From Haplodiscus bocki (lineage: Eukaryota): a stretch of DNA of 64,000 nucleotides. Positions 1 to 64,000 of this stretch are shown here, one piece after another; the stretch's first letter is position 1; the number at the start of each line of letters is the position of its first letter. The DNA lies in NCBI GenBank assembly GCA_965655095.1, contig OZ296650.1, forward strand, positions 50,964,001 through 51,028,000, read 5' to 3'. The position numbers and the translations under genes were made by a program. Under the pieces are notes generated by a model. That model saw nothing but the letters and a program-made list of their open reading frames with translations, did not search any database and was not told the DNA's origin.

Positions 1-362
1 TTCTGCAGAAAGTACGAAAATTTTTCTCTCAAAACGCGAAAAAATAATGAAAGTATAATTTTTCTCAAAAATTCAAAAATGCTTCTCTGGGCACGTAGAA
101 TGCAGTTTTGACAACCCAAAAGTCCTAAACTTTTCACTCAAATGCGGGAAACTTTATAAATTTATAATTTTTTTCTCCAAAACGTTCCTCTGGACAAGTA
201 TTGAAGTTTTTTTGCACAAAAAAATCAGAAAATTTTTAACTTTGGAAAAATTAGAAAAAATATGAAGAGTATTTTTTGGGCAAAAAACGTTTTCATTCTC
301 TTAAAAGGCATCATTAATGGAAGAGGAAGGAAAATATGCCGGTGGTAGCCGGTCGTTTGTTA
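1..362 (+). repeat. 3' part of a dispersed non-autonomous repeat (Helitron-like terminus)
   Basis: Ends in GGAAAATAT-GCCGG-TGGTAG-CCGG-TCGTTTGTT (hairpin 338-352). Related ends recur at about 1498-1532, 4176-4211, 6432-6470 and 32250-32291. The internal GTAGAATGCAGTTTTGACAAC unit recurs inverted at about 49220-49390. Confidence 0.5.
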
Positions 363-1224
363 ATACATAAGTTCATGCACATTTTATATTATTGTCAAAA
401 TGTGTGTAAAGTTTGAGAGTACTTCATGAATGGTCGTGGTCAACTTTCGTTTAAAATTCTTCGGAGAGTGTAACAATAGAGTCCGACTTGCTCTTTTGAA
501 GAAGAAGATTCAATTTACACCTATTGGCAGCAAGTCTGTTGTTAAAGTCATGTAATAGTCGAACTTTATCTGAAGTTTCATTCAAAAAAAGCTCAAAAAT
601 TAAAGCGCGTTTTGCTTCCATAATATCAAGGCATGATCCGTAACTTTCATAACCTATTATTACCAACACACTGCTGATTACACTCATTGATCAGCAGAAA
701 ATTAAGCAAAACAAAATCGAATTCGACTGTTTGATCCTTCAGGTTCCATAGTGCACATCAAGATGGAGTTTTACAGGGTCGCCTCAATTTCGCCCACATA
801 CCATTTATTTCAATTCAATTGAGTCTTAAATGGTTAGGGCTTCTGGCTTTGAAAACAGACTTTGAAAAGTGATGATCATAGCACCATCTTCCAGGGAAAT
901 ATATTCAGTATTTCTTAGTATCCTACATTTTTCGGATTAGACTAGAAATGGATGGTTCCGAAAAGAGTTGAACTATTTTCGGTGATAAGGTTCTGTGAGC
1001 CTCCTGACTTGGGAGTAATCTGTTTCGAAGTACCGTGGTAGAAGCACTTTTTGTCCTTAGAATTAGTACTCATAATTTTGTCAGTTATTATTTTTATTTT
1101 CTGCCCACATTAAGATACCGAAAAATCATCCACTCAACGCCGTTTTTTTACGTTTAATTGCCAACTGAAAATGTCCCAAGGTCCGATGGTTCTGAATTTG
1201 ATTTTTTTTCAATCCCCAAATTAT

Positions 1225-1535
1225 AACAAATTTGCCGTAGAATGCGACTGAAATAGAAAATATTTCTCAAATACGGACGTAGTTTGGGTTTTGAGAAAAA
1301 ATGTTTTTTTTTCAGAAAAAAAACTTCGTTCTTTTTTCAAAATCGGTCAAGGTGGAAAATTTGAATGCGTATCAAATATTATTTTCAAATGTCTGTTTTC
1401 CACCTAAATTGAAGTTTTGCAAAAAATCAGAAAAAACTTTCAATCTCGAATAAAAATAACGCTTTCATCCTTCTAAAAAGCATCTTTAACAAAGTTGGAG
1501 GGCGGAAAATATCCCAGGGGTAGTCGCGTGTTTTA
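1225..1535 (+). repeat. Copy of the same dispersed repeat family
   Basis: Contains AAATTTGCCGTAGAATGCGACTG (also at about 2090 and 31938) and ends in a degenerate GGAGGGCGGAAAATATCCCAGGGGTAGTCG version of the hairpin end. Confidence 0.5.
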
Positions 1536-2414
1536 TTGATATTAATGACAAATGTTCAATTTTCCGCAAGCGCAACATTTTCAAAATTGTGGACGATGCA
1601 GCTTGCAGGCAATTTTGTATCAAGTCAGCTTTTAGTACGAGAGTACCCGAACATTAAACCGTTTTAGCAAGAAGCCTGAGCTCCTTTCGAGCGCTTCCTG
1701 GTTTTGCTTCGTTTCCTCTGAAAGCCCCTTTGAGGCCATAATTTTCCACAACACCAAAGTGCCCCTACGTTTTTGTGCACAGCAAGACAATTTTTTCTTC
1801 CAGAAATATGACGGTCAAGCTGCTGAATGGAGCTGTTGCTGAAAGGTAAGCACGACGTGTTAGTCAAAGGTGATCATGATGTGTTAGTAAAATTTTTTCA
1901 CGCTTTGAATTGATAAAGTCCGTAGTCTAACAGCCACCTCGATTTTTTCCGCCATATGAGGGAAATTCATTCTCTCGCCGCGTGCTTTTTTTTCACTTTT
2001 TTACGTTTACCTGGCAATGGCCCGATTCAGGCAAGTTTTGCAAACTGCACGATTTCTAACTTTGAAATTTTTTTGCACCAAATTATAGCAAATGTGCTGT
2101 AGAATGCGTCGAAAATAGTAAAATTTCTTGAAATGCCTTTTTTTAAGAAAAAAGTACGAATTTTTACTAGAAATATTCGAATCAGAAAAGTAACAAATTT
2201 GTTGTAGCAGGCGTTTAAACGGGAACTAAATCTATACAGTAGTGATTTTAAGTAATGCGACTAAGCAATTTCGATACGCTTTACAAAATCCTAAGTGGAG
2301 AAGTAAATAATAGGAGATAAGAGTAAACAAAGGTACTCTGAGAAAGCTCGTTAAAAAGGCTACCACATGGTTATTTCATTTGCCAAAACAAGTACTTCAA
2401 AGATTTAGAAAATT

Positions 2415-3444
2415 GGGGGCAGGACAAAAGAGCCGATTTTAAATGAGACAAAATCGCCGATTTTGCAAACGGGACAAAACCGCCGATTTCGAAAATGAGA
2501 CAAAACCGCCGATTTTGAAAATGAGACAAAACCGCCGATTTCGAAAATGAGACAAAACCGCCGATTTCGAAAATAAGACAAAACCGCCGACTTTGTGAAA
2601 GAGAACAAATTGCTATCAAAACTGTTTCACTGATAAAAGCGTCTTGGCCTAATTATTTATATTATGCAATTCTATTGCTAATTACTATTATAAAATGAGA
2701 TACCACGAACTTAATGCAAATTCCTTCACTTTTTGCGGCTAAGAAATTTTCGAGAATTCCAGCACCAAAGATTTCATTGAAACCCTCGCTTCTATTTTAC
2801 CTAAATTTGTGATACCCACCCTCTATCTTTTGTGTACCAAGCTCCTCTGAATAATTAAAATTTCTCCTGAAAAAACTAAAACAACATTACCAAAAAATTC
2901 AGAAATGGTCATTTCGGATATTTTCGGTTCATGCAATTGAGTATCCATAAAATCAGAAAATTATACGGCGGAAAAATTAAAATAGGTTGTTTTTTGTACT
3001 AGTTTTCTTTAGTTTCATTGGCATTTCATTAGATGACAGAAAATTTAGTTTTGCAGATATTGGGATTATCAATTTTCATAATTTTTTGTTCGTGGCCGTC
3101 CAGAATTTAACTTGGCTTTTCACAAAAACTTAAATTTTGGTCGAATTTTTTTTACTTTGGGTATTTTGGGCTTAGTTATTTTGGGTTTGTTATTTTGCAG
3201 TATAACCATTTCATTACTATATTAGTAATTCATTTGCTCATTATCCGTAATTAGGCCAAGACGCTTTTATCTTGAACAAATTTTATCTTAGCAAAGACTA
3301 GCGATCTGTATTATTATGAATCGGCGATTTTGTCCCACTTTACAATCGGCGGTTTTGTCTCATTATCAAAATCGGCGATTTTGTCCCGTTTTCAAAATCG
3401 GCTGTTTTGTCCCACTCTAAAATCGGCGGTTTTGTCTCGCATCC
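2415..3444. mobile_element. Mutator/Foldback-like non-autonomous element nested in the Tc1-type MITE
   Basis: Direct repeat TAGAAAATT(G) on both sides (2406-2414, 3445-3453; 9-10 bp TSD). Long TIRs are built from a 26-bp tandem unit. A further inner inverted block GATAAAAGCGTCTTGGCCTAATTA lies at about 2632 and 3247-3270. Confidence 0.8.
2420..2600 (+). repeat. 26-bp subterminal tandem repeat GAGACAAAACCGCCGATTTCGAAAAT (about 7 copies; about 5 inverted copies at 3318-3440)
   Basis: Period of 26 read directly (units start at 2497, 2523, 2549). Confidence 0.9.
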
Positions 3445-4785
3445 TAGAAAATTGCGTCCCAAAGTTGAGTAAATAAACTATGCCAGCATTGCGAATAACG
3501 TCTAATTTTGGCAGTTTTCGTAAGAAATCTTGACAATGACACAAGATAGCAAGAAACAAATTACATAATTTGTTAGTTTTGGTTATTTCCCCGAGCTCTT
3601 ATATTTAACACTTTTTTCATAACTTTGAATTTTCAGAAGAAATTGCAAAAAGTAAAAGTATAATTTTAACATCCCATTTTAATACATCGATTTTCAAATT
3701 TAGTAGATTCAAGATGAATTTTGGAATCGTTTTTTATAACTTTTCCTCCGACAGATGATATCAGTTGTCGCAGAAATATAAGGGCATCTATTGATGAAGT
3801 AAGATTCCAATTATTAATTTTTTAAAGTTACGAAATTGTTGAAAGAATGAAAAATTTGGCCAAAAACGCATTTTATAGTTCTTGCTCTATTTGTTGGAAA
3901 TTTTTCAAACAAACACCACTATAATCTCTTAAAAATTCTAAGAATGTTTTATTTCTGGTACTTTTGTCCAAAATGATTATTCCCGAAGTTATTCGTGCTT
4001 TAAGTTGACCTATGCAATAAAGTTGTCGCATTAATTAAAATCACTACTGTATAAAGCCTTTGCCTTTTATTGACCAAATTTAGAGTTTTTTGAAAAATTG
4101 ATTTTTTGCTCAAAAAAACTAATTTTGCAGTTGAATGCCATTTTTTTCATCTAAAACGCAATTAAAACAAAGAGAGTGGAAAGCAGCCCGATGGTAGCCG
4201 GGCGTATTGTTGCAGATTGATGCGAAATGCAAGTGCTTTCTACAAAATCATTATTGCCTGCTTCCAGAAGAGGCCCGGTGGAATACAATCCAGCTAATTC
4301 TACGCACTGGGGATCCATTACAGTTGAAAAAACAATTTAATCACAACAAATTTAAAGAATACACCTACCATAATTCAAATTAGCCAAAACTAAATAAGTA
4401 TCTTTCTAACAACTGGTTTGCAAGCGTACACAAAGTAAACGGATATCTAATTACGAATTAACTTGAGTCTCGTGTATTGAGGTTGATTTTGGAGAAAGAA
4501 GTTTGGAAATTTAGAGAAAATTAAGATTTGAATTAAGCTTTAATACGAAGACCAAAAAGTGATAAAGACAATTTCAAAACCAAAAACCCATAGCTGTTGG
4601 TATAATAAGGAATAGCGCTCTCTATCTAATATGAAAGCATATCTGTATTTGAATTTTTGTTTGTTTGTGTTCACAATGGGGAAGCGAAATTCGGACGGAA
4701 TCGAGATTGCAACCCGCGTGCACAGCAGTCAGAAAGGGCTGACATGGCCAATGTATAAATATCCGATGAGTCAAGTGAAACACAA

Positions 4786-4967
4786 TTATTTTTCATCGTC
4801 AGAGGAAACAAGAGCTTTGAATGCTTCTACAAGTTCATGTGGGATCAATAAATTGGTGTCTGTGAGAGTAGTGCGGAAAACTTCAAGAAGTTTCAAACAT
4901 ATCAAGTCATACACGCGCGTTGTTGGATGCAGGAAATCTGACATGTCACCCTCGTCAATCTGCCCAT
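4786..4967 (-). CDS. PAFAH1B2: PAF-acetylhydrolase IB alpha-subunit homologue, exon 3 (last coding exon; missed by the ORF track)
   Basis: Acceptor ttttag at 4968. A phase-1 join gives DGQIDEGDMSDFLHPTTRVY...SSDDEK* (TAA 4786-4788), matching the SGNH block V DGTISHHDMYDYLHL of mammalian PAFAH1B2/3. Confidence 0.9.
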
Positions 4968-5170
4968 CTAAAACACAACATGCACAACACGTGAATCCTT
5001 AGTTGTCCAAGTTGTCCAACAGGTTGCATCTTTACAGATATTCGCACCCCTGACGAACACAAATCCGCTATTTTTTCGCCCCATATTTCAAAATAAATTT
5101 GGAAGAAAAAATATTCGATCGGTAAAGGCGTTTTTTGTCAATTTTTAATACTTGTAAAAAATTTAATAAA

Positions 5171-5231
5171 GAGGGTTTCGAACCACCAGTCTTCGACTTC
5201 GGAGACTCGTGACATTACCACCATTGACCGC
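5171..5231 (-). repeat. tRNA-derived SINE head or tRNA pseudogene fragment
   Basis: Minus strand reads GGTCAATGGTGGTAATG (A-box-like) ... GGTTCGAAACC (B box) at tRNA-like spacing; the cloverleaf is imperfect. Confidence 0.4.
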
Positions 5232-5636
5232 AATAATTCATGCACACTTTTCTGGAAAATCACGCTCATTTCCCCCCAAAAATCACACGAAAAATATACA
5301 CAGAAATCACTAATTCAGGCTTTTTACAGCTATATTTTCGGCATTTTTGGAACTATAATTCTTCTTTTTGATCTGAAAGAAATAAAGTCAGTCATAAGTT
5401 ATCAGATAGGAAAAAAACGATGGCAAATATTGCAAATTTAAGTTTATCTCAATTGATAGTTTGTTGTATTTTTCGCAAATATTTCTTGATCTATTTCAAA
5501 TTTGGTTCAAAAATCACGCTAATATACTGATTTCAGCTTAAAATCACGGCTTCTAATTGGTCCAAAGTTCACGCAAAAATCACGGCGTGAATTGATGCGG
5601 TCCCTAATTACCACTATATCATAACACTACAACAAA

Positions 5637-6416
5637 CAGTAGTGTCAGAAAAAAATGGAACCCTCATAAGTGAATTAATAATGAAACGCTACATATACTT
5701 CGGTAATACTCAAAAACAACTGAAAATCACAAGTTATGGTCGAAACAAAAGTTTCTTAGAAATTTATCTAGTTTACAATGGTCTTCCTTTGAAACTTCTA
5801 GGATCAATAGTATAGAAGTTAGGAGATTTTGCATCTCTATTTATTAAGATAGGAGGTTGACTTCGCATCACAACTTTCGATGTTTTAAGTATCTTCTACT
5901 CCGTTTTTGTTTACATTTCATGTACTGTTAAGATGTCTTTCATCTACTGATTACACTCACAAGTTGGCAGCTCCCCAGTGGTTACATTCCTTGAGAAAAA
6001 GTATCATTCCCAATGTTACTACGTTGTAAAGGTGGTCATGCATCAAGGAATGTCTATGTATTTTGATAGTGTAAACACTGGGGCGCTGCCAACTTCTGAG
6101 TGTAATCAGTAGATGAAAGGCATCTTAACAGTACATGAAATGTAAACAAAAATGGAGTAGAATGTACTTAAAACATCGAAAGTTGTGATGCATAGTCAAC
6201 CTATCTTAATACATAGAGATGCAAAATCTCCTAACTTCTATAATAATGATCCTAGAAGTTTCGAAGAAAGACCATTGTAAACTAGATAAAATTCTAAGAA
6301 ACTTTTGTTTCGAACATAACTTGTGATTTTTTGTTGTTTTTGAGTATTACGCAAGTATATGTATCGTTCCAGTATTAATTCACAAATAAAGGTTCCTTTC
6401 TTTTCTCACACTACTG
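5637..6416. mobile_element. Fold-back (palindromic) MITE with CAGTAGTG termini, in PAFAH intron 2
   Basis: About 350-bp arms (5637 to about 5986, and about 6071 to 6416) are near-perfect reverse complements. TA follows the right end. The terminal octamer matches that of the 2237-4049 element. Confidence 0.88.
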
Positions 6417-6714
6417 TAGATTTAATACACATGGGCGATAACAATGATGGTGCCAGCCGGCCGTCTTGTTTCAATTAAATTTAATCGAAAGTACTTCACT
6501 AGAAATCCACTTGCATACAAAAGAAGTAGCTTAACTGAAAGTAAGAATAACATTCAAACGAGCATGGTGACCGTAGCATAAAACTTTGTTGAAAAGCCCA
6601 TAATTGGGAACCAAAAAGCAGCCAAACCCTTCGTTAACTGATATCTTAATCAATTCATTTGAACGAAAGTCAATTTACAAAGTAAATAGATGCGAATCTT
6701 TTCTGATAACAAAT

Positions 6715-6921
6715 CCACCCCCCCCCCACAGTAGGAACTCAAAATTTAACGCTCTCCCTCCCCCCTCCCCAAGCAGAAGCGAACTCGTCTCTGATTGGCT
6801 AAAATTCACTCGCGCGTGATTTAAAACGTTACGACGCTTATTATTTCGCATATCCACTATGGTGGGTGGGGGGGGGGGGTCGAGTTAAATCAGTGGGGGG
6901 GGGGGGGGGGGGGGAGGAGGG
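6715..6921. repeat. Opposed C-rich and G-rich homopolymer tracts
   Basis: C runs at 6715-6770 and G runs at 6861-6921, with short inverted matches (ATTTAAC / GTTAAAT). Confidence 0.6.
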
Positions 6922-6963
6922 ATTAAAAGAAAAGATCCATAGATGCAAGTACCAGCGGCTAAC

Positions 6964-7164
6964 CTGATTGCACGAGATCAAGGTCATCAACATCAATGAA
7001 AACACAGTTGGGAACTTCGGTGAGTAAAACACTAAGTTGTTTGTTTATCTCATCATTTTTCAGTCTGAGACTATTCGGTCGAGGCCCACGGGGTAACAAG
7101 CCCAAAAAGAGAAGCTTGGACCGGGGGTACTGCGTGGAGAGACATTTCATGACACTCACAACAC
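6964..7164 (-). CDS. PAFAH1B2: PAF-acetylhydrolase IB alpha-subunit homologue, exon 2
   Basis: Acceptor ggcag at 7165, donor TCAG|gttagc at 6963. Encodes GVVSVMKCLSTQYPRSKLLFLGLLPRGPRPNSLRLKN, matching the LGLLPRG..PN.LR.KN family motif. Confidence 0.92.
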
Positions 7165-7951
7165 CTGCCACAATCTAAAGCACTCGTTGATATACTACTC
7201 GGTCACTACCTATATTAATACACAGTAACGGAAGTCGACCCAAAAATTCTAATGTGAATAGACAGAACAGCCCAATTAACTTAAACAGGAGCTTTTATTT
7301 ATAGGCTGAATACTCCACATGAAATCACTGCACCATAACACCATTTTAGCAGACAATGACTTTTCTTGAAACTTATTTGCATAATTCCAATGAAAATTAT
7401 GAGATAGTTAATATTCTAAGATTCTTTCGTCGGCGCTTTTCAATTAAGCAAAAGTGACCGACTATTACAATGGCTAATTTTTTTTCACCAAGTATTCGTC
7501 AAAAATGAAGTCGATTTCGTGAAAGAGTGGTGATAAAAAAGCTATTTTTTACTACCAAATAGTACCAGTGCAGATAACTTGCAAAAGTAAAATTTGAAAA
7601 CACCAAAGGCCCTCCCTACGATTTTTTTCGGCAATGTGAGAACAGTTTTGTGAGCAAAAACTTTTCTTGGAAAAAACCATAACATTTTCAAAACATCAGC
7701 CTCCCCCTTCAGGTACATTGAGCCTTACGGGCGGTGCCGACTTGGGTCGTTCTCAGCTCCTTCCATTTTAATACGAAAGAAAAATCGGAGAAGCTTTTTT
7801 TGCATTTTACTGCCCTTACTATTAAGAAACTTCCTTTTCCCCATTTGTACATGAGTGCAAATAAAGTTTCGCATTTTTGCCATTTGCGTAACTTAAAGAC
7901 ACAAAGACAAGCAAATTCATGGTAATAAAGATCACAAATGTGAAGTTGTAC

Positions 7952-8357
7952 CACCACTAACTTCTTCGGTGTTGGAGTCATACATTTCAGTTCCAACGTG
8001 CACAACGAACACTTTGGGTTTGAGACCTTCAAATGGTTCGATCCAATCAACATTTCCCTGGTGAGGAGAAGCCCACTGTTGAATGCGCCATAAGATATGT
8101 TGGGTCGCATCACCAGGAATACTGAAATTAACGGCGTGCATCGGAGCCAAAACTTTGTTCCAGGCAGAGTTTAAACCCAAGTGGTACAAAATGGTATCTC
8201 CAACAAAGACTATCTCTGGATCACTTCTTGTTGCTTTACGGAGATGGCACATGTGTTGGGCCATCCACCTGTCATCTCCATGAATATCTTCTCGTTCCGT
8301 CGCAACACATGTTTTCAAAGATTGGTAACCGTTCATACAACAATTGTTCGAAGACAT
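7952..8357 (-). CDS. PAFAH1B2: PAF-acetylhydrolase IB alpha-subunit homologue (SGNH hydrolase fold, co-orthologue of PAFAH1B2/3), exon 1; spliced CDS 789 nt = 262 aa
   Basis: EDIHGDDRWMAQH, PEIVFVGDT, HAVNFSIPGDATQHILWRI and KPKVFVVHVGT align with PAFAH1B motifs. Donor G|gtacaa at 7951. Exon lengths 406+201+182 keep frame. Confidence 0.92.
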
Positions 8358-8364
8358 TCAAACT

Positions 8365-8370
8365 CTGAAA
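8365..8370 (-). promoter_or_regulatory. TTTCAG splice acceptor 7 nt upstream of the PAFAH ATG (candidate trans-splice or alternative acceptor)
   Basis: Minus strand reads aaaacatttcag|agtttgaATG. The same hexamer precedes the RPL11 ATG. Confidence 0.55.
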
Positions 8371-8458
8371 TGTTTTCTGGTGAAATTTCAAGGTTACTTG
8401 CAAGATTTCTGTTTCGTCAAGCGGGCATTTCCGAGAAAAAAGAACAGGCATTAGAAAC

Positions 8459-8894
8459 TTAATTCATAATGATACCATCATATTTCTGTTGGAACCATTT
8501 CATTGATTCATCCTTGCCAACAAGGTGGGCCTTTCCAACACGGTTCTGACAACGTCGTCTTTTAGACACAGAGTAACCATTTCGGCCCAACACAACGAAG
8601 AAGTGCATTCCGTAGATGCCAATACCAGGATCGTATTTGATTCCCAAATCAATGTGCTCTTGGATTCCAAACCCAAAGTTTCCAGTATCGGAGAAGTTGC
8701 ATTTTCTCAATTCATATTCTTTTACTTTCAGACCCCTCTCGAGAAGTTCTTCAGCTTTCTCGCCCCGAACAGTGCAGTGAACAGCAATCTTTTCATTCCT
8801 TCGGATGCCAAAAGAACGGATGGTGTATCTGGCCTTCGAGGATACAGGCGTCTGGCCAGTAAGCTGCTCCAACACCTTTGAGGCTCGAGTCAAC
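8459..8894 (-). CDS. RPL11: 60S ribosomal protein L11 (uL5), coding exon 2
   Basis: [42 protein letters not shown]...[24 protein letters not shown] is diagnostic. Acceptor ttgtag at 8895; stop TAA 8459-8461. Confidence 0.97.
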
Positions 8895-9110
8895 CTACAA
8901 CATTGAAATTAACTAGTTGTACAAGTACGGAAGCGTAAGAGTATCATTTACTTGTGGATACCATAAAAATTCACAAGATGTAATTATAAGCAATGTATTG
9001 TTAGGACCATCGTTATAAGTAACAATAGAGCTAATTAAAAGGTAAGGAAAACCGCTAACAATACTAGTAAAGCCCACTTAGTTTTCCCTTGGTCTTCCAC
9101 TAAGTTTTCG

Positions 9111-9748
9111 CTGACTAATCGCGAATATTGCCATTTTTGCAGCTCCATATCTCAAGACAACAAAGAATACTTAAAATTAAAATTTTCTTACATCTTCATC
9201 TAGCTTACAACAGTTTGTTTGAAAATCTTGCCATCATTATTAGTTTGAAAGTTACATACTGTCATTTATTGTAGCGTTTTCGAGACTTCCAATTTTTAAC
9301 TGGTTAACATTTTCGAGCAAAATTGTACCCAAGCGACGCCTCAATCTCGTGAAGCTTGGGGTTTGTTCCAATTCCAGGAGTAATCGAAATTCCGAGAAAG
9401 GTATTCCTATAAAAAAATGAGATTCTACATGCATTAGGCTGCGAAAATGGTTTTTCTCAAGATTTCGCATATTTCTGGAACTGAAGCAAATCATAAGCTG
9501 TAATATTCTAGATGTCGGTTGGACACAATTTTCCTCAAAATTGCTTTTTTAACACAGGTCAAAATTTGAAAATACACAAAAACGCCAAAAACTGAGTCTG
9601 TAACATTCAAACTAATGATAGCAGGATTTTCAAAGAACTAATGTGAACTATACGAAAATTTAGGGTACCTTTAATATTCGGCTTTTAATAGCTTTTGCAA
9701 TTTTGAGATAACGAGCTCCAAAAATGTCAATGTTTCGCGCTCAGTCAG
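9111..9748. mobile_element. Diverged inverted-repeat MITE in the RPL11 intron
   Basis: About 155-bp arms: CTGACTAATCGCGAATATTGCCATTTTTGCAGCTC...TTAGTTTGAAAGTTACA at the left matches the reverse complement of about 9590-9748. Confidence 0.7.
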
Positions 9749-10114
9749 ATTCTTCTATCACATCACTGTAGTAGCCCCGTGACGCACGCTAAAGCTCCAT
9801 GACGCACGCGTTACAACTTCCTGGATTCAGAAATTTCACACATGGAAGGAAACGCGTAATTAACTACAGATAAAAATGGCGAGACAGCTCTCACAGTCGA
9901 ACACTCCCACTTTCGATAGATAGTCAGGGTGTCGAGGATACTTCATATTTCTCAAAATATAGCAGTATGGATTGGAAGATGAATACATCTGGGACTTTGG
10001 TTATTTGAGTTATCAAAATTCATAAATTCATCAAGATTGAAGCTACTCTGTTACATTCCTCTGCTTAAAATATTTAGCTAGAAAATTATGAAGTTTCAAA
10101 ATAAATGTTCCAAC

Positions 10115-10233
10115 CTGTCACCACTTTCTCCAACACCGATGTTCAGACAGAGTTTGAGAATCTTGATTTCCCGATTAGGGTTGCTTTTCTTGCTATCGGA
10201 CAGGGTGGACTTCTTTTCACCTTTCTTTACCAT
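10115..10233 (-). CDS. RPL11: 60S ribosomal protein L11 (uL5), coding exon 1; spliced CDS 555 nt = 184 aa
   Basis: MVKKGEKKSTLSDSKKSNPNREIKILKLCLNIGVGESGDR. Donor GACAG|gttgga at 10114 joins exon 2 in phase 2 to give GDRLTRA; intron 8895-10114. Confidence 0.93.
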
Positions 10234-10247
10234 TTTTTCAGTACGAT

Positions 10248-10329
10248 CTGAAATTATATTAATATAGAGCTCTGTTTGGACATTTAGATATTTTTTCAAG
10301 CGTTTCGGACACGGTTTGGAGTCACTTAC
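10248..10329 (-). other. Putative 82-nt 5'UTR intron (or outron) of RPL11
   Basis: GTAAGT at 10329-10324 and a TTTCAG acceptor ending at 10248, 14 nt before the ATG. Confidence 0.5.
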
Positions 10330-12087
10330 ATAATTCAACTTTGCAAGCCAACCACCAATTGATATTAAATACCGATTGTTGCACCCAAACAGCGTGGCAT
10401 AGACAAAAACATGTTAAAGACAGACAAAATCTTCATGAGCGAGTGTTATCAACATCGCTATGACAAGAAATTCGTAAAGTCAAATTTCTTCAATTCGCAT
10501 GTATACAAGACTCCCGGCTACCATCGGGATATTCTCCGACAATCAACTAGTAAAAATTATTTTAGAAAATTCATGAAGTTGAATTCGATATGGTCGCTTT
10601 TTCAAGACTGAAAGCTTTGTTAATATGGAGAGGTGGGTTTTCACAACCGACTTGAAAGCTTCTGGAAGCTTAAAGTGATTCAGAGCAAGCGTAAATCTGC
10701 AGACTTCCAGTTTAGCAGCAGCGACTCAGAATCAGTGTTCTCAACATTGGCTATTGATCACAGTGTTTCAATTCTGTCTGAAAACTGTTGTTTTCTGGAA
10801 AGGTATCGACAACTAAGAAGGGACTGGAAGCCGATGAAAAATATGATACATGAAGCCCAAAATTTTGTAAACAATTTTTTTTCTGAATGGTCAACCAATG
10901 TAAGTTATGAAGCAGGACTGACGGGGATATAAAACTCACAAAGGACGCTCAATTTTGCAGCTTCATTTTGCAGACTACAGCCTTTTCGCCAATTTCTGGG
11001 GGCTAACCATGGAGTAACGAGATAGAATATTCGAGTGAATAAATCTGAAGAGTTATTAGCAGTACATTAAGGTGACCAAGAGAAGGATGTTTTCTTATAG
11101 AAAAAATGCGTCTGAAATGATAGCAGCTGGTGCGTAATTACGAATTTGTTGAAACTCAGTTTGCTGTGAACTGCACCAACTATTTTCATATTATTGATTT
11201 TATAGCCATCAGGTCTTCAAGGTTTCAGGTAGATGGGGATTGGCATTGTTGCCAAAGAAAAATACCATTTTAGAGCTATTAATTGAATTTTACTGCCTCT
11301 AGTAATTTTAGAATTTCGAATTTTTTTACCTCAAGGTACCTCTCTACCCACAGGCGTATCTTAAAGGAGGCATTCGATCATAACGCCTTGTGCTCCGCTA
11401 ATGTGATATGACTGTATCAAGGTAAGAACTTTATTTTTAACCATCGAAAAAAATTTTGAAGGAAAATATTCAATTCAGCAGTCTGAGTTTCTTTTTCTGG
11501 AATTGGCAAGGACGCGCAGACTTTCTGTTCGCAGAATCGTTGGCGGCTTGTATAATACGTATCTTGGGTGCCACCGCAGTTAGGTGGCCCACATGTAGCG
11601 GATTCGAATCTCTCTACATTCCAATCTTTCATAAATAGATATTCATTAAAACCGCTTATTTATAGCAAAAAAACAGTGCTTTTCGACAAAATTTAGGGTT
11701 TTGCGATGAGTCGGATCATTGTTTTCTCAAAAATTATTCAATTCCCGACCTATATGAAGCAAATCGTTGTTTTCTCAAAATTTCGAAGAAACTCCAGATA
11801 AGTTTTTTGATTTTCTCAAAAGCCGAAAGAAAAGCTCCTAAAACTGTCTGAAAATCAATTAGAAATCCAAACAGTGATTTTCTCTAATTTCTTGGTAACC
11901 GTTTTTTGTTTTCCTAGTTTCTCCAGGGTCAAAGAACACAATTTAACTTCCAGAACACTTTCATTGGAACATATAGTTCTCTGATTCCTACATAGAATTT
12001 CAAGAATGGCCAAAGGCTCAATTAGAATTGAACTCCCTCTAGGTTTACACTGCTATTCACAGAAAAACAGCCTTTCATTCATTCATT

Positions 12088-12183
12088 CATTTATGTTCTA
12101 ATCGGAAGTTTTCTACTTATTGAGAAAAATTGTATCATTTAGGTTCTAATCGGAAGTTTTCTACTTATTGAGAAAAATTGTAT
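12088..12183. repeat. 48-bp tandem duplication next to an (ATTC)n microsatellite
   Basis: GTTCTAATCGGAAGTTTTCTACTTATTGAGAAAAATTGTAT at 12095 and 12143. Confidence 0.9.
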
Positions 12184-14272
12184 TCGTAAACTGTCTATTT
12201 TGTTTCCTTGCTCAGAAACCTAAAAGTCCACAATTTCCGGAAAGTGATATCAATTTTGTTTTGGATCCATCTTCAAACGCATAATTCTCCATACCTGCAG
12301 GTTTCATTTCTCTCATCAAGACATCTATCGAAAGCTCCAAAAAAAGAGTAGAATTCATTTAAAACATTGTTGTATCTTATCTGTGCAATGGAATCTCGTT
12401 GGACCGAAAATGAGAGGAATTGCTATTAGTTTTGAAAAAAAAATGACATTGAAACTAATGTTTCTTCAATTTTACCTGTTTTTCTCCTCCATCAAAAAGT
12501 CAAACGATAGCTTTCTACTTGCGAAGGAGTACTAGTTTTTAATCATCTCGAAGAATGTTGATTGTTTCGCACATAGGAATCGGAATACTGATCGGCCAAA
12601 AGGGGCAACAGGGCCTACCAGTACAGACCTATCTGTCGTATGGATTTTTAAGACACTGTGAACTCAACGGGGTGGGACAAACAATAATGTTTTTCCTTAG
12701 TTGAAAGTGTTTTGCCGATTTGGGGCTCGATCCTGGATTGAATTATTGAAGTTTTTATTCCTTATATCCCATCCACATCGCCAATGCGCTGCTTCAATTT
12801 ATTTTCCTCTGTTGTACTTATATCAGTATATCAATACTATGCAATATGTAATTTACAGTGCTTGTTCCAATTTATTTCCGCCAGTTGTACTGGCTGATAT
12901 GTTACCGAAAAATTTACCTAGCTTAGGTTGGATTTCATCAAAGCGGACCAGGACAGTGGGCCTGAGGACCAGACAAGACTAAAGTCTGTGTAGAATATTC
13001 AGGCTGAAGTTCGTTGCTAATCCCTAGAGAAGCCAAGAAGTCTATTTAGTATTCTAACGAACGAACTTGTTTCTCAAGGGTAGGCCAGTATCTATTCACT
13101 ACAAGAATTGAACTCATGAAGGAATTACACGTCAAAATCCCATACAATAAAATTTATTCTAATAATCCTGCTGTAACTTTATATCTATCGTGATTTCTTT
13201 TTCTTACCAATTTTTGACTTCGATCTTCAAATAACTTAAACAAAAATTTGCTTTTGAAAGCCAAGCGAGTTTCGATAGACTTCAATTTTATCACTTGTCA
13301 CATCTCTATCCAATTAAAAAGCAAAATGCGGGTCCACTTCAAATTTGAACTGTGATTCAATCATAATTCATATTCAAACTTTTCAACTGTAGGAAACTAA
13401 AAGCTGTTCCCACGAAGAGCTTTATAGGTTCCGCGGTTTGCTCTGCAAGAACACAACTCGCACCATTCCGACTTCGACTAACTTTTTCGGTGTCACTCAA
13501 TTCAACTCTTCATTTTGAAATTTTTTCGCCCCAGAATTGAAACAGCTGTTGCTTCATCTTTGTTGGTTTTTTTCTGGCTAATCTTTTTGGTTATCTTTGT
13601 AGACGTCACCATGTACGTTCACGAGAATGGTCCAGCGAAATAATGGGATATGACCGATGAACAACAGAAAGCCGCCCCACCTACACCCACGTCGAAATCG
13701 CCTATAAGAAAGCCTCCAAAAGATTTCGAAACTTTTCTTTCGAAAACAATTAAGATCACCAAAAGCGATGACACGAATTATCGTTATCTTTGCGATTAAT
13801 GCCTCCGGGGACAGAAAGGGCCATTTTGGCATGTGTGAGAAAGTGGCAAAAACCTTAACAGACAGAGGAGCTAAAAGATGGGTAAAGGCGCATCTCAAGT
13901 CTCTCAAACTTCCATTGCAGTCTAAAATGAAGGCGAGATCAGGAAAAGTGGTGGTTGTAATGAAGCAAGCTCCGGAGGGCACGGAACTATCCTGCCATTC
14001 GGTTGAAAAGTCTGCCAAACAGATGGAAATGAACGCTGTATTCTAGTAGATGCTGATTGATGCTGAAGTCATTGAGCTTTCTGTAATCTTGCAATAAAAT
14101 TGTACGTAAATTATCATACTTTCCGCGTCTTTTCTTTCTTCCAGAAAATACAAGTCCTTAGGCGGTGTATGTGGAGACCACTTGGAAGGTGAACGTCGCT
14201 GGACAACCGGTGTTCGGCTTTCATTTGTTTGTCTGTTTCGCAGTAGGTTTTATAAGTAGTAGTTGTGTTTTG

Positions 14273-16745
14273 CTAGGAAACGCTCAGCAATTGTCGAAAT
14301 TTTTGGTTTTCTGGATTCTGCTGTATTTCCAATGATATGGGCAGCACTTTAGCTTTCGATAAGCGTTCTTTATAGTTGGATCCAGGGAAGGCCCATTTTA
14401 ACACACGAGATTGTAAAAGTTCTAGACGTGCCAAATCTGTTTTACTTGGGCACCAAATTTCAGAGGCGTATAAAACTGTAGAAAGAATGTAGGATTTAAA
14501 AAAAAGTGATCTCTTGAGGTTGGAGAAGATTGAATACGCAGATTTAACTTTGAGTTCGATATGGCTTGACCAGGACAGGTTAGAGCTGATAGTAAGACCC
14601 AGGTCCTTGACAGTATTGGAGTCAGGGATAGCAGTATTTTCGATATTTAGCGATAGTCCTGGAGAACTCTTACCAAAAGCGATAAAGTTTATTTTGCTTA
14701 AAATGAAAATCATAAGGTTTTCCTGTGCCCAACGAAGACACCTGTGGAAGTCCCGCTAGGGCAGGGAGATGCGAGCTGATCGATTTGCAGTCATCAGCAA
14801 AAAGGAACACGAGGGACTCAGAGCAGCTGTTAGGCAAATTATCTATGAAAACGAGGAAGTATAGGGGACCCAAGATAGAGCCTTGCGGAACCCCACTGAT
14901 AATGACACGGAGAGTAGAGCTGATCCCAATTATTTCAACAAATTATTTTCGTCCGATCAGGTAGCTGTGGATAAATTTGAGCAAATTACCTCCAATTCCA
15001 AAGTGTCTGAGTTTCGTAAGGGTTAGATGGTGGGGCACTGTGTCGAAGGCCTTTGCAAAGTCTAGATGGAACGCATACAGTTCATTGTTCTTCTCGTTCG
15101 CGTAGTAAGCCTCAGTGGGAAAGAGTAGGAGTTGTCTGATTGTGCTTCTGCCCTTTAGAAAACCAAATTGCCGAGTGGACAATTTTGGGGCAATGAACTT
15201 GTACAATTTCTTAAAAAATACCCTTTCAAACGAGAGGGAGAGTTTGGAAAGTAGACTAATGGGCCGATAACATGTTACATCCTGCTTTTTACCGGATTTG
15301 AACACGAGGGTGATTTTCGCGATTTTCCATTCTTCAGGGTAGATAACACTATGTAGGAAACTTTGAAATAGCTTGTACACATGAAAGCTGAGATCGGAAT
15401 AGCATGTTTTCAGGAAGTCACCTTTGCTTCCGTCATGACCCTTCCCAGGAGTAGACAAATACAACGCATCAAAAACATCATTTTGTGTAATTTGCACAGT
15501 ATTAATCTCATTATCACTGAAGTCACTGAAAGTTGACGTTTTGTGGTTGAAGACACTGGCGAAGAAAGTGTTGAAGGCTTCAGCGATGTCAACATTTTTC
15601 TGAAGTTTCACGTCGTTATGGATCATGACGTTTGGTACGTTCGAGGTTTTGAGTATTTTTTGTAGTTTGAAGCAGCCGTTTAGTCCACTATTACGTTTCG
15701 TGAAGGAGTCCACAGAAACGGCGGTGTCAAGTTCGATAGAAATATTGACGTCGCGAGCAATCGCGCTCATTTTCCTCAATTTTAAGGCCGAAGTATATTT
15801 CTCATAGCGTCGTTTGGCAGTGTTGAGGACATTTAGCAGGTGCATGGTGTGGGAAGAACAATAGAAAGGGGCATTTTGACGTTTTTGGTGCTTCTTTCGG
15901 TAATACAATGATAGAAGCTGAGCAAAGTTTTCCAGCCAGTCATTAGTAAAGTTTTCACTGGTAACGGGAGCAAGAACAGAGAAAAGCGACGAGGCAAGTT
16001 CCAGTTGAGGATAAGAATAAAATTCTGGTGGGATGTGGACTTTGTGGTTGCAATTGGACAGATGTGTCTTTTTATTGCCAAAATAGCACTGAAAACTGAT
16101 CAGAAAGTGATCAGAAAAATCAGTAATGCCAACTTTAGAAATATGGCAAGTTGAGAAGTTGACAAATATTAGATCAAGAGTGTTACCATTAATATGCGTT
16201 GGCAGTGTAACAAATTGTTCAAACCCATGATTGATGAGAAAGTTTAATATTCGAACTGAGTATGATGAATGGCTGTGGTATGTATCCCAATTTACATCGG
16301 GCATGTTGAAGTCGCCACAAATAACAGTGGGTAGGTTGCCGTTCTGGTTAATAACATGTGAGAGAAGATTGATGATATCGAGAGCCGCGCTACGGAATTT
16401 ACTGGAGAAAGGGTGTTTATAGATGCAGATAAGCAACAGGTCCTGGCAGCAGGTGTGTAATTTCGTGGCGCAACCAAAATCTACAGTGGAATCAATCTGG
16501 TCAGTGTATATAATTTTCTTGGTAAGGATAAGGCATCCCCCATGTTCACCAGTCGCTCTGTCAACCCTAGACGAGGTCGAATAACTACCTGAAAAAAAAT
16601 TGGAGTCGCCGATTGAAGAGTTCAACCAGATCTCAGTGAGACAGGCAGCATCGGCATCAAGAAGTGCTAGTCGATTAGCAAGTTTAACTTGTTTTTCAAA
16701 GGAACACAAGCTGCGCACATTGTATAGTAGAATATCAATTTTGAG
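14273..16745 (-). pseudogene. LINE ORF2: apurinic endonuclease plus reverse transcriptase, with at least two frameshifts (about 14945 and 14730)
   Basis: APE motifs YNVRSL, CLTEIWL, GDFN, NTLDLIF, SDH. RT motifs YRPISLL, QFGF, DFAKAFDTV, GVPQGSILGP, FADD, KDLG. Confidence 0.9.
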
Positions 16746-17541
16746 CGGTTGTACTAGTCAATTGTCGTTTTGCGCAATTTTTTTTGCCATCAATGTAGAG
16801 TTTGAGGTTACGAACCTTGATGCGTGATTTATCGGTTCCATCTTTGATAAGGGTACATCTCTTGGCAAGAAGGCATCTCTCAATTTCTTGCTCGCTTGGT
16901 GAGAATTGGGCAAAGACTAGAATACCTTTTTCTTGGAATAGCTTTCTTTCAATTCCTTTGCTGACCATTCGTCTAGCGTCCCAAATGGATGAAAAAGTTG
17001 CAATGATAGGCCGGCGTTTCGAAATATTAAACTTACCATTACGGTGGCAGTCAGAGACTTGTACGTTATGAAAGTTTAGTTCAGTAGCAATATCCTCTAT
17101 AATTTCTTTGTCGCGAAGTTTCCGATCAATTGAAAATCTCAGGTTGTTTTCACGTACACCTACTATTTTTACTTGGTATCGATGATTATCGGTTCGAGAT
17201 AAACTTTCCTTTTGAATGTCAATTTTGGGGTCACTGCTTTTATGCATTGTGTTTTTAAGATCGTTGACAGATTTCTGTATGGAGCAGATTTTTTCCTTGA
17301 GCTCGAAGGATTCCGCTCGTGCTTCGTAACAAGAGTCACAGTACCAACAGGTGGTCTTGAGTGATTCCAGGACTGATAGTTGGTCTGATGTTAGATTGAC
17401 ACAGGGACCATGAAACCTGACATTGCACTTGTCACAGGCAAAACCCTTGTTCACCTTTTTATTACATATGCCGCAATTGTTTTTGTAATCCTTTGCCGAA
17501 GATGTAGAGTTTACGCGGATACGGGAGCCAGCTGCCGCCAG
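16735..17541 (-). CDS. LINE ORF1 with N-terminal PHD finger, coiled coil and L1-ORF1-like C-terminal region
   Basis: CGICNKKVNKGFACDKCNVRFHGPC...WYCDSC is a Cys4-His-Cys3 pattern. The frame is open upstream to 17580. The probable start context AAC-CTG-GCG (17541) lacks an ATG. Confidence 0.75.
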   Translation of the reverse strand: MAAAGSRIRVNSTSSAKDYKNNCGICNKKVNKGFACDKCNVRFHGPCVNLTSDQLSVLESLKTTCWYCDSCYEARAESFELKEKICSIQKSVNDLKNTMHKSSDPKIDIQKESLSRTDNHRYQVKIVGVRENNLRFSIDRKLRDKEIIEDIATELNFHNVQVSDCHRNGKFNISKRRPIIATFSSIWDARRMVSKGIERKLFQEKGILVFAQFSPSEQEIERCLLAKRCTLIKDGTDKSRIKVRNLKLYIDGKKNCAKRQLTSTTAQN

Positions 17542-18065
17542 GTTCGGACAATGTATATTGAATTGGGCAATTGTAGTTGATTAGCCGAGAAGTGATGTCC
17601 ACTTCCACTCCAGTTACTCCACGGCCAATTCACACATAATATCTCAAACTATTTAATAAGTTTATCACAACAATTAGGCTTTGGTTTTGGTTCGCAGTAT
17701 GCATCTACATAATGGAAAATTGACGGAACGTACTTTTCATTGGCATACTTATTGGGGTTGTAAGAGGCTTGCATATGCATGGCTTTGGTTTCAAGTAGGC
17801 ATCCATATAGTGACATATGAGTTGAATTTGCCTAGTATAGGCAAACAACTTTGCTGTTTTTGATTGTTTCAGGGCAGCTTAGACATCAATATAAAGCAAA
17901 ATTAGTCGATCTCGTTTGAATTTTCTGTACTAACTCCGAGTTTGTATTACTTGTTCTTCGGGTCGAAAAAATTTTAACACAAAACCTGGAAAGCATGTCT
18001 CAGCCATTACAAACAACTTGGAACAGCATTGAAATCGAAAAGGTACTCGAGAAGACAACACACAT

Positions 18066-18117
18066 AACGAAGGCATTACTTGGACAAATCAAACGAAGGC
18101 ATTACTTGGACAAATCA
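18066..18117. repeat. Perfect 26-bp tandem duplication
   Basis: AACGAAGGCATTACTTGGACAAATCA twice. Confidence 0.92.
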
Positions 18118-18729
18118 AAACATCATCGATCAAGTTACACAACAGCAATGTATTGAGACAATAGCTCAAGTAAGAACCTGTAAAACAACTCATTCACTCC
18201 CATTTTTGATGTGGGCATTTTCCATTAACTTTTTTGGAGATCATAACTTCATATTCACTGAACCAATTCTCAACTTTTAGGAAGCATTCCATGTTTTCGA
18301 TCGTGTTCGCCTATTCTCCGGTGTAAAATGCGACATTTTTGCCCTTTTCAACAAAAAGTTTCTCAATCTTAACGGGATTTCCTTCTGAGACCTCATCTGC
18401 ATCATCGTGCATAGGCGGAAAGCACTTAGGAACTTGTTCTCCAGAAATTTGATCCGAATGAACTACATGTCTTCCCATTTCCGATTATCAGTCTTCTCGC
18501 AGATATTCTACGTTCGAGGTATTCCAGATATCTATCATTTGTTCCGTTAGTGATATTAGTGCATCACGAAAATTGGATATCTTTGCAACTTTTGAGCTTC
18601 ACTTGGATGAACTTAGTTATATTGCGGGTGGGATGATTGTCAATCAGTCAATCCTACGTTGAAATTGCTAAATTTTCTTCAAAACCCCTACCGCTATCAT
18701 CTAAGATGTCTTGAGGAATATGGAATTCG

Positions 18730-21700
18730 CATGTCAGATTGTGCTCATGCGGTAAAGCTGTTATGCCGTCCTCTGGAATGTGCGCTCACCTTCAATGTTA
18801 CATATTAAAAACTTCTGCATTGTATTGGTTTGCAGCTGATAGAGCTTTGATTCTTTTCTTTTGTTTAACGTTCAGAGAAGTGTTACTGTTTGTAAGAAAA
18901 CCTTTAAAGAGCGTTGGTAGGCTGACATTGAGCATCCATTGTTTCAGTTTTGGCAAAATGTTTCCTGCTTTCCCACGCTGAGAGCTGAATGCAATTTGAG
19001 TTTTGATTCCTCGAACTCTTGGATTGGTAGGCCAATTAACTTGCCTCTATGTTTGATAGTTTTTTCGTGAAATTTTGGTAGTGTGCAGTTTGGATCTTCC
19101 GGATTATTTGAAACTCCAGACGGCTACAAAAAGTGTGTTTTTTTAGCACGCTCCTTGTAAAAATCAATATGCTTACAATCATACACAAAAAATGGTGTCG
19201 AGGCACAAGATAAAACAACTCAGATGTTTATTCGTCACTCTACAGTGAAATTGAATCTCGTGGGTTTTTGGCGGGTCGAGAACAGATTCCCCAAGAACAG
19301 TAACTTCCTTCCGAGTTTCGTTGCGTGGAGATAATCAGATTGATGTGGAATTTTCATCGAAGTCTCTGAATTGACAAAAACCGAGCACAATCCGTCAGTC
19401 TATGCCCTTTTGTAGGGTTTTACTAAAGCATGCGTTGTTCAAAAAATACAAAAAAATCTCTTAGATTTTGTTCTGCGCCTGCTGTCGTTGTCAGTTTTAA
19501 GATGACACGACGATTTCAACCAAATGTCACATGTCAGGCAACGGTGGAACTGTGACGTTTCTAATCTCATGCGGAGAATTGTTTCAAAATACGAAAAATA
19601 AGGATTTGTGTGACCCTTAGCTTGTGACTGTAAAAGCTTCTTGCAAGAAATACAAGGACAGTTCTCTCCCGTTTGTTTCATCATTTCTTTTTGTCGTTCA
19701 CTGAAAACATGGTAGTCGAAGTCTTTTGTGTTAGCCAAAGAGAATTGTTATGACACTCAAGGTTAGTCAACAAGCTATTCCAAGTCAACTTTCATTATGT
19801 ACACAAACTCTGACTTGTTCGATGTTTCCACTAAGCATATTTTGACTGCAAGTTGGCATTCACTGAAAAATTTTCAGAGCGAAAGGAACTTTTTCCTCCT
19901 TTCCAGCGCAAAGTTTGTTGGCATCAATCAAGCCCCATAATTGCCATAGAAGCTAAATTCATGACTGTGACTTTTTTTTATCTAGGCTCTGAATAATCCC
20001 TTGTCATTATTCAGCAGAAACCGCAACAAGTCTTTTGTTTCCTTCAAGTCCATGTGCACCCTGTCTGTCAAAAGTTTGAGTTCCGTTCAAGATTTCTTGA
20101 AGAGAAGCAATGAGAGAGAGGTGAGAGCATGTAAAATAATGAGCACTGTCGGGCCTATATAGTTTCCGGCAGAGGTCACGACACTCCTCATCAACGCACG
20201 CAAGAATAAAAAAGTCTGTTCATAAGAAAAATCCGTCTCAGTCACGAAAGTTTTGTCAAGTGAATTTTGCTAAACTTTTCTAAGGTGCTGCCATTCAGCG
20301 TCGTTGACTGAACTTTTAGGATTGCCCGAAAAATCTCTCCATCATTCTTTTCGTGGTAGATCTTTGTCGTCAAATTTGTTCAAATTGTCGAAGAACAAAA
20401 AATATTTCTGACTTTTTTTGGTAGAAGAGCATTTTGTCTGCTTCTGCATGACAAGAACTCAATTTTTTATAATCTCAAATTCCTCAATGGGGAAATATTT
20501 GCAGTTTTATCGCATAAGCAACGCAGGAGTAGAAAAGATTACACAAACCGAAGTTCTTCGAAAACTCGGTCGATTGTTCTATTTATGTTTTTCACCGTTC
20601 TGATTGGCATGCCAAGGAGAAAAGTGATCCAATTACTGTCAATCAAGTGTGTTTCATCCATTTTGCAGCCAGGTGTGATTTCGTATTGGTACAGGCAAAC
20701 ATGGTGCAGATAATATCTCAAGGTTTTAGGGGAATTTTCCGGAATAAAGTCGGTTGTTCGTCGCTTCACGCCTCATTGGGCGTGGGCCAATCCCAGAATG
20801 TCTCCTGAGTAGTGAAAATGAACACAGACTTGGTCATCTTCTACGGTTGAGACCAATTTGAATTTGAAGAATCCAACAGTTGTACTCTGTTTTTTTTGTT
20901 TTGGAACGCCACTGGGGTAGAAGTGGTTGATTTGATTATTTGCAGTCTCTTCAGTGTTAATTTCCTGAAGCATTGCTAAAACTTTTTACAATCTGCCGAG
21001 CTTCACATGGATTCACATCGGTTAGGGTTCCCAAGTTTTAGTCCGACTATCAAGAGACAAAATTGTTGTTGGACTTCCGTGGCGTTGGTAAATTCATTGA
21101 GGTTGACGCAACCTATCTCTAGGTGTATCAAGGTATGTAAGGCATATTATACCCTCATTGTGGAAAAACACCCAGCTAGATTTTGCAACTTAAGACGAGT
21201 GTAGTCTGCTTTAGGCAAATCGATATGTATCGATGAAGATTTTAGAACCCTTCTCAATTGCGTTGCTAAGTGTTTTGGTTCATGCATTTTTCAAAACAAA
21301 TTCGGTGGAAAACTCTGCTCCAGTTTGTGAAATAGCGCCTTTAAGTGGTTGGCTCATCTCCAAAAGTCTGGTTTTAGGACAAAATGTTATTTTTGACCCT
21401 CTTTTTCAACAACAAGTCTTTTCGAAGTCTCGTTCAGATCGTTGAGTCACTGGATAATTCACAAGTTTCTTGTAAACAAAACAAATTGTTAATTTGGGAG
21501 CTATTCGTTTTATGGAATCAAACCATTGCTCCACTGCTCACTGGCAATTCAAGCTCACCACTTGATTGGTGAGCAATCGGCCTAAAACAGAATAGATGTA
21601 GGGTTTCTTCTCTCCTTGAAACTTTTACGGCTCGGAACATAAAGCAATGACCTATACGGGGGGTGCATTGAACCAGCAAAATCATTCTGAGACAGATTTG

Positions 21701-22900
21701 AACCATACACGAGTTGCACCTCAGAGTTCAGGAAGACTGTTGTTTCTCCTAGACTGGTGGGATTGGAGAGATCCACTTTAGAAAAAACTTGATTTTTTGC
21801 TGCATTTTGATTCACACTACTCAAAACCAGGCCAATATTGGGAAGTTTCACGTCGGTCAAAAAATGCAGCATTTGAATTTTTCCGGGAGAAAGAATTGTG
21901 GAACATTCAGGCGCTTTATTGAACACCGGTGCAAATGTTGCGAACGTTCCTGGAAAGGATCAGCACGTGATGACAAATCATTTTTTGCGCCGATTTGTCT
22001 TCTAAATTTGTTTACAAAGTCAAAAGCAGGTCCACCATAGAAACAAAATTTACGAAAAAGTGTTGTTCTCAAAGGATTTGGGTGTCGATAAAAGCTACTG
22101 GAAAAAAGATAATACTGACTTCCCGCACTTTGACTGAGCCAGAACTACGGAAGTTTTCTGTGAAATTTTCATCAAGTTGTTCCATTTTTGTTGGTCGCTC
22201 AAAAAAAACCCTAGACCGTTATTGCAAGCCCTCATCCGACTGGTTGAATTTGAAATATGATTAATTGAAAACAGGAAAGTACAATTTAAAAGCATCCAAA
22301 GATCGCATCGTGATTTCTTACAATCAATTTTTGTTTTGGTAAAATAAATGTATCGCATCTTATCCCATGTTTGCGTAAAATCAATGGAAGATCGCGATTT
22401 CTTTCCACTAGTGTAAACTCTAATATGAAAATCTTTCTGGTAATTCGATTCGACCAGATTGCTCCAGCCGTGGCAATTGCTCACAAAATAAATGAAACTG
22501 TTTTGTTTGAGCGCTGCGGTTCTTTGGAGGACCTTCATATTGGTAACATGTCACACCTTGTCATTCTGTCCCCCTTTTTTGTTTGGTGGTAATATCCCGA
22601 GCATTAGAATCTCTAGCTGTTGCACCTATAACCACTATTTTTTCACATTTCAGTTAATTTCATTTCAAACGTTAGCCACTGTTCTGTCTTCCATTTTAGT
22701 TAGATGTTGAAATTTCCAGTCTGGTATCTTTCAGCACACAGTTGGGCCTCTGCGCAATTACTCGAATTTCAAATTCCTAGGATGTCTCCTTTGGAGATAT
22801 TTTTCCATTGAAATTATTGCAAAAGAATTGCAAAGAATACTGCTTAAAGTATTAAAGTTCAACAAGAGAAGGCACATCATTTCGGAAGATGATGAAGGGC
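18730..22900 (-). pseudogene. Polinton protein-primed family B DNA polymerase remnant
   Basis: In order: HFHYSGDILGLAH (about 20800, cf. DHCHYTG..G.AH), TDFFILAC..CRKLYRPDSAHYFT (about 20150, cf. LDPAHYYT), LIDANKL (motif A, about 19920), LNNACFSKT (motif B, about 19430), CLDTIF (YSDTDS position, about 19200), EDGITALPHEH (about 18750). Confidence 0.82.
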
Positions 22901-23099
22901 AATATAGTTATATGAGAAGTTTTGTGAATTTCTCACACCTCTGGAACCATTGCCACGTGGACGATAGTCCATCTTCTCCTGTCTGCAATCTGATTGTACA
23001 ATTCAGACTCCAATCCCTTTTTTGTTTTCTTTTCACTGCAAGAAGTTTTCCGCCGGAAAAATCTCATATTTATCAAAAAAATAATCAGTAGATTGATGT

Positions 23100-23430
23100 T
23101 TAGCATTTGTTGGTCCAGGATTCTAAAAAAAGGTATGGAAAAGCAACGAATCTTCTCACTAGTGTATCGAATAGGAGTATATTCAGCAATAAACACGTTG
23201 TAGGCAAAATAGAAGCAAGAGAGTCCGCAGATATGCCATTATAGTTTGCGCAATGGTTCATATACGAGCTCAGGCACTCCAAAGTGAGCAAGAGAAAGAA
23301 AGTCGCATGAATTTTTGTGAACTCTCATAGGAAACCCAAACTTGTTGGAATCAAGAGCAGCGGGAAAATGTCTTCCTACAATAAGTTCAAGTAGTTTCAA
23401 CCTAAATGATCACATTTCAATCATCCTGGT
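23100..23430 (-). pseudogene. Polinton adenain-like cysteine protease remnant
   Basis: FPAAL..., HICGLSCFYFAY (cf. CG.YC.YF catalytic Cys motif); located directly after the major capsid gene. Confidence 0.6.
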
Positions 23431-24760
23431 CAAAGCCTTTCTCTCAATTTTTCACGCGAAAAAAAATTTGTTTTCAGAATAAATTTATTTGAAAGTCTTC
23501 GGACAGATTTTATTTTGAATGGTGAATTTTTATCTCTCTCTAGACTGGTTAAAAAAACAAGCTGTTTGAGATTACAACCTCAGTAGGTTCAAGATGTACG
23601 TAATCATTTGACACATGCCTGAAACTGGTGTTATCAAAAACCATCAAGTAAGGGTTCGACAAATCGGAACGAGGTTGATCATGACCATGATGCTCAAGCA
23701 CAAGAACATCTATCGAAGTCATGCGAGTTTCTTTTAGTTTTTTTTGCCGGTGTTCCTTATGAAATGTGTACCAGCAATATTTCATCGGTTCTGTTGGACA
23801 ATGGCAGTACTCAACTCAAACTTTTGGCAGCGATTTGAGTTTGGTCCTTTAGCAACCAGGAATGCACTATTTTTTGTCTTTGCTAAAACGAATCCCTCTA
23901 AGGGTTCGTTATTGAAATGGGTTGTTGGCTCCGATCGGTACAACAAAGAAACTGGAAATTTTTCTTGTATAAACAATTCAGTTTAACAATACGACTTTGA
24001 CATCCTGGTGAAAGTAGTCTTGATCGGAGTGTGAAATTTGTCTGCAACTGTCATTCTCCCAACAAACAACTTTGAATAGGTAATTTCAGCTTTGTGATGT
24101 TTTGTTGAAATGCCATAAATCAAGGCGGAAAGCGAACTTTGACCTTGTCATGAAAGTCATGTGTGAACATTGATGGTAAGTAACTGTAGTTGATAGATGT
24201 TTGTCGCCACAGAAATTTTCTACTGCAATTCAGCTCAAGAAAGTTACCACCAATGAGCTTCTGGATTCTGTTTCAATGCGTAAAAAGGGCTCCAGTGAAA
24301 TTGTTGGGGTTTGATTTATAGCTGTATGAATAATGTTTCAAGTAAAGGTCAACCGCTACATTGAGAGAATTTTTTCTTCAATATAAACCTTGTCAGCGTA
24401 AAGTTTGTTTGCAGATGACTTTTTGTCACTTTCTCGAATCAGTTGCAATCGAGAAAAAACGGGTGGCATGTGTTCTTTTCAAACACTGGTGAACCGCATT
24501 TCGAACTAGCTAGAGAATTATAAGTTAAATCTGTTCTCTTAGGTTTGGTAGTTTTACTTTTCCTCCCGTTGAACGTTTTGTAGTTTACGAGAATAGTTAG
24601 ATGCTCCGCAACGTCGAACTCCGTTCTCTTACAATTTGGATCACAATCGCGGCCATTTTCTCGCTCAAAAGATATGCCAAAAGTGATCAGTAGACGTCGT
24701 ATTTCGAGATGTAGAGAGAGAAGTTATGAGGTTCATCGGTAAAATGTTAGGCAACAATTT
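23430..24760 (-). pseudogene. Polinton major capsid protein remnant
   Basis: FNNEPLEGFVLAKTKNSAF...NRCQKFEL and HGHDQPRSDLSNPYLMVFDNTS...DYVHLE resemble double jelly-roll MCP C-terminal motifs (NPF.YQKF, LVFDLTS). Confidence 0.68.
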
Positions 24761-24829
24761 TAGTTCTTGAAAAGAAAAGAAGTCTAACCAACTTCTTCGC
24801 AAAAAACTTTTTTTGGCTTTGCGTTATCC

Positions 24830-25110
24830 GTTTGCAAGTCCAACCACTTGATACCTGACCGTTTTTTTGTTGCTTACTTTTGAGTTTGTTTGGTTGATTT
24901 TTCTGATGCAACTTCAACCAGTTCTGGTAGAGTTTGACAAAATAGTTTTTTTCTGAATTGTTCTCAAGACAATTTTCAGAACTTTTCTGCCTTTTGGTAA
25001 AACTAGCCGACCAACACTTGATGCTAGTGACCGAAATCCTCTGCCCCTTTTGTCACACGACCAGTAGTAATTTGAGTGAAAACTGCTTGTTGCGAAGATT
25101 TTTGGGCCAC
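24830..25110 (-). pseudogene. Polinton small basic core-protein-like remnant
   Basis: KRGRGFRSLASSVGRLVLP (cf. QRGSGFG.LA..GR..LP), located between the penton and the MCP. Confidence 0.5.
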
Positions 25111-25112
25111 TT

Positions 25113-25965
25113 TCAGAAATCTGTGAATTTCGGTACCATTGAAACTCTTGCGGTACCAACAAATGGACCTTGTTCACCATTCACGATGAAAGTTCAAGTT
25201 CGGTTTTTCAATTGAGGTGAAAAAATTTTTTCTGAACTGCAGTTCAGAAATTGAATGACCAATAGTTGTTGAAATAAAAACTAAGCTGTCGTTTGCTAAT
25301 CTTCTTTGACATTCAATCATTCGCAGCAATCATTCGTGATTTTGGCACCTGCAAAATGTGGTTGTTGAAGGAGAAAGAATTTTGCAGACAACATATTTCT
25401 TCCCTGCTTATTCTTCCGAAGAGAATCATTAAAGGTTGGTTTAGCTTACTGCCGTAACGTTTCTGGTTGCCCAAAAAATACGAGCTTGTTTGGAACTTTT
25501 CGAGCCCACCCTTGAACATCAAGCGATCTAGAACCCTTAGAGTATGGAAACTTACGTCATATGTCTGGTGCAACACAAGAGCTACGTTAGGCTTGTCGCT
25601 AGGTGATTGAAAGGCAAAGGTTGTGTTCAGAGGGCTGCTTTCGTCTAATCCTTTTTGGGACATCTCACACCTCTGTATACTTACCACAAGAGAGTTTTGT
25701 GTCGTTTTGCCAGCTTGCGCGTGATAGTTGATTTCCAGCTAAATCTGGTTCGAAAATTGTTTCTCGGGTCCATTTGGAGTATAAGTAAAAAGTGTCCTTC
25801 TTTGTTGATTTTTTATTGCGGGTAGAGAACAAAATTTTAGCTAAACTCAGCACACGCCAATCACCTTCTAATCGAATGGGATGTGGGACTGGGTTGCAAA
25901 AGAAACCGTCTGTGTTTTTGAGGGAAACGTTCACCGAAGCCGTACAGTTGAGGCAAAAGTGATTT
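25113..25965 (-). pseudogene. Polinton minor capsid (penton) remnant
   Basis: N-terminus TASVNVSLKNTDGFFCNPVPHPIRLEGDWRVLSL (cf. S.AS....N....F...LP..I.LEG.W.VAL); C-terminus NGEQGPFVGTARVSMVPKF*. Confidence 0.65.
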
Positions 25966-25974
25966 TTGTCAATT

Positions 25975-26850
25975 TCTTTTTGTCAGATGGGGCTGGTAAA
26001 ATGTGCCTTTGATGTTTTCTTTTTTATCTTCTTTCAAGTCTTAAGTTTGAGTAGGATAAATTTTTCGATGACCAAATTTCGTTTGTCAATCTTCGTTTGT
26101 ACCATGTTTTTGAATGTTAAATCTTCTTTGGCCATCCAAATTTTAACACTAACTGCAATTTTTTGATAATTGACAAACGTCGTTGATTGTTTCGCAGCTG
26201 TAAAAACCAAAAATGGTTCATACCAGTTTTGTAAATTTGTTTGCAGCTAAATGAAAGACATGAATGACTCGGCAAATGTTGATATTGACAAATGACTGCA
26301 ATCTGTTGATCTAATGATCAGCCATTTGTTTCCGATTAAACTGTATTGAAAATCTTTACGTGGTTGAAATTTCAAAGCAGCAAACATATTTTTGTTGTAA
26401 TTGGTGCTGTGTATCTGTCAAAATTTTTCTCGCCACAAAAAGCTTTGAAAGCTGCTTTTAACTAATTTCTCCAGTAGGACCAACATTTTTACAACTGAAC
26501 CCGTATGAAAATCTTCTCAAAGGTTTTAACTTGTGAGTTTTCTTTTTCCATTGGTTTTACTCACTGATAACGCGATAATACAAAAACTAGAATCAGTAAG
26601 TGTTTAACAACAAATTTGTGGATGGCCAAATTGCTTTTGGGTCACCTGAGCCAAACGAGCCGACCAAATTTCTTCAATGTTGTAAGCAATGACTTTTGAT
26701 CAAAGAAATTTCTGCATTGACTGTTGATGTTTGGTGTGTGGGTTTTTCGGTGCACAGAACTTTCAGCTGTTTAATATGAGAGTCTTTTAAGCAGAATTTT
26801 CAAACTTCCGTAATTAAACGCGTCTTCTTGAATAAATTTTGTCCATTTTT
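25975..26850 (-). pseudogene. Polinton retroviral-like integrase remnant
   Basis: KVIAYNIEEIWSARLA, VKHLLILVFVLSRYQ*VKPM (cf. KYLL..VDVLSRY..V.P), and C-terminal KENIKGTFYQPHLTK (cf. I.G.FYE.EL). Confidence 0.72.
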
Positions 26851-27829
26851 TCCCCTCAATCTACGTGAGCTTCCACTGTTTGGTAGTTTCCTCTTCGCTT
26901 CCAGAAGGTGAGCCAAGTTAATGGTCATGATCTTGACACCTGCTGGTAAATGTCATATCACCTTGGCTTCGGTAGAAACAAAGCGTTCGTCTATGTAAGG
27001 TTCTTTTGATAACTTTTTTTCGGCTGGCTAGTTTCGCCTAGTTGGAGACAGAGGTAGTTTCTCTCAAACATTTTCATGAAAACTGTAACAAGCAAGTTGT
27101 TCTGACTTCCCCGCAAGCTGTTAGGGAACGTTGTTGCCTGATGTGACGTTCAAAGCTCATCAATCGTAAGCACACCTTCAATTTTAAAATCAGAAATAAC
27201 GTTCCTCTGAAGTTTTCTTTGTCGGTTTCGTTTTTTCAAATTGACATGGCCGGATCATTGACAGCGCACACAAAACTCTCCACTCTACAGTTTTTGGAAC
27301 CGTCTGTTTTTGGTTTTGCATCTTTCATTTTTTCTGTCTCTCTAATGATGAGGTTTTGTCATTGGAGACGGGATAGATTCTGGGTTCTATTGCCTTAGTA
27401 TAGGACATTGTACAATGTCTAACGCTTTTGGAATTTCTTTAACAAAACATTCTCTGGTATCGAATTACGTTATTGTTTAGTTTTTGTGACAATTACCAGA
27501 AGCGGGTCTTCCATGGTTTATTATTCTTTCTGAAACCTACAAAAAAACTCGCCTGCAACCCTTATCCGATGTCGTAGCAGGACCTTCATCTTCATTTTGT
27601 AAGGGAGGGATTAATTCGGGTACCTTGCACCGGATTTTACCATTGACGATGTTGAGTGCTCCTTCACATAAGACTCTGACAGCTTCAATGCTACATTATT
27701 CGAAAATGCGGTGGTATACGTTTTTTGGCTTCTTTCTTTACAATGCCTGAGTGTATGCAGTTTCTTTCATGTCATTTCACAAAGAAGTCTTCTTTTTCAA
27801 GGATCATAGAGTTTAAAAAAACTTGCATG

Positions 27830-28410
27830 AGGATTGACTATAAAAGTACATTAGCAAAAAGCGTCCGTTGTTTTGGAATAAGAGCCGATTAGAAAAAGAC
27901 CGAATTGTTGTGATGTTGCTTTCCTAAAACCAACGCTAAGAATTCTGTTCTGTTTAGCTGTTGTCCAAAGTGATATTTTTGTTGAACATCTCATGGTGAT
28001 TCGAACCATGCATTTTTATTTGTTTTCAGGTAAACAGTTTGTGACCATTTGGTTTGGTGCTTGATGAAAGGACAGTTGATTTTTTCACGAGGGCCGGCGT
28101 TCGCAGTCCTGAAAAACTCGCCCGGTAGATAGAAGTCTTAGCAAGACTCAAAATTATCAAGTAGACATTTTCTTATCATTTCAGACATCTCAAAGTCAAA
28201 ACAAGGAATGTTTTTAATGTTCAGTCTAGTAGACACATTCTTTTTAAATTATGTTGATACTCTTTGAATAACTTTATTGTTTGGCTAGTCAGTGGGTAAA
28301 AAGTTGTAGTAGGCGAAGCAAGTTTTGCACGGAGGAAACGCGTCTGCCCAGAACCACCTCGACCCAGCTGCGACTTCAAAAGACGGTCACTTTGAAAAAT
28401 GCCCTGCTCA
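27830..28410 (-). pseudogene. Polinton A32-like packaging ATPase remnant
   Basis: Walker A GRGGSGQT (cf. GPSGSGKT, about 28350), Walker B region CLLDNFESC, TANAGPREK (cf. ATAGRH), FESP*DVQQ (cf. FKSPRD.Q). Confidence 0.72.
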
Positions 28411-31400
28411 AATCTTGGATTCGGTAAAAATCCTCAAACCAAGCCAGTCAAAATCGAAAAAAACACTGCTTGCTCTTTTCGCGGGTCAAGATCGAGTGTC
28501 ATTTTTTACACCAGAAGTTACAATTATGAGTACCAAAACGGCTTGCGTCAAACACAATGCTTTTAATCGTGTCAGTGCAGTTGAATATCAAAACTTCGTC
28601 GATAGTCGTTCGCTTCTGTTCTTGTCAACAACTGAGTGTCTAGCTCGGAATACTTCTACTTAGTTGACTGAATGATGCACCATCTTCTTGAAAAGTGAAT
28701 GAGAATCGAAGGTATTGCGAAAACTTAAAGAGATAAAAATTAGAAATATATCTGCGAAATAAAAATTTTACAGGGTATATAAAACTTGTGAACATTAAAA
28801 GGAGCTCTAGAAATCAGTGTTTTTTGAGACTTATTGCTTTTTTTTTGAATTTTGTAGGTACGTGAAACATAATTTCTCTGTCAAGTATCTCCAACAAGTC
28901 TCTCGCAATCTGTTTTGGAGACCATGAGTCATCAATCCCATCACGACGCATCATACGACAATTTTTCGGGGGCATATTCAGAGAAGCAATGCGTTGTTCC
29001 ATCGTTAGTTCATTGAAGTCTTTGTTTGACGTTTTTTGATGCCTTGATTGATACAAAACACGACCTTGTCATCTAAAGTGGAGCTAACTTGCAGCAAGAC
29101 ATAGTAGTTTAAGGTCAACTGGCAAACGGTTGTTTCCAAAGTTCATGAGATCCCACGTGATTTCAGTTTGCTTTAACTAGTCTGTTAGGAGGCTCATGTT
29201 CACTTGTGGGTCGAGCATTGTTTGCATTGTTTAATGTGGGGTTCATGTTTGGCCACGTGCTTCCTTGGAGGCCATCTCTGCAGTTTGTTTCTGGAGCCAT
29301 TATTTTCATTGTAAAGAGTTCATTGGATACTGAAGAAGCAATCCTGAGACATGTTAGGCTCCTCACGAGCACAGTGATTCAAAATGTGAAATCAGAGATA
29401 GTTGGAGCAACAAATTTTGAATTGATAGTTGTATTCCGACACTTTGGGACACGCAAGAACCTCCATGTTTTTATTGGTGGGGAAATTAGGATGTTTTTGT
29501 CAAAGTAGAAGCAGAATGCACTCCTCTTCTTTTTTGAGACAATAAATGACGTTATTTGGAATAATTCTTGTACAATTTTTCAGCACAGCGCTTTTTCAGA
29601 CTTCTAGAATGGCTCCTGTTTGATCAGAGACATGACAACTGATATTCAGGTGGCGGAGTTGATAAATGAATTCAGTAACCATGTGCAGCTGCAATTTTCG
29701 AGAAACCGCGTTCGAATCAAACTTCCAGATGTTACGGCAACAAAGTAGTAGATGACGGTTTTCAGCAGTGATTGCAAAACTGTCTTCTTCATCAGTTTAT
29801 TTGTTACGCTAAACAAGTAATCGAATACTTTCGTAAACTCTTATTGCTGAGCAGTAGACGTCCAATGACTTGTAAAAACGAGAATTTTGTGGAAGTTTTG
29901 TTTGTTTCATGGTGAAAGAATATTGTTGTTATCAAAAACAACGTGAGGTGAGGTGGAAACACAGTTTGGGAATTTTGTTCTGAGGTCAGGCTGTAACTTT
30001 TTCCTGGAAGTAGACTTTGCACTTCCAACCTCTGCACTTTGTGCACAGGGCATTCGATGTGGAACTCAAATACCATTCGCCTTCGCATCAAAGGTATTTG
30101 TGCCTTCTTTTACTTTGCAGATTTCTCTAGCCAGTCCAAACATTCTTTTCTGCTTCTTCGGAACTGAAACAGATTCCCCTCGTTCAATCAATAGCTTTGC
30201 TGTTTGTGTTAACAACTGTTGTGTGTTTTTACGAGTATGCACTGGAAATGTCGTTGGGAAGACCTCTTACGCGGTACAAGAAATCTAGTTTCGAAACTAT
30301 AACACAAAGTGCCAGGGCAGAACTTTAAAAATTAAAGAAAAATCTAATCTTTCTACAAACTGTCTTTCCGTCATTGCAGCTCTGGAAAATGTTGGATATG
30401 TACTTGCCACCTAAAAAGCTAATACAGCTACTAGTTGTTGTGGTACGGTGAAAAAAGCGGCTTGCCAACGGTTACGAACCTGCCCTGTGCGGAGACGTGG
30501 ATCCGGGTCTGTTAGTTTTTTTGGAGGCATTTTTCCGTTGATTTCACAGATTGCTAAATGTGCATACTACTCGTTTTTGGAATCTGCAAGTACGCCTCCT
30601 GCAAAACTACAATTTTGATTTTTTCCAGCAAGGCCCGAAGTGGCGGTGTTATGCTAATAGATGATACTGATTTCGTTTGAAAGAAAAAATTCTTTGAATT
30701 TGCAGTTCAGATTGCTATCTTCAGAGGCCAGGAATGCGTGAAAGCCCATAGACACTTGTCTTTTTTGTTGATATGTAAGCTCCCAATTTCCCAAAGCTGC
30801 TGGCATCATTTCTTCCGTGAATGTCGCTATGGAAAATTTTTGCTTCTCAAAAACATTTTTTGTGAGAATTTGTTGTTGTTGATTGAATCAAATTTTTCTC
30901 GCACGTAGGAAAGCAAAAATTGCGGTTCGACTGCGCAATTTGTCTTTTTATTCGACCCTGAGGAATAAATTGCCATGATTGACTGGAAGAAAAACTGCAG
31001 GCAAACGAAGTGAGGTTTATTTGAACGTGTTGTCTTCATTGGTGTCAAAAAGCAGCGTCGATGTTATATCTAACCAAAAGTTTTCAGCAGGAAGGTAATC
31101 TCTGAAAACGCACTGATGCAGAATATGAAAAAAACTTGTTCCCAAAATCAATCAATTACATAGCATAAAGTCAATCTAAAGTTTCCAAGCAGAAATGAGT
31201 CTTGTGATTGGTGGAGAATTCGACCCATTTACCTATCATAACTTTTTCGACACAAAGGTTAACAATAGCATGTTTGACTACTACGTGATGAAATCCACCT
31301 ATTAAAATATCACTGACGATCAGTTCCATAAGTTCAATGAAGAAGTCAAGGTTTCCCCAAAACATACAGAAAGAGAAGTTAACCACATTGGGACTGTCGT

Positions 31401-31934
31401 TGACACTAAGGAAGTAAGAGAAGCAGCTGAAAAAAGAACCATTTCAAAAAGTTTCAATGAAAAATCAAGCTGTGAGACTACGAGTTCTAGAATAGTTTGC
31501 TGTTTGATTACAACAATTTCTGCGTTTTTGGAAGAGGCAGAATCACTAAAAACTCCCTAAGAACTCCGAACAGATACTTTTTAAGAAAAACTGAAGGTTT
31601 CTTATACCAAAAACCTAGTGGCTATTCGATTGATACACACTTTCTCTTCCCAGAATCAGCACTGGGCCGATTTTTTTGATAGAAATTTACGCAGCTTCTG
31701 TAGTAAAATAAGAAACACTCATCGTTACTATGTTGGTAGTTAAACCGTCACAGTTTGCTTTTTGGTTTGTGAGAAAACATCATTCTGAGATCTTCGTAAT
31801 AATTTCACGTCAGGTTTTCAATTTATGGAGAGAACGTCTTCCTTTCTAACAAACCGTTTTTTTCACCAATTTCTGTCAATAGCATTCACGATGTTGGTTC
31901 ATGTTTCTGAAACTGAATTTCTTGAGCAAGTTGG

Positions 31935-32295
31935 TGCAAATTTGCCGTAGAATGCAACTGGAATAGTAAGAGCTCTCAAAACATAAAAAATTTGCGTCTT
32001 CTTCGGAATGATTTATGGGCTCTATCGGGAAATATTTTTTCAAGATCACCAAGTGTGGCAATTTTAGACGTAAAATGCGTCTCAATTGTTCTTATTTACT
32101 ATATGTGTCGTTCCACTTTAGTTGTGAGTGCTTTTTTGGCTAAAACTCAGAAGTATTTTAAGGTTGGTGTTGTTAGAAAATATGATGAAGTAACAGTTTG
32201 TTTAGAAACAAGAACGCTTCATCTTTTAAAAAGTTATCTTCAACAAAATGGGAGGGCGGAAAAAATGCCGGTGGTAGGCCGCAATCTTATTCAAC
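31935..32295 (+). repeat. Copy of the dispersed repeat family seen at 1-362 and 1225-1535
   Basis: AAATTTGCCGTAGAATGCAACTG ... GGGAGGGCGGAAAAAATGCCGGTGGTAGGCCG. Confidence 0.6.
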
Positions 32296-33399
32296 TTTTC
32301 TATTTGGAGTCGTGTTTTTGGATCGACTTTTGTTTCTACGGCGATCAATTTCTAGGTTACGTGTTCCAAAGAAGTTCAAGTTTGTCTAATCTCATGATAC
32401 TTTGACAAGTTAAACGTATCGAACTTTTAAAAGATGGTTTGTTCTCGACCAGTAATGAAGAGTACTGCTGTTGAACGATAGTTTTTTCCTTTATGATCTG
32501 AAATTGCTACATCGAAAAGAGATAAAGTCAAAGCTTCTGACAAGGTTAGAAAAGATCCCTCTTTTTCTTAAATAGTGCAAAATCCGCAGATTAACATTGT
32601 TGAAATTCCGTTTACCAGTTTTCATGTCTGACTTTTATATAGCATCAGCAGCTACTTTTTTTCTCAGTGTGACAATTTCTAACTTTAGTTTTTCAACCAA
32701 CAAAATGAAACTTTAAGAAAAGGAGTTTCTATTAATTTTTTAAAATAGATACACCATAATTTCCTCTGTTTCCCAATTTTAAAGAACAAAATAGAACTTT
32801 TTTTCAAAAAATACCTTTTCGGAAGAAAGCATGGTCCATGCTCTGCTGGTGGATGGGTTGGGAAACCAAAAATGTAAAGGGAAAACTTGAAAAAAAAACG
32901 GAATGGAATTGAAGAAATTGTAGGCCATCGAAAGCTGTCATAGCCTCAAGCTAATATGTAGGTTGCGTTTTCGTGATTTTTGTAACTGTCTAAATGCTGC
33001 TTTCGTTCTTGTGGGATTGCTTGATGTGTTTCATGAGAGCCTGTATGATAATGAGTTGTTAAACTCTCTATAAAAAGTTTGGGTTGTAGTTCAAAATAGG
33101 TTAATGATTAGCCTGGGTTAAAGTTGTCGAAACACTGTGTGCGCATATCTTGAAGCTCACGCTACCAAAAATGTACCGCGGAGGCTAAACTTTTCCCCAT
33201 GGAACTCACAGTGTGCTATGCAAGTTGCAAGTGTTAAAAAATTCGATTCAAAAAATCAAAACTTTGATTGAACACCACTGCTAATGACTGCCCTCACAAC
33301 ATTGAAGGAAAAGAATTCTTTCTTTTTAATCCTGAAAGAACAGCGAGATTTGACCGCTCATTTCTTTTTCAAATAGTAAAGTGATGGCTGTTACTGTAG

Positions 33400-35700
33400 T
33401 TTGTCACGAATTTGGTTTGGAGTGGAAAAAAATTGTGGGACTGCTTGGATCTGCTCAGGAAGGTTGCCTAAATTCTGCACGACTGCGTTTGAGTGACTCA
33501 GTAAGTAGCTTAAAATTTGTCTGCCTGCAGTTTTGTTTTTCCACTCTCTGTCGCACGAAAAACCTTTTGAAAGCATGAAGACTTTGAGAAAAGCCCGTCT
33601 GGTGGAAATCGAGCTTTTTAATAAGTAACCGAGAGGAACTGTGTTATCAGGTTGTTTGGCGGTTGTTTGGTGCAGTCTGCTGGTCATTAGATCTTGTCTC
33701 AACCAAGCGTTTTCAACTCTTTTGAGGGGGTCAAATGGGCGTTTCCGATTACATTACACTAATTTTCAGGGCTTCAATACCTAAAAAGTTATCAGACTAA
33801 TCAATAAAACGGATATTTTGTGGAGGGCTAGTAGGTTGCTTCTGTGACAATGGTTCTGCCATTTCATTTCCCAATGATTAAAGAACAAAAACTGGGGCGA
33901 CCCCCATACTACATCTTAGTAGAGGGGCAGGCTCGGCAGCAAGTCAAGTTCTACGGGAGGTGGAGCGTTAGGAAAACGAACACTGACTATTACAGGTGGC
34001 GGGTAATCCGTCACATTGGGCGTTTAAACAAGTGTGATACAAGGTTGAAACGATGAAGGAAGTCCCTCAATGAATAGTTTTGGTTCATCGCGAAGCTAAC
34101 CGAACCCATCGATAGATCGAATATATTGTCTCAGGCCTTGACAACGGTAGGGTCATGAACGTGAACTTGCAGAGAAACAGTTCGTTATCGAATAAGATGA
34201 ACACAATGTCTGTAACTGGTTCCGACTTTGCGAAGAATATTTTCCGAAGTTATTAAAGATTTCAAAACACGGTAAAGCGTGAGTCAAACAGGCAATCAAT
34301 TACTCCCATTGTAAGATTTTGCCCTTGTTTTTGGAATTGAAAGAAGGCACAAAGTAAAGAGGTAAAGCGGTTTGGCTTGGCAATTTGATAGGCACCATTT
34401 TTGCAGTAGAGTTCGATCACTTCAAGATTCATAAATGAAAATTTTTTTTGAAAACATTGTATGAAACATTTTTGTTCCCGTTTCAGGAAAAGTTCCTCGA
34501 TTATGCTTATACTGAATCGTGTGTTCAAATACTTGGCAGAATAGCGTACACGAAGAAAGACTGTGGAAATCGTTAAATGGTGAGACATATTTTCTTTGAG
34601 GCTGTTAAATGAATTGAATTTTACCAGTCATTCCCTTGCCAATAGAACTTCAGCTTTAGAAGACGTTTACTTGCAATAGGATGGAGTTCACCAATGCCCA
34701 CAATTTGAGGGTGCTTTACACTTGGCTGTGCCAAACTCCCGTATAGGATCGGCGACAAAACATCTACACGAACCAGAAAATTTACATTTCGGTACAAAAG
34801 TGCGGCGGCAAAAAAACAAGGTACTCCAACTGCTATACTGTCAGCTCTAATATTAATCAATGGGACAGCAAACAGAATTTTTGAGGAAACAACCAAGGCG
34901 TCAACGCAAAACGTTGAATTTAACGGTCCAAGCCAATAGTTTTAGAAGCCTTGGAGGTGATAAAAAGTTAGGAGTGGCATAGGCGGTGGGGACGATTTTC
35001 CAAGTTTTTTGACCGAGTACGCTTAGGTTTTGGCTGCGGAAAAGTTGGGCATTTTTGAGCCTTGAAACTAAGAAATCTGCAGAGATTGGCAACTTACACG
35101 TTTCTTTTCAATTAGTTCAAGAGTTCTAACAGTGCAACACTGTGCAGCGGGTTGTGAAGTGTGGAGGCTTGGTTCATGTTCACGAAATTGTTCCTTCACG
35201 TTACCGCACTGGTCGCAAGCAAAGCGATATAAAGTATCTCTCTCTGTAACAAGGCTTTATTTGGTTTTGCCTTGTCTTTTTGAGGCCGATTCCAGTGAGC
35301 CAATACAAAAGGAATGCCCCGTTTTTTCCATGAGATAAGCTCACGGATGTTTTTGTTGTTTTGTTGCTCTTGAGCCAAACGTAACTTTTGCGACAGATTT
35401 GGTAATTCATTCGGGTTGTCTTCAAAATCACTTATTCCAATCAACTTGAAATCCAGAACCAGAGAAAGAGGGAAAGTCCTCGCAATGGACCGAGGCGATT
35501 CGTCATCAGAGTTTTCCACAAGAAATTTGTCATATATACCGGGTCCTTCTAAATTGACATAACAATTGCCCATCAACAGCAGCATTTAGTTCGTTTGAAA
35601 AGTTCTTAACTTCCACAAAAATGGACAGAAAGATATCTGAAGACTTTGCTTGGGTTTGAATTTCATTTTCACAACCAGGGACTTTGTCTATCAACCGTAT
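33400..35700 (-). mobile_element. Decayed Gypsy LTR retrotransposon fragment (integrase region)
   Basis: QEQQNNKNIRELISWK, VSSKILFAVPL (cf. DVFSKYLFAVPL), PSVKHPQIVG (cf. AT.KHPQT.G), then NDW. Confidence 0.62.
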
Positions 35701-38700
35701 CGGTTAACTCAAACCTCATCTGTATGCATTCGTTAAGGAAAATCTGCATAGGAGTCTGCTCAGTCAGGTACACTCGCAAGTAGATTGTTTAATGACAAAA
35801 TTATGACTAACCAGTTGCTCAAAATTATGTAATTTTTTCTTCGATTATATCGATTTTGTTAGTATTGGTTTTTGGTTAAAACTAATAACCGTATTTAGAC
35901 CCCACATATAAAACGAGGTAAAGGGTTCAGAGAAAATTACAAGGCGAGAGTTCCTCTTAGTTTATGAAGTTTTTCAAGTAGGTCGCACTGAGTAGTCGTG
36001 AATTGGAAAAAAATGGCCTGTAATCATTCTTTCCTCTACATATTTGGTTAAGATATTAGACACTTAGCAAAAAGAATCCAATGCCGTGAAAAATTACATC
36101 ACATATGATGACGTACTAGATGTAAGTTTTTGATAAACGTAAAGCGATATTCGTCGCAGGCGTAAAATTTGACCTTAGAACCGCTAGGGGTTCATTATGA
36201 CCAACAGTTTTTGTCAAATGGTTTACCCACGAAGCAGGTTTTCGGACGGTAGTTTTTTACGACGCTTACGTAGGTGTATACGAAAAAGTGAACAAAGCTA
36301 GTCAGGCATTTCGCTTGTTTCACAGTTTTAGCTTTTCCGACCCTTGCGAAAATTTTGAAAGTTCTCATTTTTGGTTGATTTTCTTCCGAGAGCAATGGTA
36401 CTTTGCAGATTGTCACTTTTTGTTGTCCCAAACCCACGTCCATTTGCAGAACGTTTCAAAGTTGTTTGTCTCCAATAATTCAAAAGAATCCATAAAAAAA
36501 CGACAGTTTCAACAAAATTTTTTATTCCAGCAGCAATGTCAAGCTTAGATTGCGTTCTGAGTACAAACATTTGCTGCTACATAGGCGTCAATTTGTTGCT
36601 ATACGGATCAGCTACAAAGATGGTTCACATGGTCTAAGTCAACAGGGTTTATCAGTATTTTCGATAAACAAAGTCCAGACCACTGATTTTTAAAGTTGGG
36701 TGCGTTCTTATGTTGTTTAAATTTTGCAGTGACCCAGTTTGACTAAAACTTCATCACGTACGGCAGTTAGAGCTAGCGAACCTTGAACCTTCACCACAAC
36801 AGGAGGTTCAGGCGTTAGTTTATTCTTGAGTTATGTTTTATTACCACATCAGAGGGGAGTTTGGCAAAAATGCAATTCAATCAGAGACTACTCAACTTCT
36901 CTTTAATTATAAGCAGTTAGGGAACAAGTGTCCCACGAGAATTCTTTTTTCGAAACTCCAATTCTTTCATAGTCGTTGTTTTTGACATCCGTTTCTTAAA
37001 GTCGTTTCATAGAAAGTTTGATCATGTAAATCTCTCCGCATGGGTGTGAAATTAAAAAAGACCAGAGTTTGAACGAGAAGGCAAGGGCGACGTGTTGCAT
37101 TAACATCTTACTAGCACTAACGGCTTCAAACATATATAACATAGTCTTTTCTAAAAGAGTTCGAAGGCATTTCGTATTTCTGTCAGTCCGGCACGGCGGT
37201 CCCAGGAATGTTTTTGATAACTGGAGTGCTGGCTTTTTGTGCTGATTTGCTGCATGTTCGGAGGGGCACAAACCTGTCTTTCGTTGTGCTGGGGAATTGT
37301 TGTCGGCCTTCGTTGGCTCTGGATAGGTTACTATCCTTTTTCATCTTTCGTTGTTGGTTGAGGGGCAATCGTTGTCTTCGGTTCATCATTGATGCTGAGA
37401 TGGGCGGAGGACGCATACCTCATCATCTTGGTGCATGTGCATTTATTCAGTGATTCAGTTTCTAGCTGAGTGCCGCAAAATGGTTTTAATTATTCATCTA
37501 TTTTCATCCACCGTCGGTCTAGTGCTTGTGCAATGGATGCGGAATATCGGTGCAGTCTGCAGGGCAAAAACCAAATTGACTTCTAAAGAGTGAAAATGGC
37601 ACTTAGCTCATGTGTCCGTATCTTCTTGACTTCGCTTTTCTAATCTTCGTGACGCCACGTCTACTTAAGTGCCTATTATGTCGCTTTTTTGCGAGAGAAT
37701 GGATCGTCTCAGGCGGCGCTGTATGCCTGAGGAAGAAAACACTTTCAGTAATTTGAGTTTTATTGCTAATTGGAATATGTTGCATGTTGTTTTGTTTCTC
37801 GTAATGTGTAAGCTATTTTGTGTAGAAAAAACTCCCCGGTGTTTTCTGGAGTTCTGCCGGCTGTTTGCAACTGACCAGAAGGTGCAGAAGAATTTTCTGA
37901 ATTGCCGGCTTTCAATTAGCATTAGCAGCGAGTTGTGAACGAGTTTCCTCCGTTTTCTCTATTGGGTCAAGATGTTAGTGATGTTGTCCAGCTAAGTATT
38001 TCTGACGTGGAAGCTGCTGCTCAACTTATGTTCACATCAGTGTACAGGGAATGGACAGCTGTCGTATCGATTGTTGATTTTGTGGGATCATCGCCTGCGG
38101 TGGTGAAAAATGGCTCTCTGGTTGGTGGTTTACTTGAGATATTTTTGACTCCGTGGTACCGTCTAGTACTGTGGAGGTATATGTGCACACTGATGTCCAG
38201 TATTATACGAAACAATATCCTGGACCATGTGACACCTTTCTTGTTTGTTGTTTGGGTTTTTTGGGGGTTCTTGGCTTTATTTAACCCAACATAACATGTA
38301 TAGAAGAAATTTGATGTTTTCACACTAAACTGTTTTAGTTTTATTATTTGTATCAAAAGTTTTTTTTGGAAAAAGTTTTTTTTTGACTTGACGTAAAAGA
38401 CCTTGAATGGAAAAAACTGATGATTTCGCCTTTGGGTCTTGAGTTTTTTTTACGCCTAAGGCTTTCATGAGTTAGCACGTGTGGAATGACGGGTACCTCA
38501 CCAGTCTTGAATTTATCCCCCGAGAAATAACGGAAATTATACAGTGTATACATACTGCATAGCAATATTCATGAGTTAAAAACAATTCACTCTTCTTGGA
38601 GTTTTTCATGTCACTATTGTCGGTCATAAGCTAATAGTGGGCTGAAACTTGGAATTTTTTGATCAGTTACAGTCGTAGTTAGGTGAGGGGTAGGGTGGTG

Positions 38701-38949
38701 CATAGGTGTGGTAATGTTGTGTATTTTGGGTCGATCTGGATTGGGGATGAGGCAATGGGGAGGTTACGTAAAGGGGTAAACATTTAGTTGTAGAGGCTGA
38801 AAAACAAAAAAAATTGAAGCACCTATTCTTGAAAAAAAGCAGATTACTACATTGAAAGAAAATCTAGTAGATCTAATTTTAATGGTTGCTCTGAGAACTC
38901 ATGTTTGGTTTTGATTTCTTTAATTTCTTTTGGTTTTATAATAGCTCCC

Positions 38950-40100
38950 GCAGTTAGGAGTGCTCTTTGACTGGGGCGTCTAGCTGTCAGTGAGTGGGTT
39001 TGGTATTTTCAAGATAGATTTGTAGTGGAAGTAAGAGTGTAGTAAACAAGAATGTAATTTATCCCTGTCAACGGATGAAACTGTTTTATTTGATTCATTC
39101 GAAGTTTAAGCCATGAATGTTTTCCCATGAATTTTTGTTACAAGTGAACAGTTCTTCTGTGACCTTTGCGGAAAATAAATGCTTGCTGATGACCTCTGCT
39201 GAATGCTGCTGGCTATCTGTTGTACTTCATCGCGTGTAACCGATGGTTGAACTGTTGCAGGAGCTTCGGTGATTCGATCGATTTAATGACAATTCGGTGC
39301 TTCAGATAATTGGAGTTTAGAAAGGCGTCCCAAAACCATCGATTTTATTGCCGTGTGTTCCGGCAACAAGAGCCACTCCAGAAGGCCTGATCCCGGCTTG
39401 TTGAAACACATTATGACGATCAGTCGGTTTCTGGACCAATTGGACCCGTGGTTGCTGATAAATGCCTGGGGAACCGCAAAAAACGCTGTACTTACGAGTA
39501 CCTTAAAGAGAGTGTTGTTTTCCCAACTCTTGTTAGAGCCTAGCTTCTGGATCAGTAAGGTCTTGTGAGCATGTGTGTCAAACTGCCGAACATAAGGACT
39601 ATCAGACTGAATATTTTCCACATTTTCTTAGTAGTTGCACCAACCTAATATGCTAAAATTACTGAAACGTGCCAGTTTTGCTGCCGAAATGTTCTACGCT
39701 AGAAGGACCCCTCTATATGTCACGTCTTATTTTAATAACTAAATGGTATTGTTTGCGACCGTTCCGTTTATACACTTCCTCAGCAACTGGAAATCACTAC
39801 ACTTTGATAGGTGTTGGAAAATTGAGCCTCTTGGGGCCTGGGATTGAAAAGACAATATTTGCTAGCTCCTATTCAAACGCTCTCAAAGTAGTCTCAAATT
39901 GGGTATCTCAAAATGACGTTTTGGTCCCCAATATTGGCCACTGTTGAATTTAAGGTGATTTCGAACTGTTCAGTCCAAATTATGGCCAAAATTTTGAACG
40001 TCCAGGAAAATTTGAACTTGGTTTCAAAATATTTGGCCATGCCTGTCAACTCGCGGGCAGTTAGCAAAAGGTCATGGATTCTAGCGACATGTTGTTAACA
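38950..40100 (-). mobile_element. Highly decayed non-LTR retrotransposon RT fragment
   Basis: IFLDVQNF (cf. FLDV.KAFD), APRGSIF (cf. GVPQGS.L), downstream LGSNKSWENNTLFK. Confidence 0.45.
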
Positions 40101-42474
40101 TCCCTCGATGTTTCAAGACAAGACGTTTTTGAACCGATTCGTCACCCGTTTCCGGAAAAAAAAGTAGGAGGAGGACGTAATAGCTCTAGAGACAGCTTTG
40201 CAAGAAACGTTTTTCCATATGAGTGAGACAACGTAGAATACCACTTGAAGTTATGCACCGGTTGAGTTATTGTTGCAGCGACACAAATAGCGTTTCCCAA
40301 ATTATTAGTTTGGAAATGATATTTTTTCCGAGAAAACTCATTTTCAGTATTGTATTAATTTAGTGGATCAATTAAATTAAACAGTGTGTTGCAAATAATA
40401 GTTTGAGTTGGTCGAATAAATTTTTTTTCAGTCCAGGAAAATAATGGCCGAGTTCTAAGACAATACAACCTATCCACATGATTTAGATTCGCTTGATTGC
40501 ATCGAATTCTTTTCAAAAATATTCCGCATTTTATTCACTAAATGTCATTTTCATGACTTTCGATTTCCAATCTGCTTCCCAGAGAAAAAACATGCCAGCG
40601 GTTTCTTGAACATAAAAAACTAAATTGGAACCTGTTGTTTATTTTTATGAACACATTATTTTGATGAAGATTCCCTCATGGATTTCTCGTCCATTGATTC
40701 TTAAGACCTAAAATCTGATGGAATCAGTTTGGAATCAAACCAAAACTCATCAATCAAATTTTGTCAGTTGATGAAGCAATCTATCTATCACTAGAGGCAC
40801 AAACAAAACGTCAGCAGCTCTTTTATCAAGTCAAATCTCTTTGCACGGGATATCAGCCACGTTTTATTGTTACGTCATATAGCAAGTCAACCAACGACCC
40901 TCAACCATGGCACTCTGCGGTCTCTGAAACATGGCAGACACCATGATTTCAATGGCGGAACGTGGTGATGAAAAAAGTTTTGTGAAAAGTGAAAGTATTT
41001 CTTACCGACCGAATGGAATAAATTTTAATCATCTATGTAATAATGTATGTATGGTATGCATATGGTGGTAACTGCTGCATATAAAGCTTAAATACTATAT
41101 ACCACATTGGTACAACATCAACATAACGCCCTCCTCTGGCGGATATATGATACCCTTATATACTTTTGATAGACCAGTGATGAAATACTAAGTGGCGTGT
41201 GGTACCTGTATATGTATGAGCGAATGGTGGATTTTGAGTTATTATACTGTACATGCATGTATAAGAGGTTGGCAAAGAGGAAACAGAGGAGCTTGCGAGC
41301 AGGTGATTTCAGGAAAAGAGATGCAAAGTGATTGAATTCAAACAACTATTTCTTCTTTGCTCGCCTAGCACCTGTTCCGCTTCGCAGCAGAGGCACAATA
41401 GCAGAGCGGAGCAGATGCAGAAACAAAGCTGCTTTAGAGTTTTGCCAGAGGGGGCAAAAGTATTGGCAGCAGAAGTATTAAAGGTACTTTTCATCTTCTG
41501 TAGTCATCCAACTTTGTAGCAGCAGCATCAACCACGAACCATGAGCAGAACCAAGAAACATTCCAATGACGTCACGAATACTTAATTTTTCATCAATCAT
41601 TCATAAATAAATTTGGTTGGTACTACGACACCACGATTGCACTACTACTATAGTTACTATCCTGAGACCAGCAGCCGCACCATTACTTTTCCATTATCCA
41701 TTATACTCTGTTCTAAGCAAGTGCATCCCACCAAACCAACCCCCTCCTCACTACCTCACTACCTGACTGCGAGCCACCCCTCGACAGCGAGGCCATCGAG
41801 TACATCCCCTACCTTCCGTGGCAGTGCTGGTGGCGGCGTCTCTTCCACTCCCGCTCCGTTCTCTTTCTTTCCTCCTCTTCTCTTCCCGTCTCTCTTTTTA
41901 TCAGTTTCATCCCCCCATCCATCCGTTCCTCTCTTTTCCCTCTGTTCTTCTCGCTCTCTCTTTTTCTTTTTTCTTCATCTTTACACTCCTGTATGTGGCA
42001 AATACCAAGTCTTGTTTTAATTAACAAGCTATATACTAAGCGTGGCTGCTCTATCTATCGCATTATAATAGCTATTTTCTCTCAAACACTTTTTCATCCT
42101 AACAATTTTCCCCGTCGAACTCAGACGAGCCATTTCCTTCTGTACTCCTAGTCTTGCTCTCCTAATGCAAGGCCATCTCGGTCGCCACCAACACCACCAC
42201 CTCTGTCGCGTTATTTTTGCTTCCCCTGGGAATGTGTTCACTGCTACTTGCTCTCACATCTAAACTAACAAACTGTCAACAAAATTTTCAATTGAGCTAC
42301 AGGGCACAGAATAAATTTTATACCATTCACTTTCAAATTGCTCACTTCCTTATCTAAAAGAACAAATATTTCCATTGTTTTATTACCTACATTAAATGCC
42401 ACTCCTTCATCGATCTCTTTTTGGTTTTATCTGTAATAAACATACCTTGTAATATTAAGTAGTTATGATATTAA

Positions 42475-42505
42475 CTAGCAGACTGGCAGCTGCATTCGCT
42501 GCCCG
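42475..42505 (-). mobile_element. Canonical Helitron 3' terminus
   Basis: Minus strand has a GGCAGC-gaatgca-GCTGCC hairpin, 6 nt, then CTAG followed by T. Confidence 0.5.
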
Positions 42506-44507
42506 TTTAACAATCAACTACAACATTTTACCATGCTCATTTATGACGTCATTTTAAACTCATATCAAAACTTCGCGACTATTTTTCAACTTTTTTTGTG
42601 ACCAGCTTCTGGTTGCCGTTTCATTGAATAACGCACCATCATACAGTAACGCCAAGCAGTGTTATGATACTTGCAACTTTGGCAGCAGTAGAAAGTCCGT
42701 ATGTTTAACATTGGCATTGACAGTATTTGGTTAATTTCTTCCCATTACATTTGATTTCTTTCGCTCAATTTCGCGCTTCCCGTTTATGTCATGTTTCCTC
42801 TTCAAACCTCTGCTATTTTTAAAGTTTTCTCTCTTCTGTTTCCCATTCCGGAGTCGGCTGAGATTTTCAATTCGAGCAGTAGATAAACACTAGACAAACA
42901 AGATAAACGCAGCCTCAGCAATAGAAGAATAAATAGTATTAGAAATCATAGTTGTAATGGTGACGTCTTTGCTGTTCCGATCAAACATGACAGCCCCGTC
43001 CTCCTGTTCTGAAGAATTAAAATAATGCACATCATCCCAAATGCATCATACTCTCATCCTTACCCCATCCCCGACAAGGTAGTAGTGTTACATCTTCACA
43101 GATTTGACAGCAGCGCATCAGTTCAACCAACCGCCATCACTACCATCACCGACAGGAGCACGTCGTCTTAATTCAACCTCTTTTCTGCCCTCATTTTCTC
43201 ATACCATCTTGTCTTGTTCTTCCTTTTAATTATCCTTCTTTCCCTCCGCCTGTCCCTTTTTTTATTCCTCTCTCTCCCTATTTCTCCTTTGCAACCCTCC
43301 CGCCCACTGTAATACCTGCACCGCCACCAACTCCAAATCATAACAGTAAAAAAAGAACATACAACAACAGAAGCGAACAGATCAGAACAGAACTGAACTG
43401 AACCATTGCCCCGTCAAATACATCATTAGAACAGCAGCACTGCTCGGCACCCAGTCACCCACCACCGTCGCCGCCTCGACACCTTCTCGACCCTTCTTTT
43501 GCCATCATTTTGCAATACTCTCGGTCCCAGTAATCGCTTTTCAAATATCATTATTTCCATTCAATGCATTGCGCTCTAAAATTATCACCAAATGACGTCA
43601 AATTGGTTCAAGCTAATCTTTTCCAAAACAGACTGCAGATGTACTGCCGAAACAGTTGGAACCGTCTAGCAATGTCTGAGCACATTTTCATCAAATAAAA
43701 AGAGGTTTTTTTCAGTTTAATTTGTCAATCTTGTCTGTGTTCCTGTTGCTTTTGTTTCTTCTTTCAGTTATCACATGATCAATTAATTTTCTGTCACTTT
43801 TGGCTGGAGGGTCCACATCAATCAGTCTGTTGTCTACCAACTACCGTACCAAGTACCGGACGTACACCGCAGTCTCCCTGGTTTCCTGTCCCCCATCGCT
43901 GCTTTTCCTTCCCTTCGGCATATCTGAGACGACAATCAAGCATTTCATTTTGGACTCCATTTCCTCCAACCATCTCATCACTCTTCAGCTTTTCCCTGAG
44001 TTTTTTATACACAGCCCTCAAATGGCCGTCGTCTTTCCAGTACCTCCCCTAAGAAGTTTGATGGATGGCTTCAATGAAGGGATAATGGCGAAACGCAGCA
44101 AAAGTGGTCAAATCATTTGTGTTTACATTCCAATAAATGAACACTGATGAAAAGAAGTGAATTTTTATCAATAAGAAATATTTGATTTACTGTTCCGGGT
44201 TTTAGTTATTTTTTACATCCCTATTTATGCAGTTATTTATGAAACCTGTTTATGTAACCAGATGGAACCTTTGCAACCGCAGCCATGTTTCACAAAAAAG
44301 GTAAAAAAATTGTAATTAAAGCTTCTCTGTGTTTTGTTTACGAAGGCAACCAAAGCTCTGTGGTTTTGGACAGTCTTGTTCTGCACATTTTGTGACCATC
44401 TTTCTTTTTCGTATTTTCAAACGCAGTCGCAGCTTCCTGCTTTTTGTTTTTTACACTGCTGCTTTTGGCGATGAAACAAATATTCTTTTGTGAATGCACT
44501 TCTTTTT

Positions 44508-44513
<6 letters not shown>

Positions 44514-44574
<61 letters not shown>
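44514..44574. repeat. (CT)n followed by (CTTT)n microsatellite
   Basis: About 20 CT units then about 5 CTTT units. Confidence 0.95.
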
Positions 44575-46899
44575 GTCTCTCCCTTCGCATAGAAATTAAG
44601 GCGGAAATACTACAATGTCTGGGAACTCCATGAAATACAGTTCCATAAAACAATTGCAATTCCACAGCACACACTTTCCAGTTGATGTTTCTGCAATCAT
44701 TTCTAGTACAGTAATTGGAAACACCTGTTAAATGATTTATGCTCTCATGCATAATCTTACTGAGACCGAATCAACTTGAATGATTAGTGATTACAACGTC
44801 TTTGTCTGGTCCAAAAAATGCTTTTGGCTAATTATTTCTAAAACCACTCTCCGCATATGCACGCACATTCTGACAACCTAACTGCATTGAAAACAGCTTA
44901 TACATTGGTTTAGAAGAAAAAGGAAAAAGATCAGGTAAATAATAGTTTACTCAATGTGATGATTCCGAAAATCTATCGAAGCTGAGATGACAGCGGGGAA
45001 CTAATCTCAGGTGAGACCGCAGCTATGTTGCTATCTTACAAATCCGTACACTTTGCAAAACCAGATTAATTCAAAGTTTTAGATGAATTTTCAGAACTTT
45101 CAAGCACCCGCGTGTTCTTTTAAAACCATATTTCATAAGTTTTGCAATAATTCCGATAATTTCATCAATTCACACCCAAGATGAACAAGGCAAAGTTGAA
45201 CAAAGTTTTGAATTGGGCTGAACTATTTCATTATTTTAGTGAAGTTACTAAACTAACTAACATATATATGAAATTCAAATCACTTATGTAATTCTACATA
45301 CATATAATAGACATTTAGTTAGCATATTTGTACCTCATGAAATCCATCCTGTTCATTAATACACTAGTAGCACGCGGAAGATTAGTCCGAAGTCCATAAC
45401 AATGTTTTCAGTGTTTTACTATTCCGCAGTATTACACTGTAATCACATTGGTCCAAATAATTTGAAATCCTACCGTACTGCTGAAAATTGAAGGACGCAA
45501 TAAAGTAACGCTGCAAAATTAGAGTGATCAGAGCTTGTTTTTAAGACCTACTTTTTACAAGTTTACTCAGAGCGAACGGTAGACTTACAACAAGGAAGGA
45601 AAGACGGCTAAATTAAGTTTTTTTTAACCACCAAATGATTTCTTTTTTGAACGATGTTGACAGTGTTTTTTGAAAAAACACATATAGCAAAATATTGATA
45701 ATTCTTCACATCTAACTACATACAAGAAGCTAGGATGCCGAATGATCAAGTCGTTATATAAAACAAGATTTTCCAGGATTGCCGAAAAAGTTTCCGATTT
45801 GTCACAAACAGGCCCTAGCGACTGTTTTATGACCACGAACTGTCAATTCTTTTATGATCACAGCAATGTGGTCAAATACAACAACTATGCCATCATTTTC
45901 ATCCGACCAAACATTTGGGCAAATACAACATGTAACAGAGTGAGTTTGAAAAAGGAGAAACAAACAGTTCACTTTGACATGACATTTCTCCTTGATGCTT
46001 TGAACACATCAGCCAGAATAAAAAGCGTTGCTTACACGTCTTCTTGGCCATTTGTTTATAATACACAATTGCATGTGTACTCCTATGTCATAAACAAGAC
46101 ATTGTGCCTTGAAAAATTCTTAACCGTCATGGTTCACAGATCAGTTGAAATTTAGTGTCAACTACTGGTCTGTTTGACGGTATCATTACGTAGATACTGG
46201 GCAAACATATAGATGATATCTTTGGGAAACGTTAAATCCTTCGAACTTGAGTTACCCACGATGATATTAATGAACGAAATCATGCGTTTTACGTATTTTT
46301 TTGAGGTCACACAAGTACGTAACTTAGTACCACGCTAATTTTGCCTGTCACGATTTGTGGACTTTTTCTACTTTTGATGTATGGTATCATTGCAATTTTT
46401 AGACCTCCATTACAATGACGTAATGTAGAAAGAGGTGTGATTGCTTCTAGTTTCACTTTGAGCTGTAGTTTTTGTTGCAGTTGTATATATGACGTCAGCC
46501 AACCAGGCTTCCTGATTGGTTGACAATGTTGGAGGCCAACCGAAGAAGATGCAGCTTGGTCATGCCCCGCTATTTGAACTGAAAATCTTCAATTTTTCAG
46601 AAATTTACCATACATCATTTGTTTGCAAACTTCCCAAGAAGACTGAAAATGCTTTATCCTGATCTTTTAAAGTTACATTGTTATAATTTTTTTGGTAAGA
46701 ATTGTTATTGAAATTATTTGGTTTCTTAAGTGAAATTCACTCGTTATCATGGTTTCAATTCCAATGAAGACGAAGCATTGCAGAAGGCTTTTTAGGCTGT
46801 CGGATGACTTGACTTCAATCACGAAAAAACGATTGATAACTCACTGAGGAGTGAAAGACAAATTATTGATTTCACAGTAGGCAATGTTAAAGAAAAAGT

Positions 46900-49800
46900 T
46901 ACCTCCTATAGCAATAACGTATCGACGTTAACCAAGGAGTTTGCCGTAAATAAGTTTTTTTGCAAAAACTTAGTGTTAAAATTATCATTGAACTGGATAA
47001 AGTTGTTGTCACGGTCGAGAATATGACCCAAAATGCGATTTTGACTGCAGTGGATGGTATTTTTGTACCTATGAATGAACTAGCAGTTAATGTAATGAAA
47101 ACAATGTGATGACAACTTTTTTGCGGGAGTGCTGGGTAATTGGGCACCTGAGGAACAAGTAAGGCTCACTACTGGTTTCGTGAACGCTTCCGACAGGAAC
47201 AACTCTTCTTATTAGTGTAATTTGAATATCGAAAGTGGAACAAATAATCCTGGAAAAGGAAGTGAAACTTTGCTACACAGGTCTTTTTTGAGCGGAAATA
47301 ACACACTCATCACAGCTTTTTTTTCTTTCCCGCCGTCCTGGAAGAGACAAAATACGGTAGTCTATTACAGACCAAGACCAAATACCTATAACTTTCGCCT
47401 TGCGTTTGTTTGATTGGTATATAAGTAACTCAGATAATTTCTCCAAAACTTCTTTTTTGACCATCAGGCCTTTCTCAGCAACCATCAAGGTCTATGCAGC
47501 AGTAATGTTATGAAATAGTTTCAAGTATCAGGAAGGAGTAGGTTCAAACTAATGGTTGTAACTTGAAAAACGTCCACAAAAATGATTCCCAGGAGCTCCC
47601 AGAGCCATGCACGGGAACCCGGTCATCGAACGTGTGGTCATTCAGGAGAAGAAGGTTGGCCGTGGTCTGGACCTGGGTTATATCTTGTCCGACTATACCT
47701 TCTTGGATTACAACAATTGTTTCCTTCACAAAACATTTTTGATTCGCAATCACAGAAGTATTGGCAGGGAGCAGTAACCTGAAAGATGAAGGTTCGAGGT
47801 TAGTGGAATCCAATCCGACGAAAGTTGCACTCAGTGTCGGGGAAGCTATTTTCATGGTGTCTCTTTCATTAGAAGAGCAGAATTGTCAGTGTGCTTGATT
47901 CGTGATGGTTATCATAAAATGTTTGCCGTTTTCAAAGCTATGTATTGTTTCTTGCTCTACTTTTGCTAGTTTGATTGTAGTTTTTCACCTGTTAGAAATT
48001 AAATAACTTAGCCTATCGTGACGGCTCGAATGCTCAGTTCCTGCCAAATCAGTTTGTTCCATGCAGCTGAAATCCACCTCAGAAAAATCGAACAAGCCCC
48101 AAAACCCAAAAAATCGTTCTAATTTCTCGTCTCATTTTTGACGAGCACCTCTCGTAGTGAGCATCCTGTCCGTAAAAAATCCTGTCCGTGAACAAATAAA
48201 CGACAGTGATTTCTCTGAAAGGAACTCCTTTGGGGACTTTTTGAGAACGTGTCTTCTCTTTATCACCATTCTGGCAGACTTTCTCAGAGCTTCTATTTGA
48301 AATTGTGGGTTTTATAGAGTGTCTGTCTAAAGTGGAGCACAGCACCCTAAGTAAGATTCTGGCAGAAAATCAACTGAGTTTGTTTCCGCCTCACGAAAAC
48401 CGGCTGTTCAAACTCTAAGGCTATTGACGACAGCTGAACTCAAGAAGAACGAAGGAAGACTCAGAAACGATGAAAATGGAAGAACAATAGACTTAGGAGA
48501 AGTGGGTGAAGAGACTATTGTAAAAAAACGCCTCCATTGTAGTGCCTGCACTGGAAGAAGGTAACGTACAGTGAAGAGAAACCAGCACAAACCTCATAAA
48601 AATTTTGAAAAATTGGTTTGATACAGAGTTTTTGCCCAAATTCCTATAATTTCCGCATTTTGCTTTCTTAGTACAATTGTGTGCTATTGGGATATTGATT
48701 GTGTCGTCAGTCTGTCAAATTCGATTTCAATCCGTGATCTCTTAAGCCTATAGGTGCTTTGAAGTTCACCAACTCACTAGGGCCCGTAAAATGTGGAGTT
48801 TAGCTTGGAAAATTGGAAAACTTTAGCCTCAACTTTCGTCATATAATTAAAAGTGGAAGCGTGGAAAATCAGAAGCTCATCACAATTTTTACGCGTAGTC
48901 TACTCGTTCCTCCTGAAATTTCAAAATGCTGCGTCAAACCTTCTGCTCTCTTGACCCTGATGGTCAGTGGGAATTATTCGGTGTCTGTCTGAATATTTTC
49001 CAGAGAGTCTTGTTGAATCATGCACCTCGAAAAAAACACCAACGAGGTAGCACAGTCAAGTTTTCTGCCAACCAATTGTGTGAAAGATGCATTTTAAAAA
49101 GATCAAAGCGTCTTTCCGAAAAACCACCGTTCTTTTGGAGGAATACTTTCTTGAGAAAATTCTTTTCGTGCGGAAAAAAATTCTGTAATCACTTTCGAAC
49201 TTTGAGCAAAAAATATTAAACAGGGTTGTCGAAATTACCTTCTACATTTCAAGCAAAATATTTGCAAAAAAGTTTTTTTGTGAATAGAATGGAAACGGGT
49301 AATTATTTTCCAAACGCGAGCAAAATTTTTTGGATTTCTGGCGGGGAAATTTTCAGCACGATTGTCAAAACTGTAACCTACCCGTCCAGGCGAACATTTC
49401 AGGGTTTTCAAAAGTTTTCTACAGACTTGACAGCAACAGCAATTGACAACGACATTGCAGTTGGCAAAAATTGCGAAAAAACGCACCAAATGGCTGGACT
49501 GTTTTTTTCCAGATTTTGAAAAAGGCGGAATATGATAATATAAAAAGGTTAGTTTTTGGTCTCGATTTCATAAAAATTACCTCATTTCGTTTGTTCTGTG
49601 TTGATCAAACAATAAGGGGGCAAGTCAAAAGTTTACAGGTCTTAAAGTTATCCTGTCTTCTTTTCTTGCTTAATATGTTGGAGGGATAACCTGAGAGGTT
49701 TCTGATTTTTCTGAAGAATTTTCACGGAACGATGAGGCTGCAAGGTTTCCAGAGCAAATTTCCTCGGATTGAGGTTGGGCGCCCTCATCAAACTGGAGCA

Positions 49801-51500
49801 TGGATGTCATCATTCATCAACTTTGTGGAAGTCGCGCCTGAGCTGACATCGTGACTATGATGTAGATCGTTGGCTGGTCAACTTGGCCAGGAAGTGCGGG
49901 ACAAAATTGTGAATCTTATCCCCTGATTGTGGGCAGCGTGGGTTAGAGCATGATGATGTTGGCACAAACATATCCAGGCTCCGAACGGTAAAAAGACTAG
50001 ATGGGGTTCCGAGTATGTCTTCTGGACTTTTTGTGTTTGTGAATTTTGATTGTTTAAAAAAGAATATGTAGTTTACTGGATCGTATAAAAGTTTACCACA
50101 AGTAAGCGACAAATCTTCACTGTTCTAATAAAGTTAATGCGTTGGAACTAAAAAGGCGCTTTCTCGCTCTTGTTTCTTTTCAATTGCTTCTCGATTTTTT
50201 TTCTTGATTTATTTCTTTTTCCTATTTGCAACTTTTCAATGTACTCGTTTATGATACAAAGTATGGTTCTTTTGTGCAATCTCGCTTTCCGGCAACCTTA
50301 TTTTTGTTAGAACTGTAAAAACTGACTTTTCACGCGGTTCGAATTCCGTTTCTGCAGTAAGCATGGTGAAGATTTTTTTCTTTGGCGCGTTAAAATTGTT
50401 TCGCCACCAGGCCACTCAGAACGTCTTTTCTCGGTCTTAATTGGTTGGCAGATAGTACATGTAGTAAGCTGAATTGACATGAAAAAACATCAGCATCAAA
50501 TTGTATTTTGAATAGCAAGCTACGCCTAAAATTAGTGATTGGCTCTGAAAAAAAGGTGCACTTTGCTCAATCAAAGGATTCGGACGGACAGCAGGTGAGG
50601 TCGGGTTAGAACCTATTGGACGTCCTCAATTGCGTAGTACCTTTTGCTTTAGTCATTACCATGTATGGTTGTTTGCGAAGCCGTATATTATTTCAACTCA
50701 AAGAGTTTTACAACATTTGTTCTTCACATCATTTGACTCGTCAGATTAGTCCTCCTCAGAAAGGCACTCTATGATGAGGTGTTCCTCTTCTGTTCCTCGA
50801 TGCATTCCACTCAGATGAACATATTCTTTTTATAAATTTCCAACTAATTTGGACACCATCACGGAATTCATTGATTGTGCACGCACAAGCCGTACTTAAA
50901 GCAAGTGGACTGGATCGGTCAATTCAAGGTGGGAAACTGAAGCCGGAGCAACATCTTCCCTTCGACGGCAATTTCTGCGACGCGTAATCTTTACCCCGTT
51001 TCGTAACTTTCTTGGAAATCCAACTTTTCATTGCTGATATGATTCAGGGTGCTTGAATTGCACAATATCTTGAAATTTTGTCGGAATATTATAACAAGGC
51101 CTGGTTGTGTTGAATAGTAGAAATTGTCTAAAGTTCTAGCAGGATAATTAAAGGTGTAGTTACGATCTTGTTGGGTAGCTCTCCAGGATTTTTCGCATCA
51201 GGGCTGTAAGGCCTTGACTTGATCCTTGTTCCGGCTGGTGGCTCTGTACAAGTTACTAAAATGGTCTTTGGGACCGTGAATCCATTCAGCAAAAATGTAC
51301 TCTGACGTGGTTTCCGAATTCTAGTTGAAATGGGAGTTCATCACTTTTTTCGCCTGGAGTAGGGTGTGCGCTGTTTTGATGAGTGTGAAGGTGGCGAGTG
51401 AATTCAATTTCGCACAACAGTTCTCTAAGCTGGAATTTCACCCAGTTTGATTGAATAAAAAAGGTTTTGCTCAAGAACACTGCAGCAAAAGGGGCCAAAA
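46900..51500 (-). mobile_element. Decayed Gypsy LTR retrotransposon (gag-like to integrase), interrupted by a repeat at about 49.1-49.6 kb
   Basis: Integrase zinc-finger-to-core remnants at about 46.9-48.3 kb, RT-RNase H tether-like FSKLNSTFY at about 48.8 kb, gag-like text at about 50.8-51.5 kb. Motifs are degraded. Confidence 0.45.
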
Positions 51501-51799
51501 ATCCTCAACATCAAGTTTCAATAGCTTAGTTGTTCAGTACGGCATGGCGAATTTCCTGTTTTCGCGGAATCCAGAGATACATACCGCTGTTTAGATTACC
51601 AGTTAGTAGACCACTGGTTGAACTAAACGTCGTTGTTTTCAAATAACCGCCTCAGTTGACTCTTTTTGTGGAAGATTCTCATTCAGTTGTCATTGGTAAG
51701 ATGTTCTCTTCCAAAACACTGCATTCAGTAAGCAATGCTCTCCAGGATAACCGAGCTTGTTCGCGGCCTGCAATCTTGACTTCTCCTCCCAGCCACCAT

Positions 51800-54700
51800 T
51801 TCTCAACTCAAGGATCAGGCATAGATAAAAAAATCAGTCAAACTGCAGTGCGTTAGAGGAAGTTCATACTTTCTCGTTCCTGCTTTTGTCTTTCCGAAAG
51901 TGCATCTTAGAAACATGGAAGCCCAGTGTAGTCCAGTGAGATTGATCGATATTCTCCAATAGAAACCACGAAGCTCAGTGAGTTGCATGAGAATCTTTGA
52001 CATTTTCAGCCAAAAGGGCTGTATAATCAAATTCTAGAGAACACAAACTTTTGCAAGTATGAAGACGAGTTGGGCGTAGCTATACCGACTTGTCCCTTGT
52101 CGGTGCTGTCACTGACATCCACCATTGTTCAGAACAATTCCTGCAAAAAATTCAGTTTAAAAATTCAGGCGGATATACTATTATCGTTTCGGTGTTGCCC
52201 ACTTGTTTTGAAAGTTCTCGTCAGTTCATTAAAAACCCTGTAAATACCAATAGTGTCTTCCACATCTTGAATGTGGCATGCTTGGCTGAACGTGCTAGGA
52301 TTTTCATTAAAGGGATTTTTATCAAAAAGTTGCCGATAGCTACCAACAAAAAAATGGCTTTTGATCAGCGATAACCTCATATCTCATGTTTTGATGCATG
52401 CAATAGAAACCAAGGCCACACCTTCTAGGAGGCAAAGTTGTTGTTCTCCCGTTTTGAAGATTGATTTTATGAGAACCTACAGGGATCGTCTTTCGATTCT
52501 ATTTTTGCCCAGCTTCTTCAATCACATGAGTTTTTTTGTGCTGTTGTCCAGTGAAGCCAGCTGGGCAAAATGTTGACAACCCGTGCTTCTTGGGAATCAT
52601 ATATGTGTCACTTTCACGCAAGAATGAACATTCGTTGTTCTTGCTCCATATCGGAACCAGGCACACTGAGTTCTGTCATATGACTTGGTTTTGAGTTGCA
52701 GAAACATTCGGTGGGCCGGTTCCGATTTTTCAGGAAGTTGGATTTTCAGATATGGCTTCGAAAGTGGTATGCGACAAACCAAAGCATCTGCGGCAGTGAG
52801 ACTACCCTCCAGCGGCCGGCTGAGTTTTTTGTTCCTCCGTTGGTCGTCCAAGTGGTAGTTAACTTTTTCGCGCCAGATTTGGTAAATCCTCAGTTTTCTG
52901 TCTGCAGTTCTTCAAAAAACGACGAACAATTGTCAATAGATGTGACGTGCGTAGTTTGTCCTTTCCGGCGTAAATTCCGTAGATTATTGAGGTGATTGAG
53001 ACGGCAGAGGGTATTCCTTTAGTCTGGGAGCTGATCGTTTCAGGTTTTTTTAACGGGCTGAAGGTTTGCCTCTAGGTCGATGACTAACTCTGAATCTTCC
53101 ATGTGCTCAGTGGTCCGTTGGTTCATGTTACTGCTTTGAACTGAATTTGGTCTTGTTCTAGGTGTGGTTTCCGTTTTACCCAATTGTGTTTGGAAAAAAA
53201 CAAGGAAAAGAAGACTCCTTGGTCAGGTGATTAGTCCTCACGCAGTTTTCCTTAGACTCGACACGGGTGCCTCGGATTGCCATCATTTCAAAATAGTGAT
53301 TCGGGGACACATTATTTTTTCATTGGAAGCAGGTGCTTCAGTGAATACTTGTACATCATTTTTGGACCAAGTTCCGACTTAAGACTCACCATCTACACTC
53401 ATTCTGCCATACAGTTTGTTGGATTTTAACTGATTGCATGAAAATTTTTTTCAGCATCCATCTGTGTCAGAACTGTTGGTCGTCTAAAGCCTTGCTGAAA
53501 TTTTCTTCATTTTCTTTTCCACTTTTCACACTTACCGTTCTTTTGGGATTTTTTGAGAGAACTTTTTTTTGTCGACAGGTATGCTATGTGCGGGTCCTTT
53601 AGAGGTCGATGTTGCGTTTTGTTTTCCCATTTCTGGCGTCTGTCGGAGATCCAATTTCTCAACAAAGTTCAGTATATACGAACAAGCACTAAAACAGTTC
53701 CGCCGAACTGCACTAAAACACATGCAATCCACCGAGGCTCTTTTAACAATATACAAAGACAAGCTGAAAAAAGTTGAAACTTAGGTGATCGAGAAATAAA
53801 ATCATTGATCAGGAACGGACGCTAGGTTACGTGTTGCAATAGTTTCAGATGGTTCAATTCTCGTGCTTTTTTATGGCTACGCTGAAAGAAACTCACACCT
53901 AATTTCAAGCTTTCTGGTCCTGCGTTGATCATCAATATCAACCCGGCTTTCAGTTCCTTCTTCATCGCTAACATTACGGATTCTTCTATCGTCTTTTCTT
54001 TCAATACAGAGGATTATGCTCAAGGAGACACGTTTGAGCAACACAACAGCATTTCTAGTAACTTCGAAGCAATGCAGGAGGTGCAGGGAACAGTGTTGCA
54101 TTTTTACTACTCGGTTTCATTATCCGGGATAAAAAATGGAACATATGACGCCACTCCTAGCAGACAGGGCTTTTTTATACTTCTGTATATCCAGGTCCGA
54201 AGTGAGAAACGTTCTAAGCGATGGTTCAATTTGCGAAACATCTGTCTTCGTCAATTTCTCTGATCATGGTTGTTCTCCATTGTAATGCTGATCTTAGGTT
54301 AACAATAGGCAGTTACAGCAATGCATTCTCTCACCCGTATGATGTCGTCATTGTCATACGAGATGAAAGTTTTCCGATCAGAACGTTTTATGTGTCCACA
54401 AAGTCTTTTTTTCGGTCATCGAAAAGTGGATCTCAAAATCTGTGGGTGGCTTGATACCCTATATAGGTCTTCCATCCGACCAAATTTGCTCGCTGATTGG
54501 AAGTAATTTGTGTTTGATTAAGTTAGATTTTTAAGTTTCTCAAGGCTGCAACAACAGAGGTGCCAAATCGGTTCCCGGAAATGCATACATCATGAAATGG
54601 ATGCATTGGAAGCAGTAGCAGCTGTAATGTTGTATACCATTGGCGAGAGGGGGTTGAGTTAATATCGAAATTGTAGTCATGCACTGCTGACTTGTTGAGA

Positions 54701-57700
54701 AAAATTAGTTGTTCTCTTGCTTCCCAGACTTTCCAGACATCCAAATATGTTTTTGAGTGGCAATTACTCTTCATTTTGTCACTGCAGTGACCAAGATCCA
54801 TGGTTTTGCCTTCACATCTGTGGTTTCTTCTATTGCTAGTGCAATTTTCTGTTCATCGGGCGTTTCTTCCCTTCTTGTTGCACGGTGCAAGTGTTTTTCT
54901 GACCTGATTGGGTTTTCCGTTGGAACTGAGTTTTCGATTTGTAAAATGGGACACTTGTCTCCCAGATTTCATTCAAACCAATGCCGTTTTGGCGCCTTTC
55001 CTCGAACTTCGCGGAAACGTACTTCGTCCGTTCTCTCCCTTTGCACCACTCGTTGCTTTCTTTGAACCGTTCGGTTCAAAAATTTATCGAATTTTGGATT
55101 CATTGCATTTTAATAGTACCAAAGGTCGAACATTTTGCGCGATCGGTTACACCTTCAATTCATGTTTTTTTTCTTCCAATAGGTTGCTGGCGACTGCTCT
55201 TCATGCCTGCTACCCAGATTACACTCCCCAGTTTTCTCAGTTTCTACACACTGGACACTGGAGTCTTTTTGTGACAACAAGTTGCAGAGATGCAATCAAA
55301 GTGTTGTTAGCCAAGAGATTAACATTGAATGTTTCTCCAGTGAGGGTGGCGCTGGCGCACTGCACAAGGAGACTGGAGCTGGCCTGTTTCATGGAACCCC
55401 TTCTTCGAGATGATCATAGGGCAAGTCGGAAGGGTCACATACACACAGGTAACGACGAACAGATTTGGTTTCCTTCGGTGAGTTTATTCCATGTGTAGAG
55501 GCTGTTCTGTTTGACGAGAGTTATCACTTGAACCGTACAGTGACGGAAGCGTACGAAAGAGTTTCCTTTCGTTCAAAGAGTCTTCTCTGACGTCTGAATC
55601 GATCTTCCCAGCAAGGTCGTCAGCAGCACGGTCAAAGATGATCAGCTTACATTGAGCATTTTGGTGTACTCCCAGGCCATTAGTTCCTTGCTGATTAAGG
55701 TATGGCATACGAACTGTGAACCGGTTTTCAATGTTATAGCAACCATTATTTTCCTTTTTTTAAATAGTATGGGATCTTCTGCAAACATCAAAAGCCTTCC
55801 CATTTTTTTTTGTTGGGTATGGCGTGACAGACAACAAAGATTGTGACGTTTTCGCTGAAGTTTTCTCTCTTGAGACTTTTATCGAAATTCTTTGTTTTCA
55901 AGCTTGTCTGTGTGTAGACTTCGGCCACCCAACACATGCATTTGTTGTTTCTCCTCAAAAAAATTTTCAATGTAATATTAAGGAGCTTTAGGTTTCCTGT
56001 TTAGTCCAAACAACAGAAATGTGAGCGGGATGGACTTCTACTCACCAGCCATAAGCGTCTAATTTGTAAATTGATTGGAGTTATTACGGATTCTGTTGTG
56101 TCTTCCAAATGTTTCATCAAGGAGCAAGTCCTATTCCGTTACATGCTTGCTGCAGTAATTGAACAACAAAATGAAAAAAGATTTGCTCCAACTTTTTACA
56201 TGAATGTGCTGCGGTTGGTGAGGGTAGAGGCCACTTTAAAAACAAAAGACAGCTTTGCAGACCCTCGAGTCAGATCTTCCTTGAATTGCGTTGCATTGTC
56301 TCATTGCAAAAATGAAGGAGTGCCATGTCAGTGACAAAACTTGGCCAAGAGCGAACGACCTTTGTATCCACCCGTGTAGGTCTAACCCACAAACGTAAGC
56401 TGTTTCTGATCGGTCATATTTCGTTACTGGGATTTTCCAGAATATTCAGATGTTACCCGGACGGAACACTGCGCTTTTGCCAACAGAGAGATAAATTCAC
56501 CGCTTTTTAGTTGTGGCTCACATTTTTGACGTCAACATCTTGCAGTGGTCGAGAAGGGCAACAGAACCTCATCTCAGCTCCTTTCTTCTTCACCGGAACT
56601 ACATCACTGGCCTGATGCGAGTACGAAGGAGTTGTCATGACTAAGATTTTGACAAGGCTCATTCCTTGATTTGCTTTTTTTTCCTTTGGTATTAGTCATT
56701 TTCTCGTTCCGACTCTCCTGTCAGCGATCCAAACTAAAAGAGTTTCAAGCTTCAACAAGTTAAATCTTACAAGTTATGCCTTTTTCCTCTTGAAAATGTC
56801 TGCATCTTCGCAGAGCAACTAACTCAACTGGTGTATTTTTTGCTTTCACCCTGTAAGCTCTAGCTTCTGCACTGTAATTTGATCCAAGGAAGGGCTTCTG
56901 TGAAACAAGGTTTAGACTTTCTTGCTCAAACACTGAAAATATTTGTTAACGGTCATTTAGGTCTTAGAAAAATCTCTATATCAGATGCTGATTTAATTGT
57001 TTAATCGACCAGTCACATGAGACAGTAGATCTTTTCTTTCGCCAGGTCAAGTTTGTTTTGTTTTTGACTTAAGTTCAGTGGATTTCACGAGCTCAGCTTG
57101 CCCAATGTTGACTTTGACAAGCAATATGTAGGACTCACTTGGGTAAATACTCACCAAACGAACAACGACCGATTGAACTGCACAAGGTTTACAAAATCTG
57201 CTTAAAAAATAGAACTAGGCGTTAAATTTTGTTCACCGAGACAAGTCGAAGAACATGTGATCAAGTGGGGTCAGTTTTGACATTCAGTTTCACAATTTTG
57301 GAGCCCCAATTATCAAACTCTACCCCTTCCGGGACTGTAGACGGAAACGCTGGGACTCCGCTGGAAACTTCGTGAAGAACATTTGTCGGGTTACAGTTGA
57401 TATTTTGCTTCGACTACAGGTCCCCCAAAACATAGTACTTACGCAAAACTGAACTTCCTAGAACAAAAAATTTGCGAGAGCAATCATCCACTCAGACAGA
57501 ATCATTTCTCAACATAAAAATTTCCGGCCTGAAACATGCTCGTTTTGCCACTCCGAATGTTCAGATGTCCAATTCCCTGCTTAGCACGAGGTTGATGTAC
57601 TTCGACAACCTACTGTAGAGTGTGTTGGAAACCAAATTGAGCCAGACCGAAAGTATCATCACAGATTGTTTAGCACCGGTATCAATGATTCCCCTCACAT

Positions 57701-59900
57701 TGAGCGAATGTTGTCTTGTGCAAAAATTTGCACGAATGTGACATTGTGGTCAAAATGGCCCCCTTCAGGCTGCAATGGTTTAGTTCGGCGGCTCTAACGA
57801 TTTAATTCTACGTTTTCTGAAGAAGGTTTTCAACAACTTCTCCTCGTATCACTACCTTGGCTTTAAGGTTAAGCCCTACGTTCTCGATGATTAGCACCAC
57901 ACGTACTAGCCCTGCTTCTTTCTTTTGTTTTCGCTCTTGCCCTTAACTCGTCTTTCAACATGAAAGCAAGATCAGTCCTTTTTCATTTCTTGACGAGTGA
58001 AATGGTGTTCCGGTTGTAGTTCCTAGGACAGGCACACCTCCAGGGAACTGATGCCTCGTTGTCTTTCGGGTTGTGTCACTTTCCAAATTTGTATGAAACC
58101 TGAAAGAAGGCTATTTTTCATTGGTTTTTTGCTGATTTATCATATAAAATGATTAATAAAGTTATTGGGATTCTATCAAAATTGTCAGATTGGCCTGATT
58201 CCGGTGTTACAGGCATCAGCACAGGAGAACTTCAGATTGAACGTTGAATTTATCAACTCATGTATTGTGCAATTGACCCTTCTTCCCACATGGAGTAATC
58301 CACATTTGTAAAAGTTTCGCTTTTCATAGTCAGTATGTTCTTCCTGTCAAGCTATGGGGTGACTCCTACTGATAACTGTACTTGCGGGACTAGTTACTAT
58401 TGTTGGTGAAGTGTTCGATTTGAAAAATTTTGTAGTAGTTAGCCAAAGGCAATGCGCACGCTCGATCTTTATCGAGATTTTCCGGTGGTTCGCGGTTCTC
58501 TAAGATGGACTCAGGATTAGTTGCTGGAGCAGTTGGAGATGATGCAGGGTTGGTAGTTCTTGGTTTAGAATGAAGTGGCTATTAGGAAGCAACTCTTGGC
58601 AACAATATTTTTGGATAAATTGCTTCTTTTTGACAAACCCTTCCGCAAAAAATCTCAATTCTTCGACAATGTATGCAGCTTCCAGTCACTGGTTTTTGTT
58701 GCTACGTTCCTTTTGAGGTCCTGATTCCGGACGCGGCTACAAGTTTTCGGGTTTTCTCACGGCAAAGCAGCGCTGACCATTCGTTCAGATAGCTTTTATT
58801 TCAAAAATTTTCTAACTCGTCGAAGTACTGGACAATTGAATTTACTGGTCCTTGCTCACGGTAGCAAATGAGTTCCTCGCTTCTGTCCGACTGGCACGTA
58901 CACCAGTTTTTCAAGCAACAAAGTGGAAAATAGTTCAGGTTCCAGTAACTCTTACTGAGTCGTCATCAATCAGAAAGATCAAGTTTCTGCCTCTATGTTG
59001 TTGATCCAGCCCTCAATGAAAATTGTGAAAGCCTGGTGCCATGTTTTTTCATCCTGATCTATCCGATAACTTTCACCCTCTGGGGTTCCTTGAAAGCTGT
59101 GGTATGACTTCATTGTCATTATTTTTTCGAAAGTCGGTGCTGACATTTGGGGGTCTTTTTTGAGAATGTATCATTCATTAGCTTGATAATTTTGCCGCCT
59201 AGAACGTGGGCTGCAATTTCGAACTGCTCTGGTTGCGTACTGTTTCTTTTGTAACTCATCCCTCCAGTCTAATTGTGTTTGAATATTCAGTGAATTTCTT
59301 TCTTCTCGTGCTCGAGAACGAAGGTTCTGCAATTTCTTCTGCCAGGCCTTGTTGTCTTTAAAGTTATGAAAAGAATTGTATTTTCGTATGAATTTTTGGG
59401 ATTTGGTTCTCTCCCCATTCTAGTTTCTGATGGTTGCTCTTTTTGCGTTCGATTGCTCCAAGTGAATTTGGTGCGGTCTATTTCTTGTTTCTTGTGATCA
59501 TGCATTCGGCTGACCGAAGTTTGTATCATTTGATATTTTGACAACTAAGACGTTCAAACAGTCCTGCTTGTGATCCAATTGTTTGCTGGATTGTCAGCAT
59601 TTCGTCTTCTGTAGCTGGTGCATTTCCCCAAATCTAAAGGGCCTGTTGTTCAAGAAGTCTGCGTAAGGCTGCCATTTTTGATGCTTGTTTTGTCCTTTGT
59701 CGTTGTGTACTTCCTTGCATGGGGATTAAATTGTTGATTCTTTTTTTGGTCTATGCGGTTGAGCATTCCAGACTAGCACCATTCATCATAGTTTTGCTAA
59801 TTTTTTTTAAAGAACTGGCAACATGATTGCAACCTGAAAACAACCATAAAGAAGCGTTGATTTTTCTGCAAGCGTTCCAGCGTTTGGAGTGGGAGATAGT
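51800..59900 (-). mobile_element. Decayed Gypsy LTR retrotransposon with PR-RT-RH-INT order
   Basis: Protease GIIDTGA (about 57680), RT ASDVVPVKKKGAEMRFCC (about 56590, cf. ASPVVLVKKKDG..RFC), RNase H IIFDRAADDLAG...LYGS (about 55.5-55.7 kb), integrase remnants at about 53.4-54.3 kb. LTRs were not identified. Confidence 0.68.
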
Positions 59901-62900
59901 GAGTAGGCTCAGATGTTTTCCATTCACAATTTGCAAATCCGGTCCACACCTTGAAAGAATTCACCATTGGGAAGTAGCTGTTTTTGCCGATTTTTATTTC
60001 AAATGTCTTTGAAATTGACAAAGTTGCCCTGAAGATTGGCCGACGAGCAGGATGGGCGGAGGGGCGGGATGTGCAAAAATAGTGAACCTGCGGTCCGAAA
60101 GTAGTTCGCGGAAATGTGGGACAGTTTTGGATCCGGAAAACGTTGTAATGTGAGGTCAAAATCGCTGTTTTGAGGTTTTTAGGCTAAAAATACGGAAAAA
60201 AGCAAAAAATTCAGCTTTGGTGACCGGTGTTTTGACATACTTCTGCGGTTTTTTTTGGTAAATTCGCGGGTTTCAGTTGGCGTTCTAGCTTAGCATTTGA
60301 AAGATTACTCGAGACTTGCAAGTTTTTCCTAAACTAACCCAGGTGTTGGGAATGGTTACAGAAGTTCCGACAACTTTCAACAGTCGCGAGGTTGAGGTTG
60401 AGTGCGTTAGGTAATAATTTTTATCGATGACGTCTGACTTTGGATGGAATGGGCTGATAATTGGCCTGGTAGCTCAAAGAATTAGTTAATTTCGAATCTG
60501 TGCTCTGAAAGACGAAATTCGACCCCGATTTTTTTAGGGTTAGAGAAATTGCTAATCAGAGGTGTCCCTAATTTCGGCAGAGTTTCCACTTTTTCGGCTA
60601 TGTTTTTGTGTCAAATGATCAAGTTGAAATCTTAGAGAAACTGCGTGGTGGCTGTCCTGAACTGTTTGATTTCTCCAATTGGTGCGAAGCTTTCTTTTTC
60701 GGTTTTTCTATGCCCGATTTTTCTTCATCCACCTATTATTGAGCCCTAGCGAGTGGTCGAAACTGATTTTTAAACCGGGTTGAGACTCCTATCCACCTAT
60801 AGCGTTGGGAAACCATGGCCATCAGCAGAAACGACTACTTCCAAGTCGCAGTTCTGATTCCAAACGCAAAGGTTTATAGTAAAAAAAAACAGCCAAATTG
60901 GGATTTTTTCCAACTTTTTTAAGCAGAGATCACCCTTCAAGTAGAAGTTGCAATGAAATTGTTAAAACTTACAGCTGGTATCTACAAGGAGTACGTTTTG
61001 GTGGAGTCTTTTTGGGTTTACCCGAGACTTTACGTTGTTTTATCACAATGGTCTGCTCACCCGTCTTCTCTTCTCTCCCTATTCGTCCCTCTTAACATTT
61101 TCAACGCCACGGGTTAAATTTGATCATCCTGAGTTCACGTCTTGTTAATACTCTCACTCAACAAACAGGCACTCTTTGCGGGAGGTAAAATAGCAAGTTG
61201 GGACGAAATTAAGCAGAAAATTTCTCCGGATAGGTCTGAATGGCTCAATTAGAGAAAATTACTTAAAACGGAAAACATTTTCCCTGACTTCGTGTACCAC
61301 TTCTGTTCGTTTTAAATCCACAAGTTTTTAAATTCCGTAAATAAAGGACATAGTTTCTCCCCATTACAGCTATGATTGCCCATCAAAGTTAATGTTTAGA
61401 AAAAACCTGCAGCATGCTCGAAGTAGAGAAGTTAGGGCGACGGTTGACTCGTTTCTGAACCACATTAAATCCACTGCAGTTCTGATGCCTGAATCATTGT
61501 GCTCAACTCTGAAAGGAGCGAGAGGTGAAATTTGTGCCCTGCCTGAATATCAAAACTCTCAGGCTCCTAATGGCTAAAGTTGCTTCTCTTTGCTTTCTCC
61601 TGATGGTCGTGGATATTTTTTCAGTGACAAAAGTAAGATTTTTTACAGAAACAGTTCCAAAACAAATAGGTCTTTTAAAATAGAACTGAAGGGAAAGGAA
61701 AGTTTGACTTCTTTCGGACCATCATCACAGATTTGTTCTTTTTTCTACTGTATCGCTCGCAAAGAAAGGGGAGCGGGTCTGGCGTCTCCCGCTATTATGA
61801 TTATCGATTGCTGCTTTTGTGCCCAGCTTGTCGGAGATTTTCCCAGTATTGTTTTTTTGAGTTTTCTAAACTTTTTGGGGTGTCAGTCAAAGGACAGCAG
61901 ATTGTCCACTACACTTTTCTAGCAAAATATGGTGACGTAATAGATCTTGTACAAAGCTGCATCTCGAGCTGGATTGTAAAATCAGTTTCCCGCAGTAACC
62001 AGTGTTCGTACAGCATGAGTCATAACATTTTCATTTTCCCATCCTGCAACGTTGGGCTGGAAGATCAGGCATGAGATTGTAGTAGAAGCCATCCACAGAC
62101 TCTGCCACCTAAGGTACGATAACAGGTCGCCAAGTACGCAAGTACGAGCAACGGAAAATTCTTCATGGCCCTGACTTTGTGCGTTTTTGATGCCCCAATT
62201 TCCATGTTGGGCTCCTGGAGCAGAAGAAGTTAATCTTATGACTTCTCGACATGTTACAACTCTTAGACTTAGCCTCTAAATTCAGAAATTCAGACCTAAG
62301 GCTGTCCTTGTAAGCTCGGGGCCACCTGATCTTGATGGCTGGATGATTTATAGTCAGTAGCTAACATAATAATACTTATTGACATTCCTTCAGTTATGCC
62401 CATAACATCTAAACAGAATAAACAATATGAATTTCTATTCTTTTTCTGTTCTATGCTTTTGGTTTTTTGGCTGTTGCTCTTCCTCGCAATCTTGTGTCAC
62501 CGCGGGCTTGTCTTTTTCCGTCTTTTGACTTTCGAGCTCTTCTTTTTGTGCCCAGCATGTAAAGAAAGCATCTGAGATTTAACTTGAAGTTTTCGAAAAA
62601 TTGGGCGATCTTAGATCGGACCTGCTGTTCTCTGGAGGTTTCTTTTACAGATATACAGAATGTCAGAAAAACCCTTCTCTTGCCTCAGGTTGACCACTAT
62701 TGAAAGTCTATATGCTGATGTAAACACTTAAATCATAGAATGTTCTATACTTAACTTTCATTATATTAAAGTCATAAAAAGGCCATGTTATGACATAATT
62801 CCATGCAAGTCATAAACTGGATCATATTACGGAAAACCATGCGTCATTTTTTAGATTATGATTACGTATTCTAATTAGCAAACTTTTGACTTGACATATT

Positions 62901-64000
62901 CACCGAAAGTATTAGATTGAAGTCTGAATTTCGAAACTTTCGGCAGTTTTATAACTAACGATCAGACTGAATAGAATAAAGTAAGTAAGCAAGTAATAAA
63001 TTACTGAACCAACTTCATGCATTCTCACAGGATAGACGTAAATAGTAAATCTTGTGGAATCTTGTTTCCGAAAGTTATTTTCTCCAGTGGTTTAGAAATA
63101 TTTGGACATTTGACATCATCGGAATTATGAATAGAAGATTTAATTTTTTTTCAAAAAAAACGTGTAACAAAACATGAATGTCGTAGTGTCATACATAGAA
63201 TGAGTCATCTGCCATTGATTGAATAAAATGAAAGTAATGGCTTTTCCATATATTTTTGTGAATGGACGTATATGACGCATAGGATGATTTTAATGGCAGG
63301 TGAACCTGTCGCATTTTAGTTTCGTGAGTTTTGTTAACGACCGATTCATGAAATTTTTTTCAGTAAGATTGTTCACAAATGAACATTTCTCAATAGAAAT
63401 GTAATTACCAAATTGTTTTGAATTCAAACGAGCTTCTTTGAGAATATTTTTTTTTGTTAATTTAAAGATTGTTTGGTCAACAGACTCAATTCAATAAATA
63501 ATATAAAAAATAAATAAATCCCCAAATGCAAAAGGCTGGACATTTGCAATATTGAAGCTTTCATCGGACTAAAATATCTCAGTGTTGACCCTGAGTTTTG
63601 TCTGAGATTCTAACAAAGAGTATCTTGAAATCAAATTAGTGGACTTTTTTGAGCATAAAGAGAAGGAACAAATGATACAATCAAGTTCACGACTAAATAT
63701 TCAGAGGAAGTTCTTCTGAATTACCAAAGTGTGCACCACATTTTCATAGTTTTTTGTGAGAGGTACCGAAAATGGAAATATATCTTGGGAATTGATTGGT
63801 CAGTTTAATCATTGCTTTTTGTTAGAAAATACCATTCATCCCGGAACTCTGGAATAGACACAACTCGGGTCGAACTTTTTTTGAGATTCGTCGTTATTTA
63901 TGCTCGGAAATTTCATAAGAAACGGCTGTAATTCGCTGCTATTTTTCAGAGAAACGCCGGTAACCGCCGTTATCTTTCTACGAAACACCGGCATTTTTCC

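What the first reader, a model, noticed from the sequence alone, without database searches (positions are those of the whole stretch)
8358..8458. Operon-like RPL11 to PAFAH1B dicistron with a 101-bp spacer
Seen: same-strand genes with stop-to-start distance of 101 bp, in a genome that is otherwise spacious and TE-rich. The spacer has no AATAAA or ATTAAA, a U-rich tract (TTCTTTTTTCTC), two upstream ATGs (one at 8451 opens an out-of-frame ORF overlapping PAFAH), and a TTTCAG acceptor 7 nt before the ATG. The only donor-like GT nearby (8397) would give an implausible 33-nt intron. RPL11 has the same TTTCAG 14 nt before its ATG and no evident 5'TOP pyrimidine tract. Known: nematodes, tunicates and some flatworms resolve polycistrons by spliced-leader trans-splicing, ribosomal protein genes are typical members, and in Ciona-type operons the acceptor itself defines the upstream 3' end. 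Inference: a polycistronic unit resolved by trans-splicing, which would be notable if this lineage is not known to have operons.
Basis: partly seen in the sequence, partly recalled or inferred. Interest (0 to 1): 0.75.

Follow-up and report, generated by a model that had tools for sequence, protein, structure and literature searches.

The report
Candidate trans-spliced gene pair, acoel worm
In an acoel worm genome, a ribosomal protein gene (RPL11) is followed 101 bases later by a PAFAH1B-like gene. RNA shows that RPL11 receives the known acoel spliced leader at the predicted site, and the second gene has the same kind of site, so a two-gene operon is likely but co-transcription is unproven.

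Summary
RPL11 stops at 8461-8459. The PAFAH1B-alpha-like ATG is at 8357, and TTTCAG acceptors lie 7 nt and 14 nt before the two ATGs.

The genome is an acoel related to Symsagittifera and Convolutriloba. SL trans-splicing is already published for this lineage (S. roscoffensis, 30% of genes). Operons are not mentioned in the papers I could search.

- **RPL11, shown:** a spliced RPL11 cDNA contig in public run X5 carries the last 9 nt of that leader. It is joined exactly at the predicted acceptor, with the exon starting at 10247.
- **PAFAH, inferred:** I found no RNA for it from this species. Its acceptor matches 48 leader-bearing acoel transcripts (A after the leader in 39; leader to first ATG usually 0-11 nt). 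An acceptor-like Yn-AG is present before the start in five acoel taxa. A distant orthologue's transcript starts with a leader-like sequence 6 nt before its ATG.
- **Gene order:** RPL11 then PAFAH, same strand, holds in all five taxa, with spacers of 101, 132, about 160, about 600 and 1365 bp.
- **Not tested:** co-transcription and the RPL11 poly(A) site.

The verdict is a probable SL-resolved dicistron (about 0.55), a new member of a known kind. The scan flagged similar candidate operons elsewhere in this genome (s1-369371, s1-376630).

The parts
10248..10253 (-). TTTCAG trans-splice acceptor of RPL11. The first exon base is 10247.
   Evidence: Sequence. The RNA contig in run X5 carries the last 9 nt of the SL joined to ATCG... 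at this point.
10115..10247 (-). RPL11/uL5 exon 1: 14-nt 5'UTR after the leader, ATG at 10233, 40 codons.
   Evidence: Translation and Pfam Ribosomal_L5. X5 record 27 covers it.
8895..10114 (-). RPL11 intron, 1220 nt, GT..AG.
   Evidence: It is skipped in X5 record 27 (joint 8890/10111, ambiguous by the shared GTTG) and in none of DNA runs X1-X3.
8459..8894 (-). RPL11/uL5 exon 2 with stop TAA at 8461-8459.
   Evidence: Pfam Ribosomal_L5_C E 5e-19. It is 88% identical to Convolutriloba macropyga uL5.
8358..8458 (-). 101-nt spacer. It must hold the RPL11 3'UTR and poly(A) site and the PAFAH acceptor. It has a U-rich tract at about 8445-8434, upstream ATGs at 8451 and 8428, and no AATAAA or ATTAAA.
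   Evidence: Its first ~45 nt and last ~65 nt align to the ~600-bp spacer of relative L012.
8365..8370 (-). TTTCAG, the predicted SL acceptor of the PAFAH1B-like gene. The first exon base is 8364, an A, 7 nt before the ATG.
   Evidence: Sequence. A Yn-AG lies 0-30 nt before the start in L012, S. roscoffensis, L010 and C. macropyga. The site matches the junction statistics of 48 SL-bearing transcripts. There is no RNA from this species.
7962..8357 (-). PAFAH1B-alpha-like (GDSL) exon 1. The first ATG is at 8357, the conserved ATG at 8336, and the donor GT at 7961-7960.
   Evidence: PDB 1FXW/1VYH E 5e-22. tblastn against acoel orthologues. Gene model.
6964..7174 (-). PAFAH1B-like exon 2.
   Evidence: tblastn gives 79-83% identity to the C. 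macropyga and S. roscoffensis exon. Splice sites.
4786..4967 (-). PAFAH1B-like exon 3 with the stop codon. The protein is 262 aa from ATG 8357, or 255 aa from ATG 8336.
   Evidence: tblastn gives 83-84% identity. Joining the exons gives an intact ORF.
17649..17679 (-). A 31-nt copy of the acoel spliced leader at the 5' end of a LINE. It is not an SL RNA gene. It shows that this genome's lineage uses this leader.
   Evidence: 32-nt search pattern with one mismatch, the last base; the 31 leader bases match exactly. 0 matches expected by chance. It is followed by TTTGAG, not GT. The LINE ORFs carry PHD, Exo_endo_phos and RVT_1.

Best explanation
RPL11 and a PAFAH1B-alpha-like gene form a two-gene unit in an acoel worm, and it most likely works as follows.

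1. RNA polymerase II starts upstream of RPL11.
2. The RPL11 5' end is replaced by the 31-nt acoel spliced leader at TTTCAG|A, with the exon starting at 10247. This step is shown.
3. RPL11 is cleaved and polyadenylated somewhere in the 94 nt between its stop codon and 8365. This step is inferred.
4. Polymerase continues into the next gene.
5. The PAFAH message gets its capped 5' end by addition of the same leader at TTTCAG|A, with the exon starting at 8364. This removes the two spacer ATGs that would otherwise block its translation. The step is inferred from the site's signature, its presence across taxa and an orthologue transcript.

On this reading it is an SL-resolved dicistron of the nematode or flatworm kind. 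Co-transcription itself has not been shown.
For: - **Taxon.** The lineage is an acoel. uL5 is 88% identical to Convolutriloba macropyga and 85% to Symsagittifera roscoffensis.
- **Known biology.** S. roscoffensis trans-splices 30.2% of its genes with a published leader.
- **Leader in this genome.** That leader sits in the window at 17679-17649.
- **RPL11 site proven.** X5 record 27 is an intron-less RPL11 cDNA with 4 mismatches in 274 nt. Its clipped 5' letters read ATTAAATAG+ATCGTAC on the RNA strand, that is, the leader's 3' end joined at 10247. DNA runs X1-X3 lack this joint.
- **RPL11 in another acoel.** RPL11 transcripts L007 and L008 begin CTTATTAAATAG|TCGAG ATG.
- **Junction signature.** Of 48 metatranscriptome contigs that start with the leader, 39 have A as the first exon base. 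The median distance from the leader to the first ATG is about 8 nt. The PAFAH site (TTTCAG|A, 7 nt, ATG) fits this. Chance would give such a site in about 1.6% of cases.
- **Acceptor in every taxon.** A Yn-AG lies 0-30 nt before the PAFAH start in five acoel taxa.
- **Orthologue transcript.** L013 begins with a leader-like 21-mer, 15 of 21 identical including the final TTAAATAG, 6 nt before its ATG.
- **Conserved order.** RPL11 then PAFAH, same strand, holds in all five taxa and in both tandem copies in C. macropyga, while the flanking genes differ.
- **No room.** 101 nt must hold a 3'UTR, a terminator, a promoter and a 5'UTR. The ATG at 8451 opens an overlapping out-of-frame ORF that would spoil translation of any unprocessed 5' end.
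Against: - No RNA from this species covers the spacer or PAFAH. X5 depth is 0 from 7700 to 8427. So neither leader addition at 8364 nor read-through RNA has been seen.
- The spacer is about 600 bp in L012 and 1365 bp in C. macropyga. That is room for an independent promoter, so tight spacing is not required for the pair to persist.
- No canonical poly(A) hexamer lies in the 101-nt spacer.
- The L013 leader variant was not seen as a recurrent terminal leader among the first 120 scan hits.
- The RPL11 evidence is one low-depth contig (5.9) in a run of another organism, with only 9 leader bases.
Confidence: 0.55

Rival explanations
1. Both genes are SL trans-spliced, but PAFAH has its own promoter, for example in the RPL11 intron, in exon 2 or in the spacer. 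Its outron merely overlaps RPL11. The adjacency persists because a very short gap offers few rearrangement breakpoints, not because of co-transcription.
For: Trans-splicing frees a gene from needing its promoter next to its 5' end. In C. macropyga (1365 bp) and L012 (about 600 bp) the spacer is long enough for a promoter. C. macropyga has an ATTAAA about 65 nt after the RPL11 stop, so RPL11 probably ends far upstream of the PAFAH acceptor there.
Against: The pair stays linked in five taxa and through a tandem duplication, even where the gap is large, while the flanking genes differ. In the window, polymerase leaving a highly expressed RPL11 has only about 94 nt before it reaches the acceptor, so read-through RNA carrying that acceptor is hard to avoid.
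Confidence: 0.27
2. The acceptor at 8365 is used in cis. Some transcripts from the RPL11 promoter splice from the RPL11 exon-1 donor (10114), or from another upstream donor, to 8364. This would be a shared-5'-exon locus, not trans-splicing.
For: A canonical donor exists at 10114. C. macropyga PAFAH has three RefSeq protein accessions with one identical protein, which could reflect alternative 5' UTRs. A GTGAGT donor lies in the L012 spacer about 95 nt after the RPL11 stop.
Against: Joining exon 1 to 8364 gives ...GAC AGA GTT TGA. That is a 43-codon upstream ORF ending 1 nt before the PAFAH ATG, which is poor for translation. The L013 orthologue transcript has a leader-like 5' end, not RPL11 sequence. 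The only RNA contig seen uses the normal RPL11 splice.
Confidence: 0.08
3. These are ordinary, independently transcribed neighbours with a TSS in the spacer. The TTTCAG before the PAFAH ATG is a chance match or start-codon context.
For: No RNA from this species has been seen for PAFAH. Compact neighbours occur in any genome.
Against: The chance of such a site is about 1.6%. An acceptor-like Yn-AG is present before the start in five taxa, although most of the spacer does not align. A TSS upstream of 8428 would put one or two upstream ATGs in the 5'UTR, including an overlapping out-of-frame ORF. The site matches the acoel junction signature.
Confidence: 0.07

Closest known systems
SL trans-splicing in the acoel Symsagittifera roscoffensis (Martinez et al. 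2022, PMC9911081)
   Same: The first 31 nt of the published leader are identical here. It is the same animal group. The orthologous RPL11-PAFAH pair sits about 160 bp apart in S. roscoffensis itself.
   Different: That paper reports trans-spliced genes (30.2%) but never mentions operons or polycistrons. The window comes from a different species (uL5 85% identical). The published 32nd base, A, is probably the first exon base. SL RNA genes in L115 and L077 read ...AAATAG|GTAAGT or GCAAGT.
Caenorhabditis elegans SL2-type operons
   Same: Same-strand genes about 100 nt apart. There is a U-rich tract between the upstream stop and the downstream acceptor. The downstream mRNA would be capped by a spliced leader. 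A ribosomal protein gene is a member. The gene pair is conserved across species.
   Different: No second, specialised leader is known in acoels. The upstream gene is also trans-spliced with the same leader. No canonical AAUAAA lies in the spacer. Co-transcription is not shown here.
Flatworm and tunicate operons (Schistosoma, Macrostomum, Ciona, Oikopleura), which use a single leader
   Same: One leader would serve both monocistronic and downstream genes, as would be the case here.
   Different: Ciona and Oikopleura operons have almost no intercistronic sequence. Here it is 101 nt, and up to 1365 nt in relatives. Acoels are unrelated to true flatworms.
Catalytically inactive PAFAH1B alpha homologue of Drosophila (from my own knowledge, not checked here)
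   Same: The acoel protein has GDT in place of the catalytic GDS. It has GTEMY in place of GTNNH, which holds the oxyanion Asn.
   Different: The Asp and His positions (D-F-L-H) appear to be kept, by my own comparison with the human sequence from memory, not a tool alignment (exon 3 translation). Activity is untested.

Membership tests
SL trans-spliced gene (RPL11) | The mature mRNA starts with a non-genomic leader joined at a 3' splice acceptor. | tested here: met
   X5 record 27 is spliced cDNA whose clipped 5' end is the last 9 nt of the leader, joined at 10247. The genome has ATAATTTCAG at that place. A relative's transcripts L007 and L008 carry 12 leader nt before the RPL11 ATG.
SL trans-spliced gene (PAFAH1B-like) | The mature mRNA starts with the leader joined at the acceptor in the spacer. 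| tested here: inconclusive
   The acceptor TTTCAG|A lies 7 nt before the ATG and matches the 48-transcript signature. An acceptor-like site is present in all five taxa. The distant orthologue transcript L013 has a leader-like 5' end. No RNA from this species covers the site.
SL-resolved eukaryotic operon | The organism has SL trans-splicing. | tested here: met
SL-resolved eukaryotic operon | Two or more same-strand genes with a short intercistronic distance. | tested here: met
   101 nt from stop to ATG, and 94 nt from stop to the acceptor.
SL-resolved eukaryotic operon | A single promoter and a polycistronic precursor RNA spanning both genes. | not testable with these tools
   No RNA run of this species was served. 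X5 has no coverage of 7700-8427.
SL-resolved eukaryotic operon | The upstream gene's 3' end forms inside the intercistronic region. | tested here: inconclusive
   No AATAAA or ATTAAA in the spacer; the only near-match is AGTAAC at 8398. No transcript with a poly(A) tail was found. Relative L010 has AATAAA 13 nt before its acceptor.
SL-resolved eukaryotic operon | Gene order and orientation are conserved among relatives (supportive, not defining). | tested here: met
   Five acoel taxa plus a tandem duplicate in C. macropyga. The flanking genes are not shared.
SL-resolved eukaryotic operon (nematode SL2 subtype) | A specialised second leader is used for downstream genes. | not tested
   Only one leader is published. 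The L013 leader variant comes from a distant species and cannot be assigned.
PAFAH1B alpha subunit (GDSL/SGNH hydrolase) | Sequence homology to PAFAH1B2/3. | tested here: met
   PDB 1FXW_F E 5e-22 over residues 18-133. RefSeq names the orthologues 'PAFAH IB subunit alpha2-like'.
PAFAH1B alpha subunit (GDSL/SGNH hydrolase) | Catalytic Ser in the GDS motif and oxyanion Asn in GTNNH. | tested here: not met
   GDT and GTEMY in the window. The same or similar changes occur in all acoel orthologues.

The most novel reading that the evidence does not exclude
This would be the first documented operon in Xenacoelomorpha: an RPL11-PAFAH1B-like dicistron resolved by the single acoel spliced leader and kept together in at least five acoel species. 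Together with the other head-to-tail clusters flagged in this genome, it would mean that acoels, like nematodes, tunicates, flatworms and chaetognaths, evolved or retained polycistronic transcription.
Probability: 0.5. Interest if true: 0.6.

Novelty: new member of a known kind. Interest (0 to 1): 0.45.

Why it matters
SL trans-splicing and operons have a patchy distribution in animals. Whether operons follow automatically once a lineage gains a spliced leader is an open evolutionary question.

Acoels sit at a key position in bilaterian phylogeny, and so far only leader trans-splicing has been reported for them. A conserved, tightly spaced and demonstrably leader-using gene pair gives a concrete locus to test. 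It is also present in the RefSeq genomes of S. roscoffensis and C. macropyga.

Public RNA-seq and 3'-end data could settle in an afternoon whether acoels have operons. The result also bears on annotation, because transcript assemblers will fuse such pairs.

Tried and rejected
- **RNA runs for this species.** Two searches found only DNA-like runs X1-X4 plus one RNA-like run of another organism, X5. Laying them down gave the RPL11 5' end but nothing on the spacer or PAFAH.
- **SL RNA gene in the window.** The single leader copy at 17679-17649 is followed by TTTGAG and a LINE, not by a GT donor. Rfam gave nothing at gathering thresholds.
- **A longer true leader.** I considered that 11 nt (CCAAAACCAAA) before that leader copy might belong to it. 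I rejected this because transcripts and SL RNA genes elsewhere show other bases there. The possible 9-bp target duplication is at chance level.
- **Other copies of the LINE 5' end.** None in the window or fetched loci. The exact ORF1 protein is not on record.
- **Downstream S. roscoffensis genes in the window.** The F5/8-type-C and UPF0542 genes are absent here, so the unit has only two genes in this species.
- **Earlier 'probably coral' suggestion.** Not supported; the closest proteins are acoel.
- **Big representative-protein search and structure prediction.** Not used, because the proteins were already identified.

Full report
**What is in the sequence**

Both genes lie on the minus strand.

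- **RPL11/uL5.** It starts at ATG 10233. Exon 1 runs to 10115 and is followed by a GT..AG intron of 1220 nt (10114-8895). Exon 2 runs from 8894 to the TAA at 8461-8459. The joined ORF is an intact uL5.
- **Spacer.** It is 8458-8358, exactly 101 nt.
- **Second gene.** The ORF starting at ATG 8357 matches the alpha subunits of PAF acetylhydrolase IB, with PDB 1FXW at E 5e-22. It continues in two further exons, 7174-6964 and 4967-4786, to give an intact protein of 262 aa.
- **Conserved start.** Relatives start at the position of the second in-frame ATG, 8336 (MNG...). That gives 255 aa, against 254 and 253 aa in the RefSeq orthologues.

- There is no AATAAA or ATTAAA in the spacer.
- The U-rich tract is present.
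- Spacer ATGs lie at 8451 and 8428, and the first opens a 59-aa out-of-frame ORF across the PAFAH start.
- TTTCAG lies 7 nt before the PAFAH ATG and 14 nt before the RPL11 ATG.
- A GT at 8397 would make only a 33-nt intron.

TTTCAG occurs at 7.9e-4 per position in this window. One within 20 nt of a given ATG is therefore expected about 1.6% of the time.

**Whose genome it is**

The best named uL5 match is Convolutriloba macropyga at 88%. The Symsagittifera roscoffensis RefSeq protein falls in the cluster of the 85% hit. So this is an acoel of that group, but neither of those two species.

Another note guessed coral, and the proteins do not support that.

**What is already known**

The S. roscoffensis genome paper reports SL trans-splicing of 30.2% of genes and gives the leader sequence. 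Neither the paper nor its preprint contains the words operon or polycistron. My literature searches found no report of operons in acoels or Xenacoelomorpha.

**The leader in this genome**

The published leader occurs once in the window, at 17679-17649 on the minus strand. The search used the 32-nt published sequence. The only mismatch was the final base, so 31 leader bases match exactly, and 0 matches are expected by chance.

It is not an SL RNA gene. It is followed by TTTGAG and then by a LINE with a PHD-type ORF1 and an endonuclease plus reverse-transcriptase ORF2. The simplest reading is a retro-copied, trans-spliced LINE RNA.

SL RNA genes found in other DNA read ...AAATAG|GTAAGT (L115) or GCAAGT (L077). 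The leader exon therefore ends at AAATAG. The published 32nd base, A, is the usual first base of the acceptor exon.

**RNA evidence for RPL11**

Runs X1-X3 are DNA, because the whole stretch, intron included, lies in one contig.

Run X5 comes from another organism. It contains one 291-nt contig (record 27, 4 mismatches) that joins RPL11 exon 1 to exon 2 across the 1220-nt intron. None of the DNA runs shows this joint, so the contig derives from spliced RNA.

Its 16 clipped 5' letters read ATTAAATAG ATCGTAC on the RNA strand. The last seven equal 10247-10241. The aligner clipped early, and I infer an extra TAC in that individual. The first nine are the 3' end of the leader, whereas the genome has ATAATTTCAG there.

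Independently, two intron-less RPL11 contigs from another acoel begin CTTATTAAATAG|TCGAG ATG (L007 and L008; the protein C-terminus is ...DGVIMN).

**Evidence for the PAFAH acceptor**

No RNA of this species covers it. X5 depth is zero from 7700 to 8427. Three indirect lines support it.

1. **Junction signature.** A scan of metagenome and metatranscriptome contigs returned 48 contigs that begin with the canonical leader. The first base after the leader is A in 39, G in 7 and T in 2. The distance from the leader to the first ATG is 11 nt or less in 31 of 48, with a median of about 8. The window site, TTTCAG|A then 7 nt then ATG, fits this exactly, as does the proven RPL11 site.
2. **An acceptor in every taxon.** A pyrimidine-rich AG lies just before the PAFAH start in every taxon where I could read the locus:
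   - L012: TATTTTAG|AGTGA ATG.
   - S. roscoffensis: GTTTTCAG|TGTTGA ATG, and also ATTCAG|ATG.
   - L010: TATTATAG, 26 nt before the ATG.
   - C. macropyga: CGTTTCAG, 27 nt before the ATG.

   The acceptor-proximal part of the spacer aligns between the window and L012, although L012 carries about 500 extra bases in the middle.
3. **An orthologue transcript.** L013 is an intron-less, full-length PAFAH1B-like transcript from a more distant relative. It has the same GDT motif and ends LVSSDDER where the window protein ends LVSSDDEK. It begins with a 21-mer that matches the leader at 15 of 21 positions, including the terminal TTAAATAG, placed 6 nt before the ATG.

**Conservation of the pair**

RPL11 followed by PAFAH on the same strand is found in all five taxa:

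| Locus | Spacer |
|---|---|
| Window | 101 nt |
| L010/L011 (GCA_013332895.1 and a metagenome scaffold) | 132 nt |
| S. roscoffensis | about 160 nt |
| L012 | about 600 nt |
| C. macropyga, both tandem copies | 1365 and 1357 nt (97.9% identical) |

Flanking genes are not shared:

- S. roscoffensis has two further same-strand genes downstream that are absent from the window.
- L012 has a calpain gene called downstream; I did not search the window for it.
- C. macropyga has no other called gene within 10 kb.

**How it most likely works**

- **Shown:** the lineage uses this leader, and RPL11 is trans-spliced at 10247.
- **Strongly inferred:** PAFAH is trans-spliced at 8364. That would remove the two spacer ATGs.
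- **Inferred only:** one transcript from the RPL11 promoter feeds both genes.

The argument for co-transcription is physical and comparative. Ninety-four nucleotides between the RPL11 stop and the next acceptor leave no room for a separate termination zone and promoter. Polymerase leaving a highly expressed ribosomal protein gene will therefore present that acceptor to the trans-splicing machinery. In addition, the pair has stayed together while its surroundings changed.

The argument against is that two relatives have spacers of 0.6-1.4 kb, which could hold a promoter. C. macropyga also has an ATTAAA soon after the RPL11 stop.

My estimates are:

| Reading | Probability |
|---|---|
| Co-transcribed dicistron | about 0.55 |
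| Trans-spliced, but with its own promoter | about 0.27 |
| Cis-spliced from a shared exon | about 0.08 |
| Ordinary neighbours | about 0.07 |

**Comparison with known systems**

It would work like a C. elegans or flatworm operon: a spacing of about 100 nt, a U-rich tract, and a leader added to the downstream gene.

It differs from the nematode SL2 type in that no second leader is known and the first gene takes the same leader. It differs from Ciona and Oikopleura operons in having a real spacer.

The defining feature of an operon, a polycistronic precursor, was not testable here. I therefore file it as a candidate, not as a member.

**Verdict**

- Trans-splicing in this lineage is already published, so that part is not new.
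- An acoel operon would be a new member of a known kind, and it can be tested directly with existing public S. roscoffensis data.
- The scan has flagged similar head-to-tail clusters elsewhere in this genome.

Noticed in passing
window 17679-~14254 (minus strand): A LINE (ORF1 with PHD finger at 17454-16735; ORF2 with endonuclease and RT at 16718-14943, decaying to about 14273). Its 5' end begins exactly with the 31-nt acoel spliced leader, followed by TTTGAG and not a GT donor. It looks like a retro-copied, trans-spliced LINE RNA. LINEs here may use the host leader to obtain a capped 5' end.
   Followed up: partly
L052 (position 839, minus strand), L074 (795-814), L073 (position 176, minus strand): Other acoel-like DNA contigs (GCA_013332895.1 and a metagenome) also carry the leader joined directly to ORF-like sequence with no GT donor. 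So leader-bearing retrocopies seem to be common in acoel genomes.
   Followed up: no
L115 (position 3420, minus strand) and L077 (position 2857, minus strand): Apparent SL RNA genes: the leader followed by GTAAGT (L115) or GCAAGT (L077), then ATTCCAACCCTATTTTTAAG. This fixes the leader's 3' end at AAATAG, one base shorter than the published 32-mer.
   Followed up: partly
window 8357-7962 and orthologues P0126-P0132: The acoel PAFAH1B-alpha-like proteins have Thr in place of the catalytic Ser (GDT for GDS). They lack the oxyanion Asn (GTEMY or GTENY for GTNNH). The Asp and His of the triad look retained, though I judged that by eye and not from an alignment. The protein is probably a non-catalytic or altered subunit throughout the group.
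   Followed up: partly
L009 10001-19793 (S. roscoffensis OY783236.1): Four same-strand genes lie in a row: RPL11, PAFAH-like, F5/8-type-C and UPF0542. The gaps are 162, 620 and 201 bp. This may be a longer unit in that species. The last two genes are absent from the window.
   Followed up: partly
L001 and L014 (C. macropyga OZ077310.1, about 113 kb apart): The whole RPL11-PAFAH pair is tandemly duplicated, and the two spacers are 97.9% identical. The pair was copied as a unit.
   Followed up: partly
L012 5381-5980: The closest relative's spacer carries about 500 extra bases. They begin near a consensus donor (GAG|GTGAGT, about 95 nt after the RPL11 stop) and end at the PAFAH acceptor. This could be an insertion, or an intron within a read-through transcript.
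   Followed up: no
window 10241-10243 versus run X5: The RNA contig appears to have an extra TAC in the RPL11 5'UTR (ATCGTACTAC...) compared with the assembly. It is probably a strain polymorphism, inferred from the clipped letters only.
   Followed up: no
window 6700-6920 (PAFAH intron 2): Long C and G homopolymer runs flank a short unique segment. A similar C-run/G-run pair sits in the C. macropyga RPL11 intron (L001, about 10160-10250). It may be a small foldback element.
   Followed up: no
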